64,000 nucleotides of DNA, taken from NCBI GenBank assembly GCA_030704615.1, contig CM060733.1, positions 14,198,001 through 14,262,000 of the forward strand, read 5' to 3'. Source of the stretch: Takakia lepidozioides. Its lineage: Eukaryota; Plantae; Bryophyta. The stretch's first letter is position 1. Each line of letters begins with the position of its first letter. The notes beneath the pieces were generated by a model, which worked only from the letters and a program-made list of their open reading frames with translations, was not told where the DNA came from and made no database searches. Shown in pieces: positions 1-64,000 of the stretch. Position numbers and translations under genes: made by a program.

Positions 1-530
1 TACATCTACCCAAATGTCAGCCAAAAAAAAAAAAAAACTCAAAAATCAGAACAGAAATGATGATCGTCGATGATCATCACGACATCTACCCAAATATAAA
101 AATATAAAAATGAAATAAAATAAAAACTCAAAAACAGAGCGGAAGTGATAATCGTCGACAATCATGACATCTACCCAAATGTCGGCCAAAACAAAAAAAA
201 AACAAAAACTCAAAAATCAGAGGAGAAATGATAATCATCGACGATCATCCTGACATTTATCTAAATACAATTTTTTTGAAATAAAATAAAATAAAATAAA
301 AACTCAAAAGCAGAGCGGAAGTGGTGATTGTTGACGATCATGACATCTACCCAAATGTCGGCCCACAAATAATTTATTTTTTATTTTTATTTTTAACTCA
401 AAAATCAGAGCAGAAGTGATGATCGTCGACGATCGTGATATCTATCCAAATGCCGCATTTAAAAAGAAAACACCCAAAAATCAGAGCAGAAATGATGATG
501 GCTATCATCATGACATCTATCCAAATCAAA
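1..530. repeat. Degenerate tandem array (~60-90 bp units) with palindromic GATCGTCGACGATC cores and variable A/T tracts
   Basis: Recurring gacatctacccaaat...aactcaaaaatcagagcagaa(g/a)tgatgatcgtcgacgatc, about 7 copies; runs off the window start. Confidence 0.85.
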
Positions 531-2129
531 AATATAATAAAATATAAAATTGGTTAAAATCAGAGCCCAAATGTAGGATTCGCTATCCGAAGTCGCTTCA
601 TAAAGCCAGAAAGGAGCTGCTTTTGATGGTCATCCATTTCCTGTGTGATTGCCAATTCCACACCTTTCGTAATTACCATCTCCTCTAAGGTTGTTGCGTA
701 ATACTCTACTTTTCTTCTCTCACATATATCAGCAATTTTTTTGCTGCAAAGAAAGGAACCATTGCAATGAATGCACATAAAAATATGTATATATCCTCGG
801 AAATTGGGAAACAAAGTTTTTACAGAATGTATTTCTCTTCTGGATGTTACATATCTCCGTGGATATAGGTGTACACGGTATTAAGCCCAACATCTTCCAC
901 AATTCTGGCGGGTAGACTGTGAGCCACATGGTGTGAGCTCGGGCTCACACGTTCACGGGGTCACGCTCATGTTCTAACATTCCCCCCTATGTCTTGAACA
1001 AATTTACATTATTTGGACCTATTAACCTTGATTATTATTCATAATTGAGAGGCGTATGGTAGCAACAAGAGAGGCGGTCCCTCTTTCTATGGCTTGTCTG
1101 GATTTCTCTTTCAGCACTCATTGTGGTGTAAACCATTTTGTCAATGATCATCTGCTCAATTTGTCATATGAGCCGTAAATTTTTCCAGATTTGTTGTAAA
1201 AAGCCCTGAGATAATGCAAGGCTCTGCTCAAGCTATGATGTCCTTTTACAGCTGCATAGATGGGAGGCTAGAGATGATAAGCAAACCAGTTGGTGTATTT
1301 TCCTCTTGTTTTTTATATCTTGAATGATCATGGTCATTTTCTCCTTGCTTGATTTGCAATGTCGCTTTGTTATATTCAGTCTTAGGTTGTCCAACTGTCG
1401 CTTCAGAATCTTTGAATTTTTCTCTCCAATGATCTCATACGAATCTGTTGTCCAATAACCGAGTCTGCTAGGTATTTCAATGCAAATTCACTTTTCTCAT
1501 TGCTTACTCTTTGGAACATTGTAGTAAAAATTGTTTGCTTGTGCGTCATGATGTTGGATCTACATAAATCACTTCACAAAGTGCTATAACCCCCAACCTG
1601 TCACTATGGAAACTTAACAAACTACAACAATGGACAACAAAAACCCAAAGATCAAGAACAATTGTAAAATTGTTCATCCACATCAAATACGATCGAACAT
1701 CTATGAGGATGACTGTTCAATGAATTTAAGTTGCATGACAGAAATTTGTAGAAAACTTTTGGGCGGATTATCAAGATTAATATTTTTTTAAATATAAAAA
1801 ATATAAAATGACATTGAACCTTTTTTTTTTTAAAAATAAGTATTCCGGTAGAGGCTTGACGAACTGCATAGGCAAGTACGGCTATACCATTGTTATCTCC
1901 AACTCTATAATTGTATCATTACCAACTTTTACAACCCTGCTTCCCGCTTGACCTCTCTTTAGCCTTCCTTCTACAATATTCATTCCTGCATTGCAGATCT
2001 ATACAGTAATCTGGATCAACTAAACAAGTTCCTACGAAAAGAGAGAGTGAAAGCTAAAAAAGAACTAGTGAAAGGAACTTTGCATATTTTTTTGTCAAGT
2101 GAGAAGAAACTCTTAGAAGGTACTGGAAG

Positions 2130-2400
2130 AGGAGATAAGCTCCTAGAAGCTCCTGATAGAAAGCCACTAGCGGAAAGCTCTTGGCAGAAAACTACTGGCG
2201 GGAAGTTTCTAGAATTAGCTACTGGTGGAAAGCTATTGACATGAAGTTCCTAGAATTAGCTCGTGGTGGAAAGCTATTGGCAGGAAGTTTCTAGAAGCTC
2301 GTGGTGGAAAGCTATTGGCGGGAATTTTTTGGAAGCTCGTGGTGGAAATCTACTTGGGGAAGCTCTTGCCATCTGGCGGGGACTATGGAGATGTGGCCTC
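2130..2400. repeat. Minisatellite (~35-40 bp units)
   Basis: Recurring gaagtttctagaa(ttag)ctcgtggtggaaagctattgg. Confidence 0.75.
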
Positions 2401-2659
2401 CAGATTGTCTAGATTATCTAGAATTAGTTTTTTAGTGGGAATTGTGACCTCCAAGTTGTCTAAATTTTGTAATTTTAATTATATTGTTATGATTTTTTTT
2501 AGTCCATAATTTGTTAACCTCAGCTATAAATTTTGAGATATATCAAAAATTATAGTTGAAATTTTATTTTGATAGAATATGTTTATATTATATAATCATA
2601 ATAATATTTTTTGATGGCTATTAATATGTAATTATAATTGTTTTGTTTTTTTAATTGAA

Positions 2660-5600
2660 ATGAATTCCTCATCCCAGGCCTCGCTACCATCCCTTGCAAT
2701 CATTCCGTGCATCATCGCCTCGTCCTTCACCGTTTCCCTGGTACCTTAAGAATCATTTTGAACCATCATAATCCCGCAACCCTCCACAAACCATCCCCCA
2801 AAACCTTCAGCTTTCGCCTCGGCAACCAATGAACAGCTCTCCTTCATCCCCAGCTCCTGTGCCAATGGAAGGTAACTGTCCCCTCTTAATGATGAGCTGC
2901 CATGCAACTACGCCTTTCCTTATCCTCCATGTTTAGCCCCCCGCCATCCAATCAAGTCCCCCCCTCTTCCATCTAACTTATGAACGCCGTCAAGCCTTGG
3001 CTTCATCCACCAGGCTGCTGCCACCTTCACTAATTACCTACTCATTTGGTCCCCTCATAGCGCTTGTGAAGCCCCGCTTCCTCCATCTATCAGTGTCCAC
3101 CTTCGAGTCTTCCCCGGCTTTTTGCGTCTAACTTGTTTCATATCCCTCTTCCATTTCCTCTAATCCAGAGTGCTCCCACCTTCCCTCAATCACCGTCTTT
3201 GCTACAACTTCACCTGGCATTACTCTCTCCCTTGCTTCTCCATCCATGGGTCCTCAGCTCAACAGAGTCCTCAAGTCAGCTCCCTCAAGTCAGATCCTTC
3301 AAGGTCAGGACCTTACGGACTAGGAGGAATCCATCGCATGCAGCCATCAACAGGCACAGGCTTCTATATGGCACACAGTGCTCAATCCAGGGGTTTAATC
3401 TACCCAGTCTCCTCAAGCTCCAATCTCCCACCCGCTCCTCCATCGGCCCTCGGTTCCATAGTTCAACCAATTCCAGCTTCGGAGATTGGCAACATAACCA
3501 GCCCCAACAGTTCCTCGGACGCTGACCCAATGGAAGGATCGCCTGCAGAAATAGCTGCAGTACAGAGGGCGCTTAACAGGGAGCATGATCACCCTCTTGT
3601 TGACGTCGAACTCACCTACGTCGACTCGAACGCAGAAGATATCAAAAGCAAAGGGGTGCTGCTGCACTTCCCTGGCAAGAAGGTTGACAGGAATCACGCG
3701 CGGGATTGGGCAATAAGGCATCTAGGGGTACTGGCGATCTGAACCATTATTTTTGTCAAGCACGAGGAAGGGGGTTTTTCTCCATCTTATTGGATTCTCC
3801 AGAGGCGGCGGATAAAGCACTCTCCTTTAATCCCCATCTACATGGATTCAACGTCAATATCTTCCCATGGTTCAAGGATATGGGCAACAAAAACGGAAAA
3901 ATATGGAGTCCAAGGATCTTGACGCTTCCGTACATCCCTGATCAATATCTCTTTATTTCTAGGATGTCTGGCCATGTTTGATCCCAGCATGTGTACCCGA
4001 TCCTTGAGGGAACAACCAGCATGGAGGGGCGCCACAATTGCATCAAGGCCTCGTGAAAACGGATTTCCAAAAATTGTTGTAATGATGCCTATTGACACAA
4101 TTCTGCCAGAATTTATCAGGCTGCCCATTGACAAAATGTGAAATTACTTCTCTGTCAAATTGTCCGAGGATACCTCCTCCACAGCTTGTTACTACTGCGG
4201 GGTTTCAGGGCACCTCAAAGCAGAATGCCCCAAAGCAAAAAGGAAAAGAGATAATACTATCCCGTTGGGTGCTGAGCAATCTCATTCTACTCGGAGTCTT
4301 CCTCTCATGTCTAACTCGGTCCCTGGCGGACGGCAGTCTTCAGCTATTCCCTCATATAAGATCTACAATGTCCCACCTATAGCAACAGACTGCCAGGAAG
4401 GAGCTACGGATGCCCAACAAATATCTATCTCCCCTCCCGCCAAGAAAAGGAAGGATTTGTTGGACCCTATGCTACTTGAAGCCTCTTCGAAATCTGCTAT
4501 CAGGGAAACCAAATTCAAGGGGATCATCGAATGGGAAATTGAGGCCGCAACAAAGAAGGGAACACCTGACGCCTCCACCTCCAGGATTCTAAAGATGCAG
4601 CCAATCGTCCAGCACACCAGGCCCCTCCCATGGCCCTCTGCCATTGCTCACAACCCTGTTATTGCAAAAATCTGCGCGAAACTGAAATCCTTCCCTTCCC
4701 TGGCCCCTAGGGGATGCTCGCTCCCAGGGTTCGACCCTTAGCTGGATCCGGGGGCCACATGCCTCACTCCACTGATCTTCAGGAGGAAGCCAAGCCCGGC
4801 TTTCTTACCAGACCGCATGCATATGGACTCAATTTGGATCACAACAACGGATGTGCAGAATTTCATAGCAAAATGCCTCATGGACAGCAGTCCAATCCCA
4901 GCAGTGTGCAACAAAATCAGTGACTATTTCCTCTCCTCTTATCCACTTTTCACCTTGGCCTCACCCTCGGTGATTACATGGGGCACCTACGTGGAGGCAT
5001 TTCTTGGGTTAAGTCAAGATCTCGCTCCAAATACCCACATCCTCGCGGTAATGGAAGAAGAACACCTTCAAGGCAGTGGCGGCACTACACCCGGGGTCTG
5101 GGCAGAACCCGCTCATTTCGACAAACCATGCGCGATTATTAAAACACTGGCAAGAGCACGAGACATTATCCACAATGCTTTCACGATTCTGTATGCAATC
5201 TTGGAGACCGAAAGAGATGCAGAAAATGAAGCAATTGAAAGCAGACGCCTCTCAGAGACAATCAATCCCACACGACCCCTTCGGACTTATCCTAGAGGGA
5301 AAGGTCTCTTCAAGTTAAATACCTCTCACCTCCGCATTCCTTCATTCATTGAAGGTCTTAAGAAAACATGGTTGTCTATTGGGAATGATCTGGAATGCCC
5401 AGTGCTTCGTTTTCAGGCTAAGCTCAACGCAACCTGTAAAGACAGCCAGCAGCACAACAAAGACATCACCGAGGCCCAGAAAAGGAAAGCTCTGGCCCTC
5501 AAAAGGTGCCTAGGAATCTGCTAGAAAAGAATTGAAGCTAATGCTTGCGATGAGCATACGTACCAAACCTACCTGGAAGCCAGACTTAACCTAGAAAGTT

Positions 5601-6912
5601 ATCATGTCATGTCCAGAAGGAAAAAAAGATGAAGATTCAAGCAGGCATAAACTGGTCCACCAAGGGTGAGAAAATGTCCAAGTACTTTTTCCAAAAAATG
5701 AAGCAAAGAAGGGCCCTTCAAGCCATCTCTGAACTCTACACAGATGAAAGGGGGGCTAAATTGTCTAATCCTAGAGACATGTGTACTTCAGCTTTCTAGC
5801 ACTTCCAATCCTTGTTCAAAGCTGATGACAGGGACCCCCTCTACCACATCCGCTTGGAAGAATGTCTCAGAACTATTCCCCGCTCAATCCATTCCTCATG
5901 CCGCTCAGCCTTGGAGGAGCAGTTCACCGCCAAGGAACTAGGGGATGCCCTAAATCACATGAAAAAAGACAAGGCACCGGGGATAGATGGAATGCCCATA
6001 GAGTTGTACAAGGCAGTATATTGGGCCTCAATCTCGTTGGATTTTTGTAACATGGCCAACGCCATTAAATCATCAGGTCACATGCCTGAATCAATGACCC
6101 AGGGTGTTATTAGGTCCTTGCTGCACAAAAAAAAAGACAGGGCTTGCATAGGTAATTACCGACCTATCACCCTCCTCAATGTGGCCTACAAGATCATTGC
6201 AAAATGCCTGGCCTTGCGCATTCAGCCTCTGCTCCCCTCCACGATTAGAACAGGGCAATTCATCAAAGGAAGATATATCCTAGATAATGTTCTTTTGGCA
6301 CAAGAAGTATCAGACTACGCAAAAACAACCAACTAGGCATTGGCCCTATGGCTCCTGGATTTTGAGAAGGCCTTTGACAGGGTCGACTGGTCTTTCCTTC
6401 TAGCCGTTCTACGTAAAGCAGGGCTCCCTGATGGCTTCTGCCAGTGGGTCCATATCCTTCTTCATGGGGCCTCTGGTAGAGTCACAATCAATGGTCACCT
6501 GTCTAGACCATTTCCACTGCAGAGATCGGTAAGGGAGGGTTGCCCACTTGCCCCTTTCCTCTTTCTTTTTGTGGCGGATGCTCTAGGCTATATGTTGGAT
6601 AACAACTTCCAGGTTAAGGGTTTGAGACTGCAAAATCCAAAAACACAGGCTTGGAGAGAGGTTTGTTGACGACAACTTTCTTCTTCAAGAGGCAACCTCG
6701 GAAACCTTAGCAGCAACAGAACAAACTCTCATGAGGTTTTGTGGAGTCTCGGGCTTCAGAGTTAACTAGTCCAAGACCAAGGCATTGCTCGTGGGAGACC
6801 TATCTAAATCAGCCATAAGGGGGGTCGCCCACATGGGGCAACCATGCTCAAAGAGGGTGAGTTAACTACACTGCTAGGTCACACTTTTGGCATCAACCTA
6901 ACAGAGGCCCTC
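2660..6912 (+). mobile_element. Decayed non-LTR retrotransposon (L1/Tx1-type LINE), 3'-truncated
   Basis: ORF1 zinc knuckle CYYCGVSGHLKAEC (~4185-4228). RT motifs KAPGIDGMPIELYK, NYRPITLLNVAYKIIAK, LLDFEKAFDRVDW, SVREGCPLAPFLF and FVDD (6662-6673, frameshifted). Many stops and frameshifts; boundaries approximate. Confidence 0.92.
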
Positions 6913-6939
6913 TAAATCATTTTATTTAGTAAAAATGCA

Positions 6940-8050
6940 GTTCAATTCAAAATTGGATGAAAGGGTGAACGGAAACTTCCCCGATGAAATGATATTTTAT
7001 TGCTCCGAAACTTTGCAAGTGTCTTCTACATGCCCTCTTACACGTCTTTGAGAAGTATGACATCAATCTAAAATGGTTTAAAGGGTGAACCAATCGTCCC
7101 CCTACCAAATGATTTAAAATTGATTTGAAACTTTGCAAGTGTCTTGTACATGCCCTCTTACAGGTCTTTCACAAGTTTCAAATCAATCTAAAATGGTTAA
7201 AAGGGTGAATCAATCATGAACATATCAAATGATTTTGGAGTGCTTTAAAGCTTTGCAAGTGTCTTTCACATGCCATTTTAAAGGTACCGGACAAGTATGA
7301 GGTTAGTAAAATATGGTTGAAAGGGTGAACCAATTGTTCCCCTATCAAATGATTTTACATTGCTTTGAAGCTTTGCAAGTGTCAGCCGCATGCCCTCCTA
7401 CAAGTACCGGACAAGTATGATGTGAATAAAAAATGGTTGAAAGGGTGAATCAATCATTCCGCTATCAAATGATTTTATATTGTTTTGGATGTCATTGCTT
7501 TGGTAATTCTAGCCCCCCATTGTAACCCTTGAATTACAATTCAAAATGCAATTCAAGCCCTTAAAATTGGTATTGCCAGTCCCTAAAATGACCAACCCCG
7601 GCCGCCCCTCAACTGTAATTTGAGCCCTTGAAATTGTCAATTCCAACCCCTCAAATTGCAATTGAAGCCCCTGAAATTTAATTCCAACCCCTCAAATTGC
7701 ACTTCTAGCCCCTGAAATGACAATTCCCGCTCGTCAAATTCCAACTGTAGCCTGTGAAATGGCAATTGTTAGTGCAGCCCCTGAAATTGGCAATTGAAGC
7801 CCCTGGAATGGCAGTTTCAGCCCCTCAAATTGCAAGTCCAACCCCTCAAATTGGCAATTCGAGCTCCATAAATGGCAATTTCAGCCCCTGAAATTGGCTA
7901 TGGGTGAACCAATCATTCCCCTGCCAAATGATTTTGGTTCATTTGAAACTTTGCGAGTGTCTTGTACATGCCCTCTTAAAGTTACTGGACAAGTATGATG
8001 TCAATGTTAAATGGTTCGAAGGGTGAACCAACAGTTTCCCTGTTAGATGA
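6940..8050 (+). repeat. 120-bp tandem array (about 4.5 units, plus one more unit after an interrupting minisatellite)
   Basis: aagggtgaa recurs at 6961, 7081, 7201, 7321 and 7441; a further unit at ~7901-8030. Confidence 0.92.
7500..7900. repeat. ~21-22 bp minisatellite
   Basis: Recurring (a/g)cccct(c/g)aaatt(g)gcaatt, about 18 copies. Confidence 0.85.
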
Positions 8051-8069
8051 TTCATGATTAATCGTTAAC

Positions 8070-11000
8070 AATTGATCTCATATTACACTGGGACCTATCA
8101 GAGGGTACATTGAACACACTCGCCAAGTCTCAAAATGAACGAAAATCATTTGGATGGGCAACCATCCGTCGGCCCATTGAACGAATTTCGATTGATCTCA
8201 TATTACTCTGGGGCCTCTTCCATGGCACATTGAACATACTGGCCAAGTCTCAAAGCGAACCAAAATCATCTCGATGGCCAACCATCCGTTGAGCCATCGA
8301 ATGAATTTTGATTGATCTGATATTAGTCTGGGACCTGTGAGAGGGTGTCTCGAACGTACTGGCAAAGTTTGGAAGCAAACAAAAATGATTTGGATGGGCA
8401 ACCATCCGTTCACCCGTTGAATGTATTCCGCTGGATCTGCTATTGCTTTGGGACCTGTTGGACTGTGTTTCGCGTGCTCACGATTTTTTTTTCATTCGAT
8501 TTTTGAATGGGGCGTGTAATGTAGCCATATGCAACGTGCGTGCCAAATTTGGGAGCGAACATAATTCATTTGGACCCAAAACCACAGTTTCTTCCCTGTT
8601 TTGCACTCCAAACTTGATTTGTGTTCAACTTCATGCGCTCTTCATAGAGAGTTCTGCAATAGTGAGCGAAAGAGAACACTTTTTTTTTGGGGCATTTTTG
8701 ATTGGTCCGAATTTTGGCGGGGGAGTAGTGGTGGGATGTTGGAGGCCGCAGAACAAAATTGAGCCAAAAACAAAATCGATACATGCCAGAAACCCCCAAT
8801 GAAAGGTAGTGCAAACCTATTTATTGGCTTAAAATTAATTTGAATTCAATTACATTATGGAATGGCTTGGTGTCGATGGGGAGGCAAATGATTTATTCGT
8901 CTGTTGTGTCTCCGCACATGTGTCGCACACATGTTCAAACACATGCGGGCTAAAGAGGGGCTTCAACCACATCCGTTCAATGGGTGCAATAGCCGTGCAC
9001 GCATTGCAGGATTTCTTTTTCGCAATGAACAAAAACCAGATGACAACTGAACGCCTCATTGGCCCATCGAACAAATTTCGATTCATCTCATATTACACTG
9101 GGACCCATCAGAGGGTACATTGAACACACTCGCCAAGTCTCAAAACGAACGAAAATCATTTGGATGGGCAACCATCCGTCGGCCCATTGAACGAATTTTG
9201 ATTGATCTCATATTACTCAGGGGCCTCTTCCATGGCACATTGAACATACTGGCCAAGTCTCAAAGCGAACCAAAATCATCTCGATGGCCAACCATCCGTT
9301 GAGCCATCGAATGAATTTCAATTGATCTGATATTAGTCCGGGACCTGTGAGATGGTGTCTCGAACGTACTGGCAAAGTTTGGAAGCAAACAAAAATGATT
9401 TGGATGGGCAACCATCCGTTCACCCGTTGAATATATTCCGCTGGATCTGCTATTGCTTTGGGACCTGTTGGACTGTGTTTCGCGTGCTCACGATTTTTTT
9501 TTCATTCGATTTTTGAATGGGGCGTGTAATGTAGCCATATGCAACGTGCGTGCCAAATTTGGGAGCGAACATAATTCATTTGGACCCAAAACCACAGTTT
9601 CTTCCCTGTTTTGCACTCCAAACTTGATTTGTGTTCAACTTCATGCGCTCTTCATAGAGAGTTCTGCAATAGTGAGCGAAAGAGAACACTTTTTTTTTGG
9701 GGCATTTTTGATTGGTCCGAATTTTGGCGGGGGAGTAGTGGTGGGATGTTGGAAGCCGCAAAACGAAATTGAGCAAAAAAAAAATCGATACGTGCCAGAA
9801 ACTCCCAATGAAAGGCTGTGCAAACCTATTTATTGGCTTAAAATTAATTTGAATTCAATTACATTATGGAATGGCTTGGTGTCGATGGGGAGGCAAATGA
9901 TTTATTCGTCTGTTGTGTCTCCGCACATGTGTCGCACACATGTTCAAGCACATGCGGGCAAAAGAGGGGCTTCAACCACATCCGTTCAATGGGTGCAATA
10001 GCCGTGTACGCATTGCAGGATTTCTTTTTTTGCAATGAACAAAAACCAGATGACAATTGAACGCCTCATTGGCCCATTGAACAAATTTCGATTGATCTCA
10101 TATTACACAGGGACCCATTAGAGGGTACATTGAACACACTCGCCAAGTCTCAAAACGAACGAAAATCATTTGGATGGGCAACCATCCGTCGGCCCATTGA
10201 ACGAATTTCGATTGATCTCATATTACTCTGGGGCCTCTTCCATGGCACATTGAACATACTGGCCAAGTCTCAAAGCGAACCAAAATCATCTCGATGGCCA
10301 ACCATCCGTTGAGCCATCGAATGAATTTCAATTGATCTGATATTAGTCCGGGACCTGTGAGAGGGTGTCTCGAACGTATTGGCAAAGTTTGGAAGCAAAC
10401 AAAAATGATTTGGATGGGCAACCATCCGTTCACCCGTTGAATGTATTCCGTTGGATCTGCTATTGCTTTGGGACCTGTTGGACTAGGTTTCGCGTGCTCA
10501 CGATTTTTTTTTCATTCGGTTTTTGAATGGGGCGTGTAATGTAGCCATATGCAACGTGCGTGCCAAATTTGGGAGCGAACATAATTCATTTGGACCCAAA
10601 ACCACCGTTTCTTCCCTGTTTTGCACTCCAAACTTGATTTGTGTTCAACTTCATGCATTCTTCATAGAGAGTTTTTGCAATAGTGAGTGAAAGAGAACAT
10701 TTTTTTTTTGGGGCATTTTTGATTGGTCCGAATTTTGGCGGGGGAGTAGTGGTGGGATGTTGGAAGCCGCAAAACGAAATTGAGCAAAAAAAAAATCGAT
10801 ACGTGCCAGAAACTCCCAATGAAAGGCTGTGCAAACCTATTCATTGGCTTAAAATTAATTTGAATTCAATTACATTATGGAATGGCTTGGTGTCGATGGG
10901 GAGGCAAATGATTTATTCGTATGTTGTGTCTTCGCACATGTGTCGCACACATGTTCAAGCACATGCGGGCAAAAGAGGGGCTTCAACCACATCCGTTCAA

Positions 11001-11345
11001 TGGGTGCAATAGCCGTGCACGCATTGCAGGATTTCTTTTTCGCAATGAACAAAAACTAGATGACAACTGAACGCCTCATTGGCCCATCGACCGAATTTCG
11101 ATTGATCTCATATTACTCTGGGGCCTCTTCCATGGCACATTGAACATACTGGCCAAGTCTCAAAGCGAACCAAAATCATCTCGATGGCCAACCATCCGTT
11201 GAACCATCGAATGAATTTTGATTGATCTGATATTACTCCAGGACCTGTGAGAGGGTGTCTCAAACGTACTTGCAAAGTTTGGAAGGAAACAAAAATGATT
11301 TGGATGGGCAACCATCCGTTCACCCGTTGAATGTATTCCGTTGGA
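8070..11345. repeat. 1010-bp tandem macro-repeat (3 units plus a partial), each unit containing three 120-bp sub-repeats
   Basis: Near-identical ORF-track entries at 8110, 9120 and 10130 give a 1010-bp period; the last partial unit has two sub-repeats. Confidence 0.96.
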
Positions 11346-11766
11346 TCGTTGGCATGCGACCTTCAGCTACAAGTGTTCTCGTAACAAACTTGTCCATGGT
11401 TTGCCTCAGATTCCATGTGGCATCATGGGCCCGGTCCTCCATCCATTTCGTGAACTGGAACTTCGTCATGTCCTTCTCCCATTCATCCCCGGCCAAAGCC
11501 TCCCTCATTCTCATCTCCATATTGTGCTGGAATCTAAGGAACCCCTCATTCCCATGTCGGACATACAAAAGATTCAAACGCATTATGTCATTGTCCTTCA
11601 AATAATCCAGCACTACTTGCTTCACTACCTTCGCGGCCTCTGCGCTTGGATAGTCTTTTTTGTTGACCTGACTATCCCGTTCATGTGCATGTTTACGCTT
11701 CCTACCTTTACGCCCACTTCTCGAGGAACCCCCTGACACTGCGTTCGAAGCAACGTTTCCGGACAT
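11320..11766 (-). CDS. Unknown protein fragment with basic NLS-like tract, probably transposon-encoded; 3' end runs into the repeat array
   Basis: Open frame MSGNVASN...GRKGRKRKH...KFQFTKWMEDRAHDATWNLR; the final codons (QRNTFNG*) come from the 120-bp repeat. Confidence 0.45.
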   Translation of the reverse strand: MSGNVASNAVSGGSSRSGRKGRKRKHAHERDSQVNKKDYPSAEAAKVVKQVVLDYLKDNDIMRLNLLYVRHGNEGFLRFQHNMEMRMREALAGDEWEKDMTKFQFTKWMEDRAHDATWNLRQTMDKFVTRTLVAEGRMPTIQRNTFNG

Positions 11767-12879
11767 GATGAAAGTACTCTGCGGAATAGACGCGGCTTCG
11801 TAACGGAAAACTAAACCCAAACTATTGATAACCTTATATACTAGCAGACCAATTTCCTCACCTTCTATTGGTATAGTACCCAAAGCAAACTGTCGCGCAC
11901 CTCACTCGGTAAGCTCCCCTTCAAGTCATAGTTACTCGCTTTGATGCGCGCGCCTAACTCCCAACCTGGCCGCCGGGCCAACTTGGAGCTTCGGCTGCTC
12001 ACCGGGGCATAACGGTCACCCTTTGATCTCCCAAGAACCCTCCACCGATTTGGGCCCAGCGGGAATTCCCTTTGGTAGTTGGCAGTCCGGAACAGCTCCC
12101 CACTCTTTGGTCGCTTTCTGGCTCGCTCGCTTACTCACTAGTTATTGGTCACCAACGGGCTTGCACCGTTCTCGGGGTTACTACTCCCTATATATACTTC
12201 TGTAGCTGTCCGCGGGGGTTTCACAACCAGCCATGCCATTTTATGGCGAACCACCACGAAAACCCTCGACTCCCGGTGATGAGTCGCGGTGAGTCTTGGC
12301 CCACTCACCACGGCCCCTATGGACCGTGATGAGTCCCAAGACTCCCCACGACTCCCACCACGAGGTCTCCGCCCCCATGGTGAGTCCTATGCCACCCCCA
12401 CTAAGTCCCGCTAAGCTACCACCACCCCTTTGTGAAGCCACCCCCACCGCATCCCGGTGTGCGGGGCTCCACCTAGTGAGCACCTCCGCCTCCTTGAGTG
12501 CCTTGGGCACTCAAGGGTGCTTCAGCCCCCCGTACCTATCGTTGCCACTGCCCCCACCACAGGGGCAGCCCCTCATGTGTCCCGACCCTGCCCTCAAGGC
12601 AAAGGGCCGCGACATAAACTCTCTCGCAGTCCCAGGAAAAAAAGGCAAAAACTCATCCCCCACACAAATCCACTTTCTCCCCCCCCCACGCTCAGTCCTG
12701 GCCACCGAAGTTCAAACTCCAAGAAGCCCCAGAACCGCACTCACAGAGAGGGAAAAAAGTGGGTTGGGAATGAGGGGTAGGCCCTTATATACTGCTTCGA
12801 GAGGCGTGACGTGCGACCGCCTTTGCTGTCCATTCACGCCTCGCCACGTGTCCAGGGAGCGGTCGCACCTAATAACAAA

Positions 12880-13325
12880 AAAGAAAAAGTCTGCGACCAT
12901 CACCGGCTGGTGGTCGCACCCATTTAAAAAATAATTAAAAATGTGCGACCATCCCCTGCTGGTGGTCGCACCCATTTAAAAAATAATTAAAAATGTGCGA
13001 CCATCCTCTGCTGGTGGTCGCACCTATTTAAAAAAAATGAAAAAGTTGTGACCACCACCTGCTGGTGGTCGCACCTATTTAAAAAAATATAATAAAAATT
13101 GCGACCATGGTCGCACCCAATTTTTTTTTTTAAAATAAAATGTGCGACCACCCTCTGCTTATGGTCGCACCTATTAAAAAAAAATGAAAATGCTGCGACC
13201 ACCACCTGCTGGTGGTCGCACCCATTTAAAAAATAAGAAAAACTGTGCGACCACCCCCTTCTGGTGGTCGCACCTATTTAAAAAAAATAAAAAATTGTCT
13301 GACCAACCTTTGCTGACGGTCGCAT
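12880..13325. repeat. Array of ~8 palindromic units TGCGACCACC-N(5-7)-GGTGGTCGCA separated by A-rich spacers (~55-60 bp period)
   Basis: e.g. tgcgaccaccacctgctggtggtcgca at 13194-13220; resembles DNA-transposon subterminal repeats. Confidence 0.9.
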
Positions 13326-13477
13326 GATTGACAATATAAATCATAATATATGAATTTTACAGATAATTAATGAAGTCCACGTAATGAGGCCACATCGGTT
13401 GCCACGTCGGTTCTCATAGTAAATAGTCAATAGTAAAGTAAAAAATAAGTATATTTATGTACAGTAACGTCAGTTTA

Positions 13478-13590
13478 GGACGTGACGTGACGCACGTCCG
13501 TCACTGACGTCGGACGTGACGTCACTGACGTCGGACGTGACGTCACTGACGTCGGACGTGACGTCACTGACGTCGGACGTGACGCTGACG
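13478..13590. repeat. 21-bp perfect tandem repeat rich in ACGT cores
   Basis: gtcactgacgtcggacgtgac x4 (13500-13583). Confidence 0.93.
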
Positions 13591-16500
13591 CGTCAACGCC
13601 ACGTCATGTTCAAATTTGCAACTAGGGTTTATACCCTTGAACTGTGGGATTTAAAACATCCCACTACTACTACAAAACTTTCTTTGAGGGATATGTCAAG
13701 TTATTTTACCACTAGTGTGAAACTAACTAGGAAATAATTAGTTTTGATATATTGACATTTGGGATTGACCCAAGTGTCAATCCAAGGGCCAATATATGTT
13801 TGGGCACCTGGCGTTGTTATCTTGATGGCAGATCGCAGTGGGCTCATCTTTGTCGAGTTGAGCCTCACCGCGTCTAGCTATGGCGCCGTAGTGTGGATTC
13901 CCCATGGCGTGGGGTGCACTTGGCTTGACTTAATATATGAGTGATGTTTTCATGTGCAAATATGTGAGTTTGAGAGAGTTTGTGTGCTTGTATCATTCTT
14001 TCTTTATCACTCGAGAAAGATGAGCTTGAGTCTGTGAGTGTCAGGTTCGAGTTAGTTGTAGCACTTGTGTTTTCAGATCATGAAAAGCGGTTCAGCCTAG
14101 AATGCAGGGATCCATGCATGAGCCTATCCAAAACGGATAAAGTGTGAAGGCGAACAGGTTGCAGGTTTGCAATGGATAGAGAGGCGGTCAGTGTTGTATA
14201 GCTCAACGCTATGGCAATCAAGTTTGGGCTTCTAGTGTGAAGCGAAGGAGATGCTGGCCACGAGTGGGCGAACTGGTGGTCGTCTTCTTCAGTTGCAGGC
14301 CGAGTTGAGGAGCTGTAGAAATGTGGGTTGCGCATGGGAAACTAGTGTGTTGCAGGTTGGAGATGATATGATCAACTTCAAGTATTTCTGCTCAAAACTA
14401 GTTGTTGCGGGTAGATGAGGAGCAGCCGAATGGTGGAGCTAAGAGGGGATGCATTGCAGGCTGTTGGGAGCTTCAGCTCCAAGCTCATGAAGATGTATGA
14501 GTGAAGAGAGGGGGCTTGTCCCTCTTGTGTGTTAATCAGTGCACTTGTGAAACATGTGCTGAGTTGGAGTTTCAATCTGAAGCTCAGCAGTGTAAGGGCT
14601 CTTGGAGTGGCAAGAGTGGGGCTGAAAGGGCAGCAACGAGGCGCCCTAGAGCCAGGGAATATGCATGAGAAGTGCAGGTGCACCAAGTTTGTAAAGGTGT
14701 GTATTTTTAGATTCGTTTTTGTGAGCTTCATGAAGAAATGGAGCTTGTTGGGCAGCATATTGCTTGCTTGTTGAGTTTAGGGTGCCTTTGGTGGGTCGTG
14801 AGAGCCCAAGAGAGAATGGCAGCAGGTCTGGTGGCTTCGTAGAAGCCATAGCTCAGCGGCAGCAAGTGCAGGAGTAAACCCCAGCTCGGGGAGAGCTCGG
14901 GAACGCGTGGGAATGCCCGGGAACGCATGGGAACTTGTGTGGAATTCCTGGGAACGTAGGGAACTGTTGACCGTGACTGTTGACCGTGACCGTGGGAAGC
15001 CGTGGTGCGGACACCACGGGTTGGCACGGTGACTAGATTGTGGGGATGGCGGCCATGAAGGCTCGTGGGCGTGGTACCAGGGCAGCCTGTGCCCAACGAG
15101 CGCCTAGGGCGGGCCGTGAGGAGTCGTGGCGGTTAGAGCCACGGAAGGCCGCGAACAGTCAGAGTGGAAAAAAACAAATAAAAATAAAAAATCACTCGTT
15201 TCGTGGGACCTTGATGGGTAGGCTGGCTCTGAAGAACAACGGTTTTGAGCTAGCTGATCCGGCAGAAAAGTCGGAATTGCCTCCCTGTTGCATTTTAACA
15301 AAGGGAATTACTTCCCTGCAGGTAATCTTTTCGGGTTTTCAGCCCAATTCTTAACTATGGGGGAGACCAGCCTGCAGGTAATTCCTTTGGACATAATGTG
15401 GTTGGGGCCTATATGTACCTCTATTTGCTCCATTTTTGAACCTTCAATAAATGGCGTGGTTTCCTGAGGTGGTTCCATTATGAGGAATGGCTGGTGGACG
15501 TAAGGAGGCACTGGTGAACCCTGTGGAGGCTTGCATGGGGCCTTAGAGGCCAAGTTTGATGAGCTCGTGGAGGGCGGTTTTGAGGAGTGTCTACAGGATG
15601 CTCTCATGGTCATACAAGTGAGAGAAGAGAGGAAAAAAAAGAGGGTGTTGGGATGAAAGTGTGCTAGGGATAGGCATTACTTTAGTTTCCCTTCCTCATA
15701 GCTTTCCACCTTCTCTGTAGGCCGAGACCTTTCCGTAGGTGGAGGCAAGAGTTAGTCCGGGTTTAAGCTGGGGTGTCCTTGCAGGAGCGACACTGTGGAG
15801 TTATTTTTGGTGTGGGGGAGTTGTTGTTTTCATTCTTGTGTTTGGATCCCCTCCACATCTGCATACTTGATTGTGCGCCATACTAGTTTTGTGTGGGTGC
15901 TTCATTTTATAGGTGGTTGACTCGGGCTTGATCGCCAATCCAACCCTAGAACATGTTGTCGATGGTGAGGCTGGGTTGATGATCAGTCAGACCATCTTTG
16001 TTTCTTCTGTGGTGAGGTTGGAGGTGATGACCAGCAAACCATGGGAGTGCCTGCGGTAGATGCAGGTGCAGGTGCAGACTATGTTAGGAACCTAGTATTC
16101 CAAACTAAGCCGCATTAAGTTCTCTACCCGGATACCTTGTGGAGAGGGGGTTAGAGACAGGTTCATGATTGGGTGAGTGTCAGTTTGTCAACACGGAGGT
16201 GCCACTAGTTGCTGGGGAAAGTGCCAGTACGAGCACTAGCGATACTAGCGGGTATATGAGACGAGGTGTGCGGTTTTGGCTACTTTCACCTTCTGTGTTT
16301 TCTACGGAAGGTTCTGATTCGGATTGTGAATCAGGATAACTCACACCGACGGTGCAAGTTGTTTCCTTGCCATTGTTGTGGGACACAATGGAGGAGATGT
16401 ATGGAGCTACCAAGGGGCCACAAAGGTACTCTGGGGCGGTGGGCACCATCGAGTTGGATGATTTCATTCAAGAGTTTGATAGTTGGTGTGACTTGCAGCA

Positions 16501-19020
16501 GCAAATGCGCAATCCACAACTGTTTACGCCTTTCATGACATGGAAAGGGTTGTTTCAGCACCTTGAGGGGCCGCCCATGGATGATTACCATGAGTTTAGG
16601 CGGGGCCGGGGCACGATGTTGAGATCAAGGAGTGGAGGATGTATTGGTCACCCGACTATGTCTCCATCATTAGAGGCACTAGAGGGACAAGGGCAGCAGC
16701 CACACCGACAGCTTCCACAAGCAGCAGTGGGACTAGTGGTACAAAGGCTACGATGTCCACCCAAGCTACTGCTGCACCAGCACTAGTAGCGGTGCCTGCC
16801 TTCAACCCTGTTGTGGAGTTTTTGAAGAGTCGAGAAGGAACTACCAAGGGGTGAGAACAGAGAAGTTGAGGATCTTGCAAGAGTTCCAGATGAAGCCTAC
16901 TAAGAGCTTGAGGGAGGTTTTCACTCGCGTGAGGCACTTGATTAATGTAACCCAAGGGGTTACGGAAGCTTAAGCAGTCCAATTCTGGTATGGGATATTG
17001 GACAAGGAGCTGAGGAGAAGGGTGCGGGATGCAACTCTTCTATAAGCGGCCCAACCCACCTTAGCAAATGTGTTTTTGTTGGCAGAGCGGATAGAGCTCA
17101 ACATGGTGGAGGAACGAGTGGTCATGGTGGGATTTGCTAAGGAGACACCACGGGGTAGTGGTGCTCCTAGCCAGCCACTACCTCAATGTGCTCAAGGCAA
17201 CAAATGGGGCTTAGGTGAAGCCCAGGGAAGGACAGAGAGGACCTCAGATGCAAGGGTCTCTCCCTTCATTTGCTGGCCAACAACGGGCGGATGTGGTGTG
17301 CTGGACATGTGGAGGATCCCATGTCAAGAAGGATTGCCCAGAGGGAGGCAATGGTTTGGCACCGGCACAGCCTGCACAGTTGCAGTGTGGGCATTGTGAC
17401 AAGTATAGGCATGGAGAGGCCTAGTGTTATGGTTTGTATCCTGAGTTGTGCCCAGGCCAGTTCCTAGGGAACAATGGTGGCCGGGGGCGAGGTGAAGCAG
17501 CCCAGAGAGCTCCTGAGGGAGGAGACATGGGAAGCATGGGATTCATGTGCGGGCAACATTACCACTAGTGAGGGGTGCCACTACCACTACCACTGTGGGT
17601 GGGGCACTACTACCACTACCACTAGTGCAGGGCAACACTACCATTACCACTATGTGCAGGGCAGCACTACCACTAGTGCAAGTGGAATTGACTGCGGCAG
17701 TGACTCGAGGAGCAGCACGAGTTCCTGAGCCATGAGGTGCAGAGATGGAATTGGATGCACAGCGTGGGGAGGAAAGCCGTCAGGCCAGGCTTCCTCAGTC
17801 ATTCACATTGACGGAGGTAGTATCAACGCTGTTCATGACACCTAGTTCTTGCCCGACTATTACCGAGGCGGAGGTTACTATGCCATTGGGGAGAGCTACA
17901 CGGGCAGCACCACTATCTAGTGTTGCCAAGGCTATGACAACTAGTGTGCTGCTGGGGGCGGCCACATCTGTGTACTAGACTCTATTGTTCTCGGCTACCA
18001 TGATTGCGACACCGAGGATAAGACCAGCTGAGGTTTTTCCGGCTGGCAGCTACACTCTGTGAGAGTGTGGAGGTTACTTCATCTTCTGCTCGGAGATAGT
18101 GGGAGGTGTAGTGCCAAAGGGATCCTCGGATGTGAGGGTCAAGACTGCCACGGCGGCGCCATGACAAGCTGTAGCTGCCAGGTTGGCGGAGCTGCCAGCT
18201 AGGCCAGCCATTGAGCGCGCCATGGTGACACCTGGAGTTGTCATGTTAGACAATCAGGATGACATTTTCTGTTTGAGTGGACTGGCATGCAAGAGGTATC
18301 GGTCACTGGAGTTTTGTTGGACTCGGGAGCTCAGCCATTGATGTTGGGCAAAGCTGCTATTGCAGGTTTGGGCCCCACGGAGGCGGATATGGAGCCGTGC
18401 CCTTTCCAGATACAGACATCTCTGGGAGGATCAGAGCAGGCTCGGGGCATGACACAGCGTGAGTTGGATATTATACTACAGCCGGATCATCCTACAGATG
18501 GCTCAGTGATGAGAGCCAAGACCATTGTAACAAACGCGGTCTCGTACGATGTCCTGGTTGGTGGGGTAGTGTTGTATCCCATAGGCTTCACCCTGGGATT
18601 TTGGGAGGAGTCAGTTTTCTATAGGCCTGGATGGCAGTCAAGGGAGGGCCGGCGTGTGTAGTCCCTGTGACGTTCATAGGAGGAGTTGCGGTTGCCCAGC
18701 AAGGCAAGATGCCGACACTGGCAGCATTCACAGCTGCAGTGAGTTGGCCTGGAGAGTTGCTTGAGGGCAACGCTCATTCAGAGGATGTGTCATCTCTGGG
18801 AGAGCATGATGACATATATGGTATGGCGGAGTTTCCTGCCATGGTTGTTCACACTCCATTGTGGGGCTCGAGCAATGATTTGCAGCGGGTTGCTGATTGT
18901 CGTGTGCAACAAGCCTGGGTAGAGGTTTTTGTATCGTCAGGAGAGGAGGACAGTGCGGGGATTGCACCAGGACCACCTCAGTTGTTACCATTGGACACCA
19001 CACCAATCGTGTGGCAGTGT

Positions 19021-19560
19021 CCGGATGAAGGCATTTGCCTTCTGGACTTGTTTGGCGGGATCGACACCGGATTGGCTGCTGTGCTACAGGCATGTGTACG
19101 AGTACGGCGTTACTTGTATGTAGAGAGAGATGAGACTGCACGATTTATCTCACCTCGCCATGTTGCTCAGTTGGTGCAGTAGTACCCTAAGTTGTTGCCG
19201 ATGTCTGCAATTTGTGGATATCAGCAGGCCTTGCCAGCAGACATTTTGTCGCTGAGAACGCAAGATTTGGAGCGGGTTGGCTCCAATGATTTGGTAGTGG
19301 CAGGTTGGCCCTGCCAAGGGTATTCATTAGCCGGGCATGACAATGGATTGCGAGACTTGAGGTCGGGTCTGTTTTGGGAGATGGTGCGGGTTTTGCGCCA
19401 CTTATAGCTTCATCAAGCTATATCTCCAACATACATCTTGGAGAATGTGCCACTGATGGGTGATTCTTGGGCCAAAGTGATGGCCAGTGTGCATCAAGTC
19501 TAGTTGTGGCTTGGGTCAGCAGTGTTGTTGGATGCAGCTGCAGTGGGGTCACGGGCTCAT
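19021..19560 (+). pseudogene. C5 DNA-cytosine methyltransferase catalytic domain inside the retrotransposon polyprotein (truncated, in-frame stops)
   Basis: One frame: motif I LLDLFGGIDTG, II YLYVERDETA, IV DLVVAGWPCQGYSLAG (Cys at 19312-19314), V LRDLRSGLFWE, VI YILENV (19441), VIII LDAAAVGSRAH. TAG stops at 19180, 19405 and 19501. Confidence 0.92.
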
Positions 19561-19639
19561 CACGAGACTGTGCGCCATATCACCTTCCACATGTGGATGG
19601 GAGGATAGATCCCAACCTTGCAGTGGTACCTGCAGGGTT

Positions 19640-19787
19640 GCGTTGCATGCTATGTGGGCATGCTCGTGGTGCCGCCACTATGCTGGTGTGTGATCGATGC
19701 TCAAGAGGTTGGCACATGGGATGCTTGACACCACCTCTTGAGAGGGTTCATGATGGAGATTGGTTATGTCCACACTGCTTGGGATAG
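19640..19787 (+). CDS. PHD finger (C4HC3) at the polyprotein C-terminus
   Basis: CMLCGHARGAATMLVCDRCSRGWHMGCLTPPLERVHDGDWLCPHC. Confidence 0.92.
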
Positions 19788-20527
19788 TGGCAGTGGATAT
19801 GACTAGTGGCAACCAACAAAACATGGGAGGCCAAGCTCATAGGAGTCAATACCCAAGATCTCAGGCTCAATTTCACAGGTTGCAAGACGACGACTAACGA
19901 TGGGGCAACTCTTGTACCCGGCCTCTTGATTTATCGAGTTTGAGTATAGTAGAGACAGTGGTGGAGGACTTAGTGAGGCTATGGCCACTATCACATCTTG
20001 TGGCTACCTGAACTTAGAGGGACCTAAGCGCCAGCTAGGGGGGTGATTGTGATGGACTAGTGGCTACACTAGTGGTGGCTGGTGGCAGCCTAGTGATGGA
20101 CTAGTGGCTGCACTAGTGGTGTCTAGTGGTAGCCTAGTGGTGGACTAGTGATGGACTAGTGGTGTTGTGTGGTTGTGGATAGCGATATAGTTGTGTAGCG
20201 ATATGTATGTGCACGACAGATAGCACGTGTTTCAGACCCAATGAATGTGCTGGAAAGTCTGCTCTTGGTTTTGAAGAGCATTCCATGCTTTTGGGATATG
20301 GAATGTCACTTGAAATTTTAAGAGTATATCTTTACAAATCATGGAGAGTACTTGTTATGAGCATTCTTGAAGGTGTATTACTCACCGAGTTAAAATATTC
20401 TGAAAATTTATATAGTTTGTATTATTACAATAGAAAGTAATTTTACTCTTAATTATTTTTCTTGTAAGTATTACTTTGTTGATTCTTTATTACTATAACT
20501 TTTAAAATTGGTTGTTGATTTTTGCAG

Positions 20528-22432
20528 GGTGATACCCTAGAGATACCAGCTGTTTTTACAAGTATATATCCCATTCCAAGCTTCTTAGCTTCTGAACATG
20601 TAAGTATTTTTTTTAATTCACTTTTGTCTTTCACTTTAGTTTAGGTTTTTAAATAATTTAATTTATCTTTTGGATCTGAATTACATAAGTTCAATTAAAC
20701 TTACTTTTACTGATACCATTTGTCCAGGAAAAGTTCTCCAGTGGAGATGTTAAGGAGGATAAGGTACCACCACCTAAACCACTAATTGTCCAAGAAAAGC
20801 TCTCTTTTGGAAATGCTAAGGAGAATGAGGTATTTTATTGCCTCTCATTTTTTGGACTCGAATCCACCTATGGGCCAGCCAGTACGGCCCATGGGGTGAG
20901 TTCATGAACCCACCCCCCTTTCACCGGGTCTAGATTGAGGGGCGGACCTTCCAAACCCTCAACAGACTGACTCCAACTAGCGAGCGGACTGACCAGCGGA
21001 CTGGCGAGCGGACTGGCCAGTGGCGAGCGGATTGACCGGCAGACTAACGAGCGGACGATTTGGCGAGAGGACTGACTAGCAGACTAGCGATTGGTGAGCG
21101 GACTGACTCAGTCTGGCAGACTGGCGAGCGGACTCACCAGCAGACTGGCGATTGACGAGCGGATTGACCAACAACGGACTCCAACTGGCGAGCGCCTAAC
21201 TCCAACCTTCAGACCCTCCTCAAACAAAATATATATTTATAATTAACACATATTACCGCCACAATGTCACCTGCCAGGATTTGAACAGTAGCAGGCCTCA
21301 CGTTCGTCACAAGTTGCTCTTTACCATCACACTAGCCGCTGCTTTCTGCAAATCTTTGAAACAATTAATTATTTATCTACATACATATCTTCAGGTGTTT
21401 TGTGGGACCAACAGACTCGCTCCCCCTCTCGCTTCCCCTGCGCGCGCCCCGGGGCGGCTATGAGCATACTGACCCCGCCGGGTAGGGGTCACCCCACCCT
21501 GCGCGACCCCATGTGCCACCCGCGGCCCCGCCACAACCACATGTGCCCGCATTCAAGTCCCAATTATCAAACAATGAGAAGCTATTTTATTTAAACCTGT
21601 GCTAAACTACTGTAATATAAATACTAATTCAGAATTTTTTGTCTACTTCTGTGATGTTTATATAAAATATTGGTAATCTGCCAACATTAACTCTGATAGC
21701 TCTAGTCTTTAACTAACACAAAACGCTAATTTTAACATGGTTAATTTGGTTAATTTTTGTTCCTTGTACACTAAACTCCTTATTTTTATCATGTAGAAAA
21801 AGCTTTATAGTGGAGATTTCTTGGAGGAGGAGACATCTACAATTGAACCAGTGACAGACCATGATGTGCATCCAGATCCAGAATCTCCAAAAGAGCATCA
21901 TTTTTTAAATTTAAATTTATACTTTGTATAAATCAATTTTTTAGTTTTAGAACTGTATCTATGATACGGTAAGACTCTCAATTTTAAATGGTTGTTTTGT
22001 AGGTCAATGACATATCTAATCTTCAAGTACTTTTGAAGATTGAACCAACATCTCCTCTAAATTGCTTAAAGGTATGTGTAGGTAATGTGTTTATAAACTA
22101 AATTGGTACTTGATTTAGGTATTCAGTGAACTGAAAGTAAATTAACATAGTGTTTTGTTTACTACAGGATGACAATGTGCAGGATGACAATGTACGAAAA
22201 TCTGTAAGATGGTCAGAGAAGACCAGTCTACATATCAACGAAATGAACAAGGTAAGAGATTGAGATTATGATTGTGATTTATACTTTGACCTTTCAAATT
22301 TTTGAATTTTGAAAAACAGCCCTGTGATGCATTTTTTACATTGTGCAGGAAAATCAAGTTCTATTTCTGGAAGACCTTCCAACACCTTGGAATGGAATGT
22401 TATTTGCACACAACATTACATTGATTGGTTAG
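20528..22432 (+). CDS. Six short phase-0 exons of an unidentified gene or pseudogene (acidic, low complexity)
   Basis: Stop-free segments 20528-20599, 20728-20829, 21797-21895, 22003-22071, 22168-22251 and 22349-22432 (stop), all multiples of 3, in AT-rich introns. All follow AG and internal exons end at GT, except the third, which lacks a GT donor. Confidence 0.5.
20854..21561. mobile_element. GC-rich insertion in an AT-rich intron, possible MITE with ~12-bp internal repeats
   Basis: Imperfect termini ggactcgaat / attcaagtcc; gactggcgagcg repeats at 20975-21195; no clear TSD. Confidence 0.4.
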
Positions 22433-24620
22433 GGTGAAATATGAAGTACTTCTATTTATTCAATCAAATTATAATTTAATATATTTCTACATCAATATAT
22501 TTTTAATCTAAATAAAATTATATTAATAATATATATATATATCTATCTATCATGAATGTATATATATAATTTTTGTCCATCCATCTATTCATCCATGTTC
22601 TATCCATCTATTAATTCCCATTATATTCTATTATATTATCCTAAATATTCCCCTGTACTTTTATCAATGACATTTAATATTCCCAGGTTTTTTTTTTATC
22701 CACTCACACTGTACTTTTGCCATTGACACTTAATACTCCCAGGCTTGTTTTTCCCGCTCACACTATACTACTACAAATACCCACTTTTACATTTCTATCC
22801 ATCTATGAATGAGAAGTATACTATATATTCATCCATATTCCCCTACATATTCCCATGTACTATTGCCATTAATACTTAATATTCCCGCGCTTTCTTTTCC
22901 CCGCTCACCCCTACCAGCCCCTTTTTTTTTTTTTTCATTTATGAAGTTTCACAGACATGGCTACAGTCAGCAGGCTCCTTGGAACTGAATTGGCGATTAT
23001 ATTCAAAAAAATTGGTGCAACGGCTGGCAACAATACTTCAATTCAGGTTGAGTTTTGGCTGTGAAACCAAAAAACAATTTGTGATGGCGACACTCTGATT
23101 TTTAAGATACAAAATTTGTGGCTCCAATATTGGAATATGAACGCTACTTGCACAATGACCAAGGCAACAGCCCATAGAAAATGCTAAGACGAGCTGGGCG
23201 GTACATGTAGGCACTACATGGAAACTTATCCTTAGAGGCATCGTAGTGCAGACTCTGCGATATCTAGTGGTGTACCTGTGTAGATCTGGCTATAGTTACA
23301 CAATTGAGATCCAAATTTGAAGGCGCCAAGCCTATATGATAATGAAGCGTTTTGGCTCCGTCTTCCTAAGTACAGAGTTGTAGCTGGCTCCAACAAATTA
23401 TTTCCATACCATATTTTTATATAACTATGTCAACTCCATATTTTATTTGTAGCTTTTTGGCTATTTTTTGCCTAAAGAAAAAGGGCTGTTCCCTACTACA
23501 ATTTCCCACATTATTCCCACAATACTATTCCCTACTACAATTTCCTACTTTTACATTATTCCCAGGATTAATTCCCATTTAGTGAAAAGTCCCCCAAAGG
23601 ATCTAGGGAACAGTCTCTTAATTCCCACTTTGGCACAATTCCCTTATATGCATATATTACAACGGGATTAATAAGGGAAAAACAGTCATTTTCCGCTAAC
23701 ATGCTCCTTATTTGCTGCTGGAGCCACATACATAGTCAGCATGTCAGCTTAGGGTGGCCTAACCTCTTCACATTGACACTGTCAACTTGGAGAGGTCCTG
23801 TATGATCTTGGGTCAATCCTGTCTCAATACTTTGGAGGTCAGATTCAACACAGCACATCTTAGCATGATAACAATACTAATCTTGCACTGAATACAAATG
23901 GAATCAGCAAGATTCACACTGCACCTAGGCAAAACTGTATACAGTCAAGAGGTTTTGTTTAATGACCATGCTGGGGATCAGACAGCCATGCTTCAATTCC
24001 TCAAAAGCACATTCCACTATGCAGAATTTAGAGTCCATACTGGGAATTAGACAGCTGTGCTGCAGTCCATCAATAGCACTTCCCTCTCTCTCCTTCAGCT
24101 GAAGTCCTCTGCCAGTCACTGCAAGTTACTGGACAAGGTCTATTTACCAAAGCTGTGCAACTATTTGGATGGAGATCTTCAATGCACTGTTGATGCAGGG
24201 GTTTGTTTTAAGATGTAGAGATGAAAATGCACACTAAACAGCAGTAATCCAGTCATACTCTAAGGTCAGGTTTGTCTTTAGATGGAACACTATGACATGA
24301 CTGTGCTTGGGTTGAAAGTGATTAGCATGCATTTTAGATCCAAACTGTACCTGCAAATAAAACACTTGTATGAATGCTCACATGGCAAAGAGTTGGCTGA
24401 TCATGTTTTGAATCAGTCTGCAATGTAATTGCATCTTTCCATTGCATTTTTTATACAATCTCCCAATGCTTAGGTTACTCTTATCCAATGCCTCATGCAG
24501 TGAGCAAAGGCAGAAAGGATACCTAAAATTTTCTGTGATGAACAAAATGACACACACCTTTATCTGGAAGAAGTGATCACGTATTCTACATTACTGATAG
24601 TGTTCATGCCCGAGGCATTG

Positions 24621-27600
24621 TCATTGGTTATGTTCCATGAGTTGGCCTCTGTCTGAAGGCCCCCGCAGTTCAGGGAGGGACCCAGTATCTTGGCAACCAA
24701 GGATGTTCTTCATCACTCCAAGAAAAGAATGCCTAGATTCAACCAGGGGATAAAGAATCGCAATAATAGTCGCAATCATTGCCCATACTATGGAGAGTAC
24801 CACCCAGAACCCAAAATAGCTCTGCACAGAAAACACACATGCTGCTGTGAGCTCAAATGATTTTGCTTTGCAGACTGTTTTAGCAGTATACCATGCCCAG
24901 TAATTTTCCCTAACCCTGTCACTCTGGGTGAGGTAGTTTACTTGTTGCAAGAAACAACACAGCCTCTCTCTTTCTCCAACTCTTGTTCGCCACCTCTTCC
25001 CCGTCCTCTCTGTCAGGCCTCAAACAGTAAGGCCAATTGTCTAGTTTGTTGCCAAAAGCCCATCGAAATATATCCCTGGCCAGTTGTCTCACGGCCAACA
25101 AACCTACAGCATCCATGTAATGGCAGGGCATCACACTTCAGAGTATAATCTGTTGGAGAGACGCATTTTGCTGTGACCTATATAAACTAGACTTAAGGTT
25201 ATCATTGAACGAGGCTCGGTCATGTGGTACATCTGTATCTTCGGGCTTCCATGGACATCATGGAATCTCTCTTCCTTTTGGCCTTCAGACCATTCATTTG
25301 CTACAGGCCTTATTGTACAGGGGCATACCTCTGAAAAAATACCGGCTGGAAGAGTAAGGAGAGGCCAAACAACCACCAGAAGCACACTTAGTCCGATGGA
25401 CACCACACAAGTAATGAGTAAAAAACGCAGGAGAGTGGAGGGCTCCTCCTTGTTGTAGTCCACAACCTTCACATCATCCAGTACCTCTATGTCCTGGAAC
25501 CTGGAAAAGTGGGAGTTCTTTAGTTGGCACATAAATGCCCTGCCCATTCAGGCCCCTCCCTTAGCAGAGGGTTGGGTAAAACGTACTATCAACAGAGGTA
25601 AGTTTACTGTGCTATCATAGCATTGTTGTCAAAGACCCTGTGCCAAATTTGCATGGAGCAGAAAGAGGTAGCAGGCAGGGAAAGAGTACTTAGAGTAGAC
25701 TACTCAAGCCTATCGAACTGACACAGTTTGAAGGGACTGAAATAGGATAACTGAGACAGTAGTGGAGTTAAAGAGAGAACCAAATTTGCAGAAAATAAAT
25801 CAGAAGACATGCACAGACATCTGGTAATTAAGCTCTAGATAACATCTATTGACACTGGTGTATGAAACCTGGAAACAAACTCGTTTACATTCTTTCTACT
25901 CAAACTCAAAATGGCACATGACAAACGGGTCAGTACCTTGCATAGCTTCCAGTTTTGTCAGGAGCAATGAGGGTCCAAAGGACACAGATGACAGCTGACA
26001 CTGTTATTGACACAATTGTGCCGTCCATGGTGGGGCCCAGCCTCTGCAGGGTATCGTTCACTGTGAGCCTGTTGTACACTACCTGTACTCACCCAAGAAC
26101 ACATGAATAAAAGGTCTGGAGGAAACAAAAAACTTCCTGAAGGAGATCTGGCCGGAACTGGTTTTATCTAGCAAGACTAACCACATGTGGCTCTGGCCCC
26201 TTCCTCACCTCCTCTCCTTTTCTGCTGTTCCAAACTAGGCTCATCACACAATGCTATAGAAGACCAGGCAACTGGTCGGCTATTCTTTCAATTTCTTTCA
26301 ATTGGAAGAATTAGCCACTTTCCACTCTTTCCCCAAATATCACATTTTTACATGTATGTTGCTAAAACATGGTGAGATGAAAGCTTTATGATTTGAGCAA
26401 AGAATTACCTTTGCATGAACCAGCCAGGCTATGATGGCGCAGATTTGACCACCCAGTGCACTGGCTATGGCAGCGCCTGCGGGCACTGCTGGCCACATTA
26501 GCATAAAAGTGAGAGGAGGAACCGCTGATGATACTAGCAGCCCAATCACAAGGAACAAGAAGTTTATGCTGATGTTGACCTGCAGACAAAAGATTGCATT
26601 AACACTAAACCTGTACCCAAGATGTTTTTTAATTGCTTCTTGGCTCACTTAGGTGTTACCAAAGCAACCAACTTGATTGGTGGGCTACAACTGGCCATAG
26701 AACCAGTTTTCTAGAATGAGGATGAGACTTGGGTAGCAAATTCACATGTAAGTAAGGCCTACTTCAAAGTTTTAGTTCTCAGACAGTACAACATGACTTT
26801 GCTATCTGCTTGGTGCCTGTTCATGAAATCTTTCAAAAGGGTTGGGAAATTACTGAGGCTGACCTTAAATAGGAAACAAGAGAATGCACCCATGGCAAGT
26901 CCGGTTATTAATACACAGAGACGAGAGACCAGCAGCAACTCCTTCCCATTCGCTTTTGGCCGCAAGTATTCCTGCATTTACCCAATGCTGTTTATTACTG
27001 CTTAATATAAATGTAACGAAGACTTTGCTGATGATCCCTGTAATTCTGACCTCTTGGCAATCTCTGTCCTAACACTGTCCTTTATCAAGGTAAGTCTTAC
27101 TACCGACGTCAGCCCCTGACTGAGGTAGGTTCTGTCCCTTATGTTCCGCTCAAACTGGGTGCGGGGTCAATGGCCACAAGGCTACGGCAAACAACATCTT
27201 ATGAGTACATTCTGTCCTAACACTGATATCAACATTAGCATCTATGATACGAGGTGAGCGCAGACCTTGTAGACATCGTAGGTGAAGAGGGAACTCATGG
27301 CTATGAACTCAGCAGACCCACTTGAAGTGACAGCCATGTAAACAATTGTTAACATCATCACAACGCCTCCTGCAGAAAAACCACCTTCATTTATTGTTGC
27401 TGCAGACATTGATTCCATCAAATAACCTAGCAGTTCAGAAGGTCAACAGATGCCCTCCAATGAAAGTACCGACAGATTCTTCCCGACTCTAGGAAGCAGG
27501 TAAAAGATAATGTACTCATAAGACGTTGTTTGCCATAGCCTTGTGGCCACTGATGGCTTGCATCCTGAGCTACGGCCAGACCAGTTCCAAGGGAACAATG

Positions 27601-30600
27601 GTGGCCGAGGACGAGGCAATGTAGTCCAGAGAGGTAGAGGAGGCAGAGGTCGGGGTGGAGGTCGTAACCAAAACCAAGGAGCACAGGATCAGGGTCAAGG
27701 TCATGACCAAGGCATGGTGGATAGACTTGCCCAGCTAGAGCAACGTCTTGTTGCCATGGCCACTACTCATGTTGCGCCAGCTCCAAGGCTTGAGGTTCAA
27801 GCCCCACCTACACAATCTCCTATGCCTAGGGAAGACCAGATTGGTATAGGCTTCATGTGCGGAGCCGCACTTACAGGGCCATTGCATGTATTGGACTCTG
27901 CTGCTGCTGTTACTCGAGCAGCAACGCATGCTCCTGAGCCAAGAGGAGCGGATGTGGATTTTGATCCACAAATGGGGGAAGCAAGTCGTCAGACAAGGCT
28001 TCCACAGTCCTTTACATTGGCTGAGACAGTGCCACCTATGCCATCGATGGCACCCGCTCGCCCAAGTGTGTCAGAGGTAGAGCCACGAGTGTCATTTGGG
28101 AGAGTTAGTGTGGCTCGGGAAATGCCAGTGGATGGTGCTGCAAAGCAAGGTGCAGCCAGTACATTGTTGGGGGCGGCTACGGCGGTTTGCCAAGCTCCAT
28201 TATTTTCTGCAATGACCATTGCAATGCCGGGGATTCGGCCAGCTGTTGTGTTCAGACTAACAGTTAGACTCTGTGAGAGTAGTGATGCATCGGCACTATC
28301 TGCGGAGATAGCAGATAAGATGCAGTCTATGGATGCTTTGGATTCGAGGGTGAAGTCAGCCACAGCTGCGCCATGGCAAGCAACAGCTGCAAGGTTGCAG
28401 GAGTTGTCAGCTAGGCCAGCCATTGAGCGCAGCATGGTGACTCCTGGGGTAGTCCTGGTGGACAATCAGGATGGAGTGTTTCAATTGGGTGGCCCAACTG
28501 GGAGGAGGTATAGGCCACTGCGGGTCTTGTTGGACTCAGGAGCACAGCCATTGATGTTGGGGAGAGTTGCTATTGCAGGTTTTTTTGAGCGGAACACAAA
28601 GAGACAGAAACTACCTTTGTCAGGGGCTGACGCCGGTAGTATGACTTTACCTTGAAACAGACAATTGATCCGCGTTTTCCAAATATCCTCTAGACATCCC
28701 TTCACACAAACATTGATCTGTTGCGTGTGAATTGCCCACTAACTAGACCCCAAAAGGCCTGGGCTTTTGGCTTAGCCTTGAGATTTTCAAAGTTGGTAAA
28801 CAGAGGTACAGGAACAATTCCTTGATAGATTTGAAGAGGGTGTCTCCCTGGTGAGAGTACCCAGGACAATGAGTCAGAAAGTGGATATTATCTTCAGGTT
28901 GCCCACACAACAGGCATTTGCAATCCTCCTTTCCTCTCTGCGTCTGTTTGCTGTTCAAAGGTAGGCTTCCCGCCCCGAGTTCATCGACTGGAAGCTCAAA
29001 GAGCTTATGAGACAAAAGGATGTTTGATACAAGTAGGAAGTTGAGCCCTCAAGAAGCAGCCCAAAAACAAGTAAGAAAAAGAATGAACTTAACTACGTCC
29101 ACAGTGAAATATAGATACCTCACCTCTGCCTAGAACATATTGAGCAGCAGCCACGGGAACCAAACCCTGTACGGCCTCATCTGCACTGATTGGAAGGTCA
29201 AGTGCCAAGGCGGCAAGGCCAAATGATGTAGCCAAGACCAGGGGTATAGGAATCCACAGTAATCCTCCAAGAAGGTAGCCTCGAAATGCAGCTTTTGGGA
29301 CAGCAGCTATTGCACTCTGTAGAAGGCATGCCTCTCTTTTCAAAACTCACTACTGCACCCTCCAATTCAAATGAAATAAAGAAAAGAATCTTATAACATC
29401 CACAGGTGCCCCAACCCATACATTAAAGTAGATAAACAAGGCACCCACATTCACATACACCCAATGCCACCCTAAGATGACACGCCTAGTGCAGCTAACC
29501 TGCCAGAGTTGAGTAGGAAGTGCGGACCTGGCTTAACATTGCCTCATGTTCTGATATACACACAAAAGTTGACATTTCTGAAGCTAAGAGATGGAAATTT
29601 GAAATACATGAAACAGGCGGAGTAATTTATGCAAGGCATGTGATGATGATGGATACTTTGGTTCTCCTAGACATTTGAGGTAGGATTTAGCTGTTCAGAG
29701 GCTACATGGCGCCAGCTATGTTATCTATCTTCCTCTTACAACGAACAAGCTCTTTAACAGCAGACCATGCAGCGCATATCCAATGGGTGAAACATGCTTT
29801 CTCCCCCTAGAAAAATCGAGAGTGCCCTTGCCTCACCTGCCAGTATGCTTGATCAGCCCACACAGTTCCGAAAGAACTGATGAAATTGAGAATGCCAAAC
29901 TCCAGGCCTCCTTTGCTGAACATGGTCAAGTAGTTCCCACCCTTGTTTCCTGCATGTCAACAGAGAGCTCTCTTAACAAGTCCAGTTCAATCTCTTTGGT
30001 TTTCTGCAACAGGATCACAAATACTTTTTAGTGTTTGCAGAAACTACTGTATACAAAGTGGGTGGCAGCAATTTGGAGGAACAGTGGGCAAGTGAGAGTA
30101 TTGCTGTTTTAGAGCACCGATGCCCAAATCATGGAATCTGTTACAACGTACTCACAACCTGTCCAAATATTTAATGCAATGTTCCTCTTTTCCCAACTGC
30201 TTGTGCATTCTCCTACCACAAAATTATTTCCCCCACAGATCTCAGCACATTGAAAGCCTAAGCATCCAAGTGCCAATAAGTGGGAAACTGGTTTACAGGA
30301 CCCTGACCACCTATAGTGTGGCCACAGTGCCTTATCTCCACTGAAGTAATACAGCTACAATCACCTTTCTGCAACTAGTCACTACAAATTGCACACTTCA
30401 GGAGAAGATTTCAAACCTCCGCTCTTAAAGGGTAGGAATCGCATGCCTGACAGAGAAGACAAGAGTAAGACAGCCATGCATAAAAGAATCTGACATACCT
30501 GAGACAGGGATGACAGAAGCATAAATGTTGAGGTTTTTGAAAACCGCACTAATGCTGCCTATTGGTTTCTTACTTGATGCATATACCTGCCATTTCCACA

Positions 30601-32987
30601 AAATCCCTTATTACAAACAGACACTCTCTCTCTATCTCAAGTAGATATTGGGATTGTTTAGGGCCCCACTTTTTCCCTTGTTTCGTGCATTCTTTTGTCC
30701 CATACTCTCTTAGAGCTTCCCCTGGACGCTGTAAAGTTTCTCTCTCTCTCTCTCACAAGCTATGTCTAATGACTACACCTCCCTACTATGTATGTGATAA
30801 ACTTCTCCCTCAGTTCGAGTTTCTCTTTGATGTGAGAAACAGGGGAAGTTGAATCTCTGGTTGCAGCAAAGGCCATGCTAAGAATTGGTAGCCCAGCTTT
30901 GGCATCAAGCACTGGGTAAGAAATTCAGAACGTTGGACTCCACATCACAAGCACCACTTTTGTACCAATTGACTCTGAACAGCAGGTAGCCCACCTTTAA
31001 CACCAGGCCACTTACTGAGAAGAAAAACAAATTTAGAGTGACGTAGATGATGATGGTGTGAAGGTAGGAGGAGATGAATGTAGCCTTGAGGCCACCCACG
31101 ATCGTGTACACCACAACAGTGATGGGTACCAGCATGAGTGCTGCATAGATGTTCATTCCTACACACATGAATGTTCAAATTCGTTCATTGTCAGTCATGA
31201 TAAATATTCCTCCTGCATGTTGCAACTGTTGGGAAACTTATTTCTCTATTGCATGATGATTGATGATGCTACTTCCAACTACTAAACCTATGGAATCTGT
31301 CAGAGCTCGACAAACATGCAGGTCAAAACTAGGCCAAAGAGAGATCTCAAACAACATTCACACACATGTCAGGGTTCACTCACCTGTGGAAGCAACAAGC
31401 ACATTCCCGGCTCCCAAAAACATAAGGGCACACACAAACACATTGTTGAGGTAACACATGTAAAAGAACACCTGCCATGGGTAGTTGAATTAGAAACTCA
31501 ACAGGTAGTCTGCTAATATCAACAATTTATATCAACAATATCAACAATTTATAACGCCACAATCCTTCGTAAATTGCTGTGGACGGAGTGGGGTTAAATG
31601 TACCATCTGATTCATAATACACTGTTTTTAAAGTATCTAACAGGACAATTTGGAGGTGAACACATTCGAGGATCACACCATGGTGGTAGCTAAAGCAAGG
31701 GGAAGTACAAGAGGAATGGCATAGTGATGGCAAAAGGGGAGCTTACTCACAAAGTTAGCAAAATGGCCCCATCGGCGCCGCACAAGCTCTAGCACTGTGT
31801 GTGCTTTGGGGGCTTTGCGCTTTATCTCAATGGCCACTGTCCCAAACAACAGTATCTGGACTGCTGACGTTGAGGCATACCTGCAACCAATTCAAGTGCT
31901 CAAGCGGATGAAACTCTTCCAGAGGAATCTCATCTGCGGATTGGACAAGAAATTCTATCAAAACAAAGAACATAAACAGTAGAAACAAATCTATACACAG
32001 TGAAAGCAAAATCTTCGCAAAATGTATACATAAGTAAACATTTTTCTACAGATGTCAAAACTGCCATAGTCCTCCTATATCCGACCTGTTCCATTTGCAA
32101 GAAATGAAGAACACCTTCCATTATAAGGTTACCAACATATAAACCTATGTGAGCTCTTAGGCTCAATCTCCTTGACATCCTTAATGCTGAGTTCAATGAT
32201 CCTATGAAAAAACACCGGTTTGGTACCAAAATGATCCGCTGATGCCATATGTGTAGGCCTCGTAGGTAGCTTGTAGCAATGTTGACACCCTGCACCCAGG
32301 AAGACACTCTTTGCTCACTTCACATAGAGCTTCTAAATTAAACTAAAGTCCGGGGGGTGGGGAGCAGGGGCGGGCAAAGGGGGAGGTGGTCTATAGATGC
32401 ACATTCGGGCGAGAGAGAGAGAGAGAGAGAAAAAGCGTGTCAATAAACCGACTGCAGGGACGGGCATTGCAAACATCTTCCAAAATCACTGGAGAGGAGG
32501 CTGGGCCATTTCCTCACCATGTCCAGTGGCTGACAACATCAACCGCAATGAGGCCTGTTTTGATGGAGCGGCCGGCAGTGTTGAACACCTCTGAGTCATA
32601 CCTGGTCCCCCCGAAATGTTGGTCCAAATACGTGAACAAGATCGTCACCGCAGCAAAGAATGCACCAAACCCGAGGATAATTGCGTAACCTACTCCCTGC
32701 ATTGACACTCCCTTCGTCAGCCTCTATCTCTCTCCCTCTCTCGGCGGACGCAAGCAAATTACACTTATTTCTTTCCCTTCCGTGAGTCAATGACTGCAAG
32801 TGTCCAGGCTAAAAGGACGGAGACAGTCTACTTCCTGCTTTTCGAGTATGAATGGTGATGAAAAATGTGAAATCGTCTGAGACATGGCTGAAGAAACTAC
32901 CTCGGAGAAAACGGCTTGGCCTGAGAAGAAGCTGCTTTTACTATCAAATTGATGCAGCCCGAACAAATTCTGGCCCCCGACCGGCAT
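24621..32987 (-). CDS. DUR3: DUR3-like urea/H+ symporter (sodium:solute symporter family), 15 exons, divergent
   Basis: Exons approx 32901-32987, 32518-32696, 32227-32289, 31751-31880, 31384-31471, 31015-31158, 30499-30586, 29837-29949, 29124-29317, 27266-27369, 26863-26971, 26410-26579, 25938-26082, 25330-25500, 24621-24820. Motifs [89 protein letters not shown]. Confidence 0.93.
27078..27210 (+). mobile_element. 133-bp 5'-truncated retroposed LINE 3' end with 15-bp target-site duplication, in a DUR3 intron
   Basis: tctgtcctaacactg at 27063-27077 and 27211-27225; the body matches, inverted, 27509-27553 plus 28584-28655. Confidence 0.85.
27505..29045 (-). mobile_element. 5'-truncated LINE (ORF2 C-terminal zinc finger plus 3' UTR) in a DUR3 intron, interrupted by a Gypsy fragment
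   Basis: ORF 28743-29015: [10 protein letters not shown]...[20 protein letters not shown]; 3' UTR homologous to the 133-bp copy. Confidence 0.78.
27554..28582 (+). mobile_element. Internal gag-protease fragment of a relative of the DNMT-Gypsy element
   Basis: Open frame sharing [49 protein letters not shown] and [13 protein letters not shown] with 17430-18367. Confidence 0.9.
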
Positions 32988-34489
32988 CCTGTCCTATCTG
33001 CGAGGCACAGATTTTCGTTTTACACTTGTCCTGCGAAGCTTTACAGAACGGTCTGGCCGTAGCAAGTGTCCCCCAACTGATTTCAAGCGTTACATCCGCT
33101 CCAAAGTATTCAGAATTTAAAATCGACCTAAGTTCTATCGGAATCCCTTACGGTAACAAAAACCAGTCTTCAACCTCTAGAACCTGAAGTCCGCAAATCA
33201 CCCGAACAAGACGAAATCCCACGGGTGGCCGCTTCTCCGCAAACGCAGCAGCCGTTGTAATTGACCTTGTGTGGAGCCTTAGTTTGAGGAGATGGCTACC
33301 AGAATCGCACCCCCTGCCTGTAACAAGCATCCGCACAGATGCTGCATGTGTGCAGGACAGTAATAAGAAACACCTACTTACAATCTCAAACTCCACGCTC
33401 TCTCTCTCTCCCTCGCTCATGCATTCTCGCACTCTCCCTCTTTCCCTCCCTTTTGTGCTATGTGAGCTGCGGACACAGATTCTCACTAGCAGGCTCGGCG
33501 CAGAGGTTTGGGTCCAAACCTATCTTGGTTCGGACCCACATTTGAATTACCGTGTTTTCATGATTGACAATCGCAGGATTCGCCAATTGATTGGGAAATT
33601 GGAAGATGACATATCTATCGTGATAGGGGGTCTATTTTGGGTGAGCAAAATGTAGAAAACGGAGACATCGATTGTGACGAGGATGACAATGACCACACGA
33701 CCATTGGCGTTAATGTGATATTGCTAGCTAGAAGAAGATCCAAACATAATAACAATATTGACTTCTTCCCAAGGGAGGGTAAATTATGGTGTCTCTTCAC
33801 CACAAGGGCTACTTGTCTTCCAGCTCAAAGGTGGACACCTTCATGACACACCGGACCGTGGTTTGAACCCACAACCACATCCAACGTGGTATGTGCCAAT
33901 TACCACTGGGCTACATGGTTGTCACTTCATTTTCATGGTGAGGGGTAGTGTCCCCTTTCTCAGCCTCCATGGCCTGTCATGTGAGGTCATGTTTTCCATT
34001 TTAATTTACTCTAGGCCTATCTCGATCGGGCCTTTGTTGAACTAGTAATGCACTTGTTGAGGGCATCATCGATCTCAGCACTTGCAACGAGGCAGTGATA
34101 TCACCACTCACTTGATTATCTCCATCTCCGTCTTGCAGATCTACAGGTTTCAGATTTTTATATATGAGGTAAGTTGCACGCGGGGGAAAGTTTCTCCCAA
34201 CAACACAAGCTTTCAAGAGAGTTACTCACAATCCTGATAAGAATATAGTGGGATTACTTATCTTGACGGTGAGGACCATCTTATGGGGATCTTATGCTCA
34301 GCACCACGAGCTGCCATGGTTGCAGAACTGCTTGGGGGATCCTAAGCCAAGTGCTCGAGTGGTTAACCTGGCCAAGCAAAGAGAAATCGCGGGCCTTACT
34401 CTTTTATACCGCCATCCTTTCGAGAGTACTCAAAACATGTACTGCTATAAGAATTTGTGGCTAAAGAAAGATTCTGGCCACCATCAGGA

Positions 34490-35290
34490 CTGCATTGAGC
34501 TATTCTAGAGTTCCATGCTCGTTCCATGCCGAAAATATAGTCAACCCAAATGTTTCCTTGGTAAGACACAAGCCACCACCATCTCAGGTAAGATATTCTT
34601 CGAGTTCTATCTCTAACAAATGCTAGCTCTGTGACATCATGCACCTGATGAAAGCCTGGAAGATTTTATTAAAACTCAAACATACATGAGTAAAACATCT
34701 CAAACATGAGAAAGAAACCTGGCTTCCGCAGGGGGCACTCATCAATGGCCGATGAGGCCACTCTATATGAAGGTGTCATCAGTAATCACAAAACAGAAAT
34801 AGCAGCAGTCAAGTTTTGAGAGGCAGAAGCATGCACTGGAGCTGATAAACCGCACCATATATTGTACTGCAAGCCTACATGTGACACATTACGGAACTAG
34901 TATTCGCGTAATATTCACCTCTGGTGCAAGTTCCGATTCAGGATAGACACAGTTTGTGAGCGTCTATCAAATGTGCAAAAACTTCATTTACACAACCAAG
35001 GGGAAACCCAACAGCTAGGGTGGCCACGAGGTAGAGATCAAGCATCTTATTTCAGCAAGGATGGAAAACAAAAACAATCGACACAAGTAGAAAGCACGGG
35101 CACTAGTTGTTAACACTTCCATTGAGAAGCTAACATGGTGCCCAACTACCCCACAACTATCAGCGTTAGATTAGTGTCTTCAATGCCCAATTGATATGAA
35201 CTCCCATGAAATAAGACCATTAGACTAGTGCACACGATTCTGGTTACCGAGCTTGTTATTCGAACTCTGACGCTGCAGTTTTCTAAATGT
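34490..35290. repeat. ~0.8-1 kb block duplicated in direct orientation at ~39800-40860 and ~46240-47280
   Basis: Shared ctaga(g/a)ttccatgc...tagtcaaccca, ggggcact(t/c)atca, gtcatcagtaa, gctaacatggtgccc and gtcttca(a/g)tgcccaa. Confidence 0.85.
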
Positions 35291-36133
35291 GACTGTCCTC
35301 ACTTATCCAAGGAAAATAAATGTTCTTAGAGTATCTCTCTGGAAGCGAAGAAGTCAGAAGAGAACTAAGGAAGCAAATGTGCCAATGCGCTCTCACTGTC
35401 AAAAAGATAGTTGGAAGGTTAGTTAAGTAGCTGACAAAAAAGATAATTGGATTCTGGCTGCGCGGTGCAATGCCCAATTGAAAGAGAGATTCCACAGAAG
35501 ACAAAGCGACCGGTAGTTTTGAGTCTTGATACAAGATCAGATACAAGCGATTTATTTATTGATAGCTCACTGCAGTAAAACGACTGCAGTCACTTATTTG
35601 AAGAGTATTTCATGACCTGCCCAACCCCATGCACGTCTCGACAAGGCACGATCGTGCCATGTTTTAGCTCTTCAGAGCTTGCTTGAAAATCGAAGTTCTA
35701 ACAATCTAGAATTGTTGGATCTAGATGCGGGGAAGTACACGCTCGTGTACAGCCTCACAAAGTCTACAACAAAATCTGGACCACCTTATTTCTATCCTAC
35801 GCAGTCTACACTAAAATCTAGTCCACCTCGTTGACAATCCTAGGACGGAACGGTGATGCTATCCCGCGGCAGGATTCAGCAGTCTACATCAAATCTAGAC
35901 CACCTTGTTGAAAATCCTGCGACGGAGCAGTGAATTAGCAGGATCCTCGCGTTCGCTTCCCTCGACCAGCTGCTTGTTCTGGCAGATCCAAGCGCGAAGC
36001 TCGGTTCCCATCTGCAATCTTCTCAATCACCATTTCCATTGAATGATTAAATCCACCTTTCCACGAGTTCGTTTAGAATCTCAAGCAACAAATTACTGAT
36101 CTCAACTAGATCTTGTAGCAATATTTGCACGCC

Positions 36134-37508
36134 TTACATATTAGCTGAATGAGATAGTACCCACCTTGCTGGTATGGAGGCTTCTATGCCAGCTGCGCAG
36201 GCCACCTCTTCGATGTCGAAGGGTAAGTTACGGTCAAACTCCTTCATAGCGTGCTTGTCCCCCTCCACCCTCTTCAGATGTGCCACGTGGTGTGATGCAC
36301 AGCGGACTTTCTCACCCTGCAATTACAGTAAATTATCAGAATTCTGCATCTTTCTGCATGTCAAGTGACGATTTCTCCGAACTCTACCGACCCCTCAAAT
36401 TTATCGTCGATAACCGGCATCAGAAACCAAGAGAACTTTCGATGAATCGGCAGCACAAACTCACCTCATTCTCGACGCAACGTTCGAGGAAGACCACAGC
36501 ACATGCATCGTTGGACTTAATCGCCTGCTGATGAAGATCATTTACCTTCTTGTACGCCACCTGTGAACACTCAACGAACCAGCCAATATCAACAAACAGA
36601 ACCATCTTCGTCTTGTTTATGTACAAAAATAGCGCCAAATGACTGTACTTTGTGAACGTACCTTGCATACTGCCAGCATCTCGCTGAAACCGTACAGCAG
36701 ATCAGACTGGTCCCTCTGTGAGAAGCGGTCGGAAGAGATCTGAGCAACAGACCCAATTTCCACCCTCGCACCGCGTTTGGCGAGAAACTCTATGACCCTC
36801 CAGCTATCGTTGATTTCGATTTGGGATTTAATCTGTTGGTAACAACATCACCAAACGTTAAGGTGAGATTTTGAACTCTAGCTAAAATGATAACACTTAC
36901 GCTTTGCAAATCAGCAGGATGAACTGATTACCTTGCAGTACAAGGCCACCCCGGGAAGCGCTACATTGTCATGGCTGAAGAAAGCCGATGCAGCAGCAAA
37001 AAGTGCTGCGGTATTGGCGTGATATCTGCAAGACGAGCCAAATGTCATTAGTGGACGAGTTCAACACAAAACTCGTCTTCCAACAGCCACCTGCATATAT
37101 GTATCCGGACGGGACGGTGACAATGCAAGAAATCACTTGAGATAGTGGGCCTTGAACGCACGCAATGCACTTATTGAGGGCGTTGTCGATCTCAGCGCTT
37201 GCTTGCGGAATGCGCGCCAATGAGGCACTCACATCACCCACTCTTACGCTCTTGATCTGCTCCATCTCCTTCTTGATCTGGTCCAGATTTTTCTGTTAAT
37301 TAGTAACGCAAGTTAAATGTTCCGATCGATATCTGCACAGTCTACATAAGAAAACAGAGTCACTTAAAGCTGCACTTGCTGAACATCAACTGGTCTCGAT
37401 TCTAGCTGGAGCCGAGAACTATAATATAAAATTTCACGTTCGTGACTGTAGCGGGCTGTTTACCTCCTCCGCACAAGGGAAGTCCGCGCCTCCAGCACGA
37501 AAGGCCAT
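36134..37508 (-). CDS. Divergent ferritin-like protein, copy A
   Basis: Exons 37464-37508, 37162-37277, 36932-37025, 36662-36832, 36465-36560 and 36134/36165-36316 (possible further exon from 36011). Motifs EE|IKKE, SLAR, FFSHDNVALPGVA, KRGARV, DLH..A...ND, HVAHLKRV, FDRNL. Confidence 0.82.
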
Positions 37509-38149
37509 TGTTTCCGGAAGTGTTGATAAATCTGTACGCTTACCTTCGAATGTGCACAACTTACTCAGAAGACCCAGTAACCAAACAATGCGAACTTTTG
37601 AATCGCTTTCTTTCTGTACTAACTAAAATTCTTGCAGCTGCGAAAGCAATGAACACAGGATAACTCACTCACTCACAGTCGATTGAGAAATGTCGCTACC
37701 GAGGTCTTGAGACAGATGCAGGTGAAGAGCACGAAGAAGGATTGTGAGATAACCAGAGAGAGATGGGGGTATGTATAGGGCTGGAACTGCGAGTAGAGCA
37801 GGGCTGCACACCCCCCACGCACTCCTCCCACGCAGTCAAGTGCGAGAGACCTGCACTTGCCCGAGCAGCCGCGGCATGCCACCCCATATGTCCACCTCGC
37901 ACTTGTGTGGCCCTGCATGCACTGCGGTTCACCACCAGTAATTCTGATCGTTTACGTTTTTATGTACTTTTTGTTTTTTTTAATGTACATTTGCTAGCCA
38001 TTTGTCTTAAAACTTCTACGTTTCTATCTAAATTTATTTGATATTATTTGATTTAGGAATTTACATGGCTGATGTAAGGTTATTTTTTCCTTACTTAATA
38101 AAATTTATCAGGGCTACAATCGCCCTGTTCACTATTTTAAGAAAAACCT

Positions 38150-38647
38150 AACAGTTAGTATCTCAGTTGGTAAAGTACACTGAGTGCCATCCGGATGACC
38201 CTGGGGTCAAATCCTGCTACTTGACGGGTGTGGTACACTCTTCTCCCCCTTCCCTGCGCAGGTGTCGCATCAGAAAGCCTTACGGCGAGGTTACTGAGAG
38301 GTTATTTTCTCCTCTCTCTATCAAGGGGCCTGATTCGTGAGCTGTCGATCCCAGGTGTTTCCCTTTAAGAAAAACATTTAAAAAAACAAAAAAAAAACCC
38401 AACAGTTGGTAGCTTACTGCACTTATTGCCACCCAGATGGTTCTGGGGTCAAATCTTGCTACCTGGATAGCTATGGTATGTTCTGGGCGGTGTCCCATGC
38501 GTAAGCCTTCATGGCGAGGTTACTGTGAAAGAGGTTATTTTTCCGCTCACTATTAACTAAGGGGCCCGATTTGTGAGCTGTCGCTCCCAGGTGTTTCCCT
38601 TTTTTAAAAAAACAAAAAAAAAACAAAAATTACTTAAAAAAAAAAAA
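38150..38647 (+). mobile_element. Two tandem tRNA-derived SINE copies with A-tails
   Basis: A-box-like tatctcagttgg, B-box-like ggggtcaaatcc, shared body ending gtgagctgtcg.tcccaggtgtttccct, then A-rich tails. Copies ~38150-38397 and ~38398-38647. Confidence 0.8.
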
Positions 38648-41600
38648 GGGGGGACGGAGCATGATGAGGTCAGATGGGATCAGGGATCAACTCCAAGAAA
38701 ATCCTCAGCACTGGACTCATCACTGATCAAAGTATCGTGGAGACAGCAGCAATAGACTTCAGCCTCATTTTGTGTAATTAGGTACCGTGGTTAGTCCGGC
38801 CCAAGTGTGAGAAGAGAGATAATTCCCTGTCCATCTTAGTTTCCCCCACTAAGTTCACTTTGCAACAGTATAATTCTGTCTGCGAGGGAGAACTTCCGTA
38901 TGCAACTTGGTATTCTCTTCCTCGCTCTGGCAAGAATACACTGCCCCTTCCGTTCAACTATGATACGAGAACCAAGTTGCAAAGAAAATGTTGCTTCAGC
39001 AAGATTTATACCTTGAAATGTTGCTGCAGCTCAAATTACAATTGACACTATTGAAGTTTGTGTCACCACTTGCAAAAGCCATGAGGTTTATCACAGCATA
39101 CACCCACTTGGAAGTGGGGACCAATAAACACACCTCCGCATCTGCACATCATGAGCGTCTATCGCCTCTAATAACAATGTTCACAAGTCATTTGAACCCG
39201 TTTGCACTTCACCGTTGCGCCATCGGTTGTACTTATCTAGACCAATAAAAGCTATGATGGAGTCGAACGAACGAACCCAGTATAAAATTAAGAAGTCCTT
39301 GTTGCACAAGCTATGCAGCGTTGGTCGTCGAGAAGGCTGCCATACGAACATCTTGCTGTAACTAGCCCTTTTGTTGGATTTAACCCTCAAGTAGCAACCG
39401 CTGTGTCCATCTCGTGACTAGAACCGCGTTCAAGAGCATCTCTTCTAAGAGTACTCCTCGTGTGATGAATTCAAGGATCGATGCGCTAGTCATGAGTAAT
39501 TCTGAACTAAAATCAATCAGATCAGATCATGTACACATTTATGTACACGTAGTATTCAAATTAGTAGTAATGACACAGAAATTCAGAAACAAGAGCACAT
39601 GTATGGTACACAGCTAAGGGCAGTAGTTCTCAGCACCTGGAACTAAGGATAGATCTATGGCAGAGAATGTCATGCAAGATCTTAGAGGTAGCACAAACAT
39701 GTCTTCCCCTCCGCCGGGTATCTCAGTCGATTGCTTGATCAAAGCCCAAAAAGGTTACTACTTAGGAACCGCTCTGGACAGTAGAGCCAATGCAGGAATT
39801 CTCCAAGTTAGTAGAGGCCAGCAAGGTCTAAACCCGCCACTTATAAGGAGCTGCCTATTACAATCTGCCCATTACCTTCAGCTTAATTACTGCGCCATAC
39901 ATATTTAGTTATAGGTCCCACCTCTAGAAAGCCTTCTTGATTAGTATATTAGATACTTATTAACTACCGTACGTACCAATGACTTTCGTCTAATAAAAAA
40001 GAATTCAAGATACTCAAGATTAGGTGATTCTCACCTAGTGAGTAATCTAGAATTCCATGCTAAAAGCTTAGTCAACCCAGGTCCCATTCCCTCGTGAGAC
40101 AAAAGCTGCCGCCATCTTGAGCAGGTAAAAGGGACTCCAAATTACGCTATAGCTTTGCACTGTGATAGTATGCAGCTCGCATTGACGTGTGCCAGAATTC
40201 GCATACATGGGGCACTTATCATCGCCCAACATTTGAGGCTACTCTTGGGTGTCTTCAGTAATCACAACATGTAATTGGGCGAGGAAAATACCAGCCATCA
40301 AGTTATGAGACCTGCAGAAGCACTAGAGCCAAGACTATATTAGTGTAGACCGTAAGCTGCAGTCCATCCTCCATGCAAAACAGTATAGACCTGGTTATTT
40401 CACCTGAGCCATATACTAGTTTCTAGGATTTGGGATAGTAGCCAGCGATTATCATGAGTGTCTATCTGAAAATGTGCTAAAACTTCATAATATAACCATG
40501 GGGAACCCCTACAGAATGTGGACTAGGGGGCTAGAGAGCAACCCTGTCAGCTATATATCGCCAAGGAAACGTTAAAACAATTGACACAAGGCCACTAGAA
40601 AGAGCTGGCCCACTTGTTACCTTCTTGTTACTTCACTTACTTCCACTTCCCCATCAAAAGCTAACATGGTGCCCAACTATTTTCTATAGAAATATTTTCT
40701 ATAGTTAGTTAACTTATAAAGATTAGTATACAAAGTGTAAATGTACCGAGCCCCGTCTTCAGTGCCCAATATGAACTTTCCATGAAATGAGACACTCTAG
40801 AGCCTTTTGAGCGTGATTCTTGTTACATGAACTTCAGCATTTTCAGATGTGAGTGTCCATACTTCTGAGGTGATAATTCTTGTGTATCGCTAGCATACAC
40901 GAGGCATACACTTTCAAACTCCAGCTGTTCAGTTCCAGCAATAGTTCAAGAATAGTTGAAAAGATAGTTGAAGCGGAGATTGTAAACAGACGAGAAACAG
41001 GCCATTCGTAAAATCGATGTATTTATGTAGAGCTCACTGCAGTAAGCAATTACAGTCACTTTGAAGAGTATTATGACCTGCCTACAACCCAAAAACCAAG
41101 TGCACTAAAGCTGTGAACAAGACACCCGATCGGTACCTTGCTTTTACTCTGCAGAGATTGCTTGAAAATCTAGACATCTAGAATTGTTATATCTGGATGT
41201 TAGATCGAGGAAGCACTTTATCGTGCCTCTATTTACCCTCTCAACGTCTACAACAAAACCTAGACCACTTTATCTCTGTCCTGCGCATGCAGGATTCAAC
41301 AGTCTAAACTAAAGTTGTTGACAATCCTAGGACGGAGCATGAGTGATGCTATCCGCGCAGGACTCAGCAGTCTACATCAAAATCTAGACCACCTTATTGA
41401 AAATCCTGCGACGGAGCAGTGAATTAGCAGGATCCTCGCGTTCGCTTCCCTCGACCAGCTGCTTGTTCTGGCAAATCCAAGCGCGAAGCTCGGTTCCCAT
41501 CTGCAATCTGCTCAATCACCATTTCCATTGAATGATTAAATCCACCTTTCCACGAGTTCGTTTAGAATCTCAAGCAAGAAATTACTGATCTCAACTAGAT

Positions 41601-41649
41601 CTTGTAGCAATATGTGCACGCCTTATACATTTGCCGAATGAGATAGTAC

Positions 41650-42992
41650 CTACCTTGCTGGTATGGATGCTTCTATGCCAGCTGCGCAGGCCAACTCTTC
41701 GATGAGGAAAGGTAAGTTACGGTCAAACTCCTTCATAGCGTGCTTGTCCCCCTCCACCCTCTTCAGATGTGCCACCTGGTGTGATGCACAGCGGACTTTC
41801 TCACCCTGCAATTACAGTTAATTATCAGAATTCTGCATCTTTCTGCATGTCAAGTGACGATTTCTCCGAACTCTACCGACCCCCAAAATTTGTCTTCGAT
41901 AACCGGCATCAGAAACCAAGAGAACTATTCGATGAATCGGCAGCACAAACTCACCTCATTCTTGACGCAACGTGCCAGGAAGACCTCAGCACATGCATCG
42001 TTAACCTTGGCCGCCCGCTGAAGAAGATCATTGGCCTTCTTGTACCCCACCTGTGAACACTCACGAACCAGCCAGTATCAACAGATAGTACCCATATCAG
42101 TGTCTTATGTACAATTGTCTACCAAAATAGCGCCAAATAACTTCATACAAGTTGTTGACGTACCTTGCTTACTGCCAGAAACTCGCTGAAACCGTACAGC
42201 AGATCAGACTGGTCCCTCTGTGAGAAGTGCTCGGCAGAGATCTGAGCAACAGACCCAATTTCCACCCTCGCACCGCGTTTGACGAGAAAGTCTATGACCC
42301 TCCAGCTATCGTTGATTTCGATTTGGGATTTGATCTGTTGGTAACAACATCGCCAAATGTTAAGGTGAGATTTTGAGCTCTATCTAAAATGATAACACTT
42401 CCGCTTTGCCAAATCTGTAGGCTGAACTAATTACCTTGCAGTACAAGGCCACCCCGGGAAGCGCTACATTGTCATGGCTGAAGAAAGCCGATGCAGCAGC
42501 AAAAAGTGCTCCGGTATTGGCGTGATATCTGCAAGACGAGTCAAATGTCACGAGTTCAACACAAAACTCGTCTTCCAACAGCCACCTGCATATATAGGGA
42601 CGGGACAGGGACAATGCAAGAAATCAAGAGATAGTGGGCCTTGACGCACGCAATGCACTTGTTGAGGGCGTCGTCGATCTCAGCGCTTGCTTGCGGAATG
42701 CGCGCCAATGAGGCACTCGCATCACCCACTCTAACGCCCTTGATCTGCTCCATCTCCTTCTTGATCTGCTTCAGAATTTAATTTTAATTTCACGCAAGTC
42801 ATTTGAATGTTTCGATCAGCACTGCTGACCAATATAACAGTGCTCAAACAGAGTCCCTGGATTACTATGAACTAGTATTCTATCTAGGAAAAAAATACAA
42901 CGAAATGTCCATGTTCGACGCTGCAGCGGTTTGTTTACCTCCTCCGCGTAAGGGAAGTTATCCTGAGCGACGTTTCCGCCCCGAGTGGCCAT
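41650..42992 (-). CDS. Divergent ferritin-like protein, copy B
   Basis: Same exon structure; starts MATRGGNVAQDNFPYAEE|IKKEMEQIKG; no internal stops in the spliced frame. Confidence 0.8.
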
Positions 42993-43234
42993 TCTTGCAG
43001 AAGAGTAGATAGATCTGCGAATGTGCAAAGCCCAATCAGAAGCCCTTTTAACCAAACAATGTGAAATCATTTTTTGCTCTCTATATATACTAACATTCTT
43101 CAAAGCTGGGCACCAACATAATCTGAAACACGTTATCTGCATGAGAACTCACTCTGTCGCTTGAAGAATAACACTTGAGGCTTTCAGGAACATCTGACAG
43201 CGAAGAAGAGTTTGTGAGATAAACAAAGCCGGAT

Positions 43235-43720
43235 CGAGATATATATAGGCCTGCAAAGTAGAAGCCGAGGATGAGTTAAATCGTAAAAAGACTGCTGGTG
43301 CTGGAATCGCACTGCTCACGTTCCTCCGCATGCCTCCAAGGGAGTCGCTTTGCGTCACTCGTTGTAGCCACCAGCAGCCGCCTCGCAGCCACGTGTCGAT
43401 TCTGCGCACGTGGAGAGTTGTAGGCCTTCCTTACTGGATCGAGAAAATTGTTCACCCGGTTTAAACTCTCTCAGAGTTCTCAGCATTTTTGGGTGATGAC
43501 GTTGGACTGCAACGTACGTAATAGCAAGTAAATCTAGTAAGAATGGCCAGAATTACTGGTGGTAAACCACGGTGCATGCAGGGCCACACGCGTGCGAGGT
43601 GGACACATGGGGTGGCATGCCGCGGCAAGTGCAGGTCTCTCGCACTTGACTGCGTGGGAGGAGTGCGTGGGGGGTGTGCAGCCCTGCTCTACTCGCAGTT
43701 CCAGCCCTATACATACCCCC
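43235..43720. promoter_or_regulatory. Divergent promoter region between ferritin-like copies B and C with ABRE/G-box, RY and TATA-like motifs
   Basis: gccacgtgtc (~43388), gcacgtgg (~43406), catgca (~43575), cacgcgtg (~43587); TATA-like tatatata (~43240, -) and tatacata (~43708, +), each followed by a non-coding exon ending in GTGAGT or a similar donor. Confidence 0.55.
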
Positions 43721-43966
43721 ATCTCTCTCTGGTTATCTCACAATCCTTCTTCGTGCTCTTCACCTGCATCAAGACCTCGGTAGCGACATTTCTCAATCGA
43801 CTGTGAGTGAGTGAGTTATCCTGTGTTCATTGCTTTCGCAGCTGCAAGAATTTCAGTCAGTACAGAGAGAGCGATTAAAGTTCGCATTGTTTGATTACTG
43901 GGTCTTCTGAGTAAGTTGTGCACATTCGCAGGTAAGCGTACAGATTTATCAACACTTCCAGAAACA

Positions 43967-45346
43967 ATGGCCTTTCGTAATGGTGGAGGCATGGCGGACT
44001 TCCCTTGCGCGGAGGAGGTAAACAGCTCGCTACAGTCGCGAACATGAAATTTTTATAATATAGTTCTCGGCCCCAGCTTGAATCGAAACCAGTTGACGTT
44101 CAGCTAGTGCTTGAGTGACTCTGTTTTCTTATGTAGACTGTGGTGATATCGATCGGAACACTTGGACTTGCGTAACTAACACTAAATTTTGGAGCAGATC
44201 AAGAAGGAGATGGAGCAGATCAAGAGCGTAAGAGTGGGTGATGTGAGTGCCTCGTTGGCGCGCATTCCGCAAGCAAGCGCTGAGATCGACGACGCCCTCA
44301 TGAAGTGCATGGCGTGCGTTAATCAAAGGCCCACTAGTTATTTCTTGATTTCTTCCATTGTACCTAGTATGATCCCTTTCCTATAAACTTCGCTCTTGAA
44401 GACGATCTGAACTGAACTCTTGGGACGAATGACATTTGGCTTGTCTTGCAGATATCACTGCAACAGCGCAGCACTTTTTGCTGCGGGATCGGCTTTCTTC
44501 AGCCATGACAATGTCGCGCTTCCCGGGGTGGCCTTGTACTGCAAGGTAAAAGGTCCAGCCTACTGATTTGGCAAAGCGTACGTAGGTGAAGTGTTATTTT
44601 AGCTCTCAAAATCTCACCTCAACATCGGATATTGTTGTTACCAACAGATCAGATCCCAAGTCGAACTCAACGATAGCTGGAGGGTCATCGACTTTCTCGC
44701 CAAACGCGGTGCGAGGGTGGAAATTGGGCCTGTTGCTCAGATCTCTTCCGACCACTTCTCACAGAAGGATCAGTCTGATGTGCTGTACGGTTTCAGCGTG
44801 ATGCTGGCAGTAAGCAAGGTACGTTAACAACTTGTATGAAGTTTTGGTAGACAATTGTACATGAGATATTGATATGGGTTTTATCTGTTAATATTGGCTG
44901 GTTCGTGAGTGTTCAACAGGTGGGGTATAAGAAGGCGAATGATCTTCTTATGCGGGCGATGAAGTGCAACGATGCATGTGCTGAGGTCTTCCTCGCATGT
45001 TGCGTCAAGAATGAGGTGAGTTTATGCTGCCGATTCATCGAATAGTTCTCTTGGTTTCTGATGCCGGTTATCGAAGACAAATTTGAGGGGGACCGTAGAG
45101 TTCAGAGAAATCGTCACTTATGTAGAAAGATGCAGAATTTTGATAACTAGTTTACAATTGCAGTGTGAGAAAGTCCGCTGTGCATCCCACCACGTGGCAC
45201 ATCTGAAGAGGGTGGAGGGGGACAAGCACGCTATGAAGGAGTTTGATCGTAACTTACCCTTCTACATCGAAGAGGTGGCCTGCGCAGCTGGTATAGAAGC
45301 CTCCATACCAGCAAGGTGGGTACTATCTCATTCAGCTAATATGTAA
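43967..45346 (+). CDS. Divergent ferritin-like protein, copy C
   Basis: Same exon structure on the + strand; starts MAFRNGGGMADFPCAEE|IKKEMEQIKS; no internal stops in the spliced frame. Confidence 0.8.
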
Positions 45347-47759
45347 GGCGTGCAAATATTGCTACAAGATCTAGTTGAGATCAGTAATTTGTTGCTTGAG
45401 ATTCTAAACGAACTCGTGGAAAGGTGGATTTAATCATTCAATAAAAATGGGGATTGAGCAGATTGCAGATGGGAACCGAGCTTCGCGCTTGGATCTGCCA
45501 GAACAAGCAGCTGGTCGAGGGAAGCGAACGCGAGGATCCTGCTAATTCACTGCTCCGTCGTAGGGTGTTCAACAAGGTGGTCTAGATTTTGCTGTAGACT
45601 GCTGAATCCTGCGCGGGATAGCATCACTGCTCCGTCCCAGGATTGTCAACGAGGTGGACTAGATTTTAGTGTAGACTGCGTAGGATAGAAACAAGGTGGT
45701 CCAGATTTTGTTGTAGATTTGTGAGGCTTTACACGATCGTGTACTTCCCCGCATCCAGATCCAACAATTCTAGATTGTTAAGACTTAGGTTTTCAAGCAA
45801 GCTCTGAAGAGCTAAAACATGGCACGATCGTGCCTTGTCTATTTCAAATAAGTGACTGCAGTCGTTTTGACTGCAGTGAGCAATACATAAATAAATCGCT
45901 TGTAAATCGTCTATCAAAACTGTGATTACTGGTCGCTTTGTCTTCTACGGAATCTCTGTTTCAGTGGGCGTGATGCCCAATGTGTGGGGCTTGCACCGCG
46001 CAGCCAGAATCGAATATTTTTTTCCCAACTATTAATCAACTATCTTTTCTATGTCAAAGGGAGTGCATTGCATTGCTACCTCATTTCTCTTCTGTACAAC
46101 CTGATTCGCTTCCCTCTGGCCATTCAGGCAGGCAAAAGGACTCACACTGGCTCTCACCTAAGACGTTAGTGGAGCCCCAGTAGATTTTGCCTCAGAGCCC
46201 TTGGAAAAAGGTGACTAGGAACAGCTCTGGACTACAGCCAATGGAGTTCTCCCAGTAAGTAGCAGCACCTAATTAAACCCACCAGTGTAAAAAAGCGCTA
46301 CAGGTTACTCCAATTAGTGATGCCCCTTCCCATTACCATCCACCCACCTTCAGCTTACATCATACATAGTTGACTGTGGTACCAATGACTTCCTCTGATA
46401 AAAGGAATTCTTTGCTCAAGATTAGGTGATTCTCACCTCTACTTTTCTAGAATTCCATGCAAATAAAATTTAGTCAACCCAAATGTTCCCTGGTAGAGAC
46501 AAGGCACCACCATCTCAGGTAAAACAGTCTTTTGAGTCCTATGTCTAACAAATGCTGGCACATGCACTTGATGAAACCCTAGAGGATATTATTAATACCC
46601 AAAAAGATTGCATTGTATTTATACATGAGTAAACCATCTCAAACTTGAGAACGAAACCTGGCTCCACATGGGGCACTTATCAATGGCCAATGAGGCCACT
46701 CTATGAAGGTGTCATCAGTAACCACAAAACATCAATACCAGCAGTCAAGTTTTGAGATGTAGAAGCACTGGAGCTTATAAACCGCACCATACGTACTGCA
46801 AGCCTACATGTGACACATTACGGAACTAGTATTCGCGTAATATTCGCCTCTGGTGCAAGTTCCGATTCGGGATGAAGACAGAGTTTGTTAGCGTCTATCA
46901 AATTTATGTGCAAATACTTCATAATATACACAAGCAAGGGGAACCCCAACAGCTAGGGTGGCCATTGTGGGGTAGAGATCAAGCATCTTATTGCAGCAAG
47001 GATGGAAAACTAAAACAATCGACACCAAGCGAGTAGAAAGCGCTGGCACTAGTTGTTCACACTTTCAGAAGCTAACATGGTGCCCTAGTTCTAAGGCCTT
47101 GATCCGAGATCACTATACACAACGCAAATGAACTGAGCCGATGTACCTCACTACTATCAGCGTTAGATCAGTGTCTTCAATGCCCAATTGATATGAATCC
47201 CCATGAAATAAGACCATTAGAGCATTGATTTTTGTTACCGAACTTGCTGTAGACGGGAACTCTGCCGCAGTTCTCCTGATGTGACCCAAGCACCAGCGTC
47301 CGAGGCTTGCGGTTTGGGACATCTCAACGCTACAAAACAAAACAAAACATACGTCTAGCTTCATATATTGACTGGGGTAGTTTGTGCCGTTGGCCTAAGT
47401 GTCCACGTGAAAGATCTTATATGTATCCCAGTGCGTCATATGCTGAGGCCACCTCTAGGGTAGCATGTGCCTTTGGCCCATGTATGAGTAGTTGAAATCT
47501 AAGACCAAGTGCAATTTCCTATGTATCCCCATTCGTCTCCTATGTCGAGGCCCAAGTGCTACCTCTAGTGTAGCCTATGCCGTTGGCCCATGTGTGAAGA
47601 ATTGAAATCTAACTCCCATGTAGAGGCCCAAGTGTCCAATGTCATATAACTTGCCCAAATGCAATCTCCTATGTATCCAAGTACGTCTCCCATGTCAAGG
47701 CCCAATTTATTTTTTTCCATTATTAATTTATTGAGTAATAATATATCCATTCATTGTTG

Positions 47760-48015
47760 ATATATCTCCCGTCAAGGCTCCTAGGAAACTTCCCCTTTGC
47801 TATTTTTTGCGAGTTTCCAGCGACCCAAAGTACTTTGAAATTCCACATCACCGCAGGTCCAAAAGTCATGAGACCAAGCCCGTGCACCCCTCCCCGCCCC
47901 CTCCTTGCAGAGGGCTTACCAACGGCACCAAGCACCTGCGCCGCTGGCCCCGCGGTTTGGGAGATCTCAACGACGCTACAAAACAAAACAAGCGTATCGC
48001 TTCATGTATTGATAG
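47760..48015 (+). repeat. Dispersed repeat, also at ~60070-60400 and partially at 47285-47370
   Basis: Shared cgacccaaagtactt.gaaattccacatc, catgagaccaagcc.gtgcac, gagggctt.ccaacggcaccaagcacc and gctacaaaacaaaac. Confidence 0.8.
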
Positions 48016-49081
48016 CTATTTTTTTGCATACTTTAACTTACGAGATAAGTTTTATTTCTAGTCCATGTTTATTTTTTATTTTTTATATAAAACTGACGTG
48101 AGGTTCGACAGACCCTACGTGACCTCACGTCAAATTAGTATGCCGATATGCAGGTTTGTCATTTAGCCAATTTGGAGATGAATTTTACTAAGACTCATCT
48201 CGTCGACATGTGTTTTAGCTTCTACACTCATTGTGCAATTCTCATCAAATATTACACTTATCCATCAAGGTGTCGTAGTGGCTGACCTCAACAACTGTTT
48301 TATTGCTTCGAGGAGTTTATGTTGGGGAGAGCGATCCATGACAAGAAAGACGGAAAGCTTATGATACTAGAGGAATCTGTTTTCTCTACCCTATGGATAG
48401 TACCTCACAGTTTGCTCTTACTAGAGTTTCTCTCCAATGTGAAGAAGTAATCCAGTGTGGAAACATTGGAGCCAATAATTGTGGTATTTGTCACACCTTG
48501 TGGGCTTTATGCCACACATTAGAAGTCAACGACCTATTGACCCTATAAGAATCATGCAGTGCCCACTACTTACTAATTTAGTAAGTAGTATGTTAATAGG
48601 TAGTAAGAAGGGGGGGGGGTCTTTTATATACCCTCTCAAGACGGTGGGACCTCTTTAGAAGCCCACTTGGCACCCTTCTAGAAGGCCCTGGACACATGTC
48701 AGCCCTACAAGACTCCCTATCTAAATTTGGCCAATTTCATACATCTCGTGTTCCGCCCTTCTTTTTTTGGACCCCTTGATCTCATTCTTTAATACACATG
48801 GCCTTACTACATAAGCCCCCACTCTAATCTCTCTCCCTGAACAATAAAAGAACAAGAAAAAGAAACTCTACGTGGTCTATGTGGTTAGACATGACACTTG
48901 AGCCACGGTCATAAGATGGCCTAGTGGTGGTTAGGGCCATTTCACTTGATAATGGTTGTTGGTTCAAAACCAAATATCTAAGTGTGTTGGATATAGGTAG
49001 ATAGGGTGTTCTCTTTTCCAATCGGAAGGCATGTAGCATACAAACTAGAAACACCTTTCATGACGCACCATGTTGGGTTAA

Positions 49082-50298
49082 TCCTTAAGTGCCAAAACTC
49101 ATTTTCACCCCTCTCGTGGAAAAACATGACCCTGGCCCACAAAAAAAAAATTATCTATAGCATGTCTGTGTCCCTGTAAAATTGACCATTGGAATACCTT
49201 CCCACCTACCCCCCCTCCTATCACAAAAAGTTTCACCAAAATCCAACTGCCAGATCTGAAGATTATGAAGTGTAGAGTGGGGACGAAAAAAAAATCTCCA
49301 CTAAGAACTAGGTGCCAAAAAAGCAGTTTTTTGCTCGTATTTGGGCATTTTTAATTTTTTCTGTTTGAGAGTCTCAAGAATGTTGCTCCATACCTGATAA
49401 CACACATTCTCATAAAATTTCAGTTTTTTCTGAAATGTTCTCAAGTGGGCTCCTTTGTAGTTACAAATTGGGGGGTCAAAATATGCCATTTTCCTTGGGC
49501 AGGCCAAAATCTCTCTTCCTAAAATTATACAAAAAATTCAGCCGGTCAATCCCTAATCCCTCCGGTTGAAATGTCATGGGCTTCCATATAAAGTCCCCGA
49601 AAAACTTTGAGGCCAATCAGCCAATGCACCGCATCCTTAGGTTCCCTGCCCAAGACTTCAAATGGCACACCTTCGGTATAGCCTGCAAGCCTAGGATATT
49701 TGGAGCCATAGCCCAGAAGGGCGCGGGGTTTGGGAGCTCCTCTGGCTACCCGGCCCCGCTTTCATGGGGGGCCACTCCACCCTCAACCCTCTCAAATCCC
49801 AGCCCTAGGTTTGGCCCACCCCTCCTGGCATTTTTCTCGAGCCTCGAGCTCTGCCGCCATCGTGGCTGCACTCCCTCCGGCCCGCCTTGCATGGCGTTAG
49901 CCGGAGCTGCCATCGCCGTGGATTCAGGCTAGGGCCCAAGCCTGGGATGCCCAGACCTGCGACAGGTGCCATGCCCCTGCCGGGCAATCAAGGGGTTTGG
50001 GGGAGCGTGCCGCCCTAACCTTTATGGGGTATCTTTCAGTCACCCTAACCTGACCGCAGTTGCCTTGGGCAGGTTAGGGGGGGGCAAATTGGCCTCAAAA
50101 AACTGAGTGTGCCCCCTTCCAATTGGTCCAGACCCATACCCCTTCGGGCATTGACCAATTGGCCAATGCCACATGAAGAGGGACCCGATTATCTGTCGAT
50201 TGAGCCAAAGAAAAGGCCAATCAGCCTTAACCACAGGAAGTTATGGCTGGTTAAAGAAACCTAACCAACCCAAAACGGGTCGGTTTGACACTTAAGGG
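49082..50298. mobile_element. piggyBac-like non-autonomous TIR element with TTAA target duplication
   Basis: TTAA|tccttaagtgccaaa at left and tttgacacttaaggg|TTAA at right (TIR 13/15 match); no transposase ORF. Confidence 0.68.
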
Positions 50299-51903
50299 TT
50301 AATGTAGTGACTTTATTTCCTTTTAACCAATGAGATCATGTAATACCTTAAAAAAAAACGAAATCATACCTTAACGAAATCATAAGAAATTTCCTTCATC
50401 TGACATTAAATGTAAATAGAAATAGAGGTGAAGTGTTCCTCATAAGTGTTTCCTTTTCTCTGGAAAAATAATAATAATAATGAAAGAGGATATCAATGTT
50501 AGCATATGCCGCATCGTGTCCCTATCATGGCTTATTCCTATCTTTTCTACGCTGGATTATAACCATTAAGAATAAAATAAAAATGCCATTGGAATGCGCT
50601 TAATGTGGCCCATCTTGTTGTAGTTGGAGAAATTTTCATTAGAGTTGATCTACCTATAGCAATTTGAGGATAAAACAAGTAGGCCCATGGATTTTAACTA
50701 ATTTATAATATTTTTGAAAATGAAGCTACTATTGGAAAGTTCTTTATGTGCCCCGTCAATTTGTAGTTGGAACAATTTTCAGTAAGTTCATTTACCAGAT
50801 ATAAGTTGAGTGTAAAGCAGGATTAGACAGTGAATTGTGGTTCATTACCCTTTGGGTAAGCTTATTGGCCTATCACGGTGCACCCAAGCTAACATGTTCC
50901 AAAAAATGGGAATACTTTCTTGCAGCATGGGCATACTTTTGAGCGCCGCCCCACATGGGCCATGAAGAGAGCTTCTACCCTAGCCTTGCACCAATGTGGG
51001 GCACATGCGCCATGAACGGTGCTTCTATCCTAACCTTGCACCATGGGCATACTTTTGAGCGCCACTGCGGGGCACATGCTCCATGAAAAGGGCGATTTTG
51101 TCCAAGCCATTCGCGATCATATGCCATATGCTTGCGTCGGCAAGAGTCCACATTTATTTTGTTTGCACAACATTGATCTCGGTGTAATTTGGATAAAATG
51201 ATATAAGTAATCATAAGTTACATGCCATATTAAGTTACACTTGTTTTGGCAAGAGACCACATTTTATTATATTTGCATATCACCAATATCAGTGTAAGTT
51301 TCGATCAAGTGACATCGTAAGTTACTCTTGTTTTTGGCAAGAGCCCACATTTATGTGTTTGCATAACACCAATCTAGGTGGAATTTCCCGCCCGAGCCTT
51401 CAGGTTGGAATCCACTGTGGCCGACAGTCATATTCCTGCCTTGCACAATATCCAATCGCTAGAAATTCCGAAGAATCTACTTGGAAATTGATCTAGACAT
51501 CCACTTGAGAAAATCCCCCGGGTAATCGCTGACAGTTTGCATTAAGGGGAAAAAAACCTGAAATGGGTGGGAGCACGTCGGGAGAAATTTTTCAAAGCAA
51601 TTTTTCCTTGCACCCTGTCGGAGGCCCATCTTTTTGGTCGCATAAGTTTCTGGTATTTACTTGCAGCATACTCATACCCTTTCAGTTTATAAAAGGGTAG
51701 AAAAGCCCATATTTTTTTATTTACACTTCACGAGCTCTGAATGGATCTCCAATTTACTGAAATTAACATGTTCTTTGACATGATGGAACATGTTGCTATG
51801 TTGGGTTGACTTCTCTGCCTCACATGTTTACTATGAAAATAAGAAGTTTGTACTTAATTAATGTAACATCGAAAAAAACCTCCATACTTTTCTAAACATC
51901 TTA

Positions 51904-52307
51904 GAGCATCTCCAGGATGCCACGGCACTTGCCCGAAAACGGCAATCTAATGACGCAGGGTCCAAAAAAGTAGCGCAACTTGCTCCACGGTTGGCTCAAC
52001 CCGGTAGAATTGCTGCAGGCCCCGCCTTACATCTGTCTCCTGCCTAGCACTTCTGCCAATCATACCGGACCCGCCAACCACTCTACATTAAATTTGTGAG
52101 TTATTTGTGAGTTAACAAGATATGATGTCCTCAGTCAACGTGCCAAGATTGTGATAGAGCGGCAGGCCTGCCTCGGGGCTATCTCTGCCGGGTCTCCAAC
52201 CGTCCCACCCGTGGAGTGTCAGCCAACCAGTCCTTGTAAAACATATCGTCGCCCCTATAACCAAAGTATATATCGTTTGACGGGCCGTGCTCACCATGGA
52301 GATGCTC
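51904..52307. mobile_element. PIF/Harbinger (Tourist-like) MITE
   Basis: tta|gagcatctcca ... tggagatgctc|tta. Confidence 0.88.
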
Positions 52308-52310
52308 TTA

Positions 52311-52757
52311 GAGCATGGCCAACAACGTCAAAAATGGCACGCTAACCTCAAAATGACGTGCGGGGCTGCCTGTCTGCGTCCCCAGCAGCACCGCGAGGCT
52401 CCCTAAGCCCCCATCCCCGCTTAAATTCACCCCCTCTCCCACGGCATATTTCGCTCTTTTATCGTCCAAGATCTTGGCACGGTATCTTCAAATCTGGTGG
52501 GCCAAGGTCAGGTTGTACGATGAAAAGGCACACGTGGTGTTTCCAGCTACGATGGAAATGAAGTTGTTACTCACAACCGCGCCAAATGGCACAAGAGAGT
52601 GACGTCGTTAGCGAGAAACAGGGGTTTTGCCGTGGGAGGCTGCAATGCTACTGGCCTTCACACCAGCTACCACGGTACGATAGGGGCTCCGGGCCAAAAA
52701 TGGGGTGGCATAATGCCATTGGCATGTCTGTTTACCGCGCCGATGCTGGTCATGCTC
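52311..52757. mobile_element. Second PIF/Harbinger MITE abutting the first
   Basis: tta|gagcatggcca ... tggtcatgctc|tta. Confidence 0.82.
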
Positions 52758-54286
52758 TTAGTTGGAGATCTTGGTGCCATGCCCAAGAAATAAAGATGAC
52801 ATCTTATAGAAATTAGTGTCTATGCCATGCCCAATATAGGAAGGGACATGTCTATATGAATACAAGGGGATTCCATCCTACCAAGGCAAATTGAATATAC
52901 AATATGGTGTTCCTCTGCATACAGTTTGCCCAAAACCAAAACAAAGAATAAAAGGCTTTAAAATCGTTCAATGTCCATTGGAACTGTTTTCATTATATCC
53001 AACTTTGTTATGTTTTCCATTTTTTATTTTTCAAAAGTCGCCGAAGGGACTACATACTTGGGTTTCAAGGGCTACATGGTTTCTCTACTCTGATTTCAAC
53101 ATCTGGGTTTGAATTATTTCCTCAAAATGTCAACATTACAGAAGTACATACTGTCCAACGCGTCCCCTTGTTAGTATCGCAAATAAGTTATGTGTCCAAT
53201 ATATCCATCAATTTTTATTATTATTACCATCAACCTCAAGGTTATTTCTCCTTGATAGTAAAATTAAAGGGCCTCTGTCCCTTTTCTTAGAAAAAAGAAA
53301 AAGAAAATTATCATAATTGTTCTTAAGTGAAAAAGATTTACTTTATAGCTTGGCAGCGGTTAGTACTGGTTATTACATCAGCCCTTATCATATCCCACAT
53401 GTCCTTAACAACACTTGAAGGGTATAAAAAGAAAAGATGCGCATAAAACCCATAACGGATCATGGATGTCTGATCATATCCATACATATAACAATATCAT
53501 TTATATTCCTTAAGAATATATCTGCCCACAACTCCAGAGTGTTCTAAAAGTAAATAACTGCCCAAACACTGCTATGCACATCCTCAGGCTTGACAAACAT
53601 TCTTTGTCCTCATACTGAAATTTTTTCACAGGTGGGGAAGAAATTTTGACGGTCAATCATCATAGTCAAACTCATGGTTCACTGGATAATGTAAACCAGT
53701 GCTGAAAAACAAAGATACAGTGGGCCATGCAGCTCATGACTGGGCACTCTCTCTTCCTTCGCACATGGATTACCATAGAAAACACTAGTTAGAAGGCTCC
53801 AGGTTACAAGTTAGAAAGCTCATGGACCAGTTCTCTAAGCTGTGGGTTAGGTTACTGCTTACTCCATAGCTTGAAGAGTCCTGCCGACAGATCCTATATA
53901 GAGTTGACAGCCATGCATGACGTTTCCCATGTAAGGGTATATAAAGGGCTCCTCCAAACCAATCAGCCTGCCACTAGGAACATTGCAGGTTCCTTTCTCC
54001 CACTGAACAGTTGATAAAGTGTGTCTGCAGTTTCAACCCATCTGGAGGTCTTGAATCTCGGATACTTCCAGCTAACTCTCATCCGATCTTGGGGGTCTCT
54101 GATCCCTCTTGAGTGCTCTTTCTTTTGTTTTCAACATCCGAGAACATTTACGATCTTATCTCGGAGATAGGCATGCATCTCTCTGGAGGACAACAAGAAG
54201 CCTTCTACGTTCTGATCTACGATCAAGGCGTTTGCTATGTTATTGATTTGGTCTGCTTGTTTCACGTAAAGGCTAGATCAGTAGCC

Positions 54287-54439
54287 ATGGCGTCTCTCAC
54301 TGTGAGGAAATTGGATGGTGTCACTGCGCCAGAACCAACTCACGTCTGCAAGAAGCTCCCCTGTGACGTGTGCGGAGCTGGCTATAGGAAATGGAAGTTC
54401 ATGAACCGTGTGCAATTTGACCTGAAAATCGGCAATTGA
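54287..54439 (+). CDS. Candidate 50-aa microprotein with an H-x-C-x4-C-x2-C motif
   Basis: gccATGG start context, TATA box tatataaa at ~53938, CT-rich leader; MASLTVRKLDGVTAPEPTHVCKKLPCDVCGAGYRKWKFMNRVQFDLKIGN. Confidence 0.45.
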   Translation: MASLTVRKLDGVTAPEPTHVCKKLPCDVCGAGYRKWKFMNRVQFDLKIGN

Positions 54440-55954
54440 GGTTCCATGTACAATGCCACCGATATAATTGTGTCCAATATCTCTAACGACTTAGCCTGTG
54501 GAGAACACTTACCACCAATGTCATATCCCTAGTAGGTCACTATTATTTGATATGCTGCTTGTCGAAATTCTATCTCTTTTTTGTTTGTGGATGAGACTTT
54601 CTGTCTCACCCCTATCATGCGAAGATCGACCCCTGTGGCACGTACTGAGCTTCATGCAGACCGACTATGGACGTTCCATGCTGAAAGTGACCGATTATGT
54701 AGTTCATGATACTGCAAGTTTTGTACATATATTACGTGTACTAGCATTTAGATAGATCCATATGAGCTAGCCGGTTAGAGAGAGTTTGGTTCCTATGATG
54801 CTTCCAAATGCGCTCTAGGCTAACGTTGGAAATATTATAGAGGTTTGAGAAAAAATAAGGAAAAAAAAAGAGAAGAAACAGAGGTTTGAGAATTATAATT
54901 TATACATGGCGCAATGCTTGACTACTGAGCATGGTATATCACTTGAATTTCTATGATGTTAGTGTACACTTGCAGGTAATGCAACAGCTTCGTGATGTAC
55001 ATGTAATTCTGACCTACCGCCACCCTGCAGTGCTTGACCGATCCACACATATGAGAATCGATAATTTAGATCAGAAACGGAGATATGCACGAATATCAGT
55101 TTTTCAATTGCAACTTACCAACTGAAGATAGTAGTTGATCTCATCGTAAATACAATAACTAAAGCTTGCAAACTTCACGAACATGCCTACAACACCGAGG
55201 CTCACTTGTCCTCCCCACTTCGAGAAGATAGAGTCTAGATGCGTGTTTGGCGGCTCAAAAATCTAGAGTTTAAATAGAAAGGTGGCTAATTCCAACATAC
55301 CCATCTCGGTGGTTACCAAGATCACGACAGGTTAAGTTAGTGTTAGTAACCGTTTATCCATTGCAATTTAATATTGATTGATATTTGAATTTAAAAAGCA
55401 ACTAGAGACTAGAGACTAAGGGCCGGCTTACACGAGGGTCCGGGCCCAAGACCAAGCTAGAAACAAGAAATCCTATTAATCAAGAGCCTCAAATCGGGCC
55501 CAAGCGATTTACACGAGGGTCCGGGCCAAGGACATGGCTACCTACATGGCATGATTTATGGCGCCAAACTCTTGGGCCAACCCAACATATGGAATTTTCC
55601 TCGGATGGAGACCCAACTCTAGTTTCCCTTGGGCCCAAGAAACCTATTAAGATATAGTTTTTAAAGCCTATCACAGCCGTAGGATTGAAACATGTTATAG
55701 ATGGGGTTGTATGCAGGTAGAGATACAGACTACATACTCTCGACAGCCACCTCGTGGCAAGCACTAAACGGAGGTTCTGCCTGTAGAATCATTAGCCTTT
55801 TCTATCTCTTGGACCTCCTTCCATGATGAACACAAACATCATCAACAATCCAGCAAATTGTTCGTTTATTTGTTGTTGCAATGCCAAAATGGTTGTAATC
55901 ACGACTTGTAGGCCATGAAGAGGACCAAGGCCACAAGAATAAATAAATAAATTT

Positions 55955-56424
55955 TTGACGCCTCCGGAAAGAAGCGAAATTATGGTGTCTCTTCACCCCG
56001 AAGGATTATTGCCTTCCACTAGGAAGGTGGACACCTTCAATGTGACACCAAGGGTGGATTGAATCCACAACCACTTCCGAGGTGGTATGTGCCCATACAT
56101 TGGGCTACAACTTGGTTGTGGGCCACAAGAATATTATGCCTTTTTGCTTCCTTGGTTTAGGGATACACGATTTGATGGGAGACAACGAAGGGTAGAAGAT
56201 AGAGAACAAAAGTAGGGGAGAGTGGTTCATATTGGTGTAGGTTTAGTGTAGGTAGACAACCAACATGTAGTCCAGTAGTAATTTTTTTTATACCACGTTG
56301 GATGTGGTTGTGGGTTCAAACCACCGTCTGGTGTGTCATGAAGGTGTGACCCACCTTTGTTGGAAGGCAGTAGCCCTTCGGGGTCAAGTGACACCATAAG
56401 TTACGCTTTCTTTGGGAGGCGTCA
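55955..56424. mobile_element. Fold-back/MITE-like element with ~135-bp imperfect inverted arms; arm copies also at ~33758-33900 and ~57205-57270
   Basis: tgacgcctcc...ttatggtgtc.cttcacc...gaaggtggacaccttca...ccacaaccac.tcc...gtggtat and its reverse complement at 56290-56424. Confidence 0.7.
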
Positions 56425-56886
56425 TATATATATATATATATATATATTAGTGTAGGTTGGGCCAACTTCCATGTCTCGGCCATCTCACTCTCTCGGCCAT
56501 CTCGTTGTCCAAGGCCCAGACCAATTGAGCCGGTCACTTGGCAAAGGGTGGGTCCCACGGGACCAATAGTCAAGTCAAGAGAGATGAGCAATAATGAGCA
56601 ATGCGCACAAGGGTGACCTTCGGAGCTAGCCATTCTTTTAGTGGCGAATAATCGCCAGATTTCGACCTTGCGCATGTCTTGGCGACAGGGGCAAAGGGGC
56701 AAAGGGAAATGAGGCTGAAAAATGTAAACTTTTCGCCAAAAGCTGATTTGGTGGGCCCACCATTCGCCGGAGGGGCCGCAAGAGGGAGGCACGTGGCGCC
56801 ATATTGAATGAAGGCAATTTACAACAGAGGGGCCGGATCCCACCGACCACCTGAAGGACATCGCCACCTGAAGGACCAGCATATAT

Positions 56887-56920
<34 letters not shown>

Positions 56921-58190
56921 GAAGAAAAATAGGTAACATAGCTGGTCTCTTGGCTGGTTCTAGTGTCATCGTCTGTAATGTGTCGTGAAATATAATCTGA
57001 ATGACTGTTTGCAAGATTTGTGAGCCAAGTTACTTGATAATTTTATTTGTATTTCCAAGAGCTTTGCAAACATTGATACTTCTTCTCTATATGTCGTGTA
57101 GCATTAGGCAGGGTCTTTTTGGGTCAGGGTTCAAATATGCCACTTAGTGTAGATTGACTGAAATGCAATATAAGCCAATTTAAGGTTTTGTACTTATGAA
57201 TGGTGGCCGGAAGGCAGTAGCCCTTGTGGTGAAGTGACACCATAAGTTACGGTCCCTTGGGGAGGCGTCATACTTTGTATATTGTTGATCTCTTAGGCGG
57301 CTCTGATATGATGACTTGGCATATGATCAATAACGCCATAGCAGTCGACTGTGACTAGGTTTGACAAAAAGAATTATTGAGCATGAAAAATTGAAGGTGT
57401 TCATGTTGGTGTACATGGGGAGAGACAATGTATTTTAGAGATGAGTGAATGGTATACTGAAGTGATCGGAAGACAACGTCTATAGTAAGCTTTATGAGAC
57501 ATGTAGTGAGACGGGAGAACCAAGTTGTGGTCACACTACATACTATATCCTTTAGACTTATAATATAATGGAAAATATTGTTAAATAGATTCAGTGAGCC
57601 TAGTATATTGTTAAAATTTAAAACATTAAATATATAAAATATTACATACATAAAAATATATGGGGGACGGTTTGAGCGAGTTATAAGTTATAACCACTTG
57701 TTTTGCCTTTACCTCTACCTCCTTTTCTTCACAAATTTCAAAACTTTAAATCTTAGTAGATTAGTGTTGTTAAGGTATTCAATAAGTAAGATATATTTTA
57801 ACTTCTCGCAACATATTTCATTGGCAAGTCTCCTTTCAAAATAGCACAAAACATAATTCAAGAACACAAGATCAAAGGTACACAATTCATGTGAGTTTTA
57901 GGTGGACCCAATTGTTGTTTTCCTCATCAAGTTTTCACTCAATTATTTATTTGTATTTGTAATTTAGATGTTGTGGTTAATTGATTGTACTTATTATATT
58001 TTGTACTTAAGAAAATCAGTAGTGTAGCACTATTTATGTATACACTACAAAGTTATTCAATGTCTTGATCAATACATTAAATCTGGAATAGCATGATGTA
58101 GATTCAGATAATTAGGTTGACGCATACAAGGTACGAAAAGAACACGACATAAGAGTTGGTATATGTTTTTGTAGACAATCAATATTATTG

Positions 58191-59665
58191 ATGGCGGATC
58201 AGGCCACTAAAGAACAGGCCGAGGAACCAGACTTGGTGAAAAAACCACCCAAGTTGGTAAAACGGCGTGACTCAGAAATTGATCGATATAAAAAAGCCGG
58301 TGCTGCCCGTGTAAGTCCATCTAGGCTCCCATATAACTTTATTGTTATTACTATGGAAATTTGATTGTGAAAAGTGGGATCAATTAAAGTCAACATTATT
58401 TAGTGTTTGAGATTAATGTGGTGTTTTTCAAAAAACAAAAAAAAACAAAAAAAAACAAAAAACAAAAAAAAGGTGGTGTGGTTTGGCATGCAGGAAGAGG
58501 TTGAGGAAACCATCAAGCGCATATCTTCTCATAGAGGTTTGTATACTTAGTTCATGACTTGAACATACAATATTTGTTAACATGCATTTGATTGGTTGAA
58601 TTTTGCATGGTCCCGCTAAAACAAAGGTGTCTCCAAGCACAAATTGTGTCTGCATTCGATTGGAAAATGGAGTAATGATCCATATACATGTTTGGTATGT
58701 TGTTTTAGGGATTATTGGTACTGTTATCACCAATCTTGATGGCATTCCCATTAGAAGCTCCATGGACAAAACAAACACCGAACAGGTATATAGGTTTCAA
58801 TTTCAATATTAAGAAAAATTATAAGATTATACTATTTAATTTTGGTTTGTTTTAGGGTTGTATAATTTGCATAACATGCATGAGTAAACTTTCGGATATT
58901 GGTCTGAGACATTATAAGCGAAATCCAATGCAAGGTTTCCCTTACCTTTATATTAAAACATTTTACTTTTGAAAAAAGAAAAAAGAAAAAAAAGAGGTGA
59001 TGCACATTATGTAATGAAGTTGGTGGGTTTGTGAGCATGGATTAGTATGCCTCTTTTGTACCACCGCTAGTGCAACGAGCCAAGATCATAACTACGAATC
59101 ATGACTCAAAGGTATTACATTCTATGTCATAGCATTCATTTTTTTAAATTAAAAAAATAGAGGGTGGTAGTTGGGAAGAAGGTATCCTAGAAATAAAACC
59201 CATACAAATTCAAATATATGTATTTTTTAATGATTTTATTTTATTGCTAGAAAAAACCACCCACCCATGCAACAACAACAATATCAAAAAGAAAAAGAAA
59301 AAGAAAAAAACAACATCAAATACTAGCCACATAGAACGAATAGTTAAATACTAGCCGCACATATTATTGTTTTTGGAGCTTTTACTAGTTATCAAGAAGT
59401 TGCATGATTTTTAGTGAATCTATATATAACATATGATACACAGTTGCATACATATAATGCAAATCAAACTTAGCATAAGTTAGAGCATCTTAAAAACCTA
59501 AATAAAAGTACATTTTTGGGATTGTTTGGTTGTATGAATTATTTACAGAATTCACTAATAATGCTACGTATTCGAACTACAACTACTGAGATCATTGTAA
59601 CTCCTGATGAAGAGTATTTGTTGATTGCGGCACAAAAGACTTCCCACCAATTTGAGTCTGCTTGA
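58191..59665 (+). CDS. DYNLRB: Dynein light chain roadblock/LC7 type, 5 exons
   Basis: Exons ~58191-58310, 58494-58536, 58709-58785, 59046-59111 and 59549-59665; [34 protein letters not shown]...MLRIRTTTTEIIVTPDEEYLLIAAQ. Confidence 0.9.
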
Positions 59666-61028
59666 CTCATTATTTTATTTTATTTTATTTATTTATGTTT
59701 ACAATCTTCAAGTTCATCCATGTGTATATCTATAAATATTTTTTTAACATATACATTATCTATTAATGAATATTAATTTTTAATATGTTACTGATTATAG
59801 ATTTGATATACAAAGAATGTGATGATTTATTTCAATTAAATACAATAATTTATAGTACTGTAATTTATATGAATGAAGTGACATTAGCTACAGTATTAAA
59901 AACCTCATGATAGTTCACCTGTAGATACTTTTTGAAGATTATAAAACCCTCTGCTGTAAATATACAGAAATTTACAATTTTTAAAAAGTATACCCTTCTG
60001 TATATATATTTCTCTTTTCAAAATACCCTTAAATATATATACGTATATTTTTATGTTATATTATATTATTGCAATCTCCCCTGTCGAGGCTTCATATATT
60101 GATATATCCACTTTGCTATTTTTCGCGAATTTTCACCTACCAAAAGCACTTGAAACTCCAAATCTTCCACATGAGGGCCAATCATTGCTCTAAGAAAGCC
60201 CACTTATTTTGCGTCAATTTCAAACGACCCAAAGTACTTGGAATTCCACATCTCCCACACCGTTGGTCCAAAAATCATGAGACCAAGCCGGTGCACACCT
60301 CCTCATCGAGGGCTTTCCAACGGCACCAAGCACCAGGGCTGGGCTACAAAACAAAACAAAACAAGACAAACGTCCCGTTTCACATTCTAGCTACGAAGGT
60401 CGGAGACTAGTTTAGCGTAGAGCAGGGTGCCAATAGTGTCACATCATCATCGTCGTCGTCAGCCACGTCATTGTCGTCGTTTTTCTTGAGAACCTGCCCG
60501 AAATGTCCCAAAGTAAGGGGGAGAGCTGTCTTGCAGCGTGGGGAAGGGAAGATGATGTCCTCGCGTGCTTGAGTGCAGAGGGGTTTTACACATCAATCTT
60601 GGAGGGAGATCTTACATGGTGGATGTTGCCGTCCGAGTGGCTTACCACCAGCCACAAGCCCTGTTGTGTATCAATCTCCATTGACGTTAATCACCTGAAA
60701 AAATCATCAAAAAAGGAAAAAAAGTTTTAGTAAAAGTGGAAAACAATGGTTTGCTTCATGGCTTTTTTCCCCCAATCTAATAAAAATTTCCTGAGGGCCT
60801 CTGTCCCCTCTTTAAATTTAAAAAAGAAAAGAAAAACACAATGAGAAACAAAGTAATGAAGTGAAGATAGGAAATATTGCCACATGCAGACAAACAGGCG
60901 AGGGGTAACCGGCATTTAGGTTGCTCCTTAAGGAGATTCTGATCTTCACAGCTTCTTGGCACGGATCTGAGAGAGGGAGGAGAGAGGGAGAAGAGGGGGA
61001 GGGGGTTGGCGCAAGCGGTTGGGAAGGA

Positions 61029-61830
61029 ATGGCTTGTTGGTTGCTAGAGGCTGGATGGGTGTGGTTCACCAACAATTTCAGTGATTTTCAACTGGCAGCG
61101 CTGGGAAGCTTCTTCATTCACGAAGGTGTATTTTCCTGTCAGGTCTGCCATTTCTTTTGATCGAGAGTTGGGGGCTGCAAAAGTACAAGATTCAAGGCAA
61201 GGTGAATACGGCAGCGGCACAGAAAAAGTGTGTGTTGAAGCTACTGCTGTACCAGACCTGTGTCAATCTGCCCCTCATTACCTTGTCTTACCCGGTCTTC
61301 AAGTACATGGGCTTCACCAGCAAATTGCCCCTCCCATCCTGGAAGGTGGTGTGTTTACCTGTCATACTTCATCATGGAGGACTTGTCTTCTACTGGGGCC
61401 ATCGCATGTTGCACACCAAGTGGCTCTATAAGCATGTCCACAGTGTACACCACGAGTATGCCACACCATTTGGGTTAACCTCAGAATATGCTCATCCACT
61501 GGAGATTCTGTTTCTTGGCTTCGCCACCATTTTTGGGCCTGCCATCACTGGTCCTCACCTACTCACACTCTGGATATGGATGAGCCTGCGGGTGCTGTGG
61601 AGGCTCACTGTGGCTACGACTTTCCTTGGAGCCTTTCCAGAGTTTTTGCTTTCTATGGGGGAGCCGAATTCCATGATTATCACCATCGGTTGCTCTACAC
61701 CAAGTCAGGGAACTACTCATCCACTTTCACCTACATGGACTGGATCTTTGGTACAGACAAGGGGTACAGGAAGCTGAAGGCTTTGAGGAACAAACCAGAT
61801 GAAAAGGCGACCAAGGTGGGGGCAAGTTGA
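61029..61830 (+). pseudogene. SMO2: Sterol 4-alpha-methyl oxidase 2 (SMO2), intronless frameshifted copy (probable processed pseudogene)
   Basis: His boxes YWGHRMLH, HVHSVHHEY and FHDYHH; no introns; frame-disrupting deletions at ~61131, ~61360-61385 and ~61596. Confidence 0.88.
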
Positions 61831-62939
61831 AGTCGATCATTCGCGCGTATAGAATATATGCTGCGCTACCAAAACAATAAATACCACCGTCCAATGTACA
61901 AAAGGTGTAGAGTTACAACGTTCATAACGTGCTTGATCACAACCCACTTGTGCAAAGAATCAGCAAGTGAGCCAAACACCAAAAACCAAGGGGCTAGTGA
62001 GCCTCCGAAACATAAGGCACGAATCCAGGTGGCCACAGAACCAATCCAAAACATCACAAGGGCCAAATTACGAGCGAAGCTGAGTGTGCAAAGAAGTAGA
62101 AGAGAGAGAAACTCGAACTGAATGGAGCCATAAAGAACCCATCACAAACATACGACTAGGAGGACATACAGACAGAGGAGAGCAAACCCACGTTACACAG
62201 CAAGTGACTAGGATCAACGAGGTCTAAATGCATGCACTGTGAACACAGCATCTGGACGAAAATATCTTGTTGTTGGGACACTTTCATAATTCGCTGGAAA
62301 CATTTGTCCCATGTCGTTTGAACCCGCCCACACCAGCAGCAACTACATATAGCATGGCCCGACAAAGACATCACAGTAGCGCAGCGGCTCAACGGAGAAT
62401 GAATAGATGCGGAAGCTGTACATTAGAGATGCAATGAAAGCATAGATGATGCTTTTGAAGTTGCAACTTTATTCACGCTTCAAATCAGTTCGGTGTGCTG
62501 GTTCCTGTAAATGTCCCTTCCTTCTTGGCCATCTTACCCCATCGAGACTGTGAGCAGGTTTACAAGATGTGCCCTGCTTTATATCACGAACGCTTCTTGT
62601 GATGGGCAAACAATACAGATTTGGCTTTGACATCAATGATAATTGCTAACAGAAAGGGCCACAAGGACTTTTACACATTTGAAAATTAAATCTCATGTTC
62701 TGTGTCAGGCAAGTTTACCTCCCGAAGTAATTCGGCTTTGCTTAAAGCACCACCATTGTCCATGGCTCAAAAAAAAATTGTAGTGACATAACATGTTATG
62801 AATCATGCCTAGTATCAACTGTGGATTTAAGAGGGTGTTCTGAATTCTTCCTCTTCAAGAAAGAAGCAAGTAGGTTTTCCCTGCGGAGACTGGCTGCTGT
62901 GCTGATTTCAAACATAAAGTAGTCTCAAGGTGTGGGGTC

Positions 62940-63300
62940 TCAGAAGAGAGCCCGGAGCTTGGTCGCTTCAGCTGCCATTTCTGCAAAGGTGCGGTCTTTT
63001 CGGTCCTGGTCTAGGTCCAGATGCTCTGCCAGCTCCTTCTCCTTGTCGTCCATCTACAAGCATACACAATTTCCAATGTGCCGAGTTTTAGTGGAAATAG
63101 ACATGTTCATATTGTAGAGTGTGAAAGGTTAATCTGAGTACATGATGTAGAACCAGATAATGAAGTCAAGGAGCTTCCGCTGTCAGTGGTAAGATCATTA
63201 CCACATCATAGACTTCGTCATTATTCTTGAAGTCACCTCCCTTTCTGGGCAAAATGTGTACATGGACATGCGGCACCGTTTGGCCTGCTTGTGGGCCATC
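62940..63300 (-). CDS. FHIT: FHIT-type bis(5'-adenosyl)-triphosphatase (HIT family), last two exons; upstream exons lie beyond the window
   Basis: Exons 63202-63300 and 62940-63053: [33 protein letters not shown]|[37 protein letters not shown]. Confidence 0.92.
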
Positions 63301-64000
63301 CTGCAGTTAAAGCAGGTATACACCCCACATTAGTACCACCCTCAGCGGATTGTTTATGTAATCATCTCACAAGTAGGGAGCTTAGAAGACAGCAACCTTC
63401 ATGAAGTATGTGGCTGGATTAGCTTACAGAAAGAACCGATCCCAGTTTCTTACTATCCCAAATACGTCCTGTTTGAAGGAAGGTTACAGTAGACCAAGTG
63501 CAGGCCACAACTTGGATGCTTGTTGGCCTACAAATCTGTGGAAGGGTCAGGTGATGCCGCAGAGCTCCAAACCCTGCAACAGAACCTAAGGAGTGGCCTC
63601 TGTTGGAGTGTTTGTTCACTTCAGTGTAACTAGTGCTCCTTGAATAGCAAGCTGGATACTTGCTATTCATGTCATGACAGAAAGGTTCAGATAGAAATAG
63701 CAAGTTGGACATTTGCTAGACATGCACATATCTGTTAGTCATGACGGACAGAGGACAGACAAAGGAGTTAAGGTAGGAATAGCACAAGGACTTCAAAAAG
63801 AAATATCTAAATTTGAGATCTGTATACTTAAGTAGGCATTCAGGCCATTTAGGCCACTCTCTGAAATAAATCGAGTCTCTCCTGTATGAAGTGTGAAACT
63901 TGTCTCCGCTTACATTGCTTGTATGTTTGTAGGTTCAAGCGTACTCATCATCTTTCCTCCTGTGAAAGTCCTCAAGCGAAGTGTCACCATGAGCTCTGGT

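What the first reader, a model, noticed from the sequence alone, without database searches (positions are those of the whole stretch)
36134..45346. Three-gene cluster of non-canonical ferritins with a rewired metal centre and no plastid transit peptide
Seen: the spliced proteins align by eye almost gap-free to plant ferritin, from the extension peptide (FPCAEE|IKKE...SLAR) through helix D. The ATG lies only 15-18 codons before IKKE, so there is no transit peptide. In human H-chain numbering the ferroxidase ligands appear as E27>H, Y34>F, E61>I, E62 kept, H65>D, E107>C/S and Q141>E. This is a reciprocal His/acid swap plus a new Glu, not simple loss. It is shared by all three open copies. The proteins are Cys-rich with a C-terminal extension. 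Known: plant ferritins are normally organelle-targeted with a conserved ferroxidase site. Inference: a cytosolic ferritin-fold family with another metal, chemistry or structural role. The ORF track misses it because the exons are short.
Basis: partly seen in the sequence, partly recalled or inferred. Interest (0 to 1): 0.85.

Follow-up and report, generated by a model that had tools for sequence, protein, structure and literature searches.

The report
Tailed, ferroxidase-less ferritin relatives in moss
Three intact, transcribed neighbouring genes encode a ferritin-shaped protein that has lost the iron-oxidising site and the plastid-targeting peptide and has gained a conserved 55-60-residue tail; I found the same family only in mosses and a few land-dwelling green algae, and found no study of it.

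Summary
The window carries three paralogous genes of seven exons each (265, 268 and 267 aa): 35895-37508 (-), 41384-42992 (-) and 43967-45585 (+). All are open and use GT-AG introns. Spliced contigs from a run of the same species confirm five of the six junctions.

The genes belong to a distinct clade (100/100 support) found in Sphagnum, in unnamed transcripts and in trebouxiophyte algae. Every member tested matches Pfam Ferritin. A homologue 53% identical folds like soybean ferritin (Z 23.7), including the plant extension-peptide helix. Two intron positions are shared with a canonical plant ferritin gene. Homologue mRNAs have in-frame stops before the ATG, so the family has no transit peptide.

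The "rewired centre" is only partly conserved. F34, E62 and D/E65 are shared across the family, H27 is almost confined to mosses, and E141 is unique to this genome.

My best reading is a cytosolic ferritin-fold protein that does not store iron. Its conserved tail would lie inside any cage it forms, as in the Artemia protein artemin. That function is inferred, not shown. Other notes of this scan report more copies elsewhere in this genome.

The parts
35895..37508 (-). Copy 1 gene, ATG to stop; 7 coding exons, 265 aa
   Evidence: Exons 37508-37464, 37277-37162, 37025-36932, 36832-36662, 36560-36465, 36316-36165, 36018-35895. All introns are GT-AG and the frame is open. Intron positions and phases are identical to the annotated Sphagnum jensenii gene. 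Scores 348 bits against the family profile.
41384..42992 (-). Copy 2 gene, ATG to stop; 7 coding exons, 268 aa
   Evidence: Exons 42992-42939, 42765-42650, 42528-42435, 42334-42164, 42050-41955, 41805-41654, 41507-41384. A spliced contig of run X2 shows the joints 42334/42435 and 42528/42650. Scores 335 bits against the family profile.
43967..45585 (+). Copy 3 gene, ATG to stop; 7 coding exons, 267 aa; head-to-head with copy 2
   Evidence: Exons 43967-44017, 44198-44313, 44452-44545, 44648-44818, 44920-45015, 45164-45315, 45462-45585. Run X2 shows the joint 45313/45460 (GT..AG, cut +2), and a loose end shows the exon 5/6 junction.
37464..37508 (-). Exon 1 of copy 1: the ATG, a short N-terminus and the start of the extension-peptide motif (FPCAEE)
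   Evidence: There is no ATG between the upstream in-frame stop and this ATG. Sphagnum has an equivalent 42-nt first exon. The exon 1/2 junction is the only one not covered by RNA contigs.
36932..37025 (-). Exon 3 of copy 1: helix A with H27 and F34, and the conserved DNVALPG loop motif
   Evidence: The top four PDB matches are all ferritins (plant and Ulva), each at E about 1.
36662..36832 (-). Exon 4 of copy 1: helix B with the Q60-x-E62-x-N64-D65 motif, the long loop, and helix C up to position 107 (Cys)
   Evidence: This exon was the query that retrieved the homologue family.
36165..36316 (-). Exon 6 of copy 1: the end of helix D, helix E (FDRNLPF) and the first part of the tail
   Evidence: Alignment. 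The donor at 36165|36164 is equivalent to the joint seen in copy 3.
35895..36018 (-).
   Evidence: The splice is seen in an RNA contig whose variants match copy 1. The sequence is collinear with all family members, including a chlorophyte alga.
42993..43966 (.). 974-nt divergent intergenic region between the ATGs of copies 2 and 3. About 420 nt on the copy 3 side is 96.5% identical to the region upstream of copy 1.
   Evidence: A promoter function is inferred only.

Best explanation
These are three intact, expressed paralogues of a distinct, old offshoot of plant-type ferritin. The protein keeps the ferritin subunit fold: the plant extension-peptide helix, the four-helix bundle A-D and the short helix E. 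It lacks a plastid transit peptide, so it should stay in the cytosol.

It has lost the di-iron ferroxidase site. Only E62 of the seven canonical residues remains, and positions 61 and 107 are non-ligand residues that vary across the family, as does 141 outside this genome. The three-fold-channel carboxylates are not conserved either.

It carries a conserved tail of 55-60 residues after helix E. In every known 24-subunit ferritin the C-terminus points into the cavity. I therefore infer that any shell this protein forms holds its tails inside, leaving little room for an iron mineral. On that reading it works not as an iron store but as a ferritin-derived scaffold or protective protein, with the tail and the conserved inner-surface residues (Q60, E62, N64, D65) as the functional part. 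The nearest functional parallel is artemin of Artemia. A single metal ion bound by H27, E62 and D65 in the moss proteins remains possible.

Shown: gene structure, splicing, fold by homologue, residue changes, absence of a presequence, conservation of the tail. Inferred: location, oligomer, position of the tail, lack of iron storage, protective role.
For: - Gene models and open frames.
- Spliced contigs in a run of the same species cover five of six junctions.
- Exon divergence of 6-9% against 15-19% in introns, and dN/dS of 0.52-0.65.
- The family was recovered from exon 4 and expanded to Sphagnum jensenii, S. magellanicum, unnamed transcripts, [Myrmecia] bisecta, Trebouxia and Asterochloris.
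- All 17 members tested hit Pfam PF00210 and nothing else.
- The best solved relative of the Sphagnum member is soybean ferritin 3a68, E 3.4e-13.
- AlphaFold2 model of homologue P0009: pLDDT 83. Against 3a68 it gives VIA-align Z 23.7, rmsd 2.0 A over 193 residues, model residues 7-206.
- The family forms a 100/100 clade, separated from canonical ferritins by a long branch.
- Window proteins score 335-348 bits against the family profile and 85-97 bits against the canonical profile.
- Intron positions are identical to the Sphagnum gene, and two of six coincide in position and phase with a Vanilla ferritin gene.
- Homologue mRNAs have in-frame stops before the ATG, and the N-termini are short.
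- Ligand and channel columns. Tail conservation.
- Artemin's properties (24-mer, altered ferroxidase centre and three-fold channel, thiol-rich, C-terminal extension lining and entering the cavity, chaperone) come from PMC9742257.
Against: - Neither the oligomeric state nor the position of the tail was observed. The homodimer test gave no verdict, and the tail is modelled at pLDDT 56-71 only.
- The window's own joined proteins were not folded or searched in databases. Fold evidence comes from a homologue 53% identical.
- The H27/E62/D65 trio is conserved in nearly all moss-type sequences, so a metal-dependent role cannot be dismissed.
- dN/dS of 0.5-0.65 among the three copies is only mild constraint.
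- The run that holds the spliced contigs is labelled RNA only as a guess. One contig is a mosaic of paralogue variants, so it may come from another copy or strain.
- Cysteine richness, which matters for artemin's redox switch, is not shared across the family: the count ranges from 1 to 12 and no Cys is invariant.
- Nothing is known about when the genes are expressed.
Confidence: 0.6

Rival explanations
1. This is the first reader's view: a rewired metal centre. The swap E27>H with H65>D, plus E62 and, in this genome, E141 with C/S107, builds a new mono- or di-metal site. That site would give the protein a different catalytic or metal-sensing chemistry inside an otherwise ordinary ferritin.
For: Site A keeps one His and two carboxylates (H27, E62, D65) in all three copies, in both Sphagnum proteins and in five of six unnamed moss-type transcripts, as well as one Trebouxia protein. 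The bundle superposes on real ferritins at 1.3-2.0 A, so these side chains should still face each other; this follows from ferritin structure and was not measured.
Against: Position 27 is Q, S, T, M, P, A or N in the other family members. E141 is unique to this window. Position 107 differs even between the three copies (C, S, S). Y34, needed for the canonical reaction, is F nearly everywhere. Position 61 is hydrophobic. The entry-channel carboxylates 131/134 are not conserved.
Confidence: 0.2
2. The protein is an L-chain-like partner. It would be a catalytically silent subunit that co-assembles with canonical ferritin subunits and tunes mineralisation, as animal L chains do.
For: The fold and the extension-peptide helix are retained. 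Silent subunits are well known in animal ferritins (established knowledge).
Against: Canonical plant ferritins carry presequences of 53-71 residues and this family does not, so the two should sit in different compartments. A tail of 55-60 residues per subunit would crowd the cavity. The conserved helix-B positions 60 and 64 (invariant Q60, nearly invariant N64), at sites where ferritin L chains carry nucleation carboxylates (from memory of ferritin structure), are amides rather than acids.
Confidence: 0.07
3. The genes are decaying or neutral duplicates: recent tandem copies of a ferritin relic with no function of their own.
For: dN/dS of 0.52-0.65 is only mildly below 1. For the c1-c2 pair the excess of synonymous change is not significant by my rough estimate from the counts. 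The surrounding DNA is rich in transposons.
Against: All three frames are open over 265-268 codons, and all 18 introns keep GT-AG. Exons diverge less than half as much as introns. Spliced transcripts exist. The family, tail included, is conserved from mosses to chlorophyte algae.
Confidence: 0.05

Closest known systems
Plant (plastid) ferritin, e.g. soybean SFER4 (PDB 3a68) and H-2 (6j4j)
   Same: It is the best sequence and structure match. Both have the plant-specific extension-peptide helix, helices A-E and the DNVAL(K/P)G loop motif. Two intron positions and phases are shared with a Vanilla ferritin gene.
   Different: This family has no transit peptide and keeps one of the seven ferroxidase-site residues. 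The three-fold-channel carboxylates are not conserved. It has an added conserved tail of 55-60 residues. Identity is 27-30%, and the family forms a separate 100/100 clade.
Artemin of Artemia (PDB 7RVB), a ferritin-derived diapause chaperone
   Same: Both are ferritin homologues with an altered ferroxidase centre and three-fold channel and with a long C-terminal extension. The copies in this genome and in Sphagnum are also thiol-rich (7-12 Cys). Both occur in organisms that survive drying (PMC9742257).
   Different: The origin is independent: this family descends from plant-type ferritin (extension-peptide helix, plant intron positions). The tail shows no detectable similarity to any solved chain. 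Cys richness is not shared across the family. Chaperone activity and 24-mer assembly are untested here.
Animal L-chain ferritin and atypical sponge ferritins
   Same: These too are ferritin subunits without a working ferroxidase centre (established knowledge; title and abstract of PMC8395497).
   Different: They have no C-terminal tail. L chains keep acidic nucleation residues and co-assemble with H chains in the same compartment.
Desiccation-related proteins with a 'ferritin-like' domain (PCC13-62 type, Pfam PF13668)
   Same: They share the word ferritin and an expansion in lichen algae and drying-tolerant plants (PMC9434271).
   Different: They are a different family. None of the 17 members matches PF13668; all match PF00210 only. 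Papers about 'ferritin' in Trebouxia refer to secreted or PF13668 proteins.

Membership tests
Ferritin family (Pfam PF00210; ferritin subunit fold) | Significant match to the family profile | tested here: met
   All 17 full-length homologues pass the Pfam cut-off (33.8-37.8 bits for P0009 and P0004, against a cut-off of 24.5). The window's joined proteins score 85-97 bits against a local profile of canonical ferritins. Single exons alone do not pass.
Ferritin family (Pfam PF00210; ferritin subunit fold) | Four-helix bundle with a long B-C loop and a short fifth helix | tested here: met
   AlphaFold2 model of homologue P0009 (53% identical to copy 1): Z 23.9 and rmsd 1.3 A over 174 residues to 6j4j; Z 23.7 over 193 residues to 3a68.
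Canonical iron-storing (H-type or plant) ferritin | Ferroxidase-site residues E27, Y34, E61, E62, H65, E107, Q141 | tested here: not met
   The window copies have H, F, I/V, E, D, C/S, E. All eight canonical sequences in the same alignment have E, Y, E, E, H, E, Q.
Canonical iron-storing (H-type or plant) ferritin | Three-fold-channel carboxylates (131, 134) | tested here: inconclusive
   The family has a one-residue deletion here, so the columns are uncertain. Whichever way the gap is placed, the residues vary (V, F, S, G, C, D, E...) and are not conserved.
Canonical iron-storing (H-type or plant) ferritin | N-terminal organelle presequence (plant type) | tested here: not met
   There are 9-12 residues before the extension-peptide motif, against 53-71. 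Two homologue mRNAs have upstream in-frame stops. The exon 1/2 junction of the window genes is not covered by RNA.
Canonical iron-storing (H-type or plant) ferritin | Plant extension-peptide helix | tested here: met
   The FP..EEI motif is present, and model helix 11-22 superposes on 3a68 from residue 7.
Canonical iron-storing (H-type or plant) ferritin | 24-subunit cage | tested here: inconclusive
   The homodimer test on P0009 gave no verdict (score 0.30 against a mark of 0.32). No larger assembly could be tested.
Artemin-like ferritin-derived chaperone | Ferritin fold with an inactivated iron site and a C-terminal extension | tested here: met
   The tail is about 55-60 residues after FDR.LPF.
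Artemin-like ferritin-derived chaperone | Common descent with artemin, or sequence similarity of the extension | tested here: not met
   The tail finds nothing in the PDB and only its own family in the protein database. The core groups with plant-type ferritins. Any resemblance is convergent.
Artemin-like ferritin-derived chaperone | Many conserved thiols (redox switch) | tested here: inconclusive
   The window copies have 7-12 Cys and Sphagnum has 10, but three members have only 1 and no Cys column is invariant.
Artemin-like ferritin-derived chaperone | ATP-independent chaperone activity; abundance in the dry or dormant state | not testable with these tools
   This needs protein assays and expression data.
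Desiccation-related protein, ferritin-like domain PF13668 | Match to PF13668 | tested here: not met
   No member matches it at E 0.01 or better.

The most novel reading that the evidence does not exclude
Mosses and land-dwelling or lichen-forming trebouxiophyte algae independently turned a plant-type ferritin into an artemin-like protein. It would be a cytosolic cage whose conserved C-terminal tails fill the cavity and which protects proteins or RNA during drying or oxidative stress, instead of storing iron. This would be a convergent second invention of the brine-shrimp diapause chaperone in green organisms that tolerate desiccation.
Probability: 0.2. Interest if true: 0.8.

Novelty: new variant of a known kind. 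Interest (0 to 1): 0.6.

Why it matters
Plant ferritins are treated as one uniform, organelle-targeted, iron-oxidising family (for example PMC7730656). This clade breaks three of those rules at once: it has no presequence, no ferroxidase site and an added conserved tail. Public databases label it simply as ferritin, so genome surveys of iron or oxidative-stress genes in bryophytes and lichen algae would count it as an iron store.

The named species that carry it (Sphagnum, Trebouxia, Asterochloris, [Myrmecia] bisecta) and this moss-like genome, where the gene is multiplied to at least three copies and probably six or more, point to a role tied to life on land without water control. It also offers a natural ferritin cage with a built-in internal peptide, which is of interest for cage engineering. 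None of the function is shown yet.

Tried and rejected
- Pfam on each exon gave no hits.
- Exon 4 against the PDB gave only spurious low-complexity matches to designed TIM barrels.
- Complex prediction on two copies of P0009 gave no verdict, so it counts neither for nor against assembly.
- The tail alone found nothing useful: ESM Atlas features scored at most 0.80, which is chance level; the PDB sequence search found nothing; the large protein search found only the family itself.
- No tRNA genes lie in 33000-48000.
- Seven full-text literature searches found no description of this clade. The 'ferritin' items in lichen-alga papers are secreted or PF13668 desiccation-related proteins, which are another family.
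- An acceptor at 37293|37292, usable in copy 1 only, was rejected. The acceptor cag|ATCAAG is shared by all copies and matches the 116-nt exon 2 of Sphagnum.
- Joined step left out: the spliced proteins of this window have no reference, so they were not sent to any database search, structure prediction or complex prediction. They were joined only inside local scripts, from window coordinates. Database and fold work used exon references and full-length homologues.
Full report
**What is there.** The stretch holds three copies of one gene. Copies 1 and 2 lie on the minus strand and copy 3 on the plus strand, head-to-head with copy 2. The duplicated units are 83-86% identical over 2.1-2.6 kb, introns and flanks included.

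Reading copy 1, I transferred its exon boundaries to the other copies through a genomic alignment. The result is three open seven-exon models with GT-AG at all 18 introns:
- Copy 1: 37508-37464, 37277-37162, 37025-36932, 36832-36662, 36560-36465, 36316-36165, 36018-35895 (265 aa).
- Copy 2: 42992-42939, 42765-42650, 42528-42435, 42334-42164, 42050-41955, 41805-41654, 41507-41384 (268 aa).
- Copy 3: 43967-44017, 44198-44313, 44452-44545, 44648-44818, 44920-45015, 45164-45315, 45462-45585 (267 aa).

An upstream acceptor usable only in copy 1 was dropped. I kept cag|ATCAAG, which all three copies share.

**Transcription and splicing.** Only two runs with the same species label were on offer, both kept as contigs and labelled RNA as a guess. 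Laid on 41300-45700, run X2 gave contigs that skip the introns exactly at my boundaries:
- 42334/42435 and 42528/42650 (CT..AC, i.e. GT..AG on the minus strand).
- 45313/45460 (GT..AG, cut +2).
- A strand-switching joint that is the exon 4/5 junction, laid across two paralogues.
- A loose end carrying the end of exon 5 in front of exon 6.

Five of the six junctions are therefore seen in intron-less contigs. Only exon 1/2 is not. The variants of the exon 6-7-3'UTR contigs all match copy 1. The exon 2-5 contig is a mosaic, so it comes from another paralogue, another strain or a chimeric assembly.

A seventh exon adds 41 residues.

**Is it under constraint?** Exons differ by 6-9% between copies and introns by 15-19%. 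dN/dS is 0.52-0.65. This is mild but real constraint for young duplicates. The deep conservation described below is the stronger argument.

**Relatives.** Single exons are too short for Pfam. Exon 3 finds only ferritins in the PDB, but at E about 1.

An exhaustive search with exon 4 found a 263-aa Sphagnum jensenii protein, P0004. From it, and then from an alignment, came the following:
- A S. magellanicum protein.
- Six unnamed proteins of 242-266 aa, most from transcript-like contigs of about 1 kb.
- Proteins of the trebouxiophyte algae [Myrmecia] bisecta (at least four), Trebouxia sp. and Asterochloris.

The next hits are canonical ferritins, at under 100 bits against 210-490 bits for the family.

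My seven-exon proteins align end to end with these proteins at 48-53% identity, through the last residue of the tail. They score 335-348 bits against a family profile and 85-97 bits against a canonical ferritin profile.

In a maximum-likelihood tree the family is a 100/100 clade on a long branch away from canonical ferritins. Its internal order is unresolved.

The annotated Sphagnum gene has the same seven exons, with the same intron positions and phases (exon sizes 42, 116, 94, 174, 96, 152, 118, against 45, 116, 94, 171, 96, 152, 124). This independently supports the models, the short first exon included. Two of the six introns coincide in alignment column and phase with introns of a canonical Vanilla ferritin gene. 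That points to descent from a plant-type ferritin gene rather than an import.

**Fold.** All 17 full-length members match Pfam Ferritin and nothing else. P0004's best solved relative is soybean ferritin 3a68, at E 3.4e-13.

The AlphaFold2 model of P0009 (the member closest to copy 1, 53%) has mean pLDDT 83. It superposes on soybean ferritins at Z 23.7-23.9, with rmsd 1.3-2.0 A over 174-193 residues, from model residue 7 to 206. This includes the plant extension-peptide helix. Residues 207-260, the tail, are modelled as short helices at pLDDT 56-71 and match nothing.

**The metal site.** In a joint alignment with eight canonical ferritins, the window copies read as follows:

| Position | Canonical | Window copies |
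|---|---|---|
| 27 | E | H |
| 34 | Y | F |
| 61 | E | I / I / V |
| 62 | E | E |
| 65 | H | D |
| 107 | E | C / S / S |
| 141 | Q | E |

Across the family the picture is different:
- F34 is nearly universal and Q60 is invariant.
- E62 and N64 are nearly invariant.
- Position 65 is D, or E in two members, in all but one.
- H27 holds in 10 of 11 moss-type sequences but in only one alga.
- Positions 61, 107 and 141 vary freely across the family, mostly among non-ligand residues; apart from the Glu at 141 in this window's copies, potential ligands are rare.

The second iron site is therefore gone in every member. The first site keeps a one-His, two-carboxylate make-up only in the mosses. The Glu at 141 is peculiar to this genome. 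The three-fold-channel carboxylates are not conserved either.

**Targeting.** Family members have 3-13 residues before the extension-peptide motif (one alga has 51). Full-length canonical ferritins in the same alignment have 53-71. Two homologue mRNA contigs have in-frame stops and no further ATG upstream of the start. For the window genes, the upstream frame closes before another ATG appears.

**The tail.** After helix E (FDR.LPF) come 55-60 residues with conserved motifs: E..IP.RL..G...RA, and a terminal R..FN.V followed by a hydrophobic residue. These are kept from mosses to chlorophytes. The tail has no detectable relative outside the family.

In known 24-subunit ferritins the C-terminus points into the cavity (established knowledge). 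By my own rough estimate, 24 such tails amount to about 150 kDa, or about 180 nm3, in a cavity of roughly 270 nm3. That would leave little space for mineral.

**Comparison with known systems.** The closest family by descent is plant ferritin, but three of its defining features were tested and not met. The closest system by design is artemin of Artemia. Artemin is a 24-mer ferritin homologue that cannot bind iron because its ferroxidase centre, nucleation site and three-fold channel are altered. It is thiol-rich, its C-terminal extension lines and enters the cavity, and it acts as a chaperone in dormant, drying-resistant cysts (PMC9742257).

The resemblance is one of design, not of lineage. One artemin feature, many thiols, is present here and in Sphagnum but not across the family.

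The 'ferritin-like' desiccation-related proteins of lichen algae are a different Pfam family. I found no paper on this clade in seven full-text searches. Public databases name its members ferritin, ferritin heavy chain or Ferritin/DPS domain protein.

**Verdict.** The gene ends needed correction. The interpretation 'cytosolic ferritin-fold family with a non-canonical role' stands. 'Rewired centre' is at best a moss-level feature.

The mechanism I commit to, with moderate confidence, is a ferritin-derived protein that does not store iron and whose conserved tail and inner surface carry the function. An artemin-like protective role is the most interesting reading still open, at about one in five.

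Earlier notes of this scan report further copies 15 kb upstream of the window and on another piece of the genome. I did not check those. That the genome is moss-like is also taken from such notes, not tested here.

**Limits.** The joined proteins of this window were used only in local scripts. No database search or structure prediction was run on them, because they have no reference.

Noticed in passing
window 34047-34085: A 39-nt fragment is 87% identical to the 3' end of exon 2 of copy 1 (37164-37202). It looks like a stray remnant of a further copy.
   Followed up: partly
window 37715-37861 and 43624-43770: A 147-nt stretch is exactly identical, in opposite orientation, upstream of copies 1 and 3. 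The roughly 420 nt upstream of these two copies differ by only 3.5%, against 17% in their introns. This suggests recent gene conversion or a constrained promoter or 5' UTR. The upstream region of copy 2 is unrelated.
   Followed up: partly
window 38164-38398 and 38403-38624: Two adjacent units of about 235 nt, 73% alike, lie between copies 1 and 2. No tRNA gene was found there. Their nature is unknown.
   Followed up: no
loci L001, L002 and L003 (homologue mRNA contigs): Full-length transcripts of family members occur in two JGI samples (3300034941, 3300012469) and one public run (SRR10920916). The source organisms are not named, so the true taxonomic range of the family is wider than the named species.
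   Followed up: no
[Myrmecia] bisecta proteins P0014, P0024 and P0029: All three are listed with the same longest-contig length (4,668,230 bases), so the family may be multiplied on one chromosome in this alga as well. P0027, listed with a different contig length (1,774,963), has a 51-residue N-terminal extension that could be a presequence.
   Followed up: no
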